NCBI GenBank assembly: GCA_965198115.1
Contig: OZ240241.1
Location: 4,960,001-5,024,000, forward strand
Direction: 5' to 3'
DNA from: Candidatus Latescibacterota bacterium
Lineage (GTDB): Bacteria > Latescibacterota > UBA2968
DNA: 64,000 bases
The notes beneath the pieces were generated by a model that did not search any database, had not been told where the DNA came from, and saw only the letters and a list, made by a program, of their open reading frames with translations. Made by a program: the position numbers and the translations under genes. Position 1 is the stretch's first letter. Each line of letters starts with the position of its first letter. This document shows, in pieces, positions 1-64,000 of the stretch.

Positions 1-71
1 TCCCTCGGGCTGTTGAAAGGGCAAGCCGGCCCTGGGGAATCCCAGAGCCCAATACGAGAGAGGGGACGACT

Positions 72-564
72 ATGAGCGAAGCTATTGCTGAGTTGTTGAA
101 GGCCAAAGACCAACTTGCCGAACTGGCGAATCTGGTCGATGGGATGATGAACCAGATCGTGGCCTAATCTGGGAGAGCTCTTCCGATTTCGGACGCATCA
201 AGGAGAGCGGGCCCCATTGGGCATATGGAGTCGTGAACAGGGCAGAGGGCTCGGGGTCACAGGTAGTAGGGTCCTCCTTGAGCGCCCTGAGGTCCTCCCT
301 CCCTCCTGACCGCATTCGCCATCTACTCGTATCGTGGCTCGATGAGGCTGAGCCGAAGCGCCCCCGCCGGCAGTTTTCCACAGCCTCCCGGGAGCGTAAC
401 CGTGGGCACAGTGGCCGAAACGGAATTTGCCTCACTGAGCAATCTACGCACAGCAGCTGATGGAGGAAAACGGCATCGACCCCGAAGACATCGACGGGTC
501 TGGCGAAAACGGCCTCATCAAGAAGGTGGACGTGGAGGCTTGGCTCGAACTCGAGGGCGTATGA
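72..564 (+). pseudogene. Phage-type small protein with C-terminal E3-binding (PSBD)-like domain, frameshifted
   Basis: ATG at 72 after GAGAGGGG; frame 451-564 reads QQLMEENGIDPEDIDGSGENGLIKKVDVEAW (E3-binding pattern GID...GSG..G.I.K.DV); its stop overlaps the next ATG (ATGA); frame breaks upstream. Confidence 0.45.
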
Positions 565-1340
565 CCTACGCCGAGGCGTACATAGACGCAGCTGATCCTG
601 CGCACAAATCCGTCTCTGAGACCAACGACCTGGCCCTTCTCAGGCGGGCCACTCAGGCCACGATGCGCGAAGCCTCGGCCTGGCGCGGCGGGGTGTGGTG
701 GTTTACCGAAGTCGAGATCGCCCTACAGGCCGGTATCAGGCTCTACGATGCCCCTTCGCGTGCGTGGAACCCCGTCACCCGGGACACGTCCGGTGAGTAT
801 ATCCAGCTTGCCAGCTACGATGTGAAGACCTTCAGGACGAACAACGAGCTCTCGCTGCCGTTCGTGTCCAAGGAGTATGTCAGCTATTACGACACGAACT
901 GGACCCATACCGCAGATGAGGGATCGGTCTATCAGTGGACGTGGAGCGGGGCGAAAATCGCCGTCTACCACACGCCCTCGCAAGACTACATCGCGGAAAA
1001 CCCCTACATCTGGGGAACCGCCTACCGGGAGCTGCACACCCCCAAGAACAATCCCTCAGATACTGCCGATGACGACAACTGGGACGACGAGATCGACGCG
1101 GTGCCCCGGCAGTACCATCAGGTGATCGTCGACGGGATCACCTACCACGCCTTCCGATTGTCCCGCAACGGCAACTACGTCAACGCACGGGCGATCTTCC
1201 ACGATGGCCTCGACCAGATGAGGGAAAAGTCGCGGCCCTACCTCGGGCAGGCGTCGGGCCAGATGTCGCCATCACCGGCGTTCCAGCGCGGAAATCAGGT
1301 GGTGGTGTCGCCGGGATACTCTGACTACGGACGGAGGTAA
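561..1340 (+). CDS. Putative phage virion structural protein (head-tail adaptor-like)
   Basis: ORF 342..1340 re-started at ATG 561 (MTYAEAY), coupled to the upstream stop; tight co-directional gene packing; function is inferred from context only. Confidence 0.4.
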   Translation: MTYAEAYIDAADPAHKSVSETNDLALLRRATQATMREASAWRGGVWWFTEVEIALQAGIRLYDAPSRAWNPVTRDTSGEYIQLASYDVKTFRTNNELSLPFVSKEYVSYYDTNWTHTADEGSVYQWTWSGAKIAVYHTPSQDYIAENPYIWGTAYRELHTPKNNPSDTADDDNWDDEIDAVPRQYHQVIVDGITYHAFRLSRNGNYVNARAIFHDGLDQMREKSRPYLGQASGQMSPSPAFQRGNQVVVSPGYSDYGRR

Positions 1341-1341
1341 C

Positions 1342-1797
1342 TTGGTGAAGGTTGTAGCTTTCATCATCGCGATCTTTTCAGCTTCGGCATTCGGCCAGGT
1401 GGGCATCAACTTCACCAACCTCCCACCTCTGGGCTGGGACCCGTTCGAGGTTGCCGATTCGACGTTTCTGGTGGGGGCCGACACGGTTTCCGTCAAACTC
1501 ATCACCGGGGCTTTTGACTCCCTGGCCTACATCGGGAAGTTCGAGGGTCGTAACGACTCGACGAACCTGGTTGTCGTGGCCGACCAGGGATGGGACGGCT
1601 GGCGGTGGATCACCACAGACACTATCGACACGATCGTCCGTTCCGGGACGCTCCCGGACACCCTTATCGCAGAGGAAATCAGCGGAATCTTGAAAAATTG
1701 GCTGCCCCGGACCCGCATACGGCTTGTGTCGTCTGCAGGTCCCCTCGATTCGACCGCGGCCACGGTGACCATCATCCCCTTCTACCTTCGACGATAA
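1342..1797 (+). CDS. Hypothetical protein with signal peptide (prophage region)
   Basis: 151-aa ORF, GGAGG RBS, hydrophobic N-terminus ending in AFG. Confidence 0.6.
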   Translation: MVKVVAFIIAIFSASAFGQVGINFTNLPPLGWDPFEVADSTFLVGADTVSVKLITGAFDSLAYIGKFEGRNDSTNLVVVADQGWDGWRWITTDTIDTIVRSGTLPDTLIAEEISGILKNWLPRTRIRLVSSAGPLDSTAATVTIIPFYLRR

Positions 1798-2257
1798 TGC
1801 ACCGACGACGCCTGCAAGCCCAGCCCCGGCTTTTGACTATCCCGAGCGGCGGGATCTATAACCTCCGCTCGGGGGTCAACGACTCGGGCGAGGCGATCGA
1901 AATTCCGCTGTCCTATATGAGAGTTTGCGAGAATATGTATGTCAACCGGGACAGCTTGATCGGCCGCGGCGGAACCCAAAAGCGGTGGGGTGGGGCTTCT
2001 CTCGAGGGCGGGGCTCCGATACAGCACGTCCACCAGCACTTCACGAGAGCGGGGCCACAGGGACTGCGGGTCTGGGTGGCGGGGTTGGGGAATTCTCAAT
2101 CCATGGCGCCGATGGTACCGGAGGACAAGTCAACAACTTCGGCGCAAGTGGGGGTGGAGGTGGACATTTAGAACGTTGGTTGGGAGGGGTTGGCGGTAAT
2201 ACCTTGGGCACAGACGGCAGTGACGGGTTTGACGTTCACCAACTCGGCGGGGAGTAG
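1797..2257 (+). pseudogene. N-terminus of a putative phage tail/DNA-stabilisation protein joined at ~2050 to a Gly-rich tail-like C-terminus
   Basis: MHRRRLQ...GVNDS...MRVCENMYVNRDSLIGRGGT starts at a TAATG overlap; switches to GATGTAGLGGG...GDGF in another frame. Confidence 0.35.
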
Positions 2258-2311
2258 AAGTCGAACGCCCTCTACCTCACAGCTGGAACACAACCCTCAG
2301 AGGGTAATGAA

Positions 2312-2986
2312 ATGAAGAGTCTGCTACGTGCCGCAGCGGAGGAGTACCACAACCTGGAGAGGTACTTAGAGACTCGACACCGAGAGATAGTCAAGATTCT
2401 CGGGCCATATCCTGATTTGACCGACTCATACGGTCAGTTGATTTGTCACGCCACGCTGATACTGGGTAATGTAACTCCCAAGTCGAAGCAAGACGCCGCT
2501 CTGAGGGATCAGATGGCTGATGTGTTCGATTTCCTTTGCTCTGCACGGGAACAAGTCCTCGGGGGAATGCTGCATCTGGCCTATCCCTTAAGCAGGAGGG
2601 CATACGAGACCCTCTCACTGATGGTTCTATGTTTCCTGGACGACCCAACTGTGCAGAAGTGGGAATCAGGCCATCAGATCAGCAATTCAACGGTGAGGAG
2701 GAAGCTGTCCGAACATCCTATGGGAGAATCCGAAGCAGCTATGAAGAGCCTATACAAATTCTATAGTATAGCTGCACATCCGAACAGAGACATGATTCGG
2801 TACCGATACTTGGGTGAAGGCAATCAGTTTGTTCTGGGAGCAATAGCGATACCCGATCTGACCTTTACTTTCCATTCCTGCATGGCTCACGTAGATCTCT
2901 GGTTCTGGTTCGGTGCAGTAGTTACGCACGCATTCCTGGTCCGTCGAAGCCGGTGTCGCTCATGTCGCGGGGCCTCCCGTTTTTAG
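2312..2986 (+). CDS. Hypothetical protein (accessory; R...E and Y...S..AH motifs), 3' end probably truncated
   Basis: 224-aa ORF with GAGG RBS and lower GC; the last ~15 aa are read through a junction. Confidence 0.55.
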   Translation: MKSLLRAAAEEYHNLERYLETRHREIVKILGPYPDLTDSYGQLICHATLILGNVTPKSKQDAALRDQMADVFDFLCSAREQVLGGMLHLAYPLSRRAYETLSLMVLCFLDDPTVQKWESGHQISNSTVRRKLSEHPMGESEAAMKSLYKFYSIAAHPNRDMIRYRYLGEGNQFVLGAIAIPDLTFTFHSCMAHVDLWFWFGAVVTHAFLVRRSRCRSCRGASRF

Positions 2987-3159
2987 AGTACTCTAACGGA
3001 AGACGCAAACCGTTTCTCACTCCCCGAACCTCCGATCGCGCCACGAGGTGTTCGGATATCGGTGCTGTCAACAATTAATTTCGACAGACAATAAATCGAT
3101 TCCAGTTGATTCCAAAACGCTGGATCCTAGTCCACCAGTGGCAAAGGGCCTATATTTTG

Positions 3160-4579
3160 GGCTCTATCCGGGTTTCTCAACGGTGAAACTATAGAATGAC
3201 AAGGTCATAGATCGTTCCCTACGCTTGGTTGTGTGTGTAGGACAATCAAAGCGAAGGGGGTGCGACCTATGACCGGGAGCAGATTACTATCGAAACTGCT
3301 GAGATTCAAGGGGTTCCGTGTTGTCAGCTGGTGGTTTGAGGGGAGAAGCTGTTTCGTCATCGCCGTAAAGCCACATAAGAATGGTTGTTGTTGTCCGGAG
3401 TGCGGCCGTCGAGGTAAAATCGTCCGCACAATGCCCCATCCGCGTCGGTGGCGTGACATTCCGGTGTGCGGGTGGAGGGTCTGGCTTCTCTACCATCCTC
3501 GGGAGATTCGGTGTCCTACCCACGGTCGTGTGGTCGAGGAGATTCCGTGGGCGGAGCGGTTCTCTCGGGTGACGTATCGCTTCGAGTATGCCATGCTGCG
3601 CTACTGCCAGACCATGACGCAGAAGGCGGCGTCCGAGTTACTGCGCATCTCTGCCTCGACGCTGTCGGATCTCCTTCACCGATCCATCACGCGGCTTCGT
3701 GAAGGTCATCGTATCCGAGGGCTCAAAACCATCGGGATCGACGAGATCTCCTACGCCAAGCGTCACAGGTACGCCACGCTCGTTTACGATCTGGACCGCT
3801 CCTGCGTGGTGTGGGTTGGCCGCGGCAGGGCGCGTAAAACGATCGATCGGTTCTTCACAGAGGCTCTCAGTCCCTACCGGAGATCCAAGATCGAGTGGGC
3901 CTGCTGCGACATGAGCGAAGCTTACATCGGAGCCATCCAGGAACACTGTCCGAATGCCAAGCTGGTCCTCGATCGCTTTCACATCGTCAAGGCTCTCAAT
4001 GCCGCCGTTGACGAGGTCCGTAAGGACCAGTGGCGTAAAGCTGCCCCGGATGAGCGCAAAGCCATGAAGGGCCTCCGATGGCTCCTCTACCGGCACTCAG
4101 CGACACGCTCCAGAGGGGATACTCGGACACTCGAAGCACTGGAGAAGGCGAACTACCGAATCTATAGAGCCTGGAGACTCAAGGACGAGTTCGAGCAGTT
4201 CTGGGAATACAAAGCGCCCTGGGCTGCCGAACGCTTCCTGAAATGCTGGACGACGTCCGCACTCAGAAGTCGACTTGAACCCCTGCGAAAGTTCGTCAGG
4301 ACCCTGCGACAGCACTTCTTCGGCGTCCTCGCATTCGTGAACACGCGTCTTACCAACGCCATCGCCGAAGGCCTCAACCGAATCGTCCAAATCGTCAAGA
4401 ACCGAGCCAGCGGATTCCGCACACTCGACGCATTCAACGATATGATCTTCCTTACCGTCGGAGACATAAACATCCCTGAGCAGATTCCGAAGAGGTTCCG
4501 CACACTCTAACCGCGCCCCCATGCCAGGAACCACGGCACCTTCACCCACTTCATCTCGTTGAGAGATCCGGATATAGCC
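3160..4579 (+). mobile_element. ISL3-family IS, copy 1 (1420 bp)
   Basis: IRs GGCTCTATCCGG / CCGGATATAGCC; flanking direct repeat CTATATTTTG (3150-3159, 4580-4589). Confidence 0.95.
3233..4510 (+). CDS. ISL3 transposase
   Basis: zf-ISL3 CPECG, GIDE, DMS, DRFH and TNAIAEGLN motifs. Confidence 0.95.
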   Translation: MCRTIKAKGVRPMTGSRLLSKLLRFKGFRVVSWWFEGRSCFVIAVKPHKNGCCCPECGRRGKIVRTMPHPRRWRDIPVCGWRVWLLYHPREIRCPTHGRVVEEIPWAERFSRVTYRFEYAMLRYCQTMTQKAASELLRISASTLSDLLHRSITRLREGHRIRGLKTIGIDEISYAKRHRYATLVYDLDRSCVVWVGRGRARKTIDRFFTEALSPYRRSKIEWACCDMSEAYIGAIQEHCPNAKLVLDRFHIVKALNAAVDEVRKDQWRKAAPDERKAMKGLRWLLYRHSATRSRGDTRTLEALEKANYRIYRAWRLKDEFEQFWEYKAPWAAERFLKCWTTSALRSRLEPLRKFVRTLRQHFFGVLAFVNTRLTNAIAEGLNRIVQIVKNRASGFRTLDAFNDMIFLTVGDINIPEQIPKRFRTL

Positions 4580-4759
4580 CTATATTTTGGCATCGAAAAG
4601 CACCCGCTGTTAGAATGACGCAAAAAGAGGGGCCATGACACTCACCGAAAGCACATCGAGTGCGCCCATGTGTTGCGCCAGGCTTGAGATCTCGGGCCAG
4701 AACACGAAAAAAATGGCGTTGGAATATGGGTGTAACGCGTTCCACAATTTACAATTTAT

Positions 4760-5020
4760 CCAACCTCTACACCGGATTCATGTTCCTTGCCGCCCGCCGT
4801 ATACGGCCCGGAGGCGAGATGGTCGCCATTGTCCCCCGTTCATTCTGCAACGGCCCCTACTTCAAGCCGTTCCGGGAACAGTTCTTCTCGATGATGAGCC
4901 TTCGCCACATTCACGTTTTTGAGAAACGAGACCGTGCCTTCAAGGACGACGCCGTGCTTCAGGAGAACATCATAATCCACGCCGTGAAGGACAACCGCCC
5001 AGGCGACATCACCATCACGA
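4760..5020 (+). pseudogene. Internal fragment of an Eco57I/BsuBI-PstI-like adenine DNA methyltransferase
   Basis: SNLYTGF...PGGEMVAIVPRSFCNGPYFKPFR...RAFKDDAVLQENII. Confidence 0.7.
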
Positions 5021-5062
5021 CATTGCTTGGGCGGCTATCGACGTGGCCTGTCTTAAAACACT

Positions 5063-5270
5063 TCAGCCGCTCGTACTCCTCCACCGCCCCACCACCACGA
5101 CCGGACGCACAAACCGCTTCACCGTTTCGTAGCTGCCTTCGTACCGCCGCCGGCAGCTCCTGGAACAACACCCGCGCCGAGTGGCCCACCTCCGCCGCAG
5201 GCACCGCCGCACCGTCTTGCGATCAAGATCCAGCTCGCGAGCAATCGCTCGGATCGATGCCCCCGCCGCC
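5063..5270 (-). mobile_element. Degraded IS21 istA N-terminal fragment
   Basis: GASIRAIARELDLDRKTVRR HTH and YEGSYETVKRFVRP, with internal deletions. Confidence 0.6.
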
Positions 5271-5271
5271 G

Positions 5272-5538
5272 CGCCACCTGAGAACGACCAACATCGTCGA
5301 GAGCCCCTTTGCATCCGTGCGGTTACGAACCAACGCCGCCAAACGCTACAAGAAGGTCGTCGCGGCAAGCGCTCTCATCTGGCGAACACTGATGGTCGCC
5401 GAGAAACGCTTCCGGCGACTCAATGCACCCCATCTGTTACACGTTGTTTATGCACAGCACAACCAAACTATGACCACAATCGACTCCGGGAAGAAGCTGG
5501 CCGCCTGATCTATTTACACACCTCTTGACTCGACCTCC
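5272..5538 (+). mobile_element. 3' fragment of an IS256-family element with right IR
   Basis: HLRTTNIVESPFASVRLRT...KKLAA* then TTTACACACCTCTTGAC; related to the element at 52934-54304. Confidence 0.8.
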
Positions 5539-5768
5539 TCCAAAGAGCCCAAAATGCATCGGCACGTCACCCATCATATCCTGCATGGCATTTCTCCTTA
5601 GTATTGGTTTGCTTAAAGCCACTTAACTATTAATTTCAGATTGCATATCATCGCCTAAGACTAAGAACGACGACGCTGGCCAGTTTAGGAACTCCGCCGG
5701 CTACATAATGCCAATTTAAGTGCACACAACCGGTCCCAACGCCAGCAATTACATGAGGAGGAATAGGC

Positions 5769-6434
5769 ATGAAAGCGATAACAGATGCACTCGTGCAATC
5801 ATACCAGACATTTTTCACACAGTTATCTGCTTTTCTACCCAAGCTAATCGGATGTGTCTTGATTCTGATCTTCGGGTGGATTGCCGCCAAGATAATCCGT
5901 GCAGTTTCCGTGAGATTACTCGCTGTTGTACGTCTGCACGTGCTAACCGAAAAGGCCAAGATCGATCAGTTCTTGAGCGAAGGGGGGATCAAGCAGTCGG
6001 CCATTGAAATTATTGGAACCCTCTTTTACTGGCTTACGATGCTGATCGTTATTGTGGCTGCATTCAACAGCCTGGGTTTGCGTGTGGCGTCTGAACTGTT
6101 TAACCAGGTTATCCTGTTCATACCGAACATCATCGTGTCTATTTTTGTGCTCATCCTTGGCCTCTTCCTTGCCAACTTCACCAGACAGATTGTTGTCACC
6201 TATTCCAGGAACGTTGGCATACAGAATGCCGACACGATGGGTAACATCACACAATACGCGATTGTCATCTTTGTCGTCTCCATCGCTTTGACGCAGATGA
6301 ATATCGGTGAAGAAATTATAGCCAACCTGATTCTTGTCCTGTTCGGAGCCGTCTGTTTGGCGTTATCTCTCGCATTCGGACTCGGCGGGCGTGATTGGGC
6401 GTCGGGCGTGATCGAAAAATTTTGGGAGGAATGA
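5769..6434 (+). CDS. CmpX/TM_helix-type small mechanosensitive-channel-like membrane protein
   Basis: FLPKLIG...GWI.AK, FIPNIIVS repeat, ALSLAFGLGGRD. Confidence 0.85.
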   Translation: MKAITDALVQSYQTFFTQLSAFLPKLIGCVLILIFGWIAAKIIRAVSVRLLAVVRLHVLTEKAKIDQFLSEGGIKQSAIEIIGTLFYWLTMLIVIVAAFNSLGLRVASELFNQVILFIPNIIVSIFVLILGLFLANFTRQIVVTYSRNVGIQNADTMGNITQYAIVIFVVSIALTQMNIGEEIIANLILVLFGAVCLALSLAFGLGGRDWASGVIEKFWEE

Positions 6435-6683
6435 AGTAATCCTTGACTTCAAGGGCTTGCGTCAATGGTGGCGTAGGCCCTCGTTTGAGCAACGTCGCTA
6501 AAGAGAGCTTCACAAGAAAAGGAAGCCCCCGCCAGCGTATGCCAGCGGGGGCTCTCAGGTGGGACCTTCGTGGGGGTTCTCAGGCGTCTGCGTCTGAATG
6601 AATCCAGGGCAGGGAAAGATGTGTTCGTGTCGTTTGCCTATGGCTACGTGGGATCTGAGCGCGTCAGCGGCCAGATGTGAGGA

Positions 6684-6777
6684 TCAGTCTTCGTATGCCA
6701 CCGGCACCCGCACCGTAAACGTGCTGCCCTTGCCCACCTGGCTCTCCACGCCGATCGTTCCACCCAGCAGCTCTGCA
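6684..6777 (-). pseudogene. Histidine kinase HATPase C-terminal fragment
   Basis: ELLGGTIGVESQVGKGSTFTVRVP*. Confidence 0.7.
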
Positions 6778-6899
6778 TGTCGCCGCTCAGACTGGCCGAG
6801 GGGTGAAGCCACAGATCTCGAAGACCTGATGGAGCAGATCGCGGACCTTGATTCATCCTTCAGTCACCAACTCCATCGAACGCCCCCTGGAGGTCCCCT

Positions 6900-7385
6900 G
6901 TGAAGGCCCTGTATGACCGTTGGGCTGAGTGGTATGACGAATACCTCGGTGGGCCTCTCTACGAGCCAATGGCTGGACACGTGCGCAGGCTTGTCGGAAA
7001 TGGTAACGGCTATTGCCTTGATGCCGGTTGTGGAACAGGCGTTCATCTGAAGACGCTCAACGACCTGGGCTGGTCGGTAATCGGGGTCGATCTGTCGCGA
7101 AACCAGCTCCGACTTGCCTATCGGCGATCGCCACACGTCATCCAGGGTGGCGTAGGTTTCTTACCGCTTCCCTCAGGTCTGTTCGATCGGTGCGTATCGG
7201 TGCTCACCGTGACCGATTTAGACGATGTCGGTCCGTTTTTCACCGAAGCGGAGCGCGTGCTCCATTCAGATGGCCGGTTGGTGGTCGTTGCGACGCATCC
7301 TTGCTTCGTTGGCGCATTCTCGCGAATGGAGGCGGCCTTTCGAGTCGCCGTGAGTGCGTTTCTAGCCTGTTCGGGCGTCTTGTAG
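6900..7385 (+). CDS. Class I SAM-dependent methyltransferase (C-terminus probably truncated)
   Basis: LDAGCGTG, GVDLS, LPLP...FD, RVL...GRL. Confidence 0.8.
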   Translation: MKALYDRWAEWYDEYLGGPLYEPMAGHVRRLVGNGNGYCLDAGCGTGVHLKTLNDLGWSVIGVDLSRNQLRLAYRRSPHVIQGGVGFLPLPSGLFDRCVSVLTVTDLDDVGPFFTEAERVLHSDGRLVVVATHPCFVGAFSRMEAAFRVAVSAFLACSGVL

Positions 7386-7444
7386 CCGTGACGTTCGATG
7401 ATCCACCTGTGGTTGTATCTGTCCCGGAACCCTCTTGATTGACC

Positions 7445-7790
7445 CCTCCGAGTAGCTCTCCCTTCCTTGGGGAATGAGAAACTCGATTAAATTTGGACGA
7501 TCTTTTTCTGCCGGGGCTCTGGGGCGGATTTGATGAAATCGTTCCGAATTAGGGGCCTATGGCATCTGAGTGGGTAGAGGATCAGCAAATCCAGTATCAC
7601 TTCTCTGATCACGATTGCCCACCACTTCCACGCGACTCTTCGGCTCACAATCGTCTAAATTTTAAGAAAACGGCGTGTAAAGACCATAGACGGACGATCG
7701 TCAAAAAACTGACTTCAAGTCGGATTTAAAAAGATCGGGCTTTTTAGATCGAGTTTCTCTACGCGAAGGAAGGGAAGGTCATGCGGGAGG
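7445..7790. repeat. ~345-bp segment bounded by ~50-bp imperfect inverted repeats
   Basis: 7459-7507 TCCCTTCCTT..GAGAAACTCGAT..CGATCTTTTT is matched in reverse complement by 7728-7775. Confidence 0.7.
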
Positions 7791-7883
7791 CTTACGAGTA
7801 GATGGCGATGCGAACTGTCACTGTGTCTGGCGAATCTGGTAATCCCTCAAGCCCAAAGTTCTGAGCAAGCATGACAACACCAG

Positions 7884-7970
7884 GGTCAAGTCCCATTGTC
7901 AGTGAAACTCATCGGGCTCCGTTGATTGTTCATGCTCTCTGTCGAGCATTCTGCTCGTTGCCGAGAGAAG
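7884..7970 (-). mobile_element. Terminal fragment of the IS256 element seen at 25445/32824/40385
   Basis: GGTCAAGTCCCATTGTCAGTGAAACTCATCGGG matches that element's IR, plus the transposase stop region. Confidence 0.75.
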
Positions 7971-7974
7971 TCAC

Positions 7975-8193
7975 ATGATGCTTGCTGCGAGCGGAGAAAT
8001 GGTAGCCACTGCTTGGGAGACCACCGAAACCCGGTCAGCCCTGATGAAAAGGGTTCGGCAAAGCGGTACCTCAGCAGAGCTACGGGTCAGGCAGACCCTT
8101 ACATCAATCGGAGCGAGATACAGACTCAACGTTCGCAGTCTGCCTGGCACTCCTGACGTCGCAAACAGGATTCGGGCCAAGGCCATTTTCTTT
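7975..8193 (+). pseudogene. vsr: Vsr-like very-short-patch repair endonuclease, N-terminal fragment
   Basis: RSALMKRVRQSGTSAEL.VR..L...G.RYR....SLPGTPD...AIF; the VHGCFWH half is absent. Confidence 0.7.
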
Positions 8194-8226
8194 GGGAATT
8201 ATATACAATTGTAAACAGGGTTGGAC

Positions 8227-8373
8227 TTACCGGTCTTGCTGGCGTTTCTCTGGTTGTTGCTCAGGGTCCGCTGGACGTGCTCGGGCAAACAGTGCCTTGG
8301 CTAGCTCCTCCGGGGTACCCTCGAATTTCATTATGCGTTCAGGCCGGCCACGCTTCTTACGTTGCTTTTTCAT
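8227..8373 (-). CDS. 48-aa basic small ORF inside the IS1595-like cassette
   Basis: MKKQRKKRGRPERIMKFEGTPEELAKALFAR..., preceded by a GGAG RBS. Confidence 0.5.
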   Translation of the reverse strand: MKKQRKKRGRPERIMKFEGTPEELAKALFARARPADPEQQPEKRQQDR

Positions 8374-8389
8374 ATTCTCTCCGATTGGG

Positions 8390-8646
8390 CTATTCGTTCA
8401 TTCTGACGCTTGAGAGCGGCTCTTGCTCCGCCAGCTCACCGTGCCATGCTTCATCGAGATCGCTCAAGGTCCAGGAGTCCTTGAAGGCGGCCCCTGCCGC
8501 CTTGCTCCCTACAGGCGCAGCATAGGTGCGGTTGCTATTGAACGGCGGGTCGAGGTAGACCAGATCGACGCACTCGCTATTCATGCCGCGCATAACGTCG
8601 AGGTTGTCACCTGTCCAAATGGTCCGGTTTTCCAGTTGGGTTTCAT
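8390..8646 (-). pseudogene. N6-adenine/N4-cytosine DNA methyltransferase (beta class), N-terminal fragment
   Basis: NRTIWTGDNLDVMRGMNSECVDLVYLDPPFNSNR (DPPF motif); truncated. Confidence 0.8.
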
Positions 8647-8932
8647 TCAGGCGATCAGATCGAGCAGCGATGGCCGGACGGGCAGCCGGATTGCCCGAAA
8701 TGTGGATCACTGGCCACAGCACCGTCAAGCCGATTCACTCACTTCCAGGGCAGAGTTGCAGTACCGTAGGTAGGCCCCGCCTTCGCAGAATCGGCCCCCT
8801 GGCGCAAAACCCGGGGGGCCGATTCTGTTTACAATTGTATATAATTCCCTTTTCTTTCCTGGCCATTCGGCCCCCTTTCTATGTTCCGATATCCTAACTT
8901 TAGGAATGGGAACAATCCAGGGGGGCAGGTCA

Positions 8933-9082
8933 GTCGACTGGTTCAACACACAAGCGGTTGCTCAAACCGATCGGAGACATCCCGCCACGCGAGTTTGAAC
9001 AGCACCACTACGATCAACGGGAAGCCCGGCCTTTGATGGCTGGACTCAACTAAACGAGCCTCCGAAATACCCGGGTGCTTGA
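8933..9082 (+). mobile_element. IS3-family 3' end fragment
   Basis: VDWFN...LKPIGDIPPREFEQ..Y...GLN* followed by a CCTCCGAAATACCCGG-type right end. Confidence 0.65.
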
Positions 9083-10265
9083 GTCGGAGCGGACGCAGGT
9101 GTGCGGGCCTCGTTATCGGCACACGGAAGAGCGACAGGCTCACCGGGGCGGGCATGTGCCCAGCTCCCTGGTACTGGGTGGGCGGCTGGTCAAGGTGAAG
9201 CGGCCTCGGGTGCGGACGACCTCGGGGGAAGAGGTGTCGCTGCCGAGCTGGGAATCGTGGTCGGCCAGGGACCCGCTTGAGGCGCGTGCGATCGAACAGA
9301 TGCTGGTCGGGGTGTCGACGCGCAAGTACCGGCGCTCTCTGGAGGAGGTGCCTGAGGTCCTTGTGGGCCGTGGAACCAGTCGGAGCGCGGTAAGTGGCCG
9401 GTTCGTCCGTGGGACAGCCAGGAAACTGGCCACGCTGATGGAGCGCGATCTGTCCGAGCTGGGCCTGAAAGTGCTGATGCTCGACGGCGTCCACTATGCC
9501 GGCGATCACGTCATTGTGGCGGGGGTGGGCATTGACGGCCAAGGCCAGAAGCACGTGCTCGGACTCTGGGAAGGGGCGACGGAGAACAAGGCCACCTGCA
9601 CGGCCCTGCTGGAGGACCTTGTAGAGCGGGGCCTCCCCACCGACCGGGCTATCCTCGTGGTGATCGACGGCGGCAAGGCCCTTTACAGGGCTGTGCGGTC
9701 GGTCCTCGGAAGACGCGCGCTCATCCAGCGATGCCAGGAGCATAAGAAGCGGAACGTGTTGGACGCGCTGCCGGAGGGCAAGCGGGGGTCGGTGAAGCGC
9801 GCCCTGAAAGACGCGTTCAAAGCCGAAGATCCTGAACTAGCCGAGCGTATGCTGAAGAATCTGGCGAGGAGCCTGGACGAGCAGCACCCCGGTGCGGCCG
9901 CCTCGCTCCGCGAAGGGCTCGAGGATCTGCTGACGGTCAAACGCCTGGGCCTCGGTGGATCTTCCCTGGAGCGCACCCTTTCGAGCACGAACGTCATCGA
10001 AAACCTGATCGGACAGTTGCGCCAACTCTCAGGCCGCGTCAAGCGATGGAAGAGCGGCCGCATGATCCTGCGCTGGAGCGCCGCCGGTGCCTTGGAAGCC
10101 GAACGGGGCTTCCGGCGACTCAAGGGCTACCGCCAGATGACCAAGCTTGTGGTCGCCCTTCAGACGCACGATGCCGCCCTCGACGGGAACGTTGAAGGAC
10201 GCGCTGCAGCCGCCTGAAACCATCACATGCCGCTGTCCAATTTCAACAGCGAAAAAGACATTGCC
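9083..10265 (+). mobile_element. IS256-family element, 5'-truncated transposase (ORF to 10217) with right IR
   Basis: GVSTRKY, MLDGV, VIDGGKAL, QRCQEHK, STNVIEN; right end TTTCAACAGCGAAAAAGACATTGCC. Confidence 0.85.
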
Positions 10266-10478
10266 TTCAGGTGCCCTATTCCCGAAATAGGGGGCCCAAG
10301 GCTCCACAGATCGGTCTCATTATGGGAACGATGGGACTCGTTTTCGGCTACGTCACCGGGCGATCTGACCGCTGGCAAGAGGTCGAAGTGGATCGTCTGA
10401 ATGTCGGGTTAATCCCACAGTATCACGGTGGGGTCGCCCTGTCAGCTTCGCTCTCATTCTGACAACGGGAGGATGGCG

Positions 10479-10925
10479 ATGCATTCGTACATGCGGAGCA
10501 CAATTGTGCTGGTCGTGGTCGCGCTTCTGAGCCAGACTGTAGGCTGCACCACGGCCTCAGTTAGGCGGATCGAGAGGCACAGTATCCGGGAAGATCCTGG
10601 ATGGCGGGGCACGCTCGGACTAACGCTGGAAACGGAGAGTGACTATCCCGCTGCTTGGAAAGAGAAGAGGCTGCCGTGCACGTTCACCAGGATTGTGGTC
10701 AAGGGAGATGATTACCCGACGCCAGGTGGCGCCTGGATCGGCCTGAGCAGTGTCTACGTGAAGCACGAGGATCTTGGTGAAAGGAAGTGGTGGCCGTCTT
10801 CTCGGGAGCCCGAAGTGATTGCGAGGAGGTGTCTCTACAGTAGTATCATGACCTCGCTGGTGGGTGGGGCTGAGTATCCGTTCGCGGCCAGTCTTCTCCG
10901 GATGTTCGACCCTGCGACCGTTTAA
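10479..10925 (+). CDS. Hypothetical lipoprotein-like protein
   Basis: Hydrophobic leader ending in TVGC; GGAGG RBS; start approximate. Confidence 0.4.
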   Translation: MHSYMRSTIVLVVVALLSQTVGCTTASVRRIERHSIREDPGWRGTLGLTLETESDYPAAWKEKRLPCTFTRIVVKGDDYPTPGGAWIGLSSVYVKHEDLGERKWWPSSREPEVIARRCLYSSIMTSLVGGAEYPFAASLLRMFDPATV

Positions 10926-11096
10926 TACTGATTGGCGAGTTTGTTTCCAAGGGTGCGGGTGCACATCTTACAGATTACGGCTGGGTCTGTGTACCGTCAT
11001 CACCACCGCGTGATGTTCAAAACAATGATGTAAGTCACGCGCAAAGCGAGGCAGTAGCACGAATCGATCGACCCGAAGTTTATCCGAAGACTGTGT

Positions 11097-11612
11097 TTGA
11101 TGGCTGTCGATTTGAAAGAACAGAAAACACCGATCATCATTGATACCGAGGCGTCAGGGTTCGCGTCGATGGGCTATCCGATCGAGATCGGCGTGGCGCT
11201 GGCCGATGGGTCGACGTTCTGCACTCTGATCAGCCCTCCAGCGCACTGGATCTATTGGGACGATGAAGCGGAGAAGGCCCACCGAATCGCGAGGGACATC
11301 TTGGAAACCTACGGGCAACCGATCGAGGAGGTCGCGACGGCTCTGAATAATCTGCTGGAAGGGAAAGTGGCCTACAGCGACGGGTGGGAGGTGGACAAAC
11401 CCTGGCTATCTGCTTTGTTCTGGGAGGCGGGAGTGACGCAGCAATTCCGGTTCAGCACGCTCGAGATGATTCTTTCAAGTCGACAGATGGAGCTCTGGCA
11501 CGAGACCAAGGCGCGTGTGGTGATCGAGATGGACGCCAAGCGGCATCGAGCGAGCAAGGATGCGCAGGTGATCCAGCAGACGTATCTGGAATCGAGGCGA
11601 GCGGGCACATAA
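11097..11612 (+). CDS. DEDDh-type 3'-5' exonuclease family protein
   Basis: IDTEASG (ExoI), SDG..VD, HRASKDA (ExoIII). Confidence 0.8.
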   Translation: MMAVDLKEQKTPIIIDTEASGFASMGYPIEIGVALADGSTFCTLISPPAHWIYWDDEAEKAHRIARDILETYGQPIEEVATALNNLLEGKVAYSDGWEVDKPWLSALFWEAGVTQQFRFSTLEMILSSRQMELWHETKARVVIEMDAKRHRASKDAQVIQQTYLESRRAGT

Positions 11613-11633
11613 TACACATCGTCACCAATAAGA

Positions 11634-11664
11634 GAGCCCCGATCGCTGTCGCGGCGGGGCTTTT
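11634..11664. terminator. Intrinsic terminator between convergent genes
   Basis: AGAGCCCCG...CGGGGCTTTT. Confidence 0.7.
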
Positions 11665-11699
11665 GTCATTTGTCACTGGTCACCGGTCAATGAAGCGGT

Positions 11700-12200
11700 T
11701 CAGTCCTCCTCCGGCATCGCCACCTCCCCACCGCCCTGATCGGCAATGACACCACGCAAGTAGTTCAGCTCCTGATTGGCATCGCGGATGCGCTGAGCGA
11801 GCGTAGCGATGACGTTTCGGGAGATGTTGACTTCGACCTCATTGTTTTGTCGCATCACACCCTGAAGCTTGTACTTGCCAAGGACGAAGAGACTGGCCGC
11901 CTCAGTCGCGACGACGGTCGCGGAGCGTGGCTCCTCCGTGAAGATGCCCATTTCGCCGACGGGCGCGATCGGATCGATCTTCGCGATTTGAGTTCCGTCT
12001 TCTGTTCGAATCGACAGGGCGCCCGAGAGCAGGATGTACATCTGCTCGCTCCGATCCCCGTACCGACAGAGGACCGTCCCGGCATCGATCGATTTCCGAT
12101 CACAAACTTTGAGGACGGATATCGCCTGAGTCGGATTGAGGCCCTTGAAAAGGGGTATCCTCTGGACCGCGGCGACAAATTGCGAAACATCCTGACTCAC
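11700..12200 (-). CDS. Cyclic nucleotide-binding domain protein
   Basis: IPLFKGL, MYILLSG, VGEMG, PRSATVVA. Confidence 0.85.
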   Translation of the reverse strand: MSQDVSQFVAAVQRIPLFKGLNPTQAISVLKVCDRKSIDAGTVLCRYGDRSEQMYILLSGALSIRTEDGTQIAKIDPIAPVGEMGIFTEEPRSATVVATEAASLFVLGKYKLQGVMRQNNEVEVNISRNVIATLAQRIRDANQELNYLRGVIADQGGGEVAMPEED

Positions 12201-12295
12201 AGACCCCTCTATTGAGATGACTTAAGCCACTGTTTCTTTGTGGCTTTTTGTGCGATTGCTTATCTTCGCGACCGGTTCGAAAGAGAAAAAGCATA

Positions 12296-12445
12296 CAACG
12301 CAGGGGACGCAGAGGTTTTCGGCGGGAGAAGTCCGAGGAAGACATCTTGGCTGGGTGGAACATCCGCGTTCGACGTTCTTCCCGGTTCGTCTCTGCTGCC
12401 GTCCAAATATAGGTCTTCTCTGCGGTCTCCGCGTTTTCTGCGTTG
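12296..12445. repeat. Palindromic intergenic element with 9-bp periodic arms
   Basis: CAACGCAGGGGACGCAGAGG ... CTCTGCGGTCTCCGCGTTTTCTGCGTTG; the inner part is partly self-complementary. Confidence 0.6.
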
Positions 12446-12473
12446 AAAGGTTTTGGTTCCTGGGGGTTGTAAG

Positions 12474-13742
12474 ATGCAACTGATTCCGTTCCTGGATGAG
12501 ACTCTGGTCAAAGAGATTCAGGTCACGTACGGGACACCTGTCTATGTATACGACCAAAAGACGCTGGAGACACAGGCCGATCAAGTGATGGCGTTTCCGA
12601 ACGCGTTCGGGTTGACGGCGCGCTATGCGATGAAGGCGCTTCCGTCCGCTGCCGTAATTCGCATCCTGTCCGACCGGGGTCTCCACATCGACGCGAGCAG
12701 CGGTTACGAGGCCGAACGGGCCCTCCGGGCGGGCGTTCCGGGTCCACATATCCTGATCACGGCACAGGAGTTTCCGCACAATGCGACGTCGCTGTTCGAC
12801 CAGGGCGTGCTGTTCAACGCGTGTTCGATCGCGCAGATCGATGCGTACGGGAAGGTCGCGCCGAACACGGAGCTTTCGATTCGCGTGAACCCGGGACTGG
12901 GATCGGGTCATTCCAATCGAACGAATGTCGGAGGGCCGGGCGCGAGCTTCGGGATCTGGCACGCCTACCTGGATAAGGCGCTCGAAGTGGCGAACCGCTA
13001 TGGCTTGGCCGTCCGCCGGATGCACACGCATATCGGCTCTGGAACCGATCCGGAGGTGTGGGAACGCGTGGCGCTGATGTCGCTCGAGATCTGTTCGCGT
13101 TTGCCCGATGCGACGGTGTTGAGTCTGGGGGGCGGCTACAAGGTGGCACGGGTAAAGGGGGAAGTGACGACGGACCTGCAAAAGATCGGTCTACACATCG
13201 TGGAAGCCTTTCGCACGTCGGCTGCGAAGACGGGCAAAGAACTGCAGCTGGAGGTCGAACCCGGCACGTATCTGGTCGCGAACGCGGGTGCGGTCGTCTG
13301 CACGGCGATCGATGTTGTCGACACGGGCGACGAGGGCTATCGCTTCATCAAGATCGACGGCGGGATGACGGAGATCGTGCGACCGAGTATGTATGGATCA
13401 CAACATCCGATCGAGGTCGTGCCGGGCGATGACGAACCGCGCCGGATGATCGAATACATCGTGGCGGGCCATTGCTGTGAGAGTGGAGATGTCCTGACGC
13501 CGGCGCCGGACGATCCGGAAGCGCTGGCCCCGCGTCTCCTGACAGAGACCCATATTGGTGACGCGGTCGTGATTGGAGGAGCCGGTGCGTATTGCTCCGG
13601 GCAGTCGACGAAGAACTACAATTCGTTTCCGGAAGCAGCCGAGGTGATGATCGCGCGCGACCGAACGCACGAGCTCGTCCGCGAAAGACAGACGATCGAT
13701 CAGATCCTTCAGAACGAGCGAATGCCGAGCTTTCTGAAGTGA
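12474..13742 (+). CDS. lysA: Diaminopimelate decarboxylase
   Basis: YGTPVYVYD, YAMKA (PLP Lys), HTHIGSG, LGGG, EPG, CCESGD, GAY. Confidence 0.9.
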   Translation: MQLIPFLDETLVKEIQVTYGTPVYVYDQKTLETQADQVMAFPNAFGLTARYAMKALPSAAVIRILSDRGLHIDASSGYEAERALRAGVPGPHILITAQEFPHNATSLFDQGVLFNACSIAQIDAYGKVAPNTELSIRVNPGLGSGHSNRTNVGGPGASFGIWHAYLDKALEVANRYGLAVRRMHTHIGSGTDPEVWERVALMSLEICSRLPDATVLSLGGGYKVARVKGEVTTDLQKIGLHIVEAFRTSAAKTGKELQLEVEPGTYLVANAGAVVCTAIDVVDTGDEGYRFIKIDGGMTEIVRPSMYGSQHPIEVVPGDDEPRRMIEYIVAGHCCESGDVLTPAPDDPEALAPRLLTETHIGDAVVIGGAGAYCSGQSTKNYNSFPEAAEVMIARDRTHELVRERQTIDQILQNERMPSFLK

Positions 13743-13807
13743 GAAGGGAGCAGGCAGAAGGGAGAAGGGCCTTTGAGAGACGCGCGGGCGCAGAGCGCAT
13801 AGTGCCA

Positions 13808-13936
13808 CCTCCTGCCTCCTGCCTCCTGCCTCCTGCCTCCTGCCTCCTGCCTCCTGCCTCCTGCCTCCTGCCTCCTGCCTCCTGCCTCCTGCCTCCTGCC
13901 TCCTGCCTCCTGCCTCCTGCCTCCTGCCTCCTGCCT
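13808..13936. repeat. Perfect heptamer tandem repeat (CCTCCTG) x ~18
   Basis: Read directly; ends 1 nt before ATG 13938. Confidence 0.97.
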
Positions 13937-13937
13937 G

Positions 13938-15041
13938 ATGTACGATGTCGTCATCATCGGCGCAGGCATCAACGGATGCGGCATCGCGCTCGAGTTGTGC
14001 AGACGGGGCCATCGCGTTGCGATCGTCGATAAGGGGACGGTGGGTGGGGGGACGTCCTCCAGGTCTTCACGTCTGATTCACGGTGGGTTGCGATACCTCG
14101 AACAGTTTCGTTTTCGGCTCGTTCGGGAGGCCTTGCAGGATCGAGCCGAGCTCCTCCGTACGTATCCGAATCTGGTTCGTCTCGAACCGTTCTACTTTCC
14201 CGTCTACGAAGACAGCCCTCGTTCGACCTGGATGATCGGGGCCGGTGTTCGCCTCTACGATTGGCTCGGGGGGCAGCCCTTCGGGCAGCGGTCACGCGTC
14301 ACGCCTCGTGAATTTGCAGCCACCTTCCCAGCTATTCGCACGGATCGACTGACAGCCGTCTTCCGGTACTTCGACGGAAAGACGGACGATCTCGGTCTGA
14401 CTTGCCGCGTCGCTGAGGATGCCCGAGAGTTGGGGTGCGAGATTCGGGAAGAGACCCGCATCGACTCGATCGAATGGGGTCGGACTTCGGTGACTCTACG
14501 AACGTCGATGGGTGAGTTCGAAGCACCGGTGGTCGTCAATGCGACCGGTCCCTGGATCGACGAGGTGAATGCGGCCCACGATCTGCCGGCACGATGTGGC
14601 ATTCGGAAAGTGAGTGGTATCCACCTGTTCTTCGACGGTCTGCTCACGCCCCATCCGCTGTTCCTGCAGACGGCGACACGACGCATATTCTTCGTCATAC
14701 CCGAGCGTGATAACGGACAGACGATGATCGGAACGACGGAGCGCGAAGAGTCTGTGCCGTCGGATGATGTGACGGTCACCGATGCCGATGTGGACACCCT
14801 CATTGACGCGGTGAACTCCTATTTGCGTCCCCGGTCTGCGTTGAAACCGTCCCGCGTGAAGGACGTGACGATCGGGATTCGGGCGTTGGTTTCGAGTCGT
14901 GAGGATCCGACCGATCTTTCTAGAGAGTATGAATTGGACTTGCACGAGTGAGATGGTGCGCGTTTGCTCCACGTGTTCGGGGGAAAGTTGACGACGTATC
15001 TGTCGCTTTCGCGGAAAGCGGCGAAGTTGCTAAGGTTGTAG
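13938..15041 (+). pseudogene. glpD: FAD-dependent glycerol-3-phosphate dehydrogenase-like oxidoreductase with in-frame TGA at 14949
   Basis: IGAGING, GTSSRSSRLIHGGLRYLE, NATGPW, IGTT; the frame continues after the TGA as DGARLLHVFGGKLTTY...*. Confidence 0.75.
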
Positions 15042-15156
15042 AGCCAAGAAGAGCAGCCACTGAGGTCACTGAGAGCACTAGAAGAAGGTTCGATGAGGCA
15101 CGTTCCAGGCTCACTCGGCGTATGATCGGACTCAGGGAAAAACACGGGAGGGATGA

Positions 15157-16572
15157 ATGGCTTTGTTCGAGCCGCTCGTAGAGTTTCAACAGCGGGAGAT
15201 GCCGGAACGACAGCTCGGGTTCTGGCAGATGGCGGGACCTGGCGCCATCCTGGTCGGACTGTCGATCGGGGCTGGCGAGATCATCATCTGGCCTCGCCTC
15301 GTTGCCGAGTTCGGTGCGGATATGGTGTGGGCGGCTGTGCTCGGGGTTTTCCTGCAGATGTGGATCAATTTCGAGGTGGGACGCTGGACGATTGCGACAG
15401 GAGAGACGGTCTTTACGGGATTCGCTCGAGTCTGGCGGGGATTCGCGCCGATTTTCATTCTGTTGACGATCTTCTCGTGGATCGCGCCGGGATGGGGGCG
15501 CGCGAGTGGGTTGGCGTTGAAGGCGCTCCTGTTGGGTCCGGATGGATTCGGGTCGGACACGTTCTGGACGATCATCTCGTTCGTCGGATGCGCGCTGCTG
15601 CTGTTCGGACCCAAGCTGATTTACAATTCGGTCGAGAAGTCGGTCGAGCTGCTCGTGCTGATTGTGACCGTTGGTCTGATCGTCGTGGCGTTCGCGGTCG
15701 GAACGGCGGATACGTGGAGCGAGCTGTTCAGGGGTGTGGCGAACGTGGGGTATCGTGACCCTGGCGTAACCGTGAAACAGCTGTTCATCGCGATTGTGTT
15801 CGCCGGGGCGGGTGGCACGGCCAACCTCTTTTACACGTTCTACCTTCGCGACAAGCACATTGGAATGGGCGCACACGTGCCGACGATGCAGAACCCTTTG
15901 AGAGCAAGGGCAGAGGCGATTCCGTCGACGGGATTCCGCTACGAGGAAACGGAAGAGAACGCCGCTCGGTTTCAGGCGTGGTGGGATTATATCAAGAAGG
16001 ACCAGATGCTGTTCTTCTGGGTGCTGAATACGGTGACGATTATGCTGTTCATTTTCGGCGCGCTGGCCGTGCTGCACCCACAGGGGATCGTGCCGGAGCG
16101 CGGAACCCTGATCTGGGACGAGGCGCAGATCCTGGGCGAGGTGTGGGGACCGACGGGGCGGTCGATCTTCCTTCTGGTTGGCCTCGCGACGTTATTCGGC
16201 ACGCAGCTCGCCCTGATCGACGGGGTCTCCCGTTCGATCGCTGACATCCTCTACACGAATTTCAGCGCCGCGCGAGGACGGTCGACGAGTTGGTGGTACG
16301 TGCTGATCGCCGCCTCGTGGATGGTCATTGGTTGCGTGATTACGTACGTGATGGAAAACGCAGGTGTCAGCGAGTTGGGTTTCCTGTTCAACGCAGCCTA
16401 CATCGGCGGATTCGCGATGGCGATTTACGTTCCGCTCCTGCTGTTCTGTAACCACCGATATTTGCCAAAGTCGGCCAAGCCCGGTCCCATCTGCACGGTG
16501 GTTATGGCCGTGGCGTCGTTCGTCTACATCGCGTTCGCCGTTGCGTGTGTGTTGTGGGAGTTGGGATTGTAA
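15157..16572 (+). CDS. Nramp-like (APC superfamily) membrane transporter
   Basis: GPGAIL...IGAGE, EVGRWTIATGE; about 11 TM segments. Confidence 0.75.
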   Translation: MALFEPLVEFQQREMPERQLGFWQMAGPGAILVGLSIGAGEIIIWPRLVAEFGADMVWAAVLGVFLQMWINFEVGRWTIATGETVFTGFARVWRGFAPIFILLTIFSWIAPGWGRASGLALKALLLGPDGFGSDTFWTIISFVGCALLLFGPKLIYNSVEKSVELLVLIVTVGLIVVAFAVGTADTWSELFRGVANVGYRDPGVTVKQLFIAIVFAGAGGTANLFYTFYLRDKHIGMGAHVPTMQNPLRARAEAIPSTGFRYEETEENAARFQAWWDYIKKDQMLFFWVLNTVTIMLFIFGALAVLHPQGIVPERGTLIWDEAQILGEVWGPTGRSIFLLVGLATLFGTQLALIDGVSRSIADILYTNFSAARGRSTSWWYVLIAASWMVIGCVITYVMENAGVSELGFLFNAAYIGGFAMAIYVPLLLFCNHRYLPKSAKPGPICTVVMAVASFVYIAFAVACVLWELGL

Positions 16573-16716
16573 AGGCAAAGGCAGCCACGGAGAACACGGA
16601 GGGTTGAGGGTGGGCCGAGGCGATGCAGGCCCTATCGGGAACGAGATCGTGGTAGATCGTTGCGGTGGGATGGAACAAGAAGGCGCGAAGTACCCCCTAT
16701 GACGAAGGCAACAAAA

Positions 16717-16748
16717 GCGTAGGGACGGTTCGTGAACTGTCCCTACGC
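16717..16748. repeat. GTAG-type REP palindrome
   Basis: GCGTAGGGACGGTTCGTGAACTGTCCCTACGC; near-identical to 50669-50696. Confidence 0.8.
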
Positions 16749-16774
16749 CCAATGCGGAACACGTTCGTCGCACG

Positions 16775-18253
16775 TCACGTCAATGACAACACGCCGCCTC
16801 CCCCAGTCTGCGGCGGTACGGGCCAGTGACTTCCGCGCTGGCCGGTGAGGCCCCGGTTTGGGCCGGGCTCGTATGTTCTATCGGGCAATCCAATGTATTG
16901 TCCGTCCTTCACCCACGCTTCATCTCCCCCGTAGAATTGCTTCGCCAACTTGTCCCTCAGGTCGGTTTCCACGGCTGAATAGGCGGGCTGACCGATCAGG
17001 TCTTCCATTTCGTCCGGATCCTTTTCGAGATCGAACAGATGTGCGCGGTTGCCGACGGGGTAGTAGATGAGTTTGTGACGTCCGTCGTGCATCATCCGGG
17101 TGGCGTTCGCGCCGTTGCCGACCTCTCCGTAGAGATAGGAACGCGTGCTGTCGCCGACCATCGAGATGCCTTCGACGGTGTCCGGGATGTCGACGCCGGC
17201 GAGGTCAGGAGTGTCGGCATCACGTCCTGCCAGCCGACGAGACGATCGTCGACTCGATGATGACCGACGCGATCGTCATCGGCTGCTCCGACGAGGATCA
17301 TCGGGACCTGAGCCGAGTTCTCGTAGAAGAGACGCTTTGCCCACTGGTGGTGGTTGCCGAGCATATCTCCGTGGTCGGACGTGAAGCAGACGATCGTGTT
17401 GTCGAGCAATCGCTCCTCTCGCAGCGTGCCCAGGACGATTCTCAGTTGGTGATCCGATGTGCGTGCACATCGCGTAGAACGCCCGCCGAGCGGATCGGAT
17501 CTGTTCGTCTGTGAAGGCGTCCCAGGAGTTTCTGCGCGTTTGGAGCGCGAAGGGCAGCGTATCGAGGTTCTGCGCCCAGGATCCGATGTAGGGCACGTCA
17601 GGCTCGAGGTCTCGATACATATCGACGTAGCAGGGGAGGGGTATGAGGGGCGGGTGAGGGTGGCAATAGGACAGATAGTAGAAGCCGGGTTTGGACGGAT
17701 CGCGACGTTGGATCAGTCGCGCCATCTGTTGCGTGGTCCAATTTGTGATGTGACAGTGTTCGGGCAGATGCCACGGCCGATTGAGGTAGTCGTTGTTGTT
17801 CATGCCGTGGGCGAACATCTTGCCGGCGTAACCTTGATCGCCCAGGAACAGTTCGTAGTCGTCGACGGCGTCGAACTGGGCGCGGCCCTCCTCGTGGAGC
17901 ACGACGTCGTCGAACCCGATGCGATCACGCTGGGGATAGACGTGCAGCTTACCCGACGCGAAGGCCTGGTAACCGGAGTCTCGAAACGTCTGAGCGAGCG
18001 TGGGGATGTCGGGCATCCGAAGCGTTTCGTTGAAATCGCGATCACCGTGGGTGCGTGGCGTCGTGCCCGTCATCAGCGTGCGGCGAGCGGGGATGCAGAC
18101 AGGACATTCGCTGTAGGCCCGTGGGAAGCGGCATCCGTTCCTCGCGAGCTGGTCGAGCGTCGGTGTCTGGATCGTCGGATGACCGGCGATTCCGAGGAGC
18201 GATCCGGGCCAGTGATCGGTGCAGACTAGAAGGACATTCGGGTGATCGGGCAT
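16775..18253 (-). pseudogene. Formylglycine-dependent sulfatase, two frameshifts
   Basis: PNVLLVCTD, CIPAR (CxPxR), GKLH, HPHPP, TSDHGDMLG, LFDLEKDPDE across three frames. Confidence 0.85.
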
Positions 18254-18520
18254 TGGGTAAACCTCAGGCTGAACCACCAAGGCACCAAGACTCCAAGAAC
18301 GGATAACCGGAACACGAAGGCGCGAAGAACACAATTGGATGAGAGTAGATGGAGAGCACGAATTTCGGTGGTACATCAGCTTCGAATGCGTGTACGATCA
18401 TTATCCATCTCGTGTGACTGAGGTCTTCAGGCGACCACAGATCTTGTTCCCGATAGGGCCACCAGGCATCCTGGTACCTCCCCATCCGTGTTCATCCGTG
18501 TCCATCGGTGGAACGCTCTT

Positions 18521-19381
18521 ATGCCGGAATCTCTGATCTATAAACGCACATCAGATTGCGACATCCACCTCGACGTCCATCGGCCGAACGAGCCTAACGG
18601 TCACGTCATCGTGTGGATCCACGGCGGCGCCCTGATCGGGGGATCGCGGGCAGTGCAGCCAGCCCGTCTTACCCACTATCTCGACGCGGGCTATACGGTT
18701 TTTTCGATCGACTACCGGCTCGCACCTGAGACGAAGCTCCCCGAGATCATCGAGGACGTGCGGGATGCGCTCGCGTGGGTTCGGGCAAACGGTCGGGAGG
18801 TGACGGACGTCGATCCGACGCGAATGGGCGTGGTCGGTCACTCTGCCGGCGGGTATTTGTCGCTCATGACCGGCACCTTCGACGCGCCGCCCAACGCCAT
18901 CGTCGCATTCTACGGTTATGGGGACCTCATCGGGGACTGGTACGCAAAGCCCGATGTCTTCTACCGCAACACGCAACCCCTCGTGTCCGAATCCGATGCC
19001 TTCGCGTTGGTAGCGGGCCCGCCGGTCACGAACGCCGACGAACGTGAAGGCCCGACGAAATTCTATCTCTACTGTCGGCAGCAGGGCCTCTGGCCGCTGC
19101 ACGTCGGGGGTCATAACCCGTTGACCGACGCGGCCTTCTACTGCCCCGAGCGAAACGTGGCGCCTAACTATCCTCCGACGATGATGCTCCACGGCGACAA
19201 TGACACGGATGTCCCCTACGAACAGTCCGTCCAGATGTCGGGGGCCCTGAGAGGTCGCGACATCCCGCACGAACTCATCACCATCGCCGGAGGCGGCCAC
19301 GGCTTCGAATGGGCAGAAGACGATCCCCAGGTCGTCGCGGCGTGGCATCGTGTCATCGCCTTCCTCCAGGAACACGTGTGA
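18521..19381 (+). CDS. Alpha/beta hydrolase (HSL/BD-FAE-like esterase)
   Basis: HGGA, DYRLAPE, GHSAGG, HGDND, GHGF. Confidence 0.9.
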   Translation: MPESLIYKRTSDCDIHLDVHRPNEPNGHVIVWIHGGALIGGSRAVQPARLTHYLDAGYTVFSIDYRLAPETKLPEIIEDVRDALAWVRANGREVTDVDPTRMGVVGHSAGGYLSLMTGTFDAPPNAIVAFYGYGDLIGDWYAKPDVFYRNTQPLVSESDAFALVAGPPVTNADEREGPTKFYLYCRQQGLWPLHVGGHNPLTDAAFYCPERNVAPNYPPTMMLHGDNDTDVPYEQSVQMSGALRGRDIPHELITIAGGGHGFEWAEDDPQVVAAWHRVIAFLQEHV

Positions 19382-20451
19382 ACCGAAAGCATCTCAAAAT
19401 CTTTTCCGACGTGCTGTCGCTCCCGACGGCGCCCTTGCACGAACACCGAGTCGCAGCCTATGTCCGCGACTTTGCCAGGCGCCTGGGTCTTCCGATCAAG
19501 GAAGATCGATTCGGTAACCTCGTCATTCGGTATCAACGAAGGAAAACAAGCCCGGTCGCACTGACCGCGCACACGGATCATCCCGGCTTCACAGTCACGG
19601 GCGGCGATGGAAGAGAACTCGAAGCAGAGTGGCTCGGCGGCCACGACCCTGACCACTTCCCCGGCGGTCGTGTCATCGTCCAGACAAACGATGGACCGGT
19701 CCAGGGACGCGCGTCATCCCCTGTCGGGAAGGATCGTGGGTTCGAGATCACCGCCAGGCGGAAGATCGCTGATGTAGAAGGTGCCTACGGCTACTGGAAC
19801 CTCACCCCATTCGAGGTGGACCGCGACCGCATCACAACGAAGGCGGCCGACAACCTCGCAGGCTGCGCCGCAATCCTGGCCGCGATAGACGAGCTCGTAA
19901 CAGAAAAGGCAAAAGCCGATCTGTGGGCTGTTTTCACGCGGGCGGAGGAAATCGGGCTCGTCGGCGCGGGCGGATTAGTCGAGGCTCGAACGCTGCCCAA
20001 ACGCGTGCCCCTGATCGTCCTCGAAGCCAGCAGAGCCCTACCGGGAGCCGTCATCGGCAGCGGACCCGTCATTCGGGTGGGCGACCGTCTCAGCGTATTC
20101 GATCCCACGATTGAGCACTCGCTCCACGACTTGGCGCAGGACATCTCGCATAGAGACCGACGCTTTGCCTATCAGCGCCAGCTCATGTCGGGCGGCGTCT
20201 GCGAAGCCAGCGTCTATGTGCTCCACGGTTACCGCGTCGGTGCTCTCGCATTCCCCCTCGGAAATTACCACAACCAGGGGAAGCGATGGCCCGCACCCGA
20301 ATACATCTCCCGTAACGACGCCCGCAACATGATCCGTTTCTGCCATGAAATCGCGCTCCACCCACCCCACGGCGACGCCTGGGATCCTATGCGAAAACGC
20401 TGGGCCTCCCGATACGCTGTTTTCCGAGACCGCCTCATCGCCACCCGTTGA
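19378..20451 (+). CDS. M20/M42-like metallopeptidase
   Basis: AHTDH, ADNLAG, RAEEIG, YHN. Confidence 0.75.
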   Translation: MNRKHLKIFSDVLSLPTAPLHEHRVAAYVRDFARRLGLPIKEDRFGNLVIRYQRRKTSPVALTAHTDHPGFTVTGGDGRELEAEWLGGHDPDHFPGGRVIVQTNDGPVQGRASSPVGKDRGFEITARRKIADVEGAYGYWNLTPFEVDRDRITTKAADNLAGCAAILAAIDELVTEKAKADLWAVFTRAEEIGLVGAGGLVEARTLPKRVPLIVLEASRALPGAVIGSGPVIRVGDRLSVFDPTIEHSLHDLAQDISHRDRRFAYQRQLMSGGVCEASVYVLHGYRVGALAFPLGNYHNQGKRWPAPEYISRNDARNMIRFCHEIALHPPHGDAWDPMRKRWASRYAVFRDRLIATR

Positions 20452-20634
20452 GTTCAAAAAGCCATCGCAAATGGCACACATTGAAAACGGAATCCCGGCA
20501 ACGTTCTATCCGGTTCACTTGCAGTTTCAAGTCGCGACCTACGTCGATCTACCTTCCCGGTAGGGCAACAGTCGTGGGGTACTTCCTATCAGTGTCCATC
20601 AGTGTCCATCTGTGGTTCCAAAAGGAGTCTTTCA

Positions 20635-20952
20635 ATGATCCACGAACTCAGAACCTACCGCGTGCCCGACGGCCGCATGCCTGACATCCTCGGTCGTTTC
20701 GAAAACATCACATTCGGCCTGTTCGATCGACACGGCATCAAGGTCGTCGGCTTCTGGACCAAGCGGGATGCCAACGAACTCGTCTACATCTGCGAGTACG
20801 CCGACGAATCTCAGATGAACGCACAGTGGGAGGCATTTCGCGCGGATCCCGATTGGGTCGCGGCGAGAGAGAAAACCGAAGCCAACGGACCCATCGTCGA
20901 GGAAGTCATCTCCGAAATTTTGGAGCCGACCTCATTCTCACCACTGAGGTAA
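20635..20952 (+). CDS. NIPSNAP family protein
   Basis: IHELRTY, GFW, W.AFRADPDW, PTSFSPL. Confidence 0.85.
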   Translation: MIHELRTYRVPDGRMPDILGRFENITFGLFDRHGIKVVGFWTKRDANELVYICEYADESQMNAQWEAFRADPDWVAAREKTEANGPIVEEVISEILEPTSFSPLR

Positions 20953-21088
20953 GGCTGTGGGAATCTGCCCTCCGTCTTCCGTCATCTGACGAGGCGAAGC
21001 CGCCCGACGAGGCCGCGTAGCGGCGCAGTTGAGTCTCTACTCTTGTCACCTGTCAATGGTCACTGGTCATTCTCCACTGGAATCCCGA

Positions 21089-22548
21089 ATGCCTTCTCCG
21101 AACATCCTCATCCTCATGACGGATCAACACAGCAAGTATCACCTCGGCTGCTACGACGACAAGGTCGTGCGCACACCGAACCTAGATGCCTTGGCGGCAA
21201 GAGGCGTCACCCTCGACAACGCCTACTGCGCCTCGCCCGTCTGTGTCCCGAGCCGAATGTCATTCATGACCGGCCGTCGTCCGTCCACCAACGAGGTCTG
21301 GAACAACAACCACGTACTGCGGTCGGACATTCCCACGTGGGCACACGCGCTCGGCGCCTCCGGCTATGAAACATCCCTGATCGGCCGGATGCATTTCCTC
21401 GGCCCCGACCAGCGTCACGGGTTCGAGCGTCGGCCTCTCGGGGAATACGGGGCCCGGCACCCGGGGGCCAGTCGTCAGGGTGGTGTGCTCCTCGACAAGC
21501 TCTCGGGCACTGCCGGCCAGGACAGACGGTCGGTCGAAGTCGCCGGCCGGGGTCGCACCACCTATCAGGCCTTCGACGACGCGGTGACTGAGGCGACTTG
21601 CTCGTTTCTCCAGGATAAGGGGGCGAACCGGGCGATCGACCGTTTGCCGCCCTCGCCGGTTTTATCCTCCCCCACTGCCCTTTCGCGGCACCGAACGACC
21701 TCTTCGACTACTACTACGACCGCGTGGATGTTCCACAGCCGGACGAGCGAGAACGTGCGGGCGAGCCACCGGCCATCACGAAGTTCAAACAGCTGCGAGG
21801 CCTCTATCCTCCGCTGGACGAAGAGCGCATCCGTGTGGCGCGCGCCGCTTACTTCGGTCTGTGCGAATATTTTGACGGAAAGGCGGGTGAGATCCTCTCC
21901 GCGTTAAACGCCGCGGGTCTGAGCGACCACACCCTCGTCATCTACTGCAGTGACCACGGCGAGATGGCGGGGGAACACGGATGTTGGTGGAAGAGCAACT
22001 ACTATGAGGGCTCTGTCGGTGTCCCGTTCATTGCGAGCCTTCCCGGCACCCTTCCCGAGGGCTCGCGATCAGGCACGATCAGCAACCTGATGGACGTGGG
22101 CCCAACCCTTCTGGACCTCGTCGGCGGCGATCCGATGCCGGCCGTTGACGGACGATCGATCCTTCCATCGCTCACGAATCCCCGAACCGAGGTCGAGGGA
22201 GAGACGTTCAGCGAACACGTGGGCAGAGAGGGGATACCATCCCGCATGGTGCGCCGCGGCCCCTGGAAGCTCTACAAATACAACGACACGACACCGCCCG
22301 CTCTGTTCAACCTCGAGGAGGACCCGGGCGAGCTCCACGATCTCGGGCGAGACCCCGCATCGGCTGACGTTAGACACGCGCTGCTGCAAAGGATCTACGA
22401 CGGATGGGATCCGGACGATGTCCTGCGCCGAATCGGTGAGCGCGATCGCGACCTGCGGCTGGTTGAAGCGTGGGGCCGCGCAGTAGAGCCCAAACACCCG
22501 GACACGCTCCCTATTCCGGTCGACGCGGAGGACGTGGAGCTCCTCTGA
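21089..22548 (+). pseudogene. Choline-sulfatase-like sulfatase, one frameshift near 21640
   Basis: PNILILMTDQH, CVPSR, GRMHF, SDHGEM, LFNLEEDPGE. Confidence 0.85.
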
Positions 22549-22589
22549 TCGAGCGTCGACCGTTCGCTAACCTTTTAGCGGACACTAAC

Positions 22590-23227
22590 TAAACCTTGGT
22601 AAGCCCCCGGCTCTGCCGGGGAGACTCCCAGAGTTTGACAGTTCCAGAAATATGTAAGAGCCTCCCTTGCCGTGGACCGCTTCAAAGCACACGGAAGGAA
22701 GGCTCTCTAATGAACAACGTAAGGAGTCTACGTCACACGGTATGGGAGTGCAAGTATGACGTTGTTTGGGTTCGGAAGTATCGTAGAAAAGTGTTGTATG
22801 GTGAAATTCGTCGCTATCTGGGCGAGGTGATTCGGGATCTGGCCGCACAGAAGGAATGCCGTGTGGAAGAGGGTCACCTGCGATCCGACCATGTGCACAT
22901 GCTGATTTCGATCCCGCCGAAGCACTCAGTAGCTCAGACGGTAGGGTTCATCAAAGGAAAGAGTGCGATTCACATTGCTCGGAACTATCTGGGACGCAGG
23001 TCGAACTTCACCGGGCAGCATTTCTGGGCAAGAGGCTACTGGGTCTCCACCGTTGGCAAGGATGAACAGACGGTTCGGGAGTATATCCAGAACCAGGAGC
23101 GGGAGGACCGGCGTCTCGACCAGCTCAACATTTTCAGGTAATCGCCACCTTTAGGTGGCGCTTGGTTTCCAACCGCTTTGAGCGGTTCACAAGTTTTCAA
23201 GCCTCCGGCTTTGCCGGAGGTCATGAC
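22590..23227 (+). mobile_element. IS200/IS605-family (tnpA only), copy A
   Basis: Subterminal hairpins CCCCGGCTCTGCCGGGG and CCTCCGGCTTTGCCGGAGG; lies 3' of TAAC and ends in TGAC. Confidence 0.9.
22710..23141 (+). CDS. tnpA: Y1 (HUH) transposase
   Basis: DHVH HUH motif, IPPK.SV, KGKS, FWARGY, YIQNQ. Confidence 0.95.
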   Translation: MNNVRSLRHTVWECKYDVVWVRKYRRKVLYGEIRRYLGEVIRDLAAQKECRVEEGHLRSDHVHMLISIPPKHSVAQTVGFIKGKSAIHIARNYLGRRSNFTGQHFWARGYWVSTVGKDEQTVREYIQNQEREDRRLDQLNIFR

Positions 23228-23291
23228 TTATTTTGACTATCACGCTCGTCGGCACGGTTCTGTATCGTATATTTTCCGACGTGCTTCAGCC

Positions 23292-25444
23292 ATGACCGAT
23301 CCCGACCCCACCGCCACGAATCACGCCCGGAACTATACGCTCCTGGGCGTTGGATTTGGATTGATCTTCCCCCTCGTCGCTCTCATCATCGACGAGAGCG
23401 GAAGGGGCCTGTCCATGTCCCTCTCCACGTTCTACTTCATCTATTCGACGCAGCCGCTCCACCTCATCATCGATACCGCCCCGATTCTCCTCGGGTTTTT
23501 TGCCTACCTCGCTGGTGCACGGCACGATCGGATCGCCCGGCTTTACCTTCGGCAATCGCGTGAGCTGAGACATCAGTCCGCTTATCAGCGGGAGACATCC
23601 GTCGCCCTGGACGAACGCGACCGTCTGCTGCAGGCGATCCAGACGATTACGGACTCGGTCACCTCGACACTCGACTTGAACGACATCGTCCACTCGTTGT
23701 CCCAACAGATCGTAGAGTTCGGCATCCTCGACAATGTGACAGTAGCCCTCGTCGATCACGAAGAGCAACACGTGAGAGTGGTAGCCACGATCCAGCGGAG
23801 TGAAGAGGATACCCTCGATCGCGAGACAAGAAGCAACCTCATCGGATTGACCTATCCCCTGGACGACGTCAGCATCGCTGCCGAGGTCGCCCGAACGGGG
23901 GTGCGACAGATTATCGAAGGGTGGGACGACCGCTTCGACAGGACGGTCGTCGATCCCGAGGAAACCCTCGGAAGCGTGTCCTTCTTCCTTCCGATCAGAC
24001 ACGCCGGACGTACGCACGCCGTCGTCGCAACAGGAGGTCCCCTTTCCAAGAAACAGGTGATTTTCGAGCGCATCGAATCGATGGATCTGTTCTTTCGACA
24101 CGTGGGCGTCGCGCTCGAGCACGGCCACCTCGTCAGAGATCTCCAGACCTCCAGAGACCAGGCCGAGGCATCAAGCCGATTCATCCGGGGACTCTACGAA
24201 ATCGCCTCGAACGATCAGTGGGATATCGAAAGCCAAATCGTCGAAACGCTCAAGATGGGTTGCACGCTCCTCTCCTCCGAGGTCGGAATCGTTGCGAGCG
24301 TCGAAGGGTCGACGCTCAGAATTACCCACATCCACGCCCCCAACTACGAATCGGTTCGTTCGGAGTGGGAACTCGATGAAACTTACTGCGAGGCCGTGGT
24401 CCGCACTGAAGACATCGTTGCAATAGATCGAGCGACCGGATCCGAGTGGGCGTGCCATAAATCCTTCGAACGACACGGCTTCGAATCTTTCATCGGCGTA
24501 CCCATCTGGATTGAGGGTAGACTGTTCGGAACGCTCAGCTTCTTCAGCAAGGGAGAACGTGACAGCGAATTCAACGAGAGCGAGGTCGAATTCATCCGGC
24601 TCGTTGGACAGTGGACGTCGGCCATGGTCGGCCGCCTAAGGGCGGAGCGCGAACTCGAGCACCTTTTCGGACTCTCCATCGGCCTGCTCGCCATCGCCGG
24701 ACTCGAGGGAAACTTCATCCGGGTTAACCCGGCTTTCTCGCGCATCCTGGGTTTCGAGAATCACGAACTCGCCGGCATGCGTTACGTCGACATCGTCCAC
24801 CCAGACGACCGTCGCAGCTCCGTCCGTGAATTCGCCCGGCTCCGGAAGGGCAAGACCACTTTTTACTTCGAGAACCGGTGTCTCGTAAAAGACGGGGATT
24901 TACCGCTGGCTGGCCTGGACGGGGGTACCCGATCTCCAGGCGGGTGTCGCTTATTGTGCCGCCCACGACATCACACGCCTCAAAGAGACGGAAGCGGATC
25001 TCGAATCCCAGGTGTCCAAGCAATCGGCGCTGGCGAGAATCACGCGGGCGATTATGGCGATGAAGCGGCCTTCGGACCTTCACGACGTTGTCGTTGCCTG
25101 CAACGAGGAACTAAACAGGCTGGATATCGCACATCGCGGCCTTGCCATCCACAGACTGCTCGATGAGGGAAGCAAGACCTTCGAAAGCTATGTGGTCGAT
25201 GCTCAAGGCCAGGTCAATGTCTTGCGGGGAGCCATCTCGAATGTCCATAGAATGTGGAAAACGGGCGAAACAACCTATCGTGCGGATGTTCTGGCCAGCG
25301 GAGGCGGCATCGAACAGAAGGACTTGCAGGCTATTCAGCGACGCTTTGGTGACATCCGAACAATCCTCGATGTGCCTCACGCATCTGGAACGCTCGCTCT
25401 CCTCAGTGAGGAGATAGATGCCTTTTCGCCGGAGGATATCGAGT
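23292..25444 (+). pseudogene. Membrane GAF-GAF-PAS-GAF sensor (probable histidine kinase), frameshifted near 24900 and truncated by IS256
   Basis: Two TM helices; ETYC...ESFIGVPI..GTLSF (GAF); NPAF..ILG..VHPDD..FENR (PAS); no kinase core before the IS. Confidence 0.75.
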
Positions 25445-25489
25445 GGTCAAGTCCCATAGTCAGTTGAAACTCATCGGGCTCCGTGGTAT

Positions 25490-26737
25490 TCATGCTCTCT
25501 GCCGAGCATCTTGATTGTCGCCGAGATTCAGGTTGTTTTTCAGTGCTTGCCTGAGCAGCGGGAGGTGTTTGTATCCGCTCACGCGTCGCAGGCGTGGTTC
25601 GATGTCGAGGAGTGCGGCCGCGACCCATCTGTGTCGCTGAGGAGAGTTGTTCCAGCGGTTGACCTTCCGTATCAGGTTGCCGGTCATGCTGTTGAGCGCC
25701 TCGATGCAATTGGTGGTTCGGAAGCTTCGCTTCAAGAACGGGAGCATCCCCAGCCGGTGGAGGGTCAGGGTTTCCTCCAGTCCTTCCTCGAGGCTTGCCA
25801 CGGCAGACTGATTCATCAGCTTGAGTTCGGGTTTGAGTGATTCGAGTGCGGCCTTTGCCTCCTCGTAGGTGTCGCAGTCATAGGCTTTCTGAAGTTTCCG
25901 TCGAACTCTTGGACGTTCTGCCTCCGGGAGGTAGCTGACGACGTTCTCGCGCTTGTGCCACTGACAGCGATGCACGCACACATCCCCTTTGAGGGCTTTG
26001 GTGACGGCACTGCGGAGTCCCTTTGAGCCGTCCAGCACAACGAGAAGGCCCTGGTCGTAGCACAGGCCTCTCCGGATGAGATCCTGGATCAGCTGACGGC
26101 AGATCCGTTCGTTCTCCGTCGCCGATTCGACGAAGCCCAGGGGGATCTTCTGGCCGTCCGTCGTGACGCCCAGAGCGATCACGATCTCTTCGTCGGCAAA
26201 GCTCTTTCCGTCGATGAACAGGGCGACCAAGTCGTAGTCGTCGAGCGGTCGTTCCTGGAACTGCTTCAGCTTCTTTGCGGTGGCTTTGATGAACCGTCGC
26301 GAGACGGAGGATGCCGAAATTCCGAACGCTTCGGGTACCGACTCTGCACAGGCTCTGTAGTTGCGACAGGAGATTCCCTTGAGCACACGAAGCAGCAGCT
26401 TCTCATCCATCGCTCTGGGCCTCTGCATCCCCCGGTATGCGGCCAGAGAAACCTCCGTATCGGACTCGACGTCGCGCACACGGGGAACGGCCACCGGCAG
26501 CTTCTGGTCCATCAGATACACGGACCCTTTCTGGCTTCCCCATCGACGATGCGACTGCTCTGAACCCTTACGCGCATACCGAACGCCTGCGAGCTGCTCC
26601 ACCTCCTGCTGGAGCACGTCGGCAACGGCCTCCAGACCCAGCGGAATCAGCGCCCGGATCACCGATAAACGCGTCTCCAAATCCATAACGTCTGACCCAA
26701 CCTTGACTTCGCCATCCCCTGCAAATAGCTTCTCCAT
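25490..26737 (-). CDS. IS256 transposase
   Basis: GISCRNY, FIDGK, LDGSKGL, RCQWHK, RTTNCIE. Confidence 0.92.
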   Translation of the reverse strand: MEKLFAGDGEVKVGSDVMDLETRLSVIRALIPLGLEAVADVLQQEVEQLAGVRYARKGSEQSHRRWGSQKGSVYLMDQKLPVAVPRVRDVESDTEVSLAAYRGMQRPRAMDEKLLLRVLKGISCRNYRACAESVPEAFGISASSVSRRFIKATAKKLKQFQERPLDDYDLVALFIDGKSFADEEIVIALGVTTDGQKIPLGFVESATENERICRQLIQDLIRRGLCYDQGLLVVLDGSKGLRSAVTKALKGDVCVHRCQWHKRENVVSYLPEAERPRVRRKLQKAYDCDTYEEAKAALESLKPELKLMNQSAVASLEEGLEETLTLHRLGMLPFLKRSFRTTNCIEALNSMTGNLIRKVNRWNNSPQRHRWVAAALLDIEPRLRRVSGYKHLPLLRQALKNNLNLGDNQDARQRA

Positions 26738-26817
26738 CGTGGGCTCCTTTCTTACGGGTACACGCTCTCACACGTCTACCCACAACGTAAGTTTGGAGCC
26801 CTTTAAGTTTCAACTAG

Positions 26818-28371
26818 GAGCCTGTCGGGTTACACCCGGAAGCTCGTTGAGATTAAGTCCAGCTGAGTCTGTCAGCGACCGGTTACCTTCGTTTTTTCCT
26901 TGAGCCGAGTTCCTCTTCGGGATCAGGTAGCCAATGAGAGTCGATAGAGTTTCAGAAGGTTGTGTGTGAGACAGATCAGGTTCCATTCTCTGATGACTTT
27001 GTGGATTCGGCGGAATGAGAATCGGGTGAAGTTCCGAACGGATTTGATCTGTCCAAACACGGGTTCGATGATCTGTTTTCTTTTCCAGTAGGTGCAGCGA
27101 CCTTTCTGTGTGAGAAGCTTTCTCGCCATTTTGTCTTTCGTCGTTGCGCCCTTGGGGATCCGTCCCCTGGGGCAGGTCGCGATGGGCGTTCCATGTTTTT
27201 GTTTTGTCGTCGCCACATAGAGGTCGACGCCATCTGATTGAACCTGATCGACCTGACTTTGGTTGAAGTATCCGGTGTCGGCAGTGAGGTGCTTGGGTGT
27301 CGTGCCGCCCATATTCGCTCTGATCTGGTTGACCATAGGTGTCATCTGGTTCTTGTCATCAGCTTCTTGGGTGACGTCGGCAGCAACGACAATCTGGGCC
27401 TTGTCATCCACAGCAGCTTGGCAGTTGTAGGCTTGAAGGAATTGGCCCCCTGAGACCATGATCCGTGAGTCGGGATCGGTGAAGTTCAGTTGTTCCTTTC
27501 AGTCGGGCTCTTTCGATGGAGGCTTGGGCTTACGTCCACGACCGCCGCGGCGCTCCCGGGCCTTTACCTTCTCTTCATACGCTGCCTGCTTCTCAGGAAA
27601 CTCAGCCTCCGCTTCGGCTTCGATCTCGGCTATTGCGTCGCGGATTACTTTGAGTCGAGTCTCCCGGTGCTGCAACTCCTCGGGCAACTCGTCGCCGCGG
27701 TTGTCCTTTCCGTAGAGTTCGTCTTCGGCCGCGTCAGTGGCTTCGGCCTCGGTCAAGAGTCTGCGCACTTCGGCCTCGATCTCGGCTTCTTTCTTCTTCA
27801 TCCGGCCGTAGCTCATCGCTTTGTGTTTTGAGGCATTTGCTTTGACTTTCGTGCCATCCAACGCCACGTGTCCCAGCTTCACCAGACCTGCCTTCACGCA
27901 GAGACACAGCACTTGCCTGAACAGACCTGAGAGGGCATCCAGATGCCGTTGACGAAAGGTCGATATCGTGTCGTGATCAGGATGCTGATCCAGGCTGAGC
28001 ACACGGAAAGCAACCGAGTCATAGGTCGCACGCTCGATCTTGCGGGAACTCCTGATGCCTTCACAGTAACCATACAGCAGTAGGCTCACCATCATCCGGG
28101 GATCATACGGTGGCTGGCCACCTTGAGACCCATCGTAGGTCTCGTAGATCGCGGACAAATCAAGTTGTCCGACGATATCCAGAATGAAGTAGGTCGGATG
28201 ACCCTTGGGAAGCCAACTCCGGAGATCCGGAGGCAGCAACATCAACTGAGCCGGATTGTAGACACGAAACCGAGTAGAAGTGCTCAACGGAAACCTCCAA
28301 TTCAGAGTCGGAACCTTGATCGCACTTCTACAATACGAAATCTTCCTCCGGCTGGGTACTCCGACAGGCTC
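26818..28371 (-). mobile_element. IS1182-family element; transposase 26923-28287 with in-frame TGA at 27499-27501
   Basis: IRs GAGCCTGTCGG; TSD CTAG; motifs G.PPYDP, SSRKIE, PDH.TI, DGTK..ANAS, TDPDSR, ADTGY, IEPVFG. Confidence 0.9.
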
Positions 28372-28390
28372 CTAGGATAGGGACCTCCCC

Positions 28391-28543
28391 CTCTCTTTGG
28401 AGCTGGTCGATTCTGTGACGTTGCTCCCGGACAGTTTTCCTCAATTCTACAAGCTGGCCCTTCAGAGGCTTGACCTGTTGGTTGATCTCACGCTTCGCTA
28501 AACGAACGATCTCTTCTCTCAGAATCTGATTCAGGTTCGGCAT
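28391..28543 (-). pseudogene. N-terminal coiled-coil of a small regulator-like protein, truncated by IS256
   Basis: MPNLNQILREEIVRLAKREI...; AGAGG RBS. Confidence 0.55.
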
Positions 28544-28977
28544 GCATTTCCTCTTTTATCGCTATGAATGGCCTTGAGGCCAAGAGTGCGTCGACATTGA
28601 CCAGGCGCCCACCACACAATACCTCCCATATCTCACTATCTCAATTTTCAAAATGTGAGTCCTGGGCACGTTCCTGACGAGTACGCTTTGGCCTGACTCT
28701 TCCAAAGGAGCATAAATGAAACGTTAATCGCCCCGTTCGCTCCACGAGATCACCGACATCGCACCTGATCCTCCTCTACTTGTCCCCGGACATATCCTCG
28801 CGTATTCTTACACTGCGACTCATTACCAGATCGATCGGCTGGAATGTATTCCAGACCCGAACAGGGTGGACTGCATCCAGCCGGTCGAGTGCTATGGTTC
28901 CGGTTACCGAAAGGCCCGGACCTCATACGATCTGGTATGGGTGCGCAGCCTGTGGTGTTCGACCGGCCTTGAAAAAG

Positions 28978-30397
28978 GGCTATATCCGGATCTCTCAACG
29001 AGATGAAGTGGGTGAAGGTGCCGTGGTTCCTGGCATGGGGGCGCGGTTAGCGTGTGCGGAACCTCTTCGGAATCTGCTCAGGGATGTTTATGTCTCCGAC
29101 GGTAAGGAAGATCATATCGTTGAATGCGTCGAGTGTGCGGAATCCGCTGGCTCGGTTCTTGACGATTTGGACGATTCGGTTGAGGCCTTCGGCGATGGCG
29201 TTGGTAAGACGCGTGTTCACGAATGCGAGGACGCCGAAGAAGTGCTGTCGCAGGGTCCTGACGAACTTTCGCAGGGGTTCACGTCGACTTCTGAGTGCGG
29301 ACGTCGTCCAGCATTTCAGGAAGCGTTCGGCAGCCCAGGGCGCTTTGTATTCCCAGAACTGCTCGAACTCGTCCTTGAGTCTCCAGGCTCTATAGATTCG
29401 GTAGTTCGCCTTCTCCAGTGCTTTGAGTGTCCGAGTATCCCCTCTGGAGCGTGTCGCTGAGTGCCGGTAGAGGAGCCATCGGAGGCCCTTCATGGCTTTG
29501 CGCTCATCCGGGGCAGCTTTACGCCACTGGTCCTTACGGACCTCGTCAACGGCGGCATTGAGAGCCTTGACGATGTGAAAGCGATCGAGGACCAGCTTGG
29601 CATTCGGACAGTGTTCCTGGATGGCTCCGATGTAAGCTTCGCTCATGTCGCAGCAGGCCCACTCGATCTTGGATCTCTGGTAGGGACTGAGAGCCTCTGT
29701 GAAGAACCGATCGATCGTTTTACGCGCCCTGCCGCGGCCAACCCACACCACGCAGGAGCGGTCCAGATCGTAAACGAGCGTGGCGTACCTGTGACGCTTG
29801 GCGTAGGAGATCTCGTCGATCCCGATGGTTTTGAGCCCTCGGATACGATGACCTTCACGAAGCCGCGTGATGGATCGGTGAAGGAGATCCGACAGCGTCG
29901 AGGCAGAGATGCGCAGTAACTCGGACGCCGCCTTCTGCGTCATGGTCTGGCAGTAGCGCAGCATGGCATACTCGAAGCGATACGTCACCCGAGAGAACCG
30001 CTCCGCCCACGGAATCTCCTCGACCACACGACCGTGGGTAGGACACCGAATCTCCCGAGGATGGTAGAGAAGCCAGACCCTCCACCCGCACACCGGAATG
30101 TCACGCCACCGACGCGGATGGGGCATTGTGCGGACGATTTTACCTCGACGGCCGCACTCCGGACAACAACAACCATTCTTATGTGGCTTTACGGCGATGA
30201 CGAAGCAGCTTCTCCCCTCAAACCACCAGCTGACAACACGGAACCCCTTGAATCTCAGCAGTTTCGATAGTAATCTGCTCCCGGTCATAGGTCGCACCCC
30301 CTTCGCTTTGATTGTCCTACACACACAACCAAGCGTAGGGAACGATCTATGACCTTGTCATTCTATAGTTTCACCGTTGAGAAACCCGGATAGAGCC
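28978..30397 (-). mobile_element. ISL3 copy 2 (transposase 29047-30324)
   Basis: Same IRs as copy 1; left flank TTGAAAAAG. Confidence 0.95.
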
Positions 30398-30404
30398 TGA
30401 AAAA

Positions 30405-31824
30405 GGCTATATCCGGATCTCTCAACGAGCTGAAGTGGGTGAAGGTGCCGTGGTTCCTGGCATGGGGGCGCGGTTAGCGTGTGCGGAACCTCTTCGGAAT
30501 CTGCTCAGGGATGTTTATGTCTCCGACGGTAAGGAAGATCATATCGTTGAATGCGTCGAGTGTGCGGAATCCGCTGGCTCGGTTCTTGACGATTTGGACG
30601 ATTCGGTTGAGGCCTTCGGCGATGGCGTTGGTAAGACGCGTGTTCACGAATGCGAGGACGCCGAAGAAGTGCTGTCGCAGGGTCCTGACGAACTTTCGCA
30701 GGGGTTCACGTCGACTTCTGAGTGCGGACGTCGTCCAGCATTTCAGGAAGCGTTCGGCAGCCCAGGGCGCTTTGTATTCCCAGAACTGCTCGAACTCGTC
30801 CTTGAGTCTCCAGGCTCTATAGATTCGGTAGTTCGCCTTCTCCAGTGCTTTGAGTGTCCGAGTATCCCCTCTGGAGCGTGTCGCTGAGTGCCGGTAGAGG
30901 AGCCATCGGAGGCCCTTCATGGCTTTGCGCTCATCCGGGGCAGCTTTACGCCACTGGTCCTTACGGACCTCGTCAACGGCGGCATTGAGAGCCTTGACGA
31001 TGTGAAAGCGATCGAGGACCAGCTTGGCATTCGGACAGTGTTCCTGGATGGCTCCGATGTAAGCTTCGCTCATGTCGCAGCAGGCCCACTCGATCTTGGA
31101 TCTCTGGTAGGGACTGAGAGCCTCTGTGAAGAACCGATCGATCGTTTTACGCGCCCTGCCGCGGCCAACCCACACCACGCAGGAGCGGTCCAGATCGTAA
31201 ACGAGCGTGGCGTACCTGTGACGCTTGGCGTAGGAGATCTCGTCGATCCCGATGGTTTTGAGCCCTCGGATACGATGACCTTCACGAAGCCGCGTGATGG
31301 ATCGGTGAAGGAGATCCGACAGCGTCGAGGCAGAGATGCGCAGTAACTCGGACGCCGCCTTCTGCGTCATGGTCTGGCAGTAGCGCAGCATGGCATACTC
31401 GAAGCGATACGTCACCCGAGAGAACCGCTCCGCCCACGGAATCTCCTCGACCACACGACCGTGGGTAGGACACCGAATCTCCCGAGGATGGTAGAGAAGC
31501 CAGACCCTCCACCCGCACACCGGAATGTCACGCCACCGACGCGGATGGGGCATTGTGCGGACGATTTTACCTCGACGGCCGCACTCCGGACAACAACAAC
31601 CATTCTTATGGGGCTTTACGGCGATGACGAAGCAGCTTCTCCCCTCAAACCACCAGCTGACAACACGGAACCCCTTGAATCTCAGCAGTTCCGATAGTAA
31701 TCTGCTCCCGGTCATAGGTCGCACCCCCTTCGCTTTGATTGTCCTACACACACAACCAAGCGTAGGGAACGATCTATGACCTTGTCATTCTATAGTTTCA
31801 CCGTTGAGAAACCCGGATAGAGCC
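30405..31824 (-). mobile_element. ISL3 copy 3 (transposase 30474-31751), tandem with copy 2
   Basis: 7-bp spacer TGAAAAA; right flank TTGAAAAAG. Confidence 0.95.
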
Positions 31825-32021
31825 TTGAAAAAGCATGCCGAGTGTCACGGGTTCCGTGGCGCTCGGCATTTCTGTTCCAGGAACCAACTGACGCCAGTAG
31901 GCCCTGACCCACAGAATGGAAGACGCGCCTAATCTGGAGCCTTCCTGATCCACAGACTATGATCTGGATGGTCAACCGGGCCCAAGTCTCGGGACATGGG
32001 TCTTAGAAGGAGGGAACTACG

Positions 32022-32823
32022 ATGTTCGGCATATTCCTATCACTGGCGCTGTTATCTGTTCTTGTAACCATCGTCGCAATCATCAAGCCTTCGATCTACA
32101 GAGCTGAGGAGAGGGGACAAGCCTTCCTAAGAGGAGCATTGATCTTCCTCGTATTCATCATTTTAGGCTTGATTGTGGCCCCGGAGACCGATGAACAGAA
32201 AGCCGAGAGACTGAAGGCGGAGGTTGAGGCGGCTCGTCAGGACTCGCTGGCAGCCCTGCCTATGGAACTTAAGTGGGTTGAGGAAGCTGCTCACGCCGAA
32301 CATCCGCTCGGTCATCTGAACGAGTTATGGGCTGCCTCGGTCCTACCAGAGACAGACAAGGTCGTTGCGTGGTCAATGGCGGAGAAGTTCACGAAACAGG
32401 CACTCAAGGGCTCAAACACGAACTACCTGTTTCAGACCGTGAACTACCCGTGGTATGACGGATCATCCATTAAGGCCGACTCAATGGCCGTGATTGAAGA
32501 AGCGACAGGTAGATATCTTCGGTACTATACCGTGAGCACCGAATTCGACGTGAAGAACGAATACAATGCGGAGGTCCGACTTCGCTCAACGATCCACATG
32601 TATACAGCGGATAACGAGGACTGGAAGGCCTACCAAGTTTACGTATCCGATCCGCGCAAGAGACCTTTACTTAGCGGTATCGTTACGATTGAGAACGATG
32701 CTTGGGAGGGCAGAGACCGAGCCTATGCTCCTGATTCGCTACTGGCTCTCTTAGACGAGAGAAGACGAGAACTTGGACACTTCGAAAAGGCCGAGGCAGT
32801 TCTCGACTCGATCAAGCGCGGAC
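32022..32823 (+). CDS. Hypothetical membrane-anchored protein, C-terminus cut by IS256
   Basis: AGGAGG RBS, two N-terminal TM helices; stop codon supplied by the IS IR. Confidence 0.6.
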
Positions 32824-34114
32824 GGTCAAGTCCCATAGTCAGTTGAAACTCATCGGGCCCCGTAGTTTGGTCAGGCTCTCTTTTGAGCATTCTGTTCGTT
32901 GTCGAGATTCAGATCTTTGTTCAGTGCTTGCCTGAGTAGGGGAAGATGTTTGTATCCGCTCACGCGTCGCAGGCGAGGTTCGATGTCGAGGAGTGCGGCA
33001 GCCACCCATCTGTGTCTCTGGGGAGAGTTGTTCCAGCGTCTGACCTTCCGAGTGAGCTCGCCGGTCCTGCTGTTGAGGGCTTCGATGCAGTTGGTGGTTC
33101 GGAAGCTTCGTTTCAGGAATGGGAGCATACCCAGCCGGTGGAGGGTCAGGGTTTCCTCCAGGCCTTCCTCGAGGCTCGTTACGGCAGACTGATTCATCAG
33201 CTTCAGTTCGGGTTTAAGTGATTCGAGTGCGGCCTTTGCCTCCTCGTAGGTGTCGCAGTCATAGGCTTTCTGGAGCTTCCGTCGAACTCTTGGACGTTCC
33301 CTCTCCGGGAGATAGCTGACGACATTCTCGCGCTTGTGCCACTGACAGCGATGAACGCGCACATACCCTTTGAGGGCTTTGGTGACAGCACTGCGGAGCC
33401 CCTTTGAGCCGTCAAGCACAACGAGAAGGCCCTGGTCGTAGCACAGGCCTCTCCGGATGAGGTCTTGGATCAGCTGGCGGCAGATCCGTTCGTTCTCCGT
33501 CGCCGATTCGACGAAGCCCAGGGGGATCTTCTGGCCGTCCATCGTGACCCCCAGAGCGATCACGATCTCTTCGTCGGCAAAGCTCTTTCCGTCAATGAAG
33601 AGGGTCACGAAGCCGTAGTCGTCGAGGGGACGCTCCTGGAACTGCTTCAGCTTCTTCGCGGTGGCTTTGATGAACCGCCGCGAGACGGAGGACGCTGAGA
33701 TACCAAACGCTTCTGGAACCGATTCGGCACAGGCCTTGTAGTTGCGGCACGAGATCCCCTTGAGAACACGAAGCAACAGCCCCTCGTCCGTCTTCTTGGG
33801 CGTCTGTAGAGCCCGGTATGCAGCCAGGGAAACCTCTGCGTCGGCCTCGACGTCGCGCACCCGGGGAACGTCTAACGGGAGCTTCTGGTCCATCAGATAC
33901 ACGGATCCCTTCTGGCTTCCCCACCGACGATGCGCCTGCTCCGAACCTTTGCGCGCATACCGAACGCCTGCGAGCTGCTCGACCTCCTGCTGGAGGAGGT
34001 CTGCCACTGCCTCCAGACCCAACGGGATCAACTCTTACGGGTATACGCTCCCTACACGTCTACCCAACGTAAGTTTGGAGCCCTCTAAGTTTCAACTACG
34101 ATAGGCACAACACC
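32824..34114 (-). mobile_element. IS256 copy with an internal deletion of the transposase start
   Basis: Both IRs present; compared with 40385-41772, ~100 bp are missing near 34031. Confidence 0.9.
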
Positions 34115-34394
34115 GTAGGGTTCATCAAAGGAAAGAGTGCGATTCACATTGCTCGGAACTATCTGGGACGCAGGTCGAACTTCACCGGGCAGCATTTCTG
34201 GGCAAGAGGCTACTGGGTCTCCACCGTTGGCAAGGATGAACAGACGGTTCGGGAGTATATCCAGAACCAGGAGCGGGAGGACCGGCGTCTCGACCAGCTC
34301 AACATTTTCAGGTAATCGCCACCTTTAGGTGGCGCTTGGTTTCCAACCGCTTTGAGCGGTTCACAAGTTTTCAAGCCTCCGGCTTTGCCGTGAC
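34115..34394 (+). mobile_element. IS200 copy B, 3' half only, right hairpin damaged
   Basis: Matches copy A from GTAGGGTTCATC; GAGGTCA is missing from the right-end hairpin. Confidence 0.85.
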
Positions 34395-34520
34395 TTATTA
34401 CTTTCTACTTGAATTAATCCCCTCCATCAGCCGCGTTTGCCCGCCATTCCTGGTCATCGCATCTTGGTTGCGTTGACCCGTCACTACGCGTGTTCCATAA
34501 ACCCGACCCATGGAGCCCAT

Positions 34521-34743
34521 ATGGCAGCAACACGATATGCGATGGACGAATACCTCGATCACTTCAAGGAAAACGGCTACGTCGTGGTGCACGGGGCGCT
34601 GTCGCCAGAGGAGGTCGCCCGGGTCAATGACGGTATCGATGCCTACAGGGCGGCGCATCCGGAAGAATGGGTGATGGAGCCGCGGCTGGACCACGATGCG
34701 GTGGGAAGGGATGCGCCGGGGGTGATGGAACGGACGGAGGCGC
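34521..34743 (+). pseudogene. Phytanoyl-CoA dioxygenase (PhyH) family N-terminal fragment
   Basis: HFKENGYVVVHGALSPEEV. Confidence 0.65.
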
Positions 34744-35326
34744 CTAAATATGAGCCCCCCTCCCTCGGCTATTATATCTCTCCCCAGCACTGGGGGGGGT
34801 GCCGAGGGCGACGGCGAGGTCCAAGGGCGAACGGTAGCGAAGTCCATACGCTCGGCAAGGCAAAACAACCTGGCACTTCAGTTCAGGAATGGTGGTGAAA
34901 ATGTGGGGAACGCCCTTCCTGTGTGGACGCAAAGTATTATTTATCAACAAGTTTTATGACTGAATTGGTGGAAGTATTGAATAGAACCTTCCTGGGTGAG
35001 GATCGCCCTCGAGATCCTGCCGGTATCGGTATCATCGCGCGTGACTACACCAAGGTAAATATGGGAGATCGTCAATCATTTTTCCGACTAAGGTTTTACC
35101 CCTTCACGGAGGGAACCATTGATCCTGAGCGACCCCAAAGGCGGGATGGCCGGAGTGCAACGTCGGCCCCCCGCCGGGGCCAAGAATCGACGATTCTGGG
35201 GGAGAGGCGCTCAGGCCTTTCGCATGGCCACGTCTAGTGCGTTTTTCATGATGCTGTGGTGACTGCGTAACCGCTGTCGAAGCTCCGCACGTGAGCGTCT
35301 ATGAACCATTGACCTACGATCAGCTG

Positions 35327-36001
35327 ATGAGCCACTCCGTCCGCCATCATCTTCGCCTTGAGATTGATGCCTACGACGAGACCATCCGCACGTTCATCCC
35401 AGGCTACGAAGAAGGCTTGGCGAGGGCTGCCAACGAAATCGCTGGTGTTCGCCCAACCCTGGTGCTTGACCTCGGCGCGGGAACGGGCGCCTTGGCTGAA
35501 GCGATGCTGGTCCAAGAACGCGTCGGTGCCGTTGAAGCCATCGACATCGATCCGGAGATGCTGGCCCAGGCGCGCCTTCGGCTCAAGCGATTTGGGACCC
35601 GCGCTCGTGTCCGCCGGCGGTCGTTCGAGGCGCCACTCCCCACGTGTGACGCCGTGGCTACGGCCCTGGCTCTGCACCACGTTCCCACCATGGCACGCAA
35701 ACTCACGCTGTATACACGCATTTACCGGGCGCTCCGCCCCGGTGGCGTCTTCGTGAACACCGACGTGGCCATCAGCGCACACCCGGGGGCGCGCGAGCAG
35801 TCGTACCGTCGATGGGCCACCCACCTGGTGTCGTACGGCATTGACGAACAGCGCGCCTATGAGCACTTCGCCGCGTGGTCGGCGGAGGACACCTACTTTT
35901 CAGTCGACGACGAACTCGCGGCCATGCGCGAAGCCAAATTCCAGGCTGACTGTATCTGGCAGGATCGCCCACACACTCTCCTGGTAGGACGCAAGATCTG
36001 A
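35327..36001 (+). CDS. Class I SAM-dependent methyltransferase (CmoA-like)
   Basis: IPGY, LDLGAGTG, ALALHH, LRPGGVFVN. Confidence 0.85.
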   Translation: MSHSVRHHLRLEIDAYDETIRTFIPGYEEGLARAANEIAGVRPTLVLDLGAGTGALAEAMLVQERVGAVEAIDIDPEMLAQARLRLKRFGTRARVRRRSFEAPLPTCDAVATALALHHVPTMARKLTLYTRIYRALRPGGVFVNTDVAISAHPGAREQSYRRWATHLVSYGIDEQRAYEHFAAWSAEDTYFSVDDELAAMREAKFQADCIWQDRPHTLLVGRKI

Positions 36002-36322
36002 GCCCCGGTCTACGGGAATCTTGATGTCCCCCGTATATCGGCTTCGGGTTCAGCCTCCGTGCGCGGCGGAGTCGACGTGTCGCACGCGCGGGCCCGTGAC
36101 TCGGCGAATCCCTCCAATCTTGCGTGCCGATGCATGCCAACACGACGTTCGACTGAGCGGTTACCCCAACCGCTACACGGTGATGAAAAGCGCTTTAGGG
36201 CCGCTGGCGGGTGTCGGAGCCTGCCCGCAGGGATAATTTCGGCCGGGAACTTGGTGCGACCGCGTACCGCACCTCCGGCTCTCGATGCGCCAAAAACGTT
36301 CCAGAAACCCCCGCGAAACGGG

Positions 36323-36352
36323 TTGCAAACCCAGGCCGTTCTGGCTTATATT
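36323..36352 (+). promoter_or_regulatory. Putative sigma70 promoter
   Basis: TTGCAA-N18-TATATT. Confidence 0.5.
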
Positions 36353-36357
36353 GCCAC

Positions 36358-36447
36358 CTAAGACAACCCATCGGACTACGCCCAGACAGGGAGATACGGG
36401 TCCGATAATCTCGACCCCAGGGACGACTCGTGCGTCCCTGTATTTTT
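36358..36447 (+). ncRNA. Candidate structured leader/antitoxin RNA ending in an intrinsic terminator
   Basis: Stem ATCGGACT/GGTCCGAT with inner CCC/GGG; terminator CAGGGACG-loop-CGTCCCTG-TATTTTT. Confidence 0.4.
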
Positions 36448-36460
36448 GTACGGACAGAGA

Positions 36461-36830
36461 ATGCCCGGTGACGATCTGATCCATGGCTCACGCCACCGCG
36501 TCCGCGTGTTTGTGGACTTCTGGAACTACACGCTCTCCATGCGCGATGCCGAAGAAGCGTTCCGCACGGATTGGTCAGAGACTCGGGCCGGTGCTGTCGC
36601 ACGCCGCGGCCGCCGTCGTCGATGCTGCCGCGACGGGCGAGTATCAGGGTTTGAACTTCTACGGTTCCTACGACCCGACCAGCGACGCAGACCGGAAACT
36701 TCACCGCTGGGCAACGACGATGGTGGACACATTTCCAGGCGTGAGCGTGTCGGTCGTGCCGCGCCAGAGGAAGCGTTCGCCGCCGTCGTGCCCTGCCTGC
36801 CATGCGGCGGTAGCCCAATGCCCCGCCGCG
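36461..36830 (+). pseudogene. NYN/LabA (PIN-like) nuclease with Cys cluster, N-terminal part; frameshift near 36580
   Basis: RVFVDFWN (NYN D..N motif), ...FYGSYDP..., CPACH....CP; truncated before the EKGVD-type motif. Confidence 0.6.
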
Positions 36831-36841
36831 GCACCGTTCTA

Positions 36842-36957
36842 TCGCGTCATTTCCAATCTCATGCTCAACGCGGTCAAACACACCGGACGCGGCGGCACGA
36901 TCACGTTGAAGTGCAGTCGACTCGACGAGGTGCTGCAGATCGACGTCATCGACAACT
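36842..36957 (+). pseudogene. HATPase_c fragment
   Basis: RVISNLMLNAVKHT..GGTITL....QIDVID. Confidence 0.65.
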
Positions 36958-37280
36958 ACTCGGAAGTAGACCCGGCGCCCCCGCTCCTCGGGGCGTCCGT
37001 ATCGCACATAGTGGATCTTTCGCAGGATGCTTTCGAGCCCTTTGCGTCGGCTCGAGAAGTCCCAACCCCGATCCCGAATCCGGCCCTCCCCGTCGATGAA
37101 CAGCTCCAGATCGATCGACGCCTCGAGCGCTTTGTAGCGTAAACGCGGCCGCAGATCGATGCGTTGCCAGACGCCCTCGTCGACGGACACGGCACCGACG
37201 AGACCGTCCATCGTCAGATCGACGGCTTCGGCATTGCGAGTTAGCAGGAGAAGACTCAGGAGAAGAAATCGAAGCACGCA
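36958..37280 (-). pseudogene. N-terminus of a secreted protein
   Basis: MLRFLLLSLLLL..AEA signal peptide; ...ILRKIHYVRYG; truncated. Confidence 0.5.
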
Positions 37281-37439
37281 TTCCTCGAGTGAAGGGTTCG
37301 GTCCGATTGTAGGCGAATGTTCGCTCCGGAGTCAACGTTCTCGCCCGTTGACGGCGGCGAGCCGCACGGATATCGTATCTGGGCGGAAGAGGGCAGGAAC
37401 CACAGATGAACACCGATGGACACAGATGTGACTCAACCC

Positions 37440-38655
37440 GAGGACTGTGGCTCTTCTTGCCTGGATGTTTGGCTGGTCCTTTCAAACTGACCCCCTTCCC
37501 GCTGTTTGCCGCCCGTAAATTCTCGAGATGCGTCTTCATCTCTTCCAGAAAACCGGGATCCTTCACCCAGCGTATCTGGTCCTCCAGCCGAGGTCGCTGT
37601 CGCTCGAAGTGCTTCGTCAACACGTCGTAGATTCCGAGCGCCTGGATGAACTTGGCCGTGGCAACCTCCCGAACGGTGATCTCGACACGGATCCGCTGCT
37701 GCTGAAATCCGGGCTCCTCGTTCGTCAACTCCAGGAACGCGGCCTGCTGCAGAGCCTCCATCCGAAGAAGGCTTTTCGTGAGCAACAGCTTTGTCCGTTC
37801 TGTATCGTGTGAGAGGAGCTGCTGTTCCCGAAGAGCCCTGGCATCATTGTAGACGACCGATCTGTCAACGCCCAGAGCTTCTGCGACCTGGAGATGTCGT
37901 CCTCCTTTGGCCAGGAGCGTGCCGACCAGCAGCCGCCTGGCCCACACGGCCGCGTGCTCACCCGACCCTTCCTTCTTCCTCCCAGCGGACCACGTGCCCC
38001 TCCCCTCACGCAGGATCTTCAGGGCCTGCACAGAGCCCGCGCCGAACAGAGACAGTTGATTCGGGTGGACGACCGCATTCACCAACTCGTGGATCGCGGC
38101 GATGTGGCCTCGGTCCACATAGGGCACCCCCTCATCTGGCAGATGCTTCACGGCATCCATCGCGCGTTCGTCAGCAACGGGCTCGCCCACGCGTAAGCCG
38201 GCGGTGACCCGGCCATAGAAACCGACCTTCTGGAGCATCTTACAGAGCCTCATCTCCCGACGGCCGATTTCGGTCCTGATTCTTCGCCGAAGCTGGAAGC
38301 TCCCGGCCTCACGCAGGTCGGCGAAAGCCGCCACCTGGAGACGTTCAAACCGCCTCCTTATCTGGGAGAGTGCTGCCTGCGCTTGCCCAACACCCTCTGC
38401 GAGCACCTGGTAGACCGAGATCACCTCCAGGTCGTCCCTTACGACGGGCCCATCAACCCCCAACCCCCTCGCGATGCCGACCACGTCCTCTTCCCGCGCG
38501 TACAGCTCAGCGGCGACCAACCGTCTGCCCCAGTCGATCGGGTTCAGGCCCTCCACCCGCCTTCCTCGTGGCCAGGTGCCCTCTCGCTCGAAGAGGGCTT
38601 TCCTGACGCGCACAGAGTCGACACCGGGAAGGGGCAACTCGTTCGTCCGGGCAAC
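37440..38655 (-). pseudogene. Fragment with two HTH units (phage small-terminase/regulator-like)
   Basis: RRLVAAELY...IARGLGVD..VVRDD and RRLLVGTLL.KG...VAEALGVDRSVVYND. Confidence 0.45.
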
Positions 38656-39147
38656 CTCAAGTATGGCTACCACGTCGCTCTGATCGGCTATCAAGACTTT
38701 GGTTATGAACGATTCTGGAAGACCTCGTCTGCGTCGACCCCGACCCCCAGGTGTCTCTACTCCCCACCTAAGAATTTCCTGAAGGGCACCGTCGACCTCC
38801 CGGCCCCTTTTGTCCTGTGTGAAGTCGTGTCCGTCTCGGGAAAATTCGAGGTAACTCCAGGCATCGCGGCCGCTGCCATAGCTCTTCCGGACGCGCCAAA
38901 TGCGTTGAGGCTCCTGTTCAAAGGTTAGAGACACCTTTGGCGTCGCATCAGTGTTCCAATCGAGGAGCGATTCAGCTGCGACTGAACCCGCTGGCAGAAG
39001 CAGTGAGGCACGCACCGCCTTCACGATGTTCGACTTACCGATCTCGTTTGGCCCGTGGAGGATGTTCAAGCCCGGCCCGAGGTCGATGCTCGCGCTGGCT
39101 ATACCAGCAAGATCAGTGACTTCGATTTTCTGGATCCACATTGCCAT
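38656..39147 (-). pseudogene. SbcC/Rad50-like ATPase, N-terminal fragment
   Basis: MWIQKIEV...GLNILHGPNEIGKS Walker A; coiled-coil and C-terminal half replaced by unrelated sequence. Confidence 0.75.
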
Positions 39148-40280
39148 TAACTCGCTGCTTCCTTGACTAGGCGGTACAGATGATGCAGAGCTCGTTCAGC
39201 TACCTTAGGATTAGATTCGCTTCTATCCTGCAGACGCGAGATCGTCGATTGAAGTACCGCTGGCAGCTCTTTACCGAACTCGATGGGCGTGTCCGTGGCG
39301 AGATGTAACCCGTTGCGATCCTCGGACAGGACCCCTACCCGTGGATTAGCAGCGAGGGAACCGCGGAGCTCGATCAAGATGCGTTCCGCCTCGTCGTATT
39401 CTTCCATCGGAACCACCATTTCGAGCTTAAGTCGAAGTACTGTCTTGCGTAGGTCGCTAGCCCCAGCGAGCGAACGAAGATCCGACATCGATCTGCAGAT
39501 TACTTCTCGCCATTCCCAAGTTCCGACTTGCTCCCGCCGAACTATCGGTCTCCGCGCCCGATCAAGCGGGAAGAATACGATTGCCACGGAGCCAGTTTCG
39601 TTCTCTCCGAAATTTGTTGCCTCAGGCGCACCAGGATAGATCGTAGGGGCAGTAGCCTCTGGCTCAACATCCCGAAAGGCATGCGTGTCACCGATTGCGA
39701 GGTAATCGAGACCTCGCTCTGCGGCGATACCGCTAGCGATGGGAAAGTTGGTTTGATAGCCCTCGATGTCGAAGGTCTGTCCATGGACAAGTCCGATTCT
39801 GAAACGGCTCTCGTTGGGTTCGCGGTCTGGCAGGGATGATGCAATGTCGGTTTGTCCGGCGTGTGATCGGCAAGGGTTCGCGATGACGACTGCACGATCA
39901 TCGAGCTCGAGTGTAAAGCCTTCTTCGTCAACGACGTGAACGTATTCTGGCAGCCCAGCACGGAATGGGTGGTCTGGGTGGTAAACAGAGCGCGCCATCA
40001 GGGGGTCGTGGTTACCGGGGAGTAGTACTACCGGGCGAGCCCAGTCGCGTCGCTGGAATTCCTTCAAGAGACCGCCCCACCATTCTTTGGGTGGTGAGGA
40101 TTCATCGAACAGGTCTCCTGCAGCCAAAACTGCATCGACGTTACGGCTGTGCGCGAGATCGAGGATGCGTCCAACAACTTCTAGCCGTGCCCGCGTAAGA
40201 CGCAATTCTTGTTCCGGCCGAAACGACGGGAAGCGTCGCCCGAGATGCCAGTCCGCAGTGTGTAGAACTGTCAATGCCAT
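39147..40280 (-). CDS. SbcD/Mre11-like metallophosphoesterase nuclease
   Basis: HTADWHLG, AGDLFD, PGNHD, VHG, AIGDTH, YPGAPE. Confidence 0.9.
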   Translation of the reverse strand: MALTVLHTADWHLGRRFPSFRPEQELRLTRARLEVVGRILDLAHSRNVDAVLAAGDLFDESSPPKEWWGGLLKEFQRRDWARPVVLLPGNHDPLMARSVYHPDHPFRAGLPEYVHVVDEEGFTLELDDRAVVIANPCRSHAGQTDIASSLPDREPNESRFRIGLVHGQTFDIEGYQTNFPIASGIAAERGLDYLAIGDTHAFRDVEPEATAPTIYPGAPEATNFGENETGSVAIVFFPLDRARRPIVRREQVGTWEWREVICRSMSDLRSLAGASDLRKTVLRLKLEMVVPMEEYDEAERILIELRGSLAANPRVGVLSEDRNGLHLATDTPIEFGKELPAVLQSTISRLQDRSESNPKVAERALHHLYRLVKEAAS

Positions 40281-40384
40281 TTCGCTGTCCTGTAGTTGTC
40301 GGTCCAGCTGCTCTTGGTCTGAACAGTCACTCAATGCAAAACTCCGCCTGTAACAGACGCTCAATCTGTGTAGGCGTATATCTC

Positions 40385-41772
40385 GGTCAAGTCCCATAGT
40401 CAGTTGAAAACTCATCGGGCCCCGTAGTTTGGTCAGGCTCTCTTTTGAGCATTCTGTTCGTTGTCGAGATTCAGATCTTTGTTCAGTGCTTGCCTGAGTA
40501 GGGGAAGATGTTTGTATCCGCTCACGCGTCGCAGGCGAGGTTCGATGTCGAGGAGTGCGGCAGCCACCCATCTGTGTCTCTGGGGAGAGTTGTTCCAGCG
40601 TCTGACCTTCCGAGTGAGCTCGCCGGTCCTGCTGTTGAGGGCTTCGATGCAGTTGGTGGTTCGGAAGCTTCGTTTCAGGAATGGGAGCATACCCAGCCGG
40701 TGGAGGGTCAGGGTTTCCTCCAGGCCTTCCTCGAGGCTCGTTACGGCAGACTGATTCATCAGCTTCAGTTCGGGTTTAAGTGATTCGAGTGCGGCCTTTG
40801 CCTCCTCGTAGGTGTCGCAGTCATAGGCTTTCTGGAGCTTCCGTCGAACTCTTGGACGTTCCCTCTCCGGGAGATAGCTGACGACATTCTCGCGCTTGTG
40901 CCACTGACAGCGATGCACGCGCACATACCCTTTGAGGGCTTTGGTGACAGCACTGCGGAGTCCCTTTGAGCCGTCAAGCACAACGAGAAGGCCCTGGTCG
41001 TAGCACAGGCCTCTCCGGATGAGGTCCTGGATCAGCTGGCGGCAGATCCGTTCGTTCTCCGTCGCCGATTCGACGAAGCCCAGGGGGATCTTCTGGCCGT
41101 CCATCGTGACCCCCAGAGCGATCACGATCTCTTCGTCGGCAAAGCTCTTTCCGTCAATGAACAGGGTCACGAAGCCGTAGTCGTCGAGGGGACGCTCCTG
41201 GAACTGCTTCAGCTTCTTCGCGGTGGCTTTGATGAACCGCCGCGAGACGGAGGACGCTGAGATACCAAACGCTTCTGGAACCGATTCGGCACAGGCCTTG
41301 TAGTTGCGGCACGAGATCCCCTTGAGAACACGAAGCAACAGCCCCTCGTCCGTCTTCTTGGGCGTCTGTAGAGCCCGGTATGCAGCCAGGGAAACCTCTG
41401 CGTCGGCCTCGACGTCGCGCACCCGGGGAACGTCTAACGGGAGCTTCTGGTCCATCAGATACACGGATCCCTTCTGGCTTCCCCACCGACGATGCGCCTG
41501 CTCCGAACCTTTGCGCGCATACCGAACGCCTGCGAGCTGCTCGACCTCCTGCTGGAGGAGGTCTGCCACTGCCTCCAGACCCAACGGGATCAACGCCTGG
41601 ATCACCGACAAACGCGTCTCCAAATCGATGACATCGCCCTCAACCTTGACTTCACCATCGCCTACAAATAGCTTCTCCATCTGGGCTCCTTTCTTACGGG
41701 TATACGCTCCTACACGTCTACCCAACGTAAGTTTGGAGCCCTCTAAGTTTCAACTACGATAGGCACAACACC
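40385..41772 (-). mobile_element. IS256-family element, intact (transposase ORF 40433-41680)
   Basis: IRs GGTCAAGTCCCATAGTCAGTTGAAA / TTTCAACTACGATAGGCACAACACC; no matching TSD. Confidence 0.92.
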
Positions 41773-42146
41773 CTTCGCCGGGAAAGCTGATCCTGCTCCT
41801 ATACCAGGGCGCGATCAAATCACTCAAGAAGGCTCTCGACCTGATGGACCGGAAAGACTTCGGTGGCAAAGGCGACGCGATCATCAAGGCTCAGGACATT
41901 CTGATGGAGCTGAACATGGCGCTCGACCACGGAGCCGGCGAAATCGCGCATTCGCTCCAGCAGATTTATCTGTATGCCTACAAGAGGCTGGTCGTGGCCA
42001 ATCTCGAGATGGATCGGGATGCGATCACCGAGATCGTCGTCATTCTTGAAAATCTCTACGAGGCGTGGGAAGAGGCCGTTCAAAAGACGGACGGTCTGGT
42101 TCAAGTTCCCGAGCCGCGTGTCGCCACTGTCAGTGTGACGGGTTAA
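41773..42146 (+). pseudogene. fliS: Flagellin chaperone FliS, 5'-truncated by IS256
   Basis: SPGKLILLLYQGAI...KAQDILMEL..ALD...GEIA.SL..IY.Y..RL..AN...AWEE. Confidence 0.85.
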
Positions 42147-42150
42147 CGCT

Positions 42151-42609
42151 ATGGATACCGGCAAAGAACTCGTCAAACTGCTCGAGACGCAGAGGCGTCA
42201 TTACGACGCGCTAAAAGTCGTGGTCGGCCGTCAGACGGTCCATATCGAGGCCTTGAATGTCGCCGGGCTGGCCACAGATACGGCCGAAGTGCGTGACCTG
42301 ATGCGGAAGGCGCGCGATGTAGAGGCCGCGATTCGCCCCCTCCGGCAGAGCTGGGGGAACATGGGTCTCGATCGTGATCCCGCCGATCGTCGGAAGGTCG
42401 AAGCGGTCGTGGACGCTGTCCGGGCATCTGTGGAGGAGATTCAGGAAACGAAGGACCGAAACGCTGCGATGCTCCAGGAACGGATGGGCGATCTGAGGAA
42501 ACAGATGGCCGGCCTGCAGACGCAGGGCAAGGCGGCACACGCCTACTATGGCCCGCGGAAGAACGGCGGGGCGCCACCGTCAAAATTTATCGATCAGGCA
42601 ACTAAAAAA
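42151..42609 (+). CDS. FlgN/FliT-like flagellar chaperone; last codons hit by ISL3
   Basis: Helical ~150 aa between fliS and flgM, ending ...AYY...KFIDQ. Confidence 0.6.
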
Positions 42610-44030
42610 GGCTATATCCGGATCTCTCAACGAGATGAAGTGGGTGAAGGTGCCGTGGTTCCTGGCATGGGGGCGCGGTTAGAGTGTGCGGAACCTCTTC
42701 GGAATCTGCTCAGGGATGTTTATGTCTCCGACGGTAAGGAAGATCATATCGTTGAATGCGTCGAGTATGCGGAATCCGCTGGCTCGGTTCTTGACGATTT
42801 GGACGATTCGGTTGAGGCCTTCGGCGATGGCGTTGGTAAGACGCGTGTTCACGAATGCGAGGACGCCGAAGAAGTGCTGTCGCAGGGTCCTGACGAACTT
42901 TCGCAGGGGTTCAAGTCGACTTCTGAGTGCGGACGTCGTCCAGCATTTCAGGAAGCGTTCGGCAGCCCAGGGCGCTTTGTATTCCCAGAACTGCTCGAAC
43001 TCGTCCTTGAGTCTCCAGGCTCTATAGATTCGGTAGTTCGCCTTCTCCAGTGCTTTGAGTGTCCGAGTATCCCCTCTGGAGCGTGTCGCTGAGTGCCGGT
43101 AGAGGAGCCATCGGAGGCCCTTCATGGCTTTGCGCTCATCCGGGGCAGCTTTACGCCACTGGTCCTTACGGACCTCGTCAACGGCGGCATTGAGAGCCTT
43201 GACGATGTGAAAGCGATCGAGGACCAGCTTGGCATTCGGACAATATTCCTGGATGGCTCCGATGTAAGCTTCGCTCATGTCGCAGCAGGCCCACTCGATC
43301 TTGGATCTCTGGTAGGGACTGAGAGCCTCTGTGAAGAACCGATCGATCGTTTTACGCGCCCTGCCGCGGCCAACCCACACCCACGCAGGAGCGGTCCAGA
43401 TCGTAAACGAGCGTGGCGTACCTGTGACGCTTGGCGTAGGAGATCTCGTCGATCCCGATGGTTTTGAGCCCTCGGATACGATGACCTTCACGAAGCCGCG
43501 TGATGGATCGGTGAAGGAGATCCGACAGCGTCGAGGCAGAGATGCGCAGCAACTCGGACGCCGCCTTCTGCGTCATGGTCTGGCAGTAGCGCAGCATGGC
43601 ATACTCGAAGCGATACGTCACCCGAGAGAACCGCTCCGCCCACGGAATCTCCTCGACCACACGACCGTGGGTAGGACACCGAATCTCCCGAGGATGGTAG
43701 AGAAGCCAGACCCTCCACCCGCACACCGGAATGTCACGCCACCGACGCAGATGGGGCATTGTGCGGACGATTTTACCTCGACGGCCGCACTCCGGACAAC
43801 AACAACCATTCTTATGTGGCTTTACGGCGATGACGAAGCAGCTTCTCCCCTCAAACCACCAGCTGACAACACGGAACCCCTTGAATCTCAGCAGTTTCGA
43901 TAGTAATCTGCTCCCGGTCATAGGTCGCACCCCCTTCGCTTTGATTGTCCTACACACACAACCAAGCGTAGGGAACGATCTATGACCTTGTCATTCTATA
44001 GTTTCACCGTTGAGAAACCCGGATAGAGCC
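42610..44030 (-). mobile_element. ISL3 copy 4 (+1 frameshift in transposase)
   Basis: 1421 bp; TSD CTAAAAAA (42602-42609, 44031-44038). Confidence 0.95.
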
Positions 44031-44041
44031 CTAAAAAAGCC

Positions 44042-44068
44042 TCAAGAAACCGTTGAACAGGCCGATAT
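44042..44068 (+). promoter_or_regulatory. Sigma28 (FliA) promoter of flgM
   Basis: TCAAG-N14-GCCGATAT immediately upstream of the flgM-like gene. Confidence 0.75.
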
Positions 44069-44086
44069 AAGGGATAGAGGCCCACT

Positions 44087-44557
44087 ATGAGAATCGAAAA
44101 CGCTATCCACGAATTACGCGGTCCCGACCTTCAGGAACGCCGAAGTGAGGAAGTAAAACGGCGTCGCCAGGCTCCCAAAGCCGGTGACGTGGTTGAACTG
44201 TCCAAGACGGCGCAATCCCTGGGGTCGCAGTCCGTATCGGCCAGCGACCTGAATTCGGTCAACGACGTCCGACAGGCTCGTATAGACGCCGTCAAACAGC
44301 GCGTGGCCGAAGGTTTTTACGACCGACCCGAAGTCCGCCGCGCGATCGCTGATGCGGTTTTGGACTCCGGCGTCGTCGAAGGGGTCAGGCAGGAAGCCCG
44401 ACAGGTGGGGCAAGCCCGTTCAGAAATCGAGAACGTGCCCGAGGTGCGGCTGGAGCGCATCGAGGAGGCCTGCCGACGTGTTGCCTCCAACTTCTACGAT
44501 TCGGCGAACGCTTGAGTCGAGACGGCGAACCGAATCCTGGAAAACATCGTCGGCTGA
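44087..44557 (+). CDS. flgM: FlgM anti-sigma28 factor with duplicated C-terminal module; in-frame TGA at 44513
   Basis: DVVELS; DVRQARIDAVKQRVAEGFY..IADAVL and EVRLERIEEACRRVASNFY..*VETANRIL. Confidence 0.75.
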
Positions 44558-44584
44558 CCTGGACCGACGGAGAAATGTGAGAAC

Positions 44585-44614
44585 GGCGAGGACGAAAGTC
44601 CTCGCCATTTTTTT
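44585..44614 (+). terminator. Intrinsic terminator after flgM (its T-tract is the ISL3 target)
   Basis: GGCGAGGAC-GAAA-GTCCTCGCC-ATTTTTTT. Confidence 0.85.
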
Positions 44615-46033
44615 GGCTCTATCCGGGTTTCTCAACGGTGAAACTATAGAATGACAAGGTCATAGATCGTTCCCTACGCTTGGTTGTGTGTGTAGGACAA
44701 TCAAAGCGAAGGGGGTGCGACCTATGACCGGAGCAGATTACTATCGAAACTGCTGAGATTCAAGGGGTTCCGTGTTGTCAGCTGGTGGTTTGAGGGGAGA
44801 AGCTGCTTCGTCATCGCCGTAAAGCCACATAAGAATGGTTGTTGTTGTCCGGAGTGCGGCCGTCGAGGTAAAATCGTCCGCACAATGCCCCATCCGCGTC
44901 GGTGGCGTGACATTCCGGTGTGCGGGTGGAGGGTCTGGCTTCTCTACCATCCTCGGGAGATTCGGTGTCCTACCCACGGTCGTGTGGTCGAGGAGATTCC
45001 GTGGGCGGAGCGGTTCTCTCGGGTGACGTATCGCTTCGAGTATGCCATGCTGCGCTACTGCCAGACCATGACGCAGAAGGCGGCGTCCGAGTTACTGCGC
45101 ATCTCTGCCTCGACGCTGTCGGATCTCCTTCACCGATCCATCACGCGGCTTCGTGAAGGTCATCGTATCCGAGGGCTCAAAACCATCGGGATCGACGAGA
45201 TCTCCTACGCCAAGCGTCACAGGTACGCCACGCTCGTTTACGATCTGGACCGCTCCTGCGTGGTGTGGGTTGGCCGCGGCAGGGCGCGTAAAACGATCGA
45301 TCGGTTCTTCACAGAGGCTCTCAGTCCCTACCGGAGATCCAAGATCGAGTGGGCCTGCTGCGACATGAGCGAAGCTTACATCGGAGCCATCCAGGAATAT
45401 TGTCCGAATGCCAAGCTGGTCCTCGATCGCTTTCACATCGTCAAGGCTCTCAATGCCGCCGTTGACGAGGTCCGTAAGGACCAGTGGCGTAAAGCTGCCC
45501 CGGATGAGCGCAAAGCCATGAAGGGCCTCCGATGGCTCCTCTACCGGCACTCAGCGACACGCTCCAGAGGGGATACTCGGACACTCAAAGCACTGGAGAA
45601 GGCGAACTACCGAATCTATAGAGCCTGGAGACTCAAGGACGAGTTCGAGCAGTTCTGGGAATACAAAGCGCCCTGGGCTGCCGAACGCTTCCTGAAATGC
45701 TGGACGACGTCCGCACTCAGAAGTCGACTTGAACCCCTGCGAAAGTTCGTCAGGACCCTGCGACAGCACTTCTTCGGCGTCCTCGCATTCGTGAACACGC
45801 GTCTTACCAACGCCATCGCCGAAGGCCTCAACCGAATCGTCCAAATCGTCAAGAACCGAGCCAGCGGATTCCGCACACTCGACGCATTCAACGATATGAT
45901 CTTCCTTACCGTCGGAGACATAAACATCCCTGAGCAGATTCCGAAGAGGTTCCGCACACTCTAACCGCGCCCCCATGCCAGGAACCACGGCACCTTCACC
46001 CACTTCATCTCGTTGAGAGATCCGGATATAGCC
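44615..46033 (+). mobile_element. ISL3 copy 5 (-1 frameshift near transposase start)
   Basis: 1419 bp; TSD ATTTTTTT. Confidence 0.95.
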
Positions 46034-46103
46034 ATTTTTTTTTATCCCGTGACCGCAGGGGGCTGGCAGTCGTATCATTTGGGACCGACCGTCGGTTTAA
46101 GAG

Positions 46104-47231
46104 GTGAACACGGCCGCGATTTCCGAGAGACTGTCGTCTGAACAAGGAAACGATTTACACGTGGGCTCAAGTCTGCGTCATTTTTCTGGTCCTCTACGTT
46201 TTCCTGGCCAGCATAGGGATCATGGGTGCCGCCTTCAAGCTCTATGGGAAGGCCTTCGCCACTCAGCTCGTCGACGCGACCAGCCACCCCGTGCTGGGTC
46301 TATTCGTGGGTATCCTGGCGACGACGCTGGTTCAAAGCTCATCCACGACCACCTCGCTGGTCGTGGGGATCGTAGCCGGAGGAGGATTGGACCTGGTGAC
46401 GGCGATCCCGATTGTTATGGGGGCGAACATCGGGACCAGTGTGACGAATACGCTCGTTTCTATGGGGCATATCACACGCCCCACAGAATTCAGAAGGGCG
46501 ATCGCGGGAGCAACCGTACACGACTTTTTCAACCTCATGGCGGTCGCCGTTCTGCTGCCTGTCGAGCTGGCTTCCGGTATTTTACAGAGATTGGCCACTT
46601 CGGGAGCGGCACTGTTCCAGGATGTTGGAGGCATGAAGCTGGCCAACCCGTTGAAGGCCGCCGTGTCGCCGCTCGTCAAGGCTACAAGCAATGCGACGGG
46701 CAACGAACCGACGCTCCTGTTGCTCGTGTCGCTGATCATGATGTTTCTCGCTTTGCGCCAGTTGGTCAAATCGGCCAGGGGGGTCGTCGTGAGTCGGGCG
46801 GAACCATACCTGGACAGCTATCTGTTCGGGGCGGTATGGAAGTCGATGGTGTTTGGCGTCATCATGACCGTGCTGGTCCAAAGCAGTTCGATTTCGACCT
46901 CGGTTGTCATCCCGCTGGTGGGGGCCGGCCTGCTCACGGTCGCGCAGATCTTTCCGTATACGCTGGGTGCAAACATCGGAACGACCGTAACAGCATTGCT
47001 CGCGGCCATGTCGACCGCGAATATCGTGGCGGTTACGATCGCCCTGGTCCATTTCCTGTTCAACATCGCCGGCATCACCCTGATCTATCCGTTCGAACCC
47101 GTTCGACGTATCCCGCTGAAGCTGGCCGATTGGTTGGCCGACCTCGCCAGTCGCAGGCGGTGGGTCGCCATGACCTACATCGTCGTCCTCTTCTACGCCG
47201 TCCTGCACTTGTCATCACGTTGTGGAGGTAA
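46104..47231 (+). CDS. Na+/phosphate symporter (NptA/SLC34-like); apparent frameshifts near both ends
   Basis: Two QSSS motifs, GANIGTS and GANIGTT. Confidence 0.85.
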   Translation: MNTAAISERLSSEQGNDLHVGSSLRHFSGPLRFPGQHRDHGCRLQALWEGLRHSARRRDQPPRAGSIRGYPGDDAGSKLIHDHLAGRGDRSRRRIGPGDGDPDCYGGEHRDQCDEYARFYGAYHTPHRIQKGDRGSNRTRLFQPHGGRRSAACRAGFRYFTEIGHFGSGTVPGCWRHEAGQPVEGRRVAARQGYKQCDGQRTDAPVARVADHDVSRFAPVGQIGQGGRRESGGTIPGQLSVRGGMEVDGVWRHHDRAGPKQFDFDLGCHPAGGGRPAHGRADLSVYAGCKHRNDRNSIARGHVDREYRGGYDRPGPFPVQHRRHHPDLSVRTRSTYPAEAGRLVGRPRQSQAVGRHDLHRRPLLRRPALVITLWR

Positions 47232-47234
47232 GGG

Positions 47235-47894
47235 ATGTGGTCCTTTTTCGCGAGTGACCCCAAGAAAAGTCATCTGATTAACCGTGCGTTCGACGAAATG
47301 TCCGAGATGCTCGTGCAGGATCTCAGCCTCGTGTCTGCGGCTAGCGACTGCCTGGCAGGAAAGGCTCCGCCGCCTCCCGACGTGACGTCGATCGAAGACC
47401 GTGTCAATTCGAGCGAGCGGCTTATCAGAAGGCTGATCCTGGAACATCTCACGCTGAATCCAGAGCAGGACCTGTCGGCCAGTCTTGCTCTCTTGTCCGT
47501 GGTTCACGACGTAGAGCGGATCGGAGATTATGCGAAGAGTATCATGGAACTCGCTGCCATTGCCCCAGGGCTGAAGCTGGATTCGGACCCGGGTCGGGTC
47601 ATTGGCGAGTTGATACAGGAAGTGCCCGACATCCTACGATCGACCGCCGAGGCGTTCAGCCGTTCGGACACAGACCAAGCCTGTCAGGTCATGGCCCGTC
47701 ATAGAGAGATCAAGGGACGTACCGATGCGCTGCTCGAACAGGTCGTCTCAGACCGCGATACGAACGGTGAAGCGGTGGCGTTGGCCGTGGCATCTCGTTA
47801 CCTGAGGCGCATCAGCGCACACGCATCGAACGTGGCTTCGTCGATCGTTAATCCACTGGATCTGGTTTCGAGGAACGATACGCTGGCAGAATAG
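47235..47894 (+). CDS. PhoU-domain protein
   Basis: ED.VN..ER, DVERIGDYAK, YLRRISAHASN. Confidence 0.85.
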   Translation: MWSFFASDPKKSHLINRAFDEMSEMLVQDLSLVSAASDCLAGKAPPPPDVTSIEDRVNSSERLIRRLILEHLTLNPEQDLSASLALLSVVHDVERIGDYAKSIMELAAIAPGLKLDSDPGRVIGELIQEVPDILRSTAEAFSRSDTDQACQVMARHREIKGRTDALLEQVVSDRDTNGEAVALAVASRYLRRISAHASNVASSIVNPLDLVSRNDTLAE

Positions 47895-47943
47895 CGGTAG
47901 AGGCGAACCGAGTGCAGATCGTGTTTCAGGCGGGGTTGACGCG

Positions 47944-48578
47944 TTACATAGTCGTGGGGGCTGAGAAAGAGAAGCGTAGACCAAAGTGGACCTGGGTGCT
48001 GACCGCACCACGGTTGAACACGAACACGGGTGCGAGTCCGAGCTCGACGGATGTCATCCCCGACACGGGAAAAAGGACGGCGACTCTTGGAGACAGTGCG
48101 AGAGCTGCGTCGGTCGTTCTGGTAGATGAACCGCTGGCTGTCGGGTTCTCGATGCGATCGATCGTGCCACCGATCCATCCGCCCTGGGGTGCATACGCTT
48201 TGGCGACCGTCGCGACTCGGGAGAATCCACCTCTGAGGGATAGCGCAGCCGTCGGTCGCCCCTGTCCCGGCTGGCTGGTGGTGAAATGCAGCCCCGTAAG
48301 GGCGGTCATTTGGCTGCTCTTCCTCTGAGCTTGGGTGGCGAGCGTCGCGTCCTCGAGCTGAATGGGGACGTAGATGAACTCGGCTTCGAATCCCCAGTTT
48401 CCAGTTGCCGCGATGGAGCCGTTGAGTTCGATCGATAGGCTCAGATCGGCCACGTCGGCATCGTCGCCAGTAGGCAGAAACAGACCACCTCCGATCGAGC
48501 CCGTCATGACGATCGGCTGGTCACCACCCCAGGCTTGACCTGCGATCAGTAGAAGGATGACGACGAATCGACTGTGCA
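47944..48578 (-). CDS. Outer-membrane beta-barrel-like protein
   Basis: Signal peptide, alternating beta strands, GLRFSF near the C-terminus. Confidence 0.6.
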
Positions 48579-48611
48579 TTGGGATTGCCTGCGTTTGCGA
48601 AAGGATAACCA

Positions 48612-49751
48612 ATGGCTGTCATCGTGGATGGAAAGCGCCGGATTCCGTTCCTGCGGGGCATGCTCACCCACTACCTGCTGGAGCAGGGCCTCAGCTTCCA
48701 GGATGCCTATTCGGTTGCTGACAAGATCCGCAGCGACATTCAGAAGCGCAAGACGATTCCAGCCGAGAAGATGGTGGAGCTCGTCCACACACACGTTGGC
48801 GAAACGGACGGTGACCGGTCGATTGGCGACTGTTTGTTCTGGCGGCCGCGAACGCAAAACGTGGTTGTCGAAGACGCGGACGGTTTTCGCCCTTTTTCCA
48901 GAGAACGTCTTGCACAGTCGATCGCCATCACGGGGGTGGCTGAAGAAGAAGCCTACACGCTTGCCGAAGGACTTCTAGGAAGGTTTCGGGCGGAAGAACG
49001 CGATGCAGTGAGCCGGTCCAATATCCAAAAGGCCGTCGCGGCATCCCTCAAATCAGAATACGGAGCAGACTACGCCGATCGCTATCGTGTCTGGCATCGT
49101 TTTCGTCGCCGTGGGGCGCAACCGCTCGTCATTCTTGTTGGGGGGACGAGTGGAGTCGGAAAGACATCGATCGGTGTGGCTGTCGCGAACCGCCTCAAGA
49201 TCTCTCGTGTGGCCTCGACGGATGACATCCGGCAAGTGATGCGGCTGATGATCGCCCCCAACTTGATGCCGGGGCTTCACGTTTCGAGCTACCAAGCTTG
49301 GGAATCCGCTACGGCCGTCCAAGAGGAGTCCGACCCTGTGGTCGCGGGCTTCAGGGAGCAGGCGTTGAGAGTCTGCGTCGGCGTGAGGGGCGCGATCGAA
49401 AGGGCCATTCAGGAGAACGTGAGTCTGGTCATCGATGGCGTACACCTGATTCCAGATCTGCTTCAACTCGAACAGTTCGAGAAGAAGGCGATTTTCATTC
49501 ACGCGAACCTGTTTCTGTCCGACGAAGCTCTGTTTCGTGAGCGATATACGGCGAGGGGTGAAGAGGCCGAAGGCCGGCCGAGCCATCGATACCTGAAGCA
49601 TCTGGAGCAGATTATGGCGATCCAATCCCATATTCTCCAGCAATCGGAAGCGATCGGCATTCCATCCTACGAAAACAACGACTTCGACGAAACGGTGCAG
49701 AGCGTCTGTCTCCAGATCATGGACCATCTGCGAAAACACTGGGGTAAATAG
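48612..49751 (+). CDS. 2-phosphoglycerate-kinase-like P-loop kinase with two ATP-cone domains
   Basis: PFLRGML and PFSRERLA cone starts; GGTSGVGKT; STDDIRQVMR; LHVSSY; IDGVH. Confidence 0.8.
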   Translation: MAVIVDGKRRIPFLRGMLTHYLLEQGLSFQDAYSVADKIRSDIQKRKTIPAEKMVELVHTHVGETDGDRSIGDCLFWRPRTQNVVVEDADGFRPFSRERLAQSIAITGVAEEEAYTLAEGLLGRFRAEERDAVSRSNIQKAVAASLKSEYGADYADRYRVWHRFRRRGAQPLVILVGGTSGVGKTSIGVAVANRLKISRVASTDDIRQVMRLMIAPNLMPGLHVSSYQAWESATAVQEESDPVVAGFREQALRVCVGVRGAIERAIQENVSLVIDGVHLIPDLLQLEQFEKKAIFIHANLFLSDEALFRERYTARGEEAEGRPSHRYLKHLEQIMAIQSHILQQSEAIGIPSYENNDFDETVQSVCLQIMDHLRKHWGK

Positions 49752-49753
49752 AC

Positions 49754-50578
49754 GTGATCGATACGCACGTCCACCTGGGGCAACTTCGCTACGAGGATCC
49801 CGGCATGACGCCGGCGAAGATGCTGCGATGGATGGATAGACACGGTATCGAGAAGGCTGTCGTGATGGCGGTCGAGGTGCCGGAAGAGCTGGACTACCTG
49901 GTCACCACGCGCGATCTCTTGAAGATGACGCGCCGTCACCGCGACAGGCTACTTCCTCTCTGTGCGGCCGATCCAAGACACCGATATCCTGGAAGGTTCG
50001 ACCCCTACCCGATTTTGAAGGCTTACGTGGATGACGGTTGTGTGGGTTATGGCGAGAACCTGTGCGGCCTGCCCGTGGACGATCCGATGCAGCAACGCGT
50101 TTACGAGGCGTGTGACCGACTGAAACTGCCGATCGTGATGCACATCGACTGGTGGATCAACCGCGACAAGCCAGGACTGCCGGGATTCGAGAAAATGATC
50201 GCCACCTACAGACACGTGAAATGGGTGGGTCACGCTCAGTACTTCTGGCGTGAGGTCAGTGCCAAGGTTCCGAGGAAAGTCAGTTATCCGACAGGCCCTG
50301 TCGTGCCCGGGGGAAGGCTCGACGCGCTGTTCAAAAAATACAAGAACCTCTACGCCGATCTTTCCGCGGGGTCCGGTTACAACGCGATTACCCGTGATCC
50401 GGAGTTCGGAATCGCCTTCCTCAAGCGATGGAAACACCGATTGATGTTCGCGACGGACAAACTTCGGTCCAAGCAGGACGTGGGTATCATCGACTACATC
50501 AGACGTGTGGATATCGGGGAAGATGCGAGAAAACGGATTACGCGGATGAATGCGGAAAAAGTGTTTGGATTGAAGTAA
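49754..50578 (+). CDS. Amidohydrolase_2 family protein
   Basis: IDTHVH, VMH, VGH, DLSAGSG, FATD. Confidence 0.85.
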   Translation: MIDTHVHLGQLRYEDPGMTPAKMLRWMDRHGIEKAVVMAVEVPEELDYLVTTRDLLKMTRRHRDRLLPLCAADPRHRYPGRFDPYPILKAYVDDGCVGYGENLCGLPVDDPMQQRVYEACDRLKLPIVMHIDWWINRDKPGLPGFEKMIATYRHVKWVGHAQYFWREVSAKVPRKVSYPTGPVVPGGRLDALFKKYKNLYADLSAGSGYNAITRDPEFGIAFLKRWKHRLMFATDKLRSKQDVGIIDYIRRVDIGEDARKRITRMNAEKVFGLK

Positions 50579-50668
50579 GAAGTAAGAAGTAAGAAGATAG
50601 AGGGGGTGATGGCCAGACGGTTGTCACCCCTTTTGTCACGATGGGCAGACGCGGGACGATTTTGCGGG

Positions 50669-50696
50669 GTAGGGACGGTTCGCGAACCGTCCCTAC
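50669..50696. repeat. Perfect GTAG-type REP palindrome overlapping a stop codon
   Basis: GTAGGGACGGTTCGCGAACCGTCCCTAC. Confidence 0.85.
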
Positions 50697-51610
50697 AGGA
50701 TACCCTTTGACTTGAGTAGCTTACGAACGCGTGCACGATCCTTGCGGTCCAGCCGTTGGCCCGTTGCCCTTATGGGGCCCCCGGCAAGCCCCATCATTTC
50801 AAGACCGGCCTTGAGCATGGCGTTGCCGAGTTCCTGGCGCATCGTCGTCAGCACTTCGAATTCGTCCCGAAGGGCCATGGCCTGTTTCCATCGCCCGTTG
50901 AGGGCGGCGTTGTGGAGCCGGATGGAGAGTGGGAGCGTGAGGTTGGCCATCCCGGTGGTGAAACCGACCGCGCCGGCCAGGTAGTAATACGGCACCATGT
51001 TTTCGCCACCGCCGGTGATGAAGGGGATGGCGTTGTTCGTGACGTGGCACCCCGTGCGGACCCAGTCGACGGCACCGCTTTCCTCTTTGATGGCGACGAC
51101 CTGCGGCATTTTGGCGAACCGTTTGACCAGGTCGATCGAGAGTGTCTGCTTGGGTGCTCGAAACGGGAGGAATCCGAGGTCGACGGCTCGAGCGATTCGT
51201 CGGTGGCGATCCCAGATGGCGGCGTCACCCCGTTTGACGATCGGTTCGTGCGGCATGATGAGGAGGGCATCGGCGCCCGCGTCCTCGACAGCTCGGGCGA
51301 TTCGCACGGCCATCGGATTCGGACCTCGTACCCCACAGACCACCTTGCAACGTTCCTCAGCACCCGCAACCGCCGCAGCCGCGACATCGACGATCTCGCC
51401 GGGTGCCAGGCTGTCGATTTCGCCCGACCCTCCGCAAAGGACCATCGTTTTTTCTCCGCGCACGGCCGAGAAAGAGGCGACGTTGCCCTCGACGCCCGCC
51501 AGGTCCACGTGGTGGCGGCCACGTCCGTTCGTCGTCGTTTTGAAAGGGGTCATGACGAAGACGTAGACCCCCTTGGCGTCGAACCTTGCTCGCAAGCGCA
51601 TATTCACCAT
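50693..51610 (-). CDS. DHDPS/NAL-family lyase
   Basis: TPF, GGSGE, VAIKE (Schiff-base Lys). Confidence 0.85.
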   Translation of the reverse strand: MVNMRLRARFDAKGVYVFVMTPFKTTTNGRGRHHVDLAGVEGNVASFSAVRGEKTMVLCGGSGEIDSLAPGEIVDVAAAAVAGAEERCKVVCGVRGPNPMAVRIARAVEDAGADALLIMPHEPIVKRGDAAIWDRHRRIARAVDLGFLPFRAPKQTLSIDLVKRFAKMPQVVAIKEESGAVDWVRTGCHVTNNAIPFITGGGENMVPYYYLAGAVGFTTGMANLTLPLSIRLHNAALNGRWKQAMALRDEFEVLTTMRQELGNAMLKAGLEMMGLAGGPIRATGQRLDRKDRARVRKLLKSKGIL

Positions 51611-51640
51611 CCAATCGAACGTGACGTCGATGTCATCGCT

Positions 51641-52405
51641 CTACCGATAGGCGTCGAATGCCGCGGCCAGGTTGCGCATCCCGGCGGCGACCAGACCCCC
51701 GTCGGAGCCGAGCGCAATGAACGTGAAGCCAGCTTCGACGGTCGAGGCGACCTGCGCGTCGTTCAGGAGGAGGATGCCCGCGGCTTTGCCCGCGTTCTGC
51801 GCGGCCTTGACCACGCGGTCGCGTGCTTCGAGGAACTTGGGATTGTCGAACTGCTCGGGAATGCCCAGGTTCACGCTGAGGTCGAGGGGGCCGATGAAGA
51901 GCACGTCGACGCCGTCGATGGCGGCGATGTCGTCGATGTTGGCGAGGGCATCGGTGGTTTCGATCTGGACGACCGTCGTAAGCAGTTCGTGGGAGCGTCC
52001 GAAGTACTCGTCGAAGTCCTGACCGAACCCGCTGGCACGGTTCAGCTTGGCGACGCCCCGGATACCGCGGGGTGGATATCGCATAGAAGCCACGGCCTGT
52101 TCGGCCTCTTCGACCGTGCTAACGTAGGGGACCATAATGCCCGACGCACCGAGGTCGAGCACCCGCTTGAATCGGGGCGGGTCATTGTTGGCGATGCGAA
52201 CGACCGGCGCCGCGGGCGTGCCGCCGATCGCCTGGAGCTGGGGGCCGAGGGCCTCCTGGTCGCCCGAGCCGTGCTCGATGTCGACGAGCAGCCAATCGAA
52301 ACCGGCGACTCCGGCCATCTCCGCGGTCAAACTGGAACCCAGATTGATGAACGTCCCCGTCAGGAGCTCGCGGTTGAGGGCGCGCTCACGGATCGATTGA
52401 ATCAT
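51641..52405 (-). CDS. HpcH/HpaI aldolase
   Basis: DIEHG, RYPP.G.RG, QIET, FIGPLDLS. Confidence 0.9.
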   Translation of the reverse strand: MIQSIRERALNRELLTGTFINLGSSLTAEMAGVAGFDWLLVDIEHGSGDQEALGPQLQAIGGTPAAPVVRIANNDPPRFKRVLDLGASGIMVPYVSTVEEAEQAVASMRYPPRGIRGVAKLNRASGFGQDFDEYFGRSHELLTTVVQIETTDALANIDDIAAIDGVDVLFIGPLDLSVNLGIPEQFDNPKFLEARDRVVKAAQNAGKAAGILLLNDAQVASTVEAGFTFIALGSDGGLVAAGMRNLAAAFDAYR

Positions 52406-52476
52406 AGCGTGTTCCTCTTGGTCACTTGTGTGTAACGGGGCTTGCCGGTGTGGCGGCGGAGACTCGATCGATGGAC

Positions 52477-52734
52477 TTAGGGGTGGTCGAGTTCGTCGTC
52501 GCAGGCGGGTCGATCGGGATCGTCCGTGACGACGCCGGCTTCGAGGAACTCGAGCGCCTTTGTGTAGCTGCGACGCTCCAGGAAGTGGGCCAACTGTGGA
52601 GGCGCCGTGGCCTGGATCTCGCCCTGGAGGCGGGTGATCTCGACGAGTTCCTGGGCGATGGGCTCCTTTCGTCCGATCTTATCGAACATCGATCGCAGGC
52701 TTGAGACGAGGGACTGGAGCTGATCTTCGGTCAT
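52477..52734 (-). CDS. Small hypothetical protein
   Basis: GGAGG RBS; ...PQLAHFLERRSYTKALEFL. Confidence 0.65.
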   Translation of the reverse strand: MTEDQLQSLVSSLRSMFDKIGRKEPIAQELVEITRLQGEIQATAPPQLAHFLERRSYTKALEFLEAGVVTDDPDRPACDDELDHP

Positions 52735-52933
52735 GCGGGCATCCTCCGAGGGTTCTAGCACAGTTTAGGGGAGCGACCATAGGGTGTCAAGATGCCAGAA
52801 CTGGAGGAGCACACCTTTCAGTCTTTTGTTCCAGGTCGACGATTTCAGTGACGATCACAGGCCACACCTTGCCTGTCGCATGGACCGTGCATAAATTCAG
52901 CTTAGTGGTCTGTGATAAAGTACCCGGGCTATC

Positions 52934-54304
52934 GAGCTATAATCAAAAGGTGTGGAAAAAGAGAAAGGGCGACCCTACCCTTCCCGTGAGATAGTTGATT
53001 CACACAAAACCGGGTGAGAGGCCCGGTTGGGAAGGAGGATCGCCGTGAAGGAACATACGCATAGAGCCCCATTGAAGTCCATGCCGACGTGGGAGACGGT
53101 TGACGATTGGATCCGTGAAGAGATCCAGGGCCGGTTCCAGTCCATTCTGGAGGAGGAGGCGACCGCGTTCTTGGGCCGGTCGTGGTATGAGCGCCGAGCC
53201 GAGGTCGATAGCTCCAGGGGCTACAGGAACGGCTACGGCAAGCCCCGGCGTCTCTCGACGAGCTGCGGAACGATCAAGGTCCGGCGTCCCCGGGTTCGTG
53301 GTCTGGAAGAGCGGTTTGAAAGCCGCATCCTCCCCCTGTTCGCCCGGAGAACCAGGGCCATTGGAGATCTGCTTCCCGACCTTTATCTCCACGGTCTCTC
53401 CCAGGGCGACTTCGAGTTGTCTTTGCGTGCGCTGCTCGGTGATGGCGCGCCGCTTTCGCCGACCTCGATCGCTCGTCTTCGAGGGAAGTGGGAGGTCGAC
53501 TTCCAGGACTGGAAAGAAAGGCGTCTGGATAATCGCGTGGTCTACGCCTGGGCTGATGGCATCTACGTCAAAGCCGGGCTCGAGCGCGAGAAGGCGTGTC
53601 TGCTGGTCGTGATCGGCGCGATGAGCGACGGCAGCAAGGAGATCCTGGCGATAGAACCCGGTTATCGAGAGTCTACAGAATCCTGGCTCACGGTGCTACG
53701 GGATCTCCGGGATCGCGGGCTCGAACATCCTGTCCTGATCGCCGCGGACGGGAATATGGGCATCTGGGCGGCCGTTGATCAGGTCTGGCCAGAGAGCCGG
53801 CAACAACGGTGCTGGAACCACAAGATCCTCAACGTGCTCGACAAGGTCGCCAAGCGTGCACAGGCTGAAGCCCGCGCACTGCTCGTCCAGATCCCCTATG
53901 CCGGCACGAAAAAGGAGGCCGAGAAGCTCCGGAAACGCTTTGCCGCACGGTATCGCTCACAGTTCCCTGCCGCCGTGGAGACGCTCGAAAGAGACTGGGA
54001 TCGGATGGTCACGTTCTACGACTTCCCGAAGGAACACTGGAAACACCTGAGAACCACGAACGTCGTCGAGAGCCCCTTTGCTTCCGTTCGGCTTCGCACA
54101 AACGCCGCCAGGCGATTCAAGAAAGTCAGGAACGCCACGACTCTCATCTGGCGTACGCTCAAGGTCGCAGAGAGCCGATTCAGGAAACTCACCGCGCCAC
54201 ACTTGCTACAACAAGTCTACGATCAGAAACACTCAACCGAACCGCAGGTCGAAGCCGGGAAGATGGCCGCCTGATTTCTTTTACACACCTATTGACCTGA
54301 GCTC
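52934..54304 (+). mobile_element. IS256-family element (transposase 53045-54274)
   Basis: IRs GAGCT....TCAA.AGGTGTG.AAAA; 9-bp TSD CGGGCTATC; WADG, ADG, QRCWNHK, RTTNVVES. Confidence 0.93.
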
Positions 54305-54333
54305 CGGGCTATCACCTTCTGGAGACTGGCACA

Positions 54334-54747
54334 ATGAGGGTTCTGATCGTTGATGATGAGTCAGCTGCACGCATATTCTTTCGCAAGTGCGCGGAACGAT
54401 GGGGTGATGTGGAAGTCGAAGAGTCTTCCGATGGCGATGACGCACTCCTGGCAGTCATGCAGCGGACGTTTGATCTAATAACCGTCGACCTGAACATGCC
54501 AGGAAAAGGAGGACTTGAGATTCTTGCACCGCTCAGGAATTTCTGTCCCCACGCTATTGTCGCTGTGGTGAGCGCCCATTTACCTCAGGAGCTCGATTCC
54601 GACTATGCAGGGAGTGCCGATGTGTTGATTGAGAAGCCAATAGGTTACGATCAATTTAGCCATGTTCTCAACTCAGTTCAGAAGATCATCGGTGCCCGAA
54701 AGGGCCTTGAGGAAATAGGTAGGGTTCCTCCCTCGGCGAGATCATGA
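54334..54747 (+). CDS. Single-domain response regulator
   Basis: LIVDDE, DLNMP, VSA, KP. Confidence 0.9.
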   Translation: MRVLIVDDESAARIFFRKCAERWGDVEVEESSDGDDALLAVMQRTFDLITVDLNMPGKGGLEILAPLRNFCPHAIVAVVSAHLPQELDSDYAGSADVLIEKPIGYDQFSHVLNSVQKIIGARKGLEEIGRVPPSARS

Positions 54748-55069
54748 GTATCGGCGATTTTGAGATTGAACTCGAGAAGAAAGGCCTTCTCTCCTTGGGA
54801 AGGTGGTTTGAGGCACAGAATGTCGAACCATCTCGAGTTTCGTTTCACAAACCCGATACCAGTCTTCTGGTTGGAAGTAAACCTAGAGAGCGGGACCCGT
54901 ATTCGGTCTGATGCCTCGGTGATCGTGCAGGGGTGGGTGAATGGAAGCGTGAAGAACAGGTCCCACATTGTCGCAGAAGATGACATTGTTGTTGATGGCG
55001 ATGTCCACTACGCGCACCTGAGAGGGCGAACAATCCGAATCGGGGGAGAAGCGAAGCGTTGCGTCTTAA

Positions 55070-56364
55070 GGGTTTGCCACGAAATAAGTGCTGCACTTTT
55101 CAAGGTAATGATCTTACGCTCGGAGTGTGGACGTCGAAACTCTCCGAACGAAGTATGAAGCCTTGGCTCCGGTGCTGACGGAACGCACGCGTCGTCTGTG
55201 GGCCGCCACGGAAGCCGAAGCGTTGGGTCACGGTGGGATCGCGATTGTGGCTCTGGCGACAGGAATGTCCAGAGAGCGGATCTTTCGTGGCATTCAGGAG
55301 TTGAGGTCGGACGAACCTTTGGACCCGGCTCGCATCCGGCGTCCAGGCGGCGGTCGTAAGCGGAAGGCCGACACGGACCCGACGCTGTGGCAGGACCTGA
55401 ATGATCTGGTCGAGCCAACGACTGCGGGGTCGCCTGACGACAATCCTCTGAGATGGACATCGAAGAGCACTCGCAAACTGGCCGCCGAGTTGCAAGCGAT
55501 GGGGCATTCGGTGAGCCCCAGGATCGTTGCCAATCTCCTGCACGAACACGATTACACGCTGCAGGCGAATCGGAAGACAAGGGAGGGATCTGCACACCCG
55601 GATCGGGACGCTCAGTTCGTTTACCTCGATGATCGGATTAGCCAGCAGCAGCAGCAGGGCCTTCCCGTTATCTCGGTGGACACCAAGAAGAAAGAGTTGA
55701 TCGGCGACTTCAAGAATCCTGGCCGAGAATGGCGACCCAAGGGAGACCCGGAGCGTGTGAAGGTACACGATTTCATAGTGCCTGCTCAGGGCAAGGCGAT
55801 CCCTTATGGAGTGTATGATCTGAGCCGTGATGAAGGCTGGGTAAGTGTCGGTATCGATCACGACACGGCCAGCTTCGCCGTGAATGCGATCCGAAGTTGG
55901 TGGAAGAACATGGGACGGCCCGCCTACGGCACTTCGACGCATCTGCTAATCACGGCGGACGCAGGCGGCAGCAACGGCGCCAAGACGCGGCTGTGGAAGT
56001 GGGAGCTGCAGCGCTTTGCGAATCGCACTGGCCTGACGATCACCGTATGCCACTACCCTCCTGGCACTAGTAAGTGGAACAAGATCGAACATCGCCTGTT
56101 CTCCTTCATCGCTATGAACTGGCAAGGCAAGCCCCTGGTCAGCCTGGCTGCAACCGTGAATCTCATTGCCGGAACGACCACTCAAGCCGGTCTCCGAGTA
56201 CGCTCCGAGATCGACAAGCGACCCTACCCTAACGGGGTCAAGGTGACCGATGAACAGATGACCCAAATCGATCTCACTCCGCACGATTTCCACGGCGACT
56301 GGAACTACACGATCCGGCCAATGGCTCAACATTGAGATCGACCGTTTATTTTATTCGCGAACCC
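55070..56364 (+). mobile_element. ISAzo13-family element (transposase 55127-56335)
   Basis: R.PGGGRK, LRWTSKS, ISVDTKKKELIG, PGTSKWNKIEHR; imperfect IRs GGGTT...AAATAA; 3-bp TSD TAA. Confidence 0.9.
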
Positions 56365-56368
56365 TAAC

Positions 56369-57005
56369 TAAACCTTGGTAAGCCCCCGGCTCTGCCGGGG
56401 AGACTCCCAGAGTTTGACAGTTCCAGAAATATGTAAGAGCCTCCCTTGCCGTGGACCGCTCAAAGCACACGGAAGGAAGGCTCTCTAATGAACAACGTAA
56501 GGAGTCTACGTCACACGGTTTGGGAGTGCAAGTATGACGTTGTTTGGGTTCGGAAGTATCGTAGAAAAGTGTTGTATGGTGAAATTCGTCGCTATCTGGG
56601 CGAGGTGATTCGGGATCTGGCCGCACAGAAGGAATGCCGTGTGGAAGAGGGTCACCTGCGATCCGACCATGTGCACACGCTGATTTCGATCCCGCCGAAG
56701 CACTCAGTAGCTCAGACGGTAGGGTTCATCAAAGGAAAGAGTGCGATTCACATTGCTCGGAACTATCTGGGACGCAGGTCGAACTTCACCGGGCAGCATT
56801 TCTGGGCAAGAGGCTACTGGGTCTCCACCGTTGGCAAGGATGAACAGACGGTTCGGGAGTATATCCAGAACCAGGAGCGGGAGGACCGGCGTCTCGACCA
56901 GCTCAACATTTTCAGGTAATCGCCACCTTTAGGTGGCGCTTGGTTTCCAACCGCTTTGAGCGGTTCACAAGTTTTCAAGCCTCCGGCTTTGCCGGAGGTC
57001 ATGAC
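56369..57005 (+). mobile_element. tnpA: IS200 copy C (tnpA 56488-56919)
   Basis: Near-identical to copy A; same TAAC target and TGAC end. Confidence 0.92.
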
Positions 57006-57896
57006 TGCTGCAGAAGGAATCGAGGTGGGGGCCGAGATCAGCGGTGCCAAGATGTTGGTTGGGAGTTTTGAGAAGGAGAAGCGAGAGCTTGCGGCCTGCT
57101 GGCAGGATCTCCAGCGTCTGCGGAAAAGCAACGAATACAATGAGCGTCAATACGCGATCGACCAGCGTCGGGTTCCCAAACAGATCGGCAAAACACGATT
57201 CAAGCTGGATTACAGCATCGGCAAAGTTGTCCAGCACTGGGTTGTTCAACAGACGAACAAACAGATCGAAATCGATCTTCAGCCGCTCTATGACGTACTC
57301 CCAAATAAATCGGAGGCGGAGATCGATATCGCGCTAAAAGAATTCTTTGCCGCCGGCATCATGGCGACACTCGTTCGTGAAAATCAGCATCTGATCGAAG
57401 TCAACCCGAACCGTCGCAAGGTTTTCATGGGGACCATCCAGCATCTGCAGGGGTTGTTTTCGCTTGCTCGGACCATCGACAAGGAGAGGGTCGGTGTGGA
57501 GCGAGGTGAGCGGCGACTCGACGAGCTCGTGGATGATGTTGGTGACCTCACCCCATGGCTGCGAACTCGAGGGCCGATTCTACCCGATGTAGACGTTGAG
57601 TTTCGCAAGCCTGTTATCAATCGCCAACCCGAACAGCAGCCGCTGATCGAAGAAGATCAGGCATCGTACAGTCTGCGCATGGGCCGAGTGACGAGTTCCC
57701 GGTCCGTTGAACAGACCAGCACGCGTGGCGAGGTCCGCAACCGTGAAGCGAGCCCCGGAGAGTTGCAGGCAACCAAGTTCGAATTGGACTCGGGTTGGCT
57801 GGAAGGGTCGGCGATTGTTTAGACTTTCTCGGATAGCCAGAGTTTTTGAGATGTGAAGGAGTCTTTCTCTGATTCCTGTCAATTCCAGGCGATAAA

Positions 57897-58040
57897 GACT
57901 GAAGATTCCGGGGCGCGATACTACGAACAGAGGGGCAGCGTGATGGCCGGGCTGTGGACCCGCTGTCGAAGTGAGGCTGCTCCCGGGTGGTACGGATTGG
58001 TCAAAGCCCTCTCCTTTTAGGCCAGGAGAGGGCTTTTTCT
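57897..58040 (+). ncRNA. Candidate small structured RNA plus intrinsic terminator
   Basis: Nested stems TACTAC/GTGGTA, GGGGCAGC/GCTGCTCC, CGGG/CCCG; then AAAGCCCTCTCC...GGAGAGGGCTTTTT. Confidence 0.35.
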
Positions 58041-58142
58041 GTTCAAGGCGTATGTCTGTTTCATCGTGCGAACCTGACTTTGGCAAGGTCGGGCGGAACT
58101 ACATTGCCACGACTTGGTTCACGACGCATCCCTCACTCAAAA

Positions 58143-58314
58143 ACGAACCCCTCTCTCAACTCTGAGAGGGGTTCGTCGTAGTTTAGGTTCCGAATGCTTG
58201 CAATCGACGACCTATCGTCGATCGGTATGAAAGTTCAGAACGCGTTGTCTGAGATCATAGCCGGACAATTTGCTTTCGAAAATAAAACAGGGGGTCGGAC
58301 AATAACCCCCTGTT
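58143..58314. terminator. Two further hairpins downstream of glnA
   Basis: ACGAACCCCTCTC/GAGAGGGGTTCGT and AACAGGGGGT/ACCCCCTGTT. Confidence 0.6.
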
Positions 58315-58342
58315 AGTAGAAACCTATGGAAATGCCAGACTC

Positions 58343-59761
58343 TTAGATGTCGTAGTAGAGTGCGAATTCGTATGGATGCGGGCGCAGGTTGACGGCCTCC
58401 ACCTCGTTTTCGCGTTTGTATTCGATCCAGGTTTCGATCACATCCTCGGTGAATACGTCGCCCTTGAGCAGGAAATCGTGATCGGCCTCGAAGGCGTCGA
58501 GCGCTTCGTCCAACGACCCGGGAGTCTGTGGTACGCGAGCCAATTCTTCTGGCTCGAGGTCGTAGAGATTCTTGTCGAGGGGCTCACCCGGGTCGATCTT
58601 GTTCTGGATGCCGTCGAGTCCGGCCATGAGCATGGCCGAGAAGGCGAGGTAGGGGTTGCACGACGGGTCGGGGCAGCGAAATTCGACCCGCTTCGCTTTG
58701 GGGCTCGGCGAATACATCGGGATGCGGCACGCGGCACTCCGGTTGCGCTGGGAGTAGGCGAGGTTGACCGGCGCCTCGTAGCCCGGCACCAGCCGTTTGA
58801 AGGAGTTGGTGGTCGGGTTGGTCATGGCGATCAGAGCCGGGGCGTGTTTGAGCAGGCCGCCGATGTAGTAGAGCGCTTCTTCGCTCAGACCTGCGTAGCC
58901 AGATCCCGCGAACAGGGGCGTGTCACCGGTCCAGATGCTCTGATGGACGTGCATCCCACTACCGTTGTCTTCGAAGATAGGCTTGGGCATGAACGTCACG
59001 GTCTTGCCGTACTTCCGCGCCACGTTTTTGGTGATGTATTTGTAGAGGACGAGGTTGTCGGCGCAGTTCACGAGTGGGCAGAATCGGATGTCGATTTCGC
59101 ACTGCCCTCCGGTCGCGACCTCGTGATGATGTTGCTCGACGTCAACCCCACAGTCGATCATCGTGAGCATCATCTCCGACCGTATGTCCTGGAGGGTGTC
59201 CGTGGGCGGGACCGGGAAGTAGCCTTCCTTGTAGCGGGGCTTGTAGCCCAAGTTGGGATTCTCGGGGCTGCCGGTATTCCAGCGTCCCTCGATGGAGTCG
59301 ACGAAGTAGTAGCCGGCGTTGGGGGTCTGGTCGAACCGGATGTCGTCGAAGACGAAGAACTCGGCCTCGGGCCCGAAGTAGGCCGTATCGCCGATACCGG
59401 TCGATTTCAGGTAATTTTCGGCCTTCTTTGCGACCGTGCGAGGGTCGCGCGTATAGCGGCTCCGGGTAATGGGGTCCGCGATGTCGCAAAACATCACGAG
59501 CGTTGAGTTTTCGAGGAACGGATCGATGAACGCAGTCTCAGGGTCTGGGATGACGAGCATGTCGCTTTCGTCGATGGCCTGCCATCCGCGGATGCTCGAC
59601 CCGTCGAACCCCATTCCATCTTCGAATGAATCTTCTTCCAAATCGCTGGCTCGCATGGAGAAGTGCTGCCACAAACCTGGAAAGTCCATAAATCGCAAGT
59701 CGATGATCTTTACGTCGTGCTCTTTGACCATGTTGAGCACGTCTTGAGGCGTCTTCGCCAT
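58343..59761 (-). CDS. glnA: Glutamine synthetase type I
   Basis: [40 protein letters not shown] adenylylation site. Confidence 0.97.
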
Positions 59762-59973
59762 TACGAACTCCTTTCTACTGTGGAAGGGCAGCCGTCGCCG
59801 CCCGGCGGTCGCGATCCCGCAAAACGCCAGCCAATATACCTGCAGCCTGTTTCCCGGTCATTTCGCGTATGTTAAATGATTGTTAACTACAGCAGAAACG
59901 CCTCTCCGGGCGTCACTTCGCAGAGGCTGAGTATATATGTACGAGGTAGGAATTGCGCAAGCCTGGCTTTAGT

Positions 59974-60341
59974 GTGAAGACGCGTGGATGTGTCGTCGCG
60001 ATGCTGCTGCATCTGATGTGGGTCGCAGTGTTGCCGGACTCGGCAGAGGCGCGTCCCCATCGGGTGGACCAGGTGCCGAACGGTCAGGTGTTCGGATGTG
60101 CGACCTGTCACGCACGGTTTCCGCTTCGCCGAGTGTCACATCGAACAGCAACCGCTCCAGATCCACGCTCGTGGCCGCGTTTACGGATGACGGCCAGGTC
60201 GACTTTGCCGATTTTGTCCTCTTCGCACTCGGATTCGGCTCCACCGAGGGAGACTCGGGATTCGAGGCGAGGTTCGATCTGGACCGTGACGGCGCGGTCA
60301 GTTTCAGCGATTTCCTTTTGTTCGTAGAGGCCTTCGGCTAG
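59974..60341 (+). pseudogene. Secreted protein remnant: CxxCH temptin-like N-terminus joined to a dockerin/EF-hand-like C-terminus (middle missing)
   Basis: Signal peptide, RPHRVDQVPNG...CATCH; DGQVDFADFVLFALGFG...FDLDRDGAVSFSDFLLFVEAFG. Confidence 0.6.
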
Positions 60342-60509
60342 CGAGCAAACAGGCTCGCCCAAGAGGTCAAACGACGCAAGGTGCAACCGTTCTTCTCGTG
60401 ACGACCATCACAGTAGAAGCTCTTGGAATAACTTATGTTAAGGACGCTCTGGGACGTGTTCCGTCGGGTTTTCCTCAGGGCATCAACCGCACGATCTGGA
60501 GGGATTTCG

Positions 60510-63500
60510 ATGAAGCATTCGCGATGGGTTTTGGGGTTCCTGGTTGCCTTCACGATTGGTCTGCCCGCCGACAGTTGGGGACGGAGTTTCCGACCTGCCC
60601 TGTTGCCGGTCGCGCCGGACGGATGCAATACCTGTCACACCACCGGTGGTGGTTCGCCCCGGAACGTGTTCGGACAGGACGTCTAGGATCGCGTGACACC
60701 GAACGGTCGGGAAGAATTCTGGGGCCCCGATCTCGCCGCGCTTGACTCTGACAATGACGGCGTGACCAACGGTCAAGAGCTGGGCGACCCGGATGGAGAC
60801 GGCGTACGGGATTTCTCGATTCAGGTAACGAGCCCGGGCAGTGCCACGTCGTTCATTCAGCCTCCGCACCACCGGAGGATCCCTTGCCCGTCGTGTCGCT
60901 TGGAGAAGTCGTCGTGCTGTTCGACGGCGGGCCCCTGTCGACCGACGGAGCCAACGGGCCGTTTGCGCCAGGTTCACACGAGATCACGATTGTCGTCGGT
61001 GGTCCGATCGACGGTCAGATCAGCAACGACGACATCCTTTCTGAAAACTTCAATGTCTTGCTCTTTCCCGCTGAGGTAGCCGAAGCAGCGACCGACCTCG
61101 TCCTCGCTGACGACAGGTTGTCGCTTTCACTGATGCTGGCATTGGGCGCGGATGCGCGATTCCAACTCATCGTCGCAGATTTCCCGGGCCGCGTGGGTGA
61201 CGGTCCCATCTTCCGCGGGGGCACAAGCACGCCGCCGTCCGGGGGCACTACGGGACTCGTGACAACTGAGGGGCTCGGAGAGATCGCGGGCGGCCGTGTA
61301 CTGCTGCTTTCTGTCGATTCGCGCGACGCCCTGGCTGGTGACGGCGGTGACGACGCGCTCGAGCGCTTCATTCGGCGTCGTGCGCGGCTGTCGGAGGACT
61401 CCACGTTCGAGTTTCCGTTCCTTCGCGACGGCAGCTACCTGCTCGTGGCGCAAGTCGCGGTGGGCGAAGGTCCCGGGGACTTCGACAACGAAGAGATTGC
61501 ACCCGATCGTCGAGTCGGAGACGTCTATGACGAGGATGGCGACGGCCAACCCGATCCAGTGATCGTCTCCGGCGGCCAGATTGTCGACGTGACGATCACG
61601 GTCGGGGCGCAGGGCGATGGACCCGCGCGCGGACGAATCACGCGCATTCTGATCGACGAAGGTGTCATCTGCATTCCGGGTCGTCGGTTCCGCTTCCGCG
61701 GCGGTCTCGATATCCTCCTGCCGGATGGGCGCCGGGTAGCCTTCCAGGAAGCCCTCCCGAGCGGTGCGCTCTCGGGCGATACCCCCGTTGCGCTGGATAT
61801 CGAGGATAGGGAAGAGGGACGTGTGGTCGTGGGGATACGTGCGCTGACGCCGAACGATCAGCAGAGACCAGGACGTAACGTCCTGATCGCCCGTCTCGGT
61901 GGGCTGGCCAGGGAGGCCGACTTTTTGCAACTGCCTGAACGTTGCTTCCTCGTGACGAATACGACGACGATCGTCGAAGAGGACGCAACGCTCGCTTTGG
62001 CCGATCTGGTTCGGAACGATGCAGTGGAAATTACGGCCGATGATCCACTGGAAGACGGAACCCTGCCGATTGCCACGAACATCACACGCCTTGAGCGGGC
62101 GCCCGAGCCGTTGCGCGTCGTTTCGCTCACGATCGGGGGACAGACGATCGAGGAAGACGTGGCGAATCCGCCGCTCACGCCAGGGCCGAATACCGCCATT
62201 TTCACCTTCAACCGGCCCCTGAATATGCGGGTCGACGATCAGGGCGAGACGGATATCGGCGTGGACGTCCAGTTTGTGCCTGAGCTCCTGGAAGAACCGG
62301 CCGATCTCACCGTGCGACGACGGTCTGTCCTTCACGGCGACGGTCGACATTCCGGAGAACGTGACTCTCCAGCTCGCAGTCGGCGTACCCCGGCTCGGTG
62401 GAGACCGCCATCAATCGTTCTACGTCGGGACGATCGATCTTCCGACTCCGACGGTCGAAGGGGCGTTGACGACCCCGGAGGGCGTGATGCTGCCCGAAAC
62501 GACGGGGGGCCTCGTTGTCCTCGTAACCGAGGAGGTGCTACTCAGCCTAGAGGATGAGCTGTCGGACAGCGAGGCTGCCGGGAAGATCACGGCCCTCGCT
62601 CAGATTACGGACGAGCTCACACCGTTGATGGAAGATGAGGCACTCGAGCCGGGGCTGGACCGCTCGGTCCGCGAGGGTGTCCGTGTGGCTGTGCCCGCGA
62701 ACGATCTTTCGTTTAGTCTGCGATTCGTTCCTGACGGAACCTACTTCGTGGCAGCCTCGCTGTCGGCCCGGGTGCCCGACGGACACGGTCGCTTCGTCGG
62801 TTTCTACGACCCGGATGGGACGGGATCGGCTGCTCCAATCACCGTGTCAGGCGAAAGCATCGTCGGTTTGGACATTTCCCTCGGTTCGCCGATGCGACCA
62901 CCACCCCCGGTCCGTCTTGGGGACGCCCTGCGAGAGCTGCTGACGCGGTTCGAAAGCGACGAGATCACGGGCGTCACGGTCGAAGACCTCTCACCACGCA
63001 TCACCGAGCGCGAGCTTCAACGGTTCGGGCAGATCGCCGGGGACGACGGCATCCTGATGTTCAACGAGCTGAGGCGCGCCCTCGGCATTCCTGAGCCTGA
63101 GCCCGAACCGGCCGTGGCCGGAAGGGTTTCGAGCATCGACGTGGCAAACTCGTCCTTCGAAGTGACCGATGAGGCCGAGCAGGTCTGGACGATTCTGGTG
63201 GACGAAGAGACGACGTTCGGCATTTCGGGCGAGCAGACGATCTTCGACGTTGATCGACTCAGCGACACGTCCGTCCAACCGGTCGGAAAACAGGGAAACT
63301 CCAGCGGCCGTGGAAGTCAGGGCGGCAATCAGGATCGAGGTAACCAGGGTCGTGGCAACACGGATCGAGGCGGCACTGGACGCGTCTCTCGCGCCCTGAC
63401 GATCGAGGATCTGAAGGCATGCAGGTCATCGTCCTGGGTGAAACGATCGCGGACCTGACGGTGAACGCCGACCGCGTGCAGATTCAGAACAACGGCATCG

Positions 63501-64000
63501 TGACGGCGTCGTTCACGATCGAGGGCCGAATCGCCCGTTTCGATCCTTTCCGTTTGGAAATTACGCTCGAGAGCGAGCGCGTGTTGAAGTTGACGCGCAA
63601 CACGACTCTCATCGGACCCGATGGCGAGCCGACCGAGCCGAGGAACCTGTTACCCGGCGCGAGGATTTCGGCCACAGGCACGATCGCGACTCAGGGCAGG
63701 CGTTCGACGCACGTGGTGGAGACGGTTCAACTGTTGAGCGGACGTCCGTTCGAGCTTCAGGCTCGCGTCGAGTCTGTCGACGGGCGCGTTCTGACGCTCC
63801 TGCCGAGGTCCCCCGAGCCGATCGATCCCCGTGCCAAGTTCGCGGATGCGCGAGGGCGAAGGGTCCCACGAGAAGAGTTCAAGGCACTGCTGGCAGATGC
63901 CCAGGGTCTCGACGTGCTCGTGAAGTTCAACCGGTTCGGGACCGGCGTGATTGGGCTTCAGATCTACGATCCCAATCGCAACCGAGAAATCAAAGAGGAT
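60510..64000 (+). pseudogene. Large secreted multidomain protein (CxxCH temptin-like domain, DUF5666-like repeats); broken by a TAG at 60684 and several frameshifts; runs off the window
   Basis: GGAGG RBS, signal peptide, CNTCH..GGG.PRN.FG.D, LDSDNDGVTNGQELGDPDG; later G.V.SID....F.V / T.I....L.DL..G..V.V units in successive frames. Confidence 0.6.

Follow-up and report, generated by a model that had tools for sequence, protein, structure and literature searches.

To our knowledge, RNA antitoxins are known for only a few toxin folds. Of the described systems, the type III toxin-antitoxin loci ToxIN, CptIN and TenpIN resemble the locus reported here in their order of promoter, antitoxin-like RNA, terminator and ribonuclease gene, in the lack of a protein partner and in their carriage by plasmids and phages; truncated toxins beside intact RNA are also noted for type III loci in the accessible text of Blower et al. 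2012 (PMC3401426). The present module differs from all three in having a predicted toxin of the NYN (PIN-like) rather than the ToxN-like kind, an RNA built from a hairpin and a short repeated motif with no conserved pseudoknot, and usually a single RNA unit that is often divergent from or downstream of the gene. By the criteria in that part of Blower et al. (PMC3401426) it does not belong to ToxIN, CptIN or TenpIN, since its predicted toxin is not of the ToxN type and its RNA shows no pseudoknot. If the mechanism proposed below holds, it would nevertheless work, by analogy, like a type III system.

The closest working model is AbiF/RCd22 of Clostridioides difficile, for which the available part of the report (10.1101/2025.04.15.648962) describes a two-motif hairpin RNA that binds the protein and acts in cis as well as in trans. 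There, as here, a two-motif hairpin RNA of about 100 nt and a terminator precede a ribonuclease. AbiF, however, is an Abi_2/AbiD/F protein linked to Cas13 ancestors, whereas the nuclease here belongs to Pfam NYN, and the abiF RNA motif (Rfam RF03085) has no match in the window or in 16 related loci. HEC-09 consists, like the present module, of a single NYN gene with the same kind of RNA unit, and is presented as a protein only in the text available to us (Payne et al., 10.1101/2024.01.29.577857). The RNA motifs linked to DUF3800 (DUF3800-I to XI, drum and skipping-rope, as given in the main text of PMC5737381) are distinct, with no Rfam match between the present RNA and these; DUF3800 itself is assigned an RNase H-like fold in the main text of PMC10910872. 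LabA/DUF88 NYN proteins (PF01936; structure 2qip, and MARF1 NYN 5yaa and 6fdl) share the fold and the catalytic aspartates, but the nuclease described here adds a zinc-ribbon insertion and an RNA partner.

The NYN section of the 2017 PIN classification (PMC5499597) names neither an RNA partner nor a bacterial toxin-antitoxin role, and the parts seen of that paper list bacterial NYN proteins without functional studies. A full-text literature search, with thin coverage of subscription journals and with the supplements of PMC5737381 and PMC11109978 outside its scope, showed among the entries listed no pairing of an NYN protein with an RNA antitoxin or RNA motif, in agreement with the preliminary description, which had not recognized the pairing as known. 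Main-text passages of PMC5737381 and PMC10910872 name no NYN-linked RNA, and among the rows listed in the supplements of PMC8040213, two files excepted, NYN entries are incidental neighbours.

The locus was found in a window of 64,000 nucleotides, the whole stretch of DNA analysed, from a Candidatus Latescibacterota bacterium (GCA_965198115.1, contig OZ240241.1, positions 4,960,001 to 5,024,000). Its features are collected in Table 1.

Table 1 Predicted and observed features of the RNA unit and nuclease remnant (window coordinates)
Feature	Position	Strand	Remarks
Sigma70-type promoter TTGCAA-N18-TATATT	36323..36352	+	predicted transcription start about 36359-36360
Predicted non-coding RNA, about 89 nt, candidate antitoxin	36359..36447	+	covariance-model match, covariation
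Single-stranded motif 1, ACCC at its end	36360..36369	+	family consensus YAUnnnnACCC, CCC nearly invariant
Main hairpin	36370..36406	+	outer stem 36370-36375/36401-36406, internal loop, apical CCC/GGG stem 36381-36391
Single-stranded motif 2, ACCC at its end	36407..36417	+	short direct repeat of motif 1
Intrinsic terminator-like hairpin and imperfect U tract	36418..36447	+	97.7% of alignment cells paired
Zinc-ribbon NYN ribonuclease pseudogene	36461..36828	+	codons 1-122 of about 216, +1 frameshift near 36577
Unrelated HATPase_c fragment	36838..36956	+	took the place of the nuclease 3' half; second copy elsewhere in the genome

The promoter proposed in the preliminary description is present where it was claimed, in a 3.5-kb neighbourhood that holds 3 promoter-like sites against 0.9 expected; a TTG-type -35 lies at a near-constant distance in most of 80 homologous RNAs. 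The main stem, also proposed there, is reproduced by folding and by compensatory changes in homologues, and the intrinsic terminator takes the form of a hairpin at 36418-36440 followed by TATTTTT up to 36447. With the covariance model the window RNA scores 94.8 bits, the window being part of the training set. Since this RNA alone folds only modestly better than its shuffles (z -1.6 over 106 nt, z -2.6 over 89 nt), its reality is argued here from comparison. A search of the window against Rfam 15 gave no match at the gathering score. The unit occurs once in the window's genome and contains no longer repeat, only two short motifs, so that its description as single-copy rather than an array is correct for the window; it does not extend to some relatives, which carry two or three tandem units. 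A short peptide encoded in the RNA was rejected, as closed reading frames of at least 10 codons occur in just 10 of 82 RNAs, with lengths scattered across three frames.

The gene that follows has the ATG at 36461 and the CxxC cluster initially reported, and it is indeed frameshifted and truncated: the +1 shift falls near codon 39, the gene stops at codon 122 with its 3' half lost, and three of the four conserved aspartates are missing. The frameshift is seen without differences in Logan contigs from runs of two studies (X1 record 1, X3 record 26), and the truncation joint near 36828 is covered by one 70-nt contig with about 30 bases per side, which is borderline. Two RNA runs contain small shares only, as contigs of relatives, without transcript ends or strand, and speak neither for nor against expression. 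Relatives in the same runs have one more base than the window RNA on either side of the middle helix (36377-36398), and the window RNA carries a C-to-A substitution at the apex of its terminator stem (36426); these changes are either a paired deletion or early decay. The window holds the remnant of a module in which the nuclease is inactivated and the RNA unit alone is kept.

Although the fragment in the window is itself below Pfam NYN detection, its intact homologues (209-216 aa) match Pfam NYN (PF01936) at 54-55 bits against a cut-off of 24.2, which bears out the initial NYN assignment. Across 43 sequences D19, D161, D163 and the four cysteines are invariant and D136 nearly so. The predicted fold (pLDDT 88.2) has LabA-type 2qip and MARF1 NYN as its top structural matches, with no ToxN, CptN or TenpN toxin among the matches listed; a PDB search by sequence returned nothing, and matches in the ESM Atlas carry only the name "NYN domain-containing protein". 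The subfamily numbers 919 proteins at E 0.001. The read-through fragment matched 17 loci in GTDB genomes of several phyla, and further loci were found on 5 small plasmids, at 79 metagenome loci and on 5 viral contigs; 7 of the 168 genomes of the window's phylum carry the family, and E. coli genomes gave no DNA match to the gene of one plasmid locus (L021). Intact modules of less than 1 kb exist on small plasmids. Their surroundings vary, comprising housekeeping genes, recombinases, transposases, dcm/vsr, BrxL and phage portals, and no recurring partner protein was found among 143 neighbours (of 155 ORFs called) in an NCBIfam scan at 1e-20, in which most neighbours had no match at all, so that unnamed partners are possible. 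The RNA-NYN module is a stand-alone, patchily distributed cassette. At one locus (L076, 660-3805) it sits between the genes for GAPDH and phosphoglycerate kinase (PGK), and its terminator therefore lies inside a glycolysis gene cluster.

The RNA accompanies the nuclease with great regularity. All 17 of the first loci retain the RNA leader, and a covariance model built from these and the window (model 1) matches 82 of 84 loci at E 2e-5 or better, the 84 being what is left of 113 after removal of duplicates, of short variants and of loci that lack upstream DNA. A second model recovers both misses and most short variants, its weakest matches having E values of about 0.001-0.004. The intact genes, duplicates removed, number 82; upstream DNA of 200 nt or longer is available for 77 of them, 76 show a match, and at the remaining one (L105) a hairpin is visible by eye. 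No true match was found beside any gene other than the NYN nuclease or its remnants, which supports the specificity of the pairing suggested at the outset. Rfam searches of 16 loci gave RNAI and tRNA matches elsewhere only, and none at the RNA unit.

The conserved upstream structure and terminator anticipated from the window were recovered in the homologues. When the alignment is fitted by the model, two-sided changes are seen at 21 of the 22 pairs and pairing holds in 94.4% of cells, which none of 500 shuffles equalled. In alignments made blind to structure, the outer stem remains 87.4% paired with compensatory changes in all six of its pairs, the terminator reaches the value given in Table 1, and these two elements supply four of the five top covarying column pairs. 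The pseudoknot first drawn between GAGAT and ATCTC, on the other hand, is ruled out: the complete set of five pairs is possible in 3 of 31 close RNAs and in none of 39 distant ones, the 40.8% of cells that pair falls within the 34-45% obtained when the whole structure is slid along as a control, and the best 45 covarying column pairs hold no further pairing signal that could be a pseudoknot. An element overlooked in the preliminary description is the unpaired YAUnnnnACCC that directly precedes each hairpin. Of 82 RNAs, 62 contain both CCC motifs, with a distance of 48-55 nt between the two in 61 cases, and the second ACCC is lost in a divergent clade. The two copies co-vary at 1 of 14 positions (36 of 70 identical vs 26.3 +/- 3.5, reached in 7 of 2000 shuffles), a signal that is weak after multiple testing. 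Minimal variants (L096, L101, L102, L104, L105, L245, L248) consist of ACCC, one hairpin and a T run, so that RNA and terminator are one element.

A related arrangement is found around HEC-09. Distant paralogues of the window family are true members of PADLOC HEC-09 (1e-58 to 1e-92), while the window family matches the HEC-09 model PDLC04163 at about 1e-14 and over residues 115-201 only; in the window's genome the model picks another locus and not the window gene. The window family is a separate sister clade to HEC-09, with four cysteines. In the window's phylum 34 of the 168 genomes have HEC-09-like genes, which are also present in 284 plasmid records, often enterobacterial ones, and at 73 viral loci, and all eight of the plasmid records that were fetched show hairpins and a terminator by eye. 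A detector for the CC motif, hairpin and terminator, designed after these sequences had been viewed and with near-duplicates counted, was positive upstream of 71 of 92 HEC-09 genes and of 9 of 57 control genes taken from the same loci, or of 66 of 92 and 3 of 57 when a -35 was also demanded. Without the CC condition, promoter-terminator units are found in 46 of 76 de-duplicated HEC-09 loci, and in 28 of these 46 a CCC lies 7-22 nt past the -10, against 12.3 +/- 3.0 (maximum 22) in shuffles. Downstream or both-side units explain some of the 21 loci of the 92 that fail the upstream detector. In one clade of six (L188, L189, L192, L199, L220, L243) the hairpins abut the start codon and have no U tract, and no RNA unit was seen in the three members whose flanks were inspected; some members have a short ORF-like stretch upstream, and the clade may use another control.

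Taken together, the layout and conservation of these loci suggest that the module is probably a type III-like toxin-antitoxin system, in which an NYN toxin is held by a hairpin RNA antitoxin. A constitutive promoter would supply a surplus of the RNA of about 90 nt, and occasional transcription past the terminator would yield a little nuclease mRNA. The hairpin RNA is predicted to bind and neutralize the zinc-ribbon NYN ribonuclease, the protein presumably recognizing the unpaired ACCC beside the hairpin, and by analogy with ToxIN the nuclease might cleave at the repeated motif and so set free RNA of unit length. Once transcription stops, because the plasmid or cassette is lost or a phage infects the cell, the RNA would be degraded and the nuclease, now released, would arrest the cell. 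This antitoxin reading is supported by the conserved structure, the tight linkage, the four gene geometries and tandem units described below and the repeated loss of the nuclease, and also by plasmid and phage carriage, the conserved aspartates, the NYN fold and the lack of a recurring partner protein. It is weakened by the absence of a pseudoknot, unlike ToxI, CptI and TenpI, by the negative HEC-09 screen, the exceptional clade of six and the 21 of 92 detector failures, and by the non-independence of the orphan RNAs and the loss of the second ACCC in the divergent clade. In that screen the one HEC-09 system examined, cloned with its putative promoter region, gave no protection against any phage tested, according to the available text of the report (10.1101/2024.01.29.577857). 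In view of this negative result, the module may serve addiction more than defence, or the screen may have lacked the trigger phage. Of the original proposal, the pairing of an NYN nuclease with its own promoter-to-terminator RNA, the structure and the terminator stand, and the pseudoknot does not.

In addiction modules the toxin can be lost first and the antitoxin cannot, and the loss of the nuclease with retention of the RNA is the direction predicted for such modules. An RNA-first search of 151 genomes gave 13 matches in 12 genomes. Two precede an intact nuclease gene and 11 a broken or deleted one: the window gene is frameshifted and cut, two genes are internally deleted (G164, G084), two are cut after about 25 codons (G089, G082), two are cut at the start (G078 and the second copy in G085) and four are gone (G088, G073, G080, G091), the RNA being kept in each. 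All 10 broken genes among the loci found by protein first still have the RNA. Conversely, no nuclease remnant without RNA was found in 31 genomes, where close protein matches occur at RNA loci only. In viral contigs, a pattern scan that started from the RNA gave 56 matches, of which 50 are chance and 6 pass the model, three before intact genes and three on identical contigs with the gene cut after the first motif. Most orphan RNAs belong to a single genus and so are not independent of one another, and errors of assembly may account for some of the frameshifts; the asymmetry is a pattern and not a statistic.

The RNA could instead be a cofactor, decoy substrate or sensor acting in trans on a non-toxic or conditional nuclease, for example in a phage-sensing ribonucleoprotein. 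We consider this unlikely, even though the linkage and orientation data fit it equally and the DUF3800-I, drum and skipping-rope RNAs likewise show both orientations next to a single protein family (main text of PMC5737381). HEC-09 could moreover be cloned and expressed in E. coli (10.1101/2024.01.29.577857). On its own, the cofactor or sensor role predicts neither loss of the nuclease with retention of the RNA nor a terminator between RNA and gene that lowers nuclease output; the antitoxin reading is preferred on these two points.

The position of the RNA relative to the gene bears on whether it acts in cis or in trans. At L053, L068, L079 and L085 and at plasmid loci L021 and L022, the RNA scores on the opposite strand only (27-50 bits) and retains the TTG -35 at the usual distance, and is therefore transcribed away from the nuclease gene. 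The first four form one clade (support 100) nested among leader-type loci. Of the trees used, a quick tree and FastTree, the latter with 110 rows requires 7 changes to reverse orientation, at least 5 of them forced by strong branches, with orientation labels assigned by detector and eye. By eye, the unit lies downstream of the gene in three loci, convergent in L197 and co-oriented with its own promoter in L245 and L248, and on both sides of the gene in L158. Whole units are repeated in tandem at spacings of 64 (L175), 68 (L195), 61 (L181) and 53 (L151), three times at 50-52 in L233, and, by eye, in L100; the terminator hairpin recurs within such tandem units. Because the RNA keeps its own promoter when divergent or downstream, and because whole units are duplicated in tandem, it likely acts in trans.

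These arrangements make it quite improbable that the RNA is a cis leader only, that is, an attenuator, or an autoregulatory hairpin through whose binding or cleavage the nuclease would keep its own expression low. Most loci do have the leader layout, and the divergent clade lacks the second ACCC, which adjoins the terminator, as such a role would allow; a leader, however, cannot work when it is encoded on the opposite strand or placed downstream of the gene, and the RNA has no true match before another gene family. A cis role in addition to the trans role is likely by analogy with RCd22. It is very improbable that the reversed RNAs are type I-like antisense RNAs to the nuclease mRNA in a family of mixed mechanisms: at L021 and L022 the RNA promoter overlaps the start codon and the transcripts could overlap, but at L053, L068, L079 and L085 the RNA begins about 100 nt upstream of the start codon and is directed away, pairing with the mRNA leader is impossible for co-oriented and downstream units, and what is conserved is the structure and the CCC motif. 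Least credible is a portable promoter-terminator cassette whose RNA has no function, since, although terminator stems covary trivially and orphans could survive as insulators between convergent genes, the non-terminator stem covaries equally strongly, CCC stands at a set distance from the -10 of the HEC-09 units more often than in shuffles, and whole units occur in tandem.

We see about even chances for a broader reading, in which the zinc-ribbon NYN nucleases and their HEC-09 sisters would form a widespread, undescribed class of RNA antitoxin systems, the first with a PIN-like toxin. A minimal RNA of ACCC plus hairpin would bind the nuclease in trans from any position, expand into small arrays processed by the nuclease, and be kept as an orphan that immunizes the host against incoming modules. 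If so, an NYN/PIN-like toxin held by a hairpin RNA of 60-90 nt would add an unrelated fold to the toxins under RNA control, in a large family of 919 window-subfamily proteins and the HEC-09-like genes on 284 plasmid records. Bacterial NYN proteins would gain a testable function and HEC-09 the RNA component missing from it, and the module would be another example of how one RNA, next to a ribonuclease gene, expands into an array.

Several loci show further arrangements of these units. L151 is a 5.1-kb E. coli plasmid (NZ_CP050050.1) that carries, besides the NYN gene with its two-unit array, a DUF3800 gene, so that two nuclease families with linked RNAs share one very small plasmid. In L183 and L184 two unlike RNA units stand in tandem 190 nt upstream of a cysteine-less HEC-09 gene, the first approximating the type of L172 and the second coming from another subfamily. 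At OW967273.1 and OW969813.1 (H21, H34) an HEC-09-like NYN protein is annotated as "6-hydroxy-3-succinoylpyridine 3-monooxygenase HspA", probably a transferred misannotation (compare the available text of PMC5499597).

The window's own neighbourhood is a dense IS region (27499-45964) with several copies of two transposase types, some frameshifted: a 425-aa type in tandem at 29047-31751 and again at 42679-45964, and a 386/430-aa type at 32871 and 40433. On the minus strand (36946-40571), running towards the NYN remnant, lie a metallophosphoesterase gene and then an SMC/AAA-type ATPase, whose N-terminus continues into unrelated sequence with an HTH-like stretch; the pair looks like a disrupted SbcCD/Mre11-Rad50-like system. 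In the HEC-09 locus of the same genome (L182, G000:C1:3167990-3168613, minus strand) the RNA unit is intact, with promoter, ACCC, hairpin and terminator, and is cut off from the gene by two tandem copies of the same IS as in the window, inserted at the T run of the terminator.
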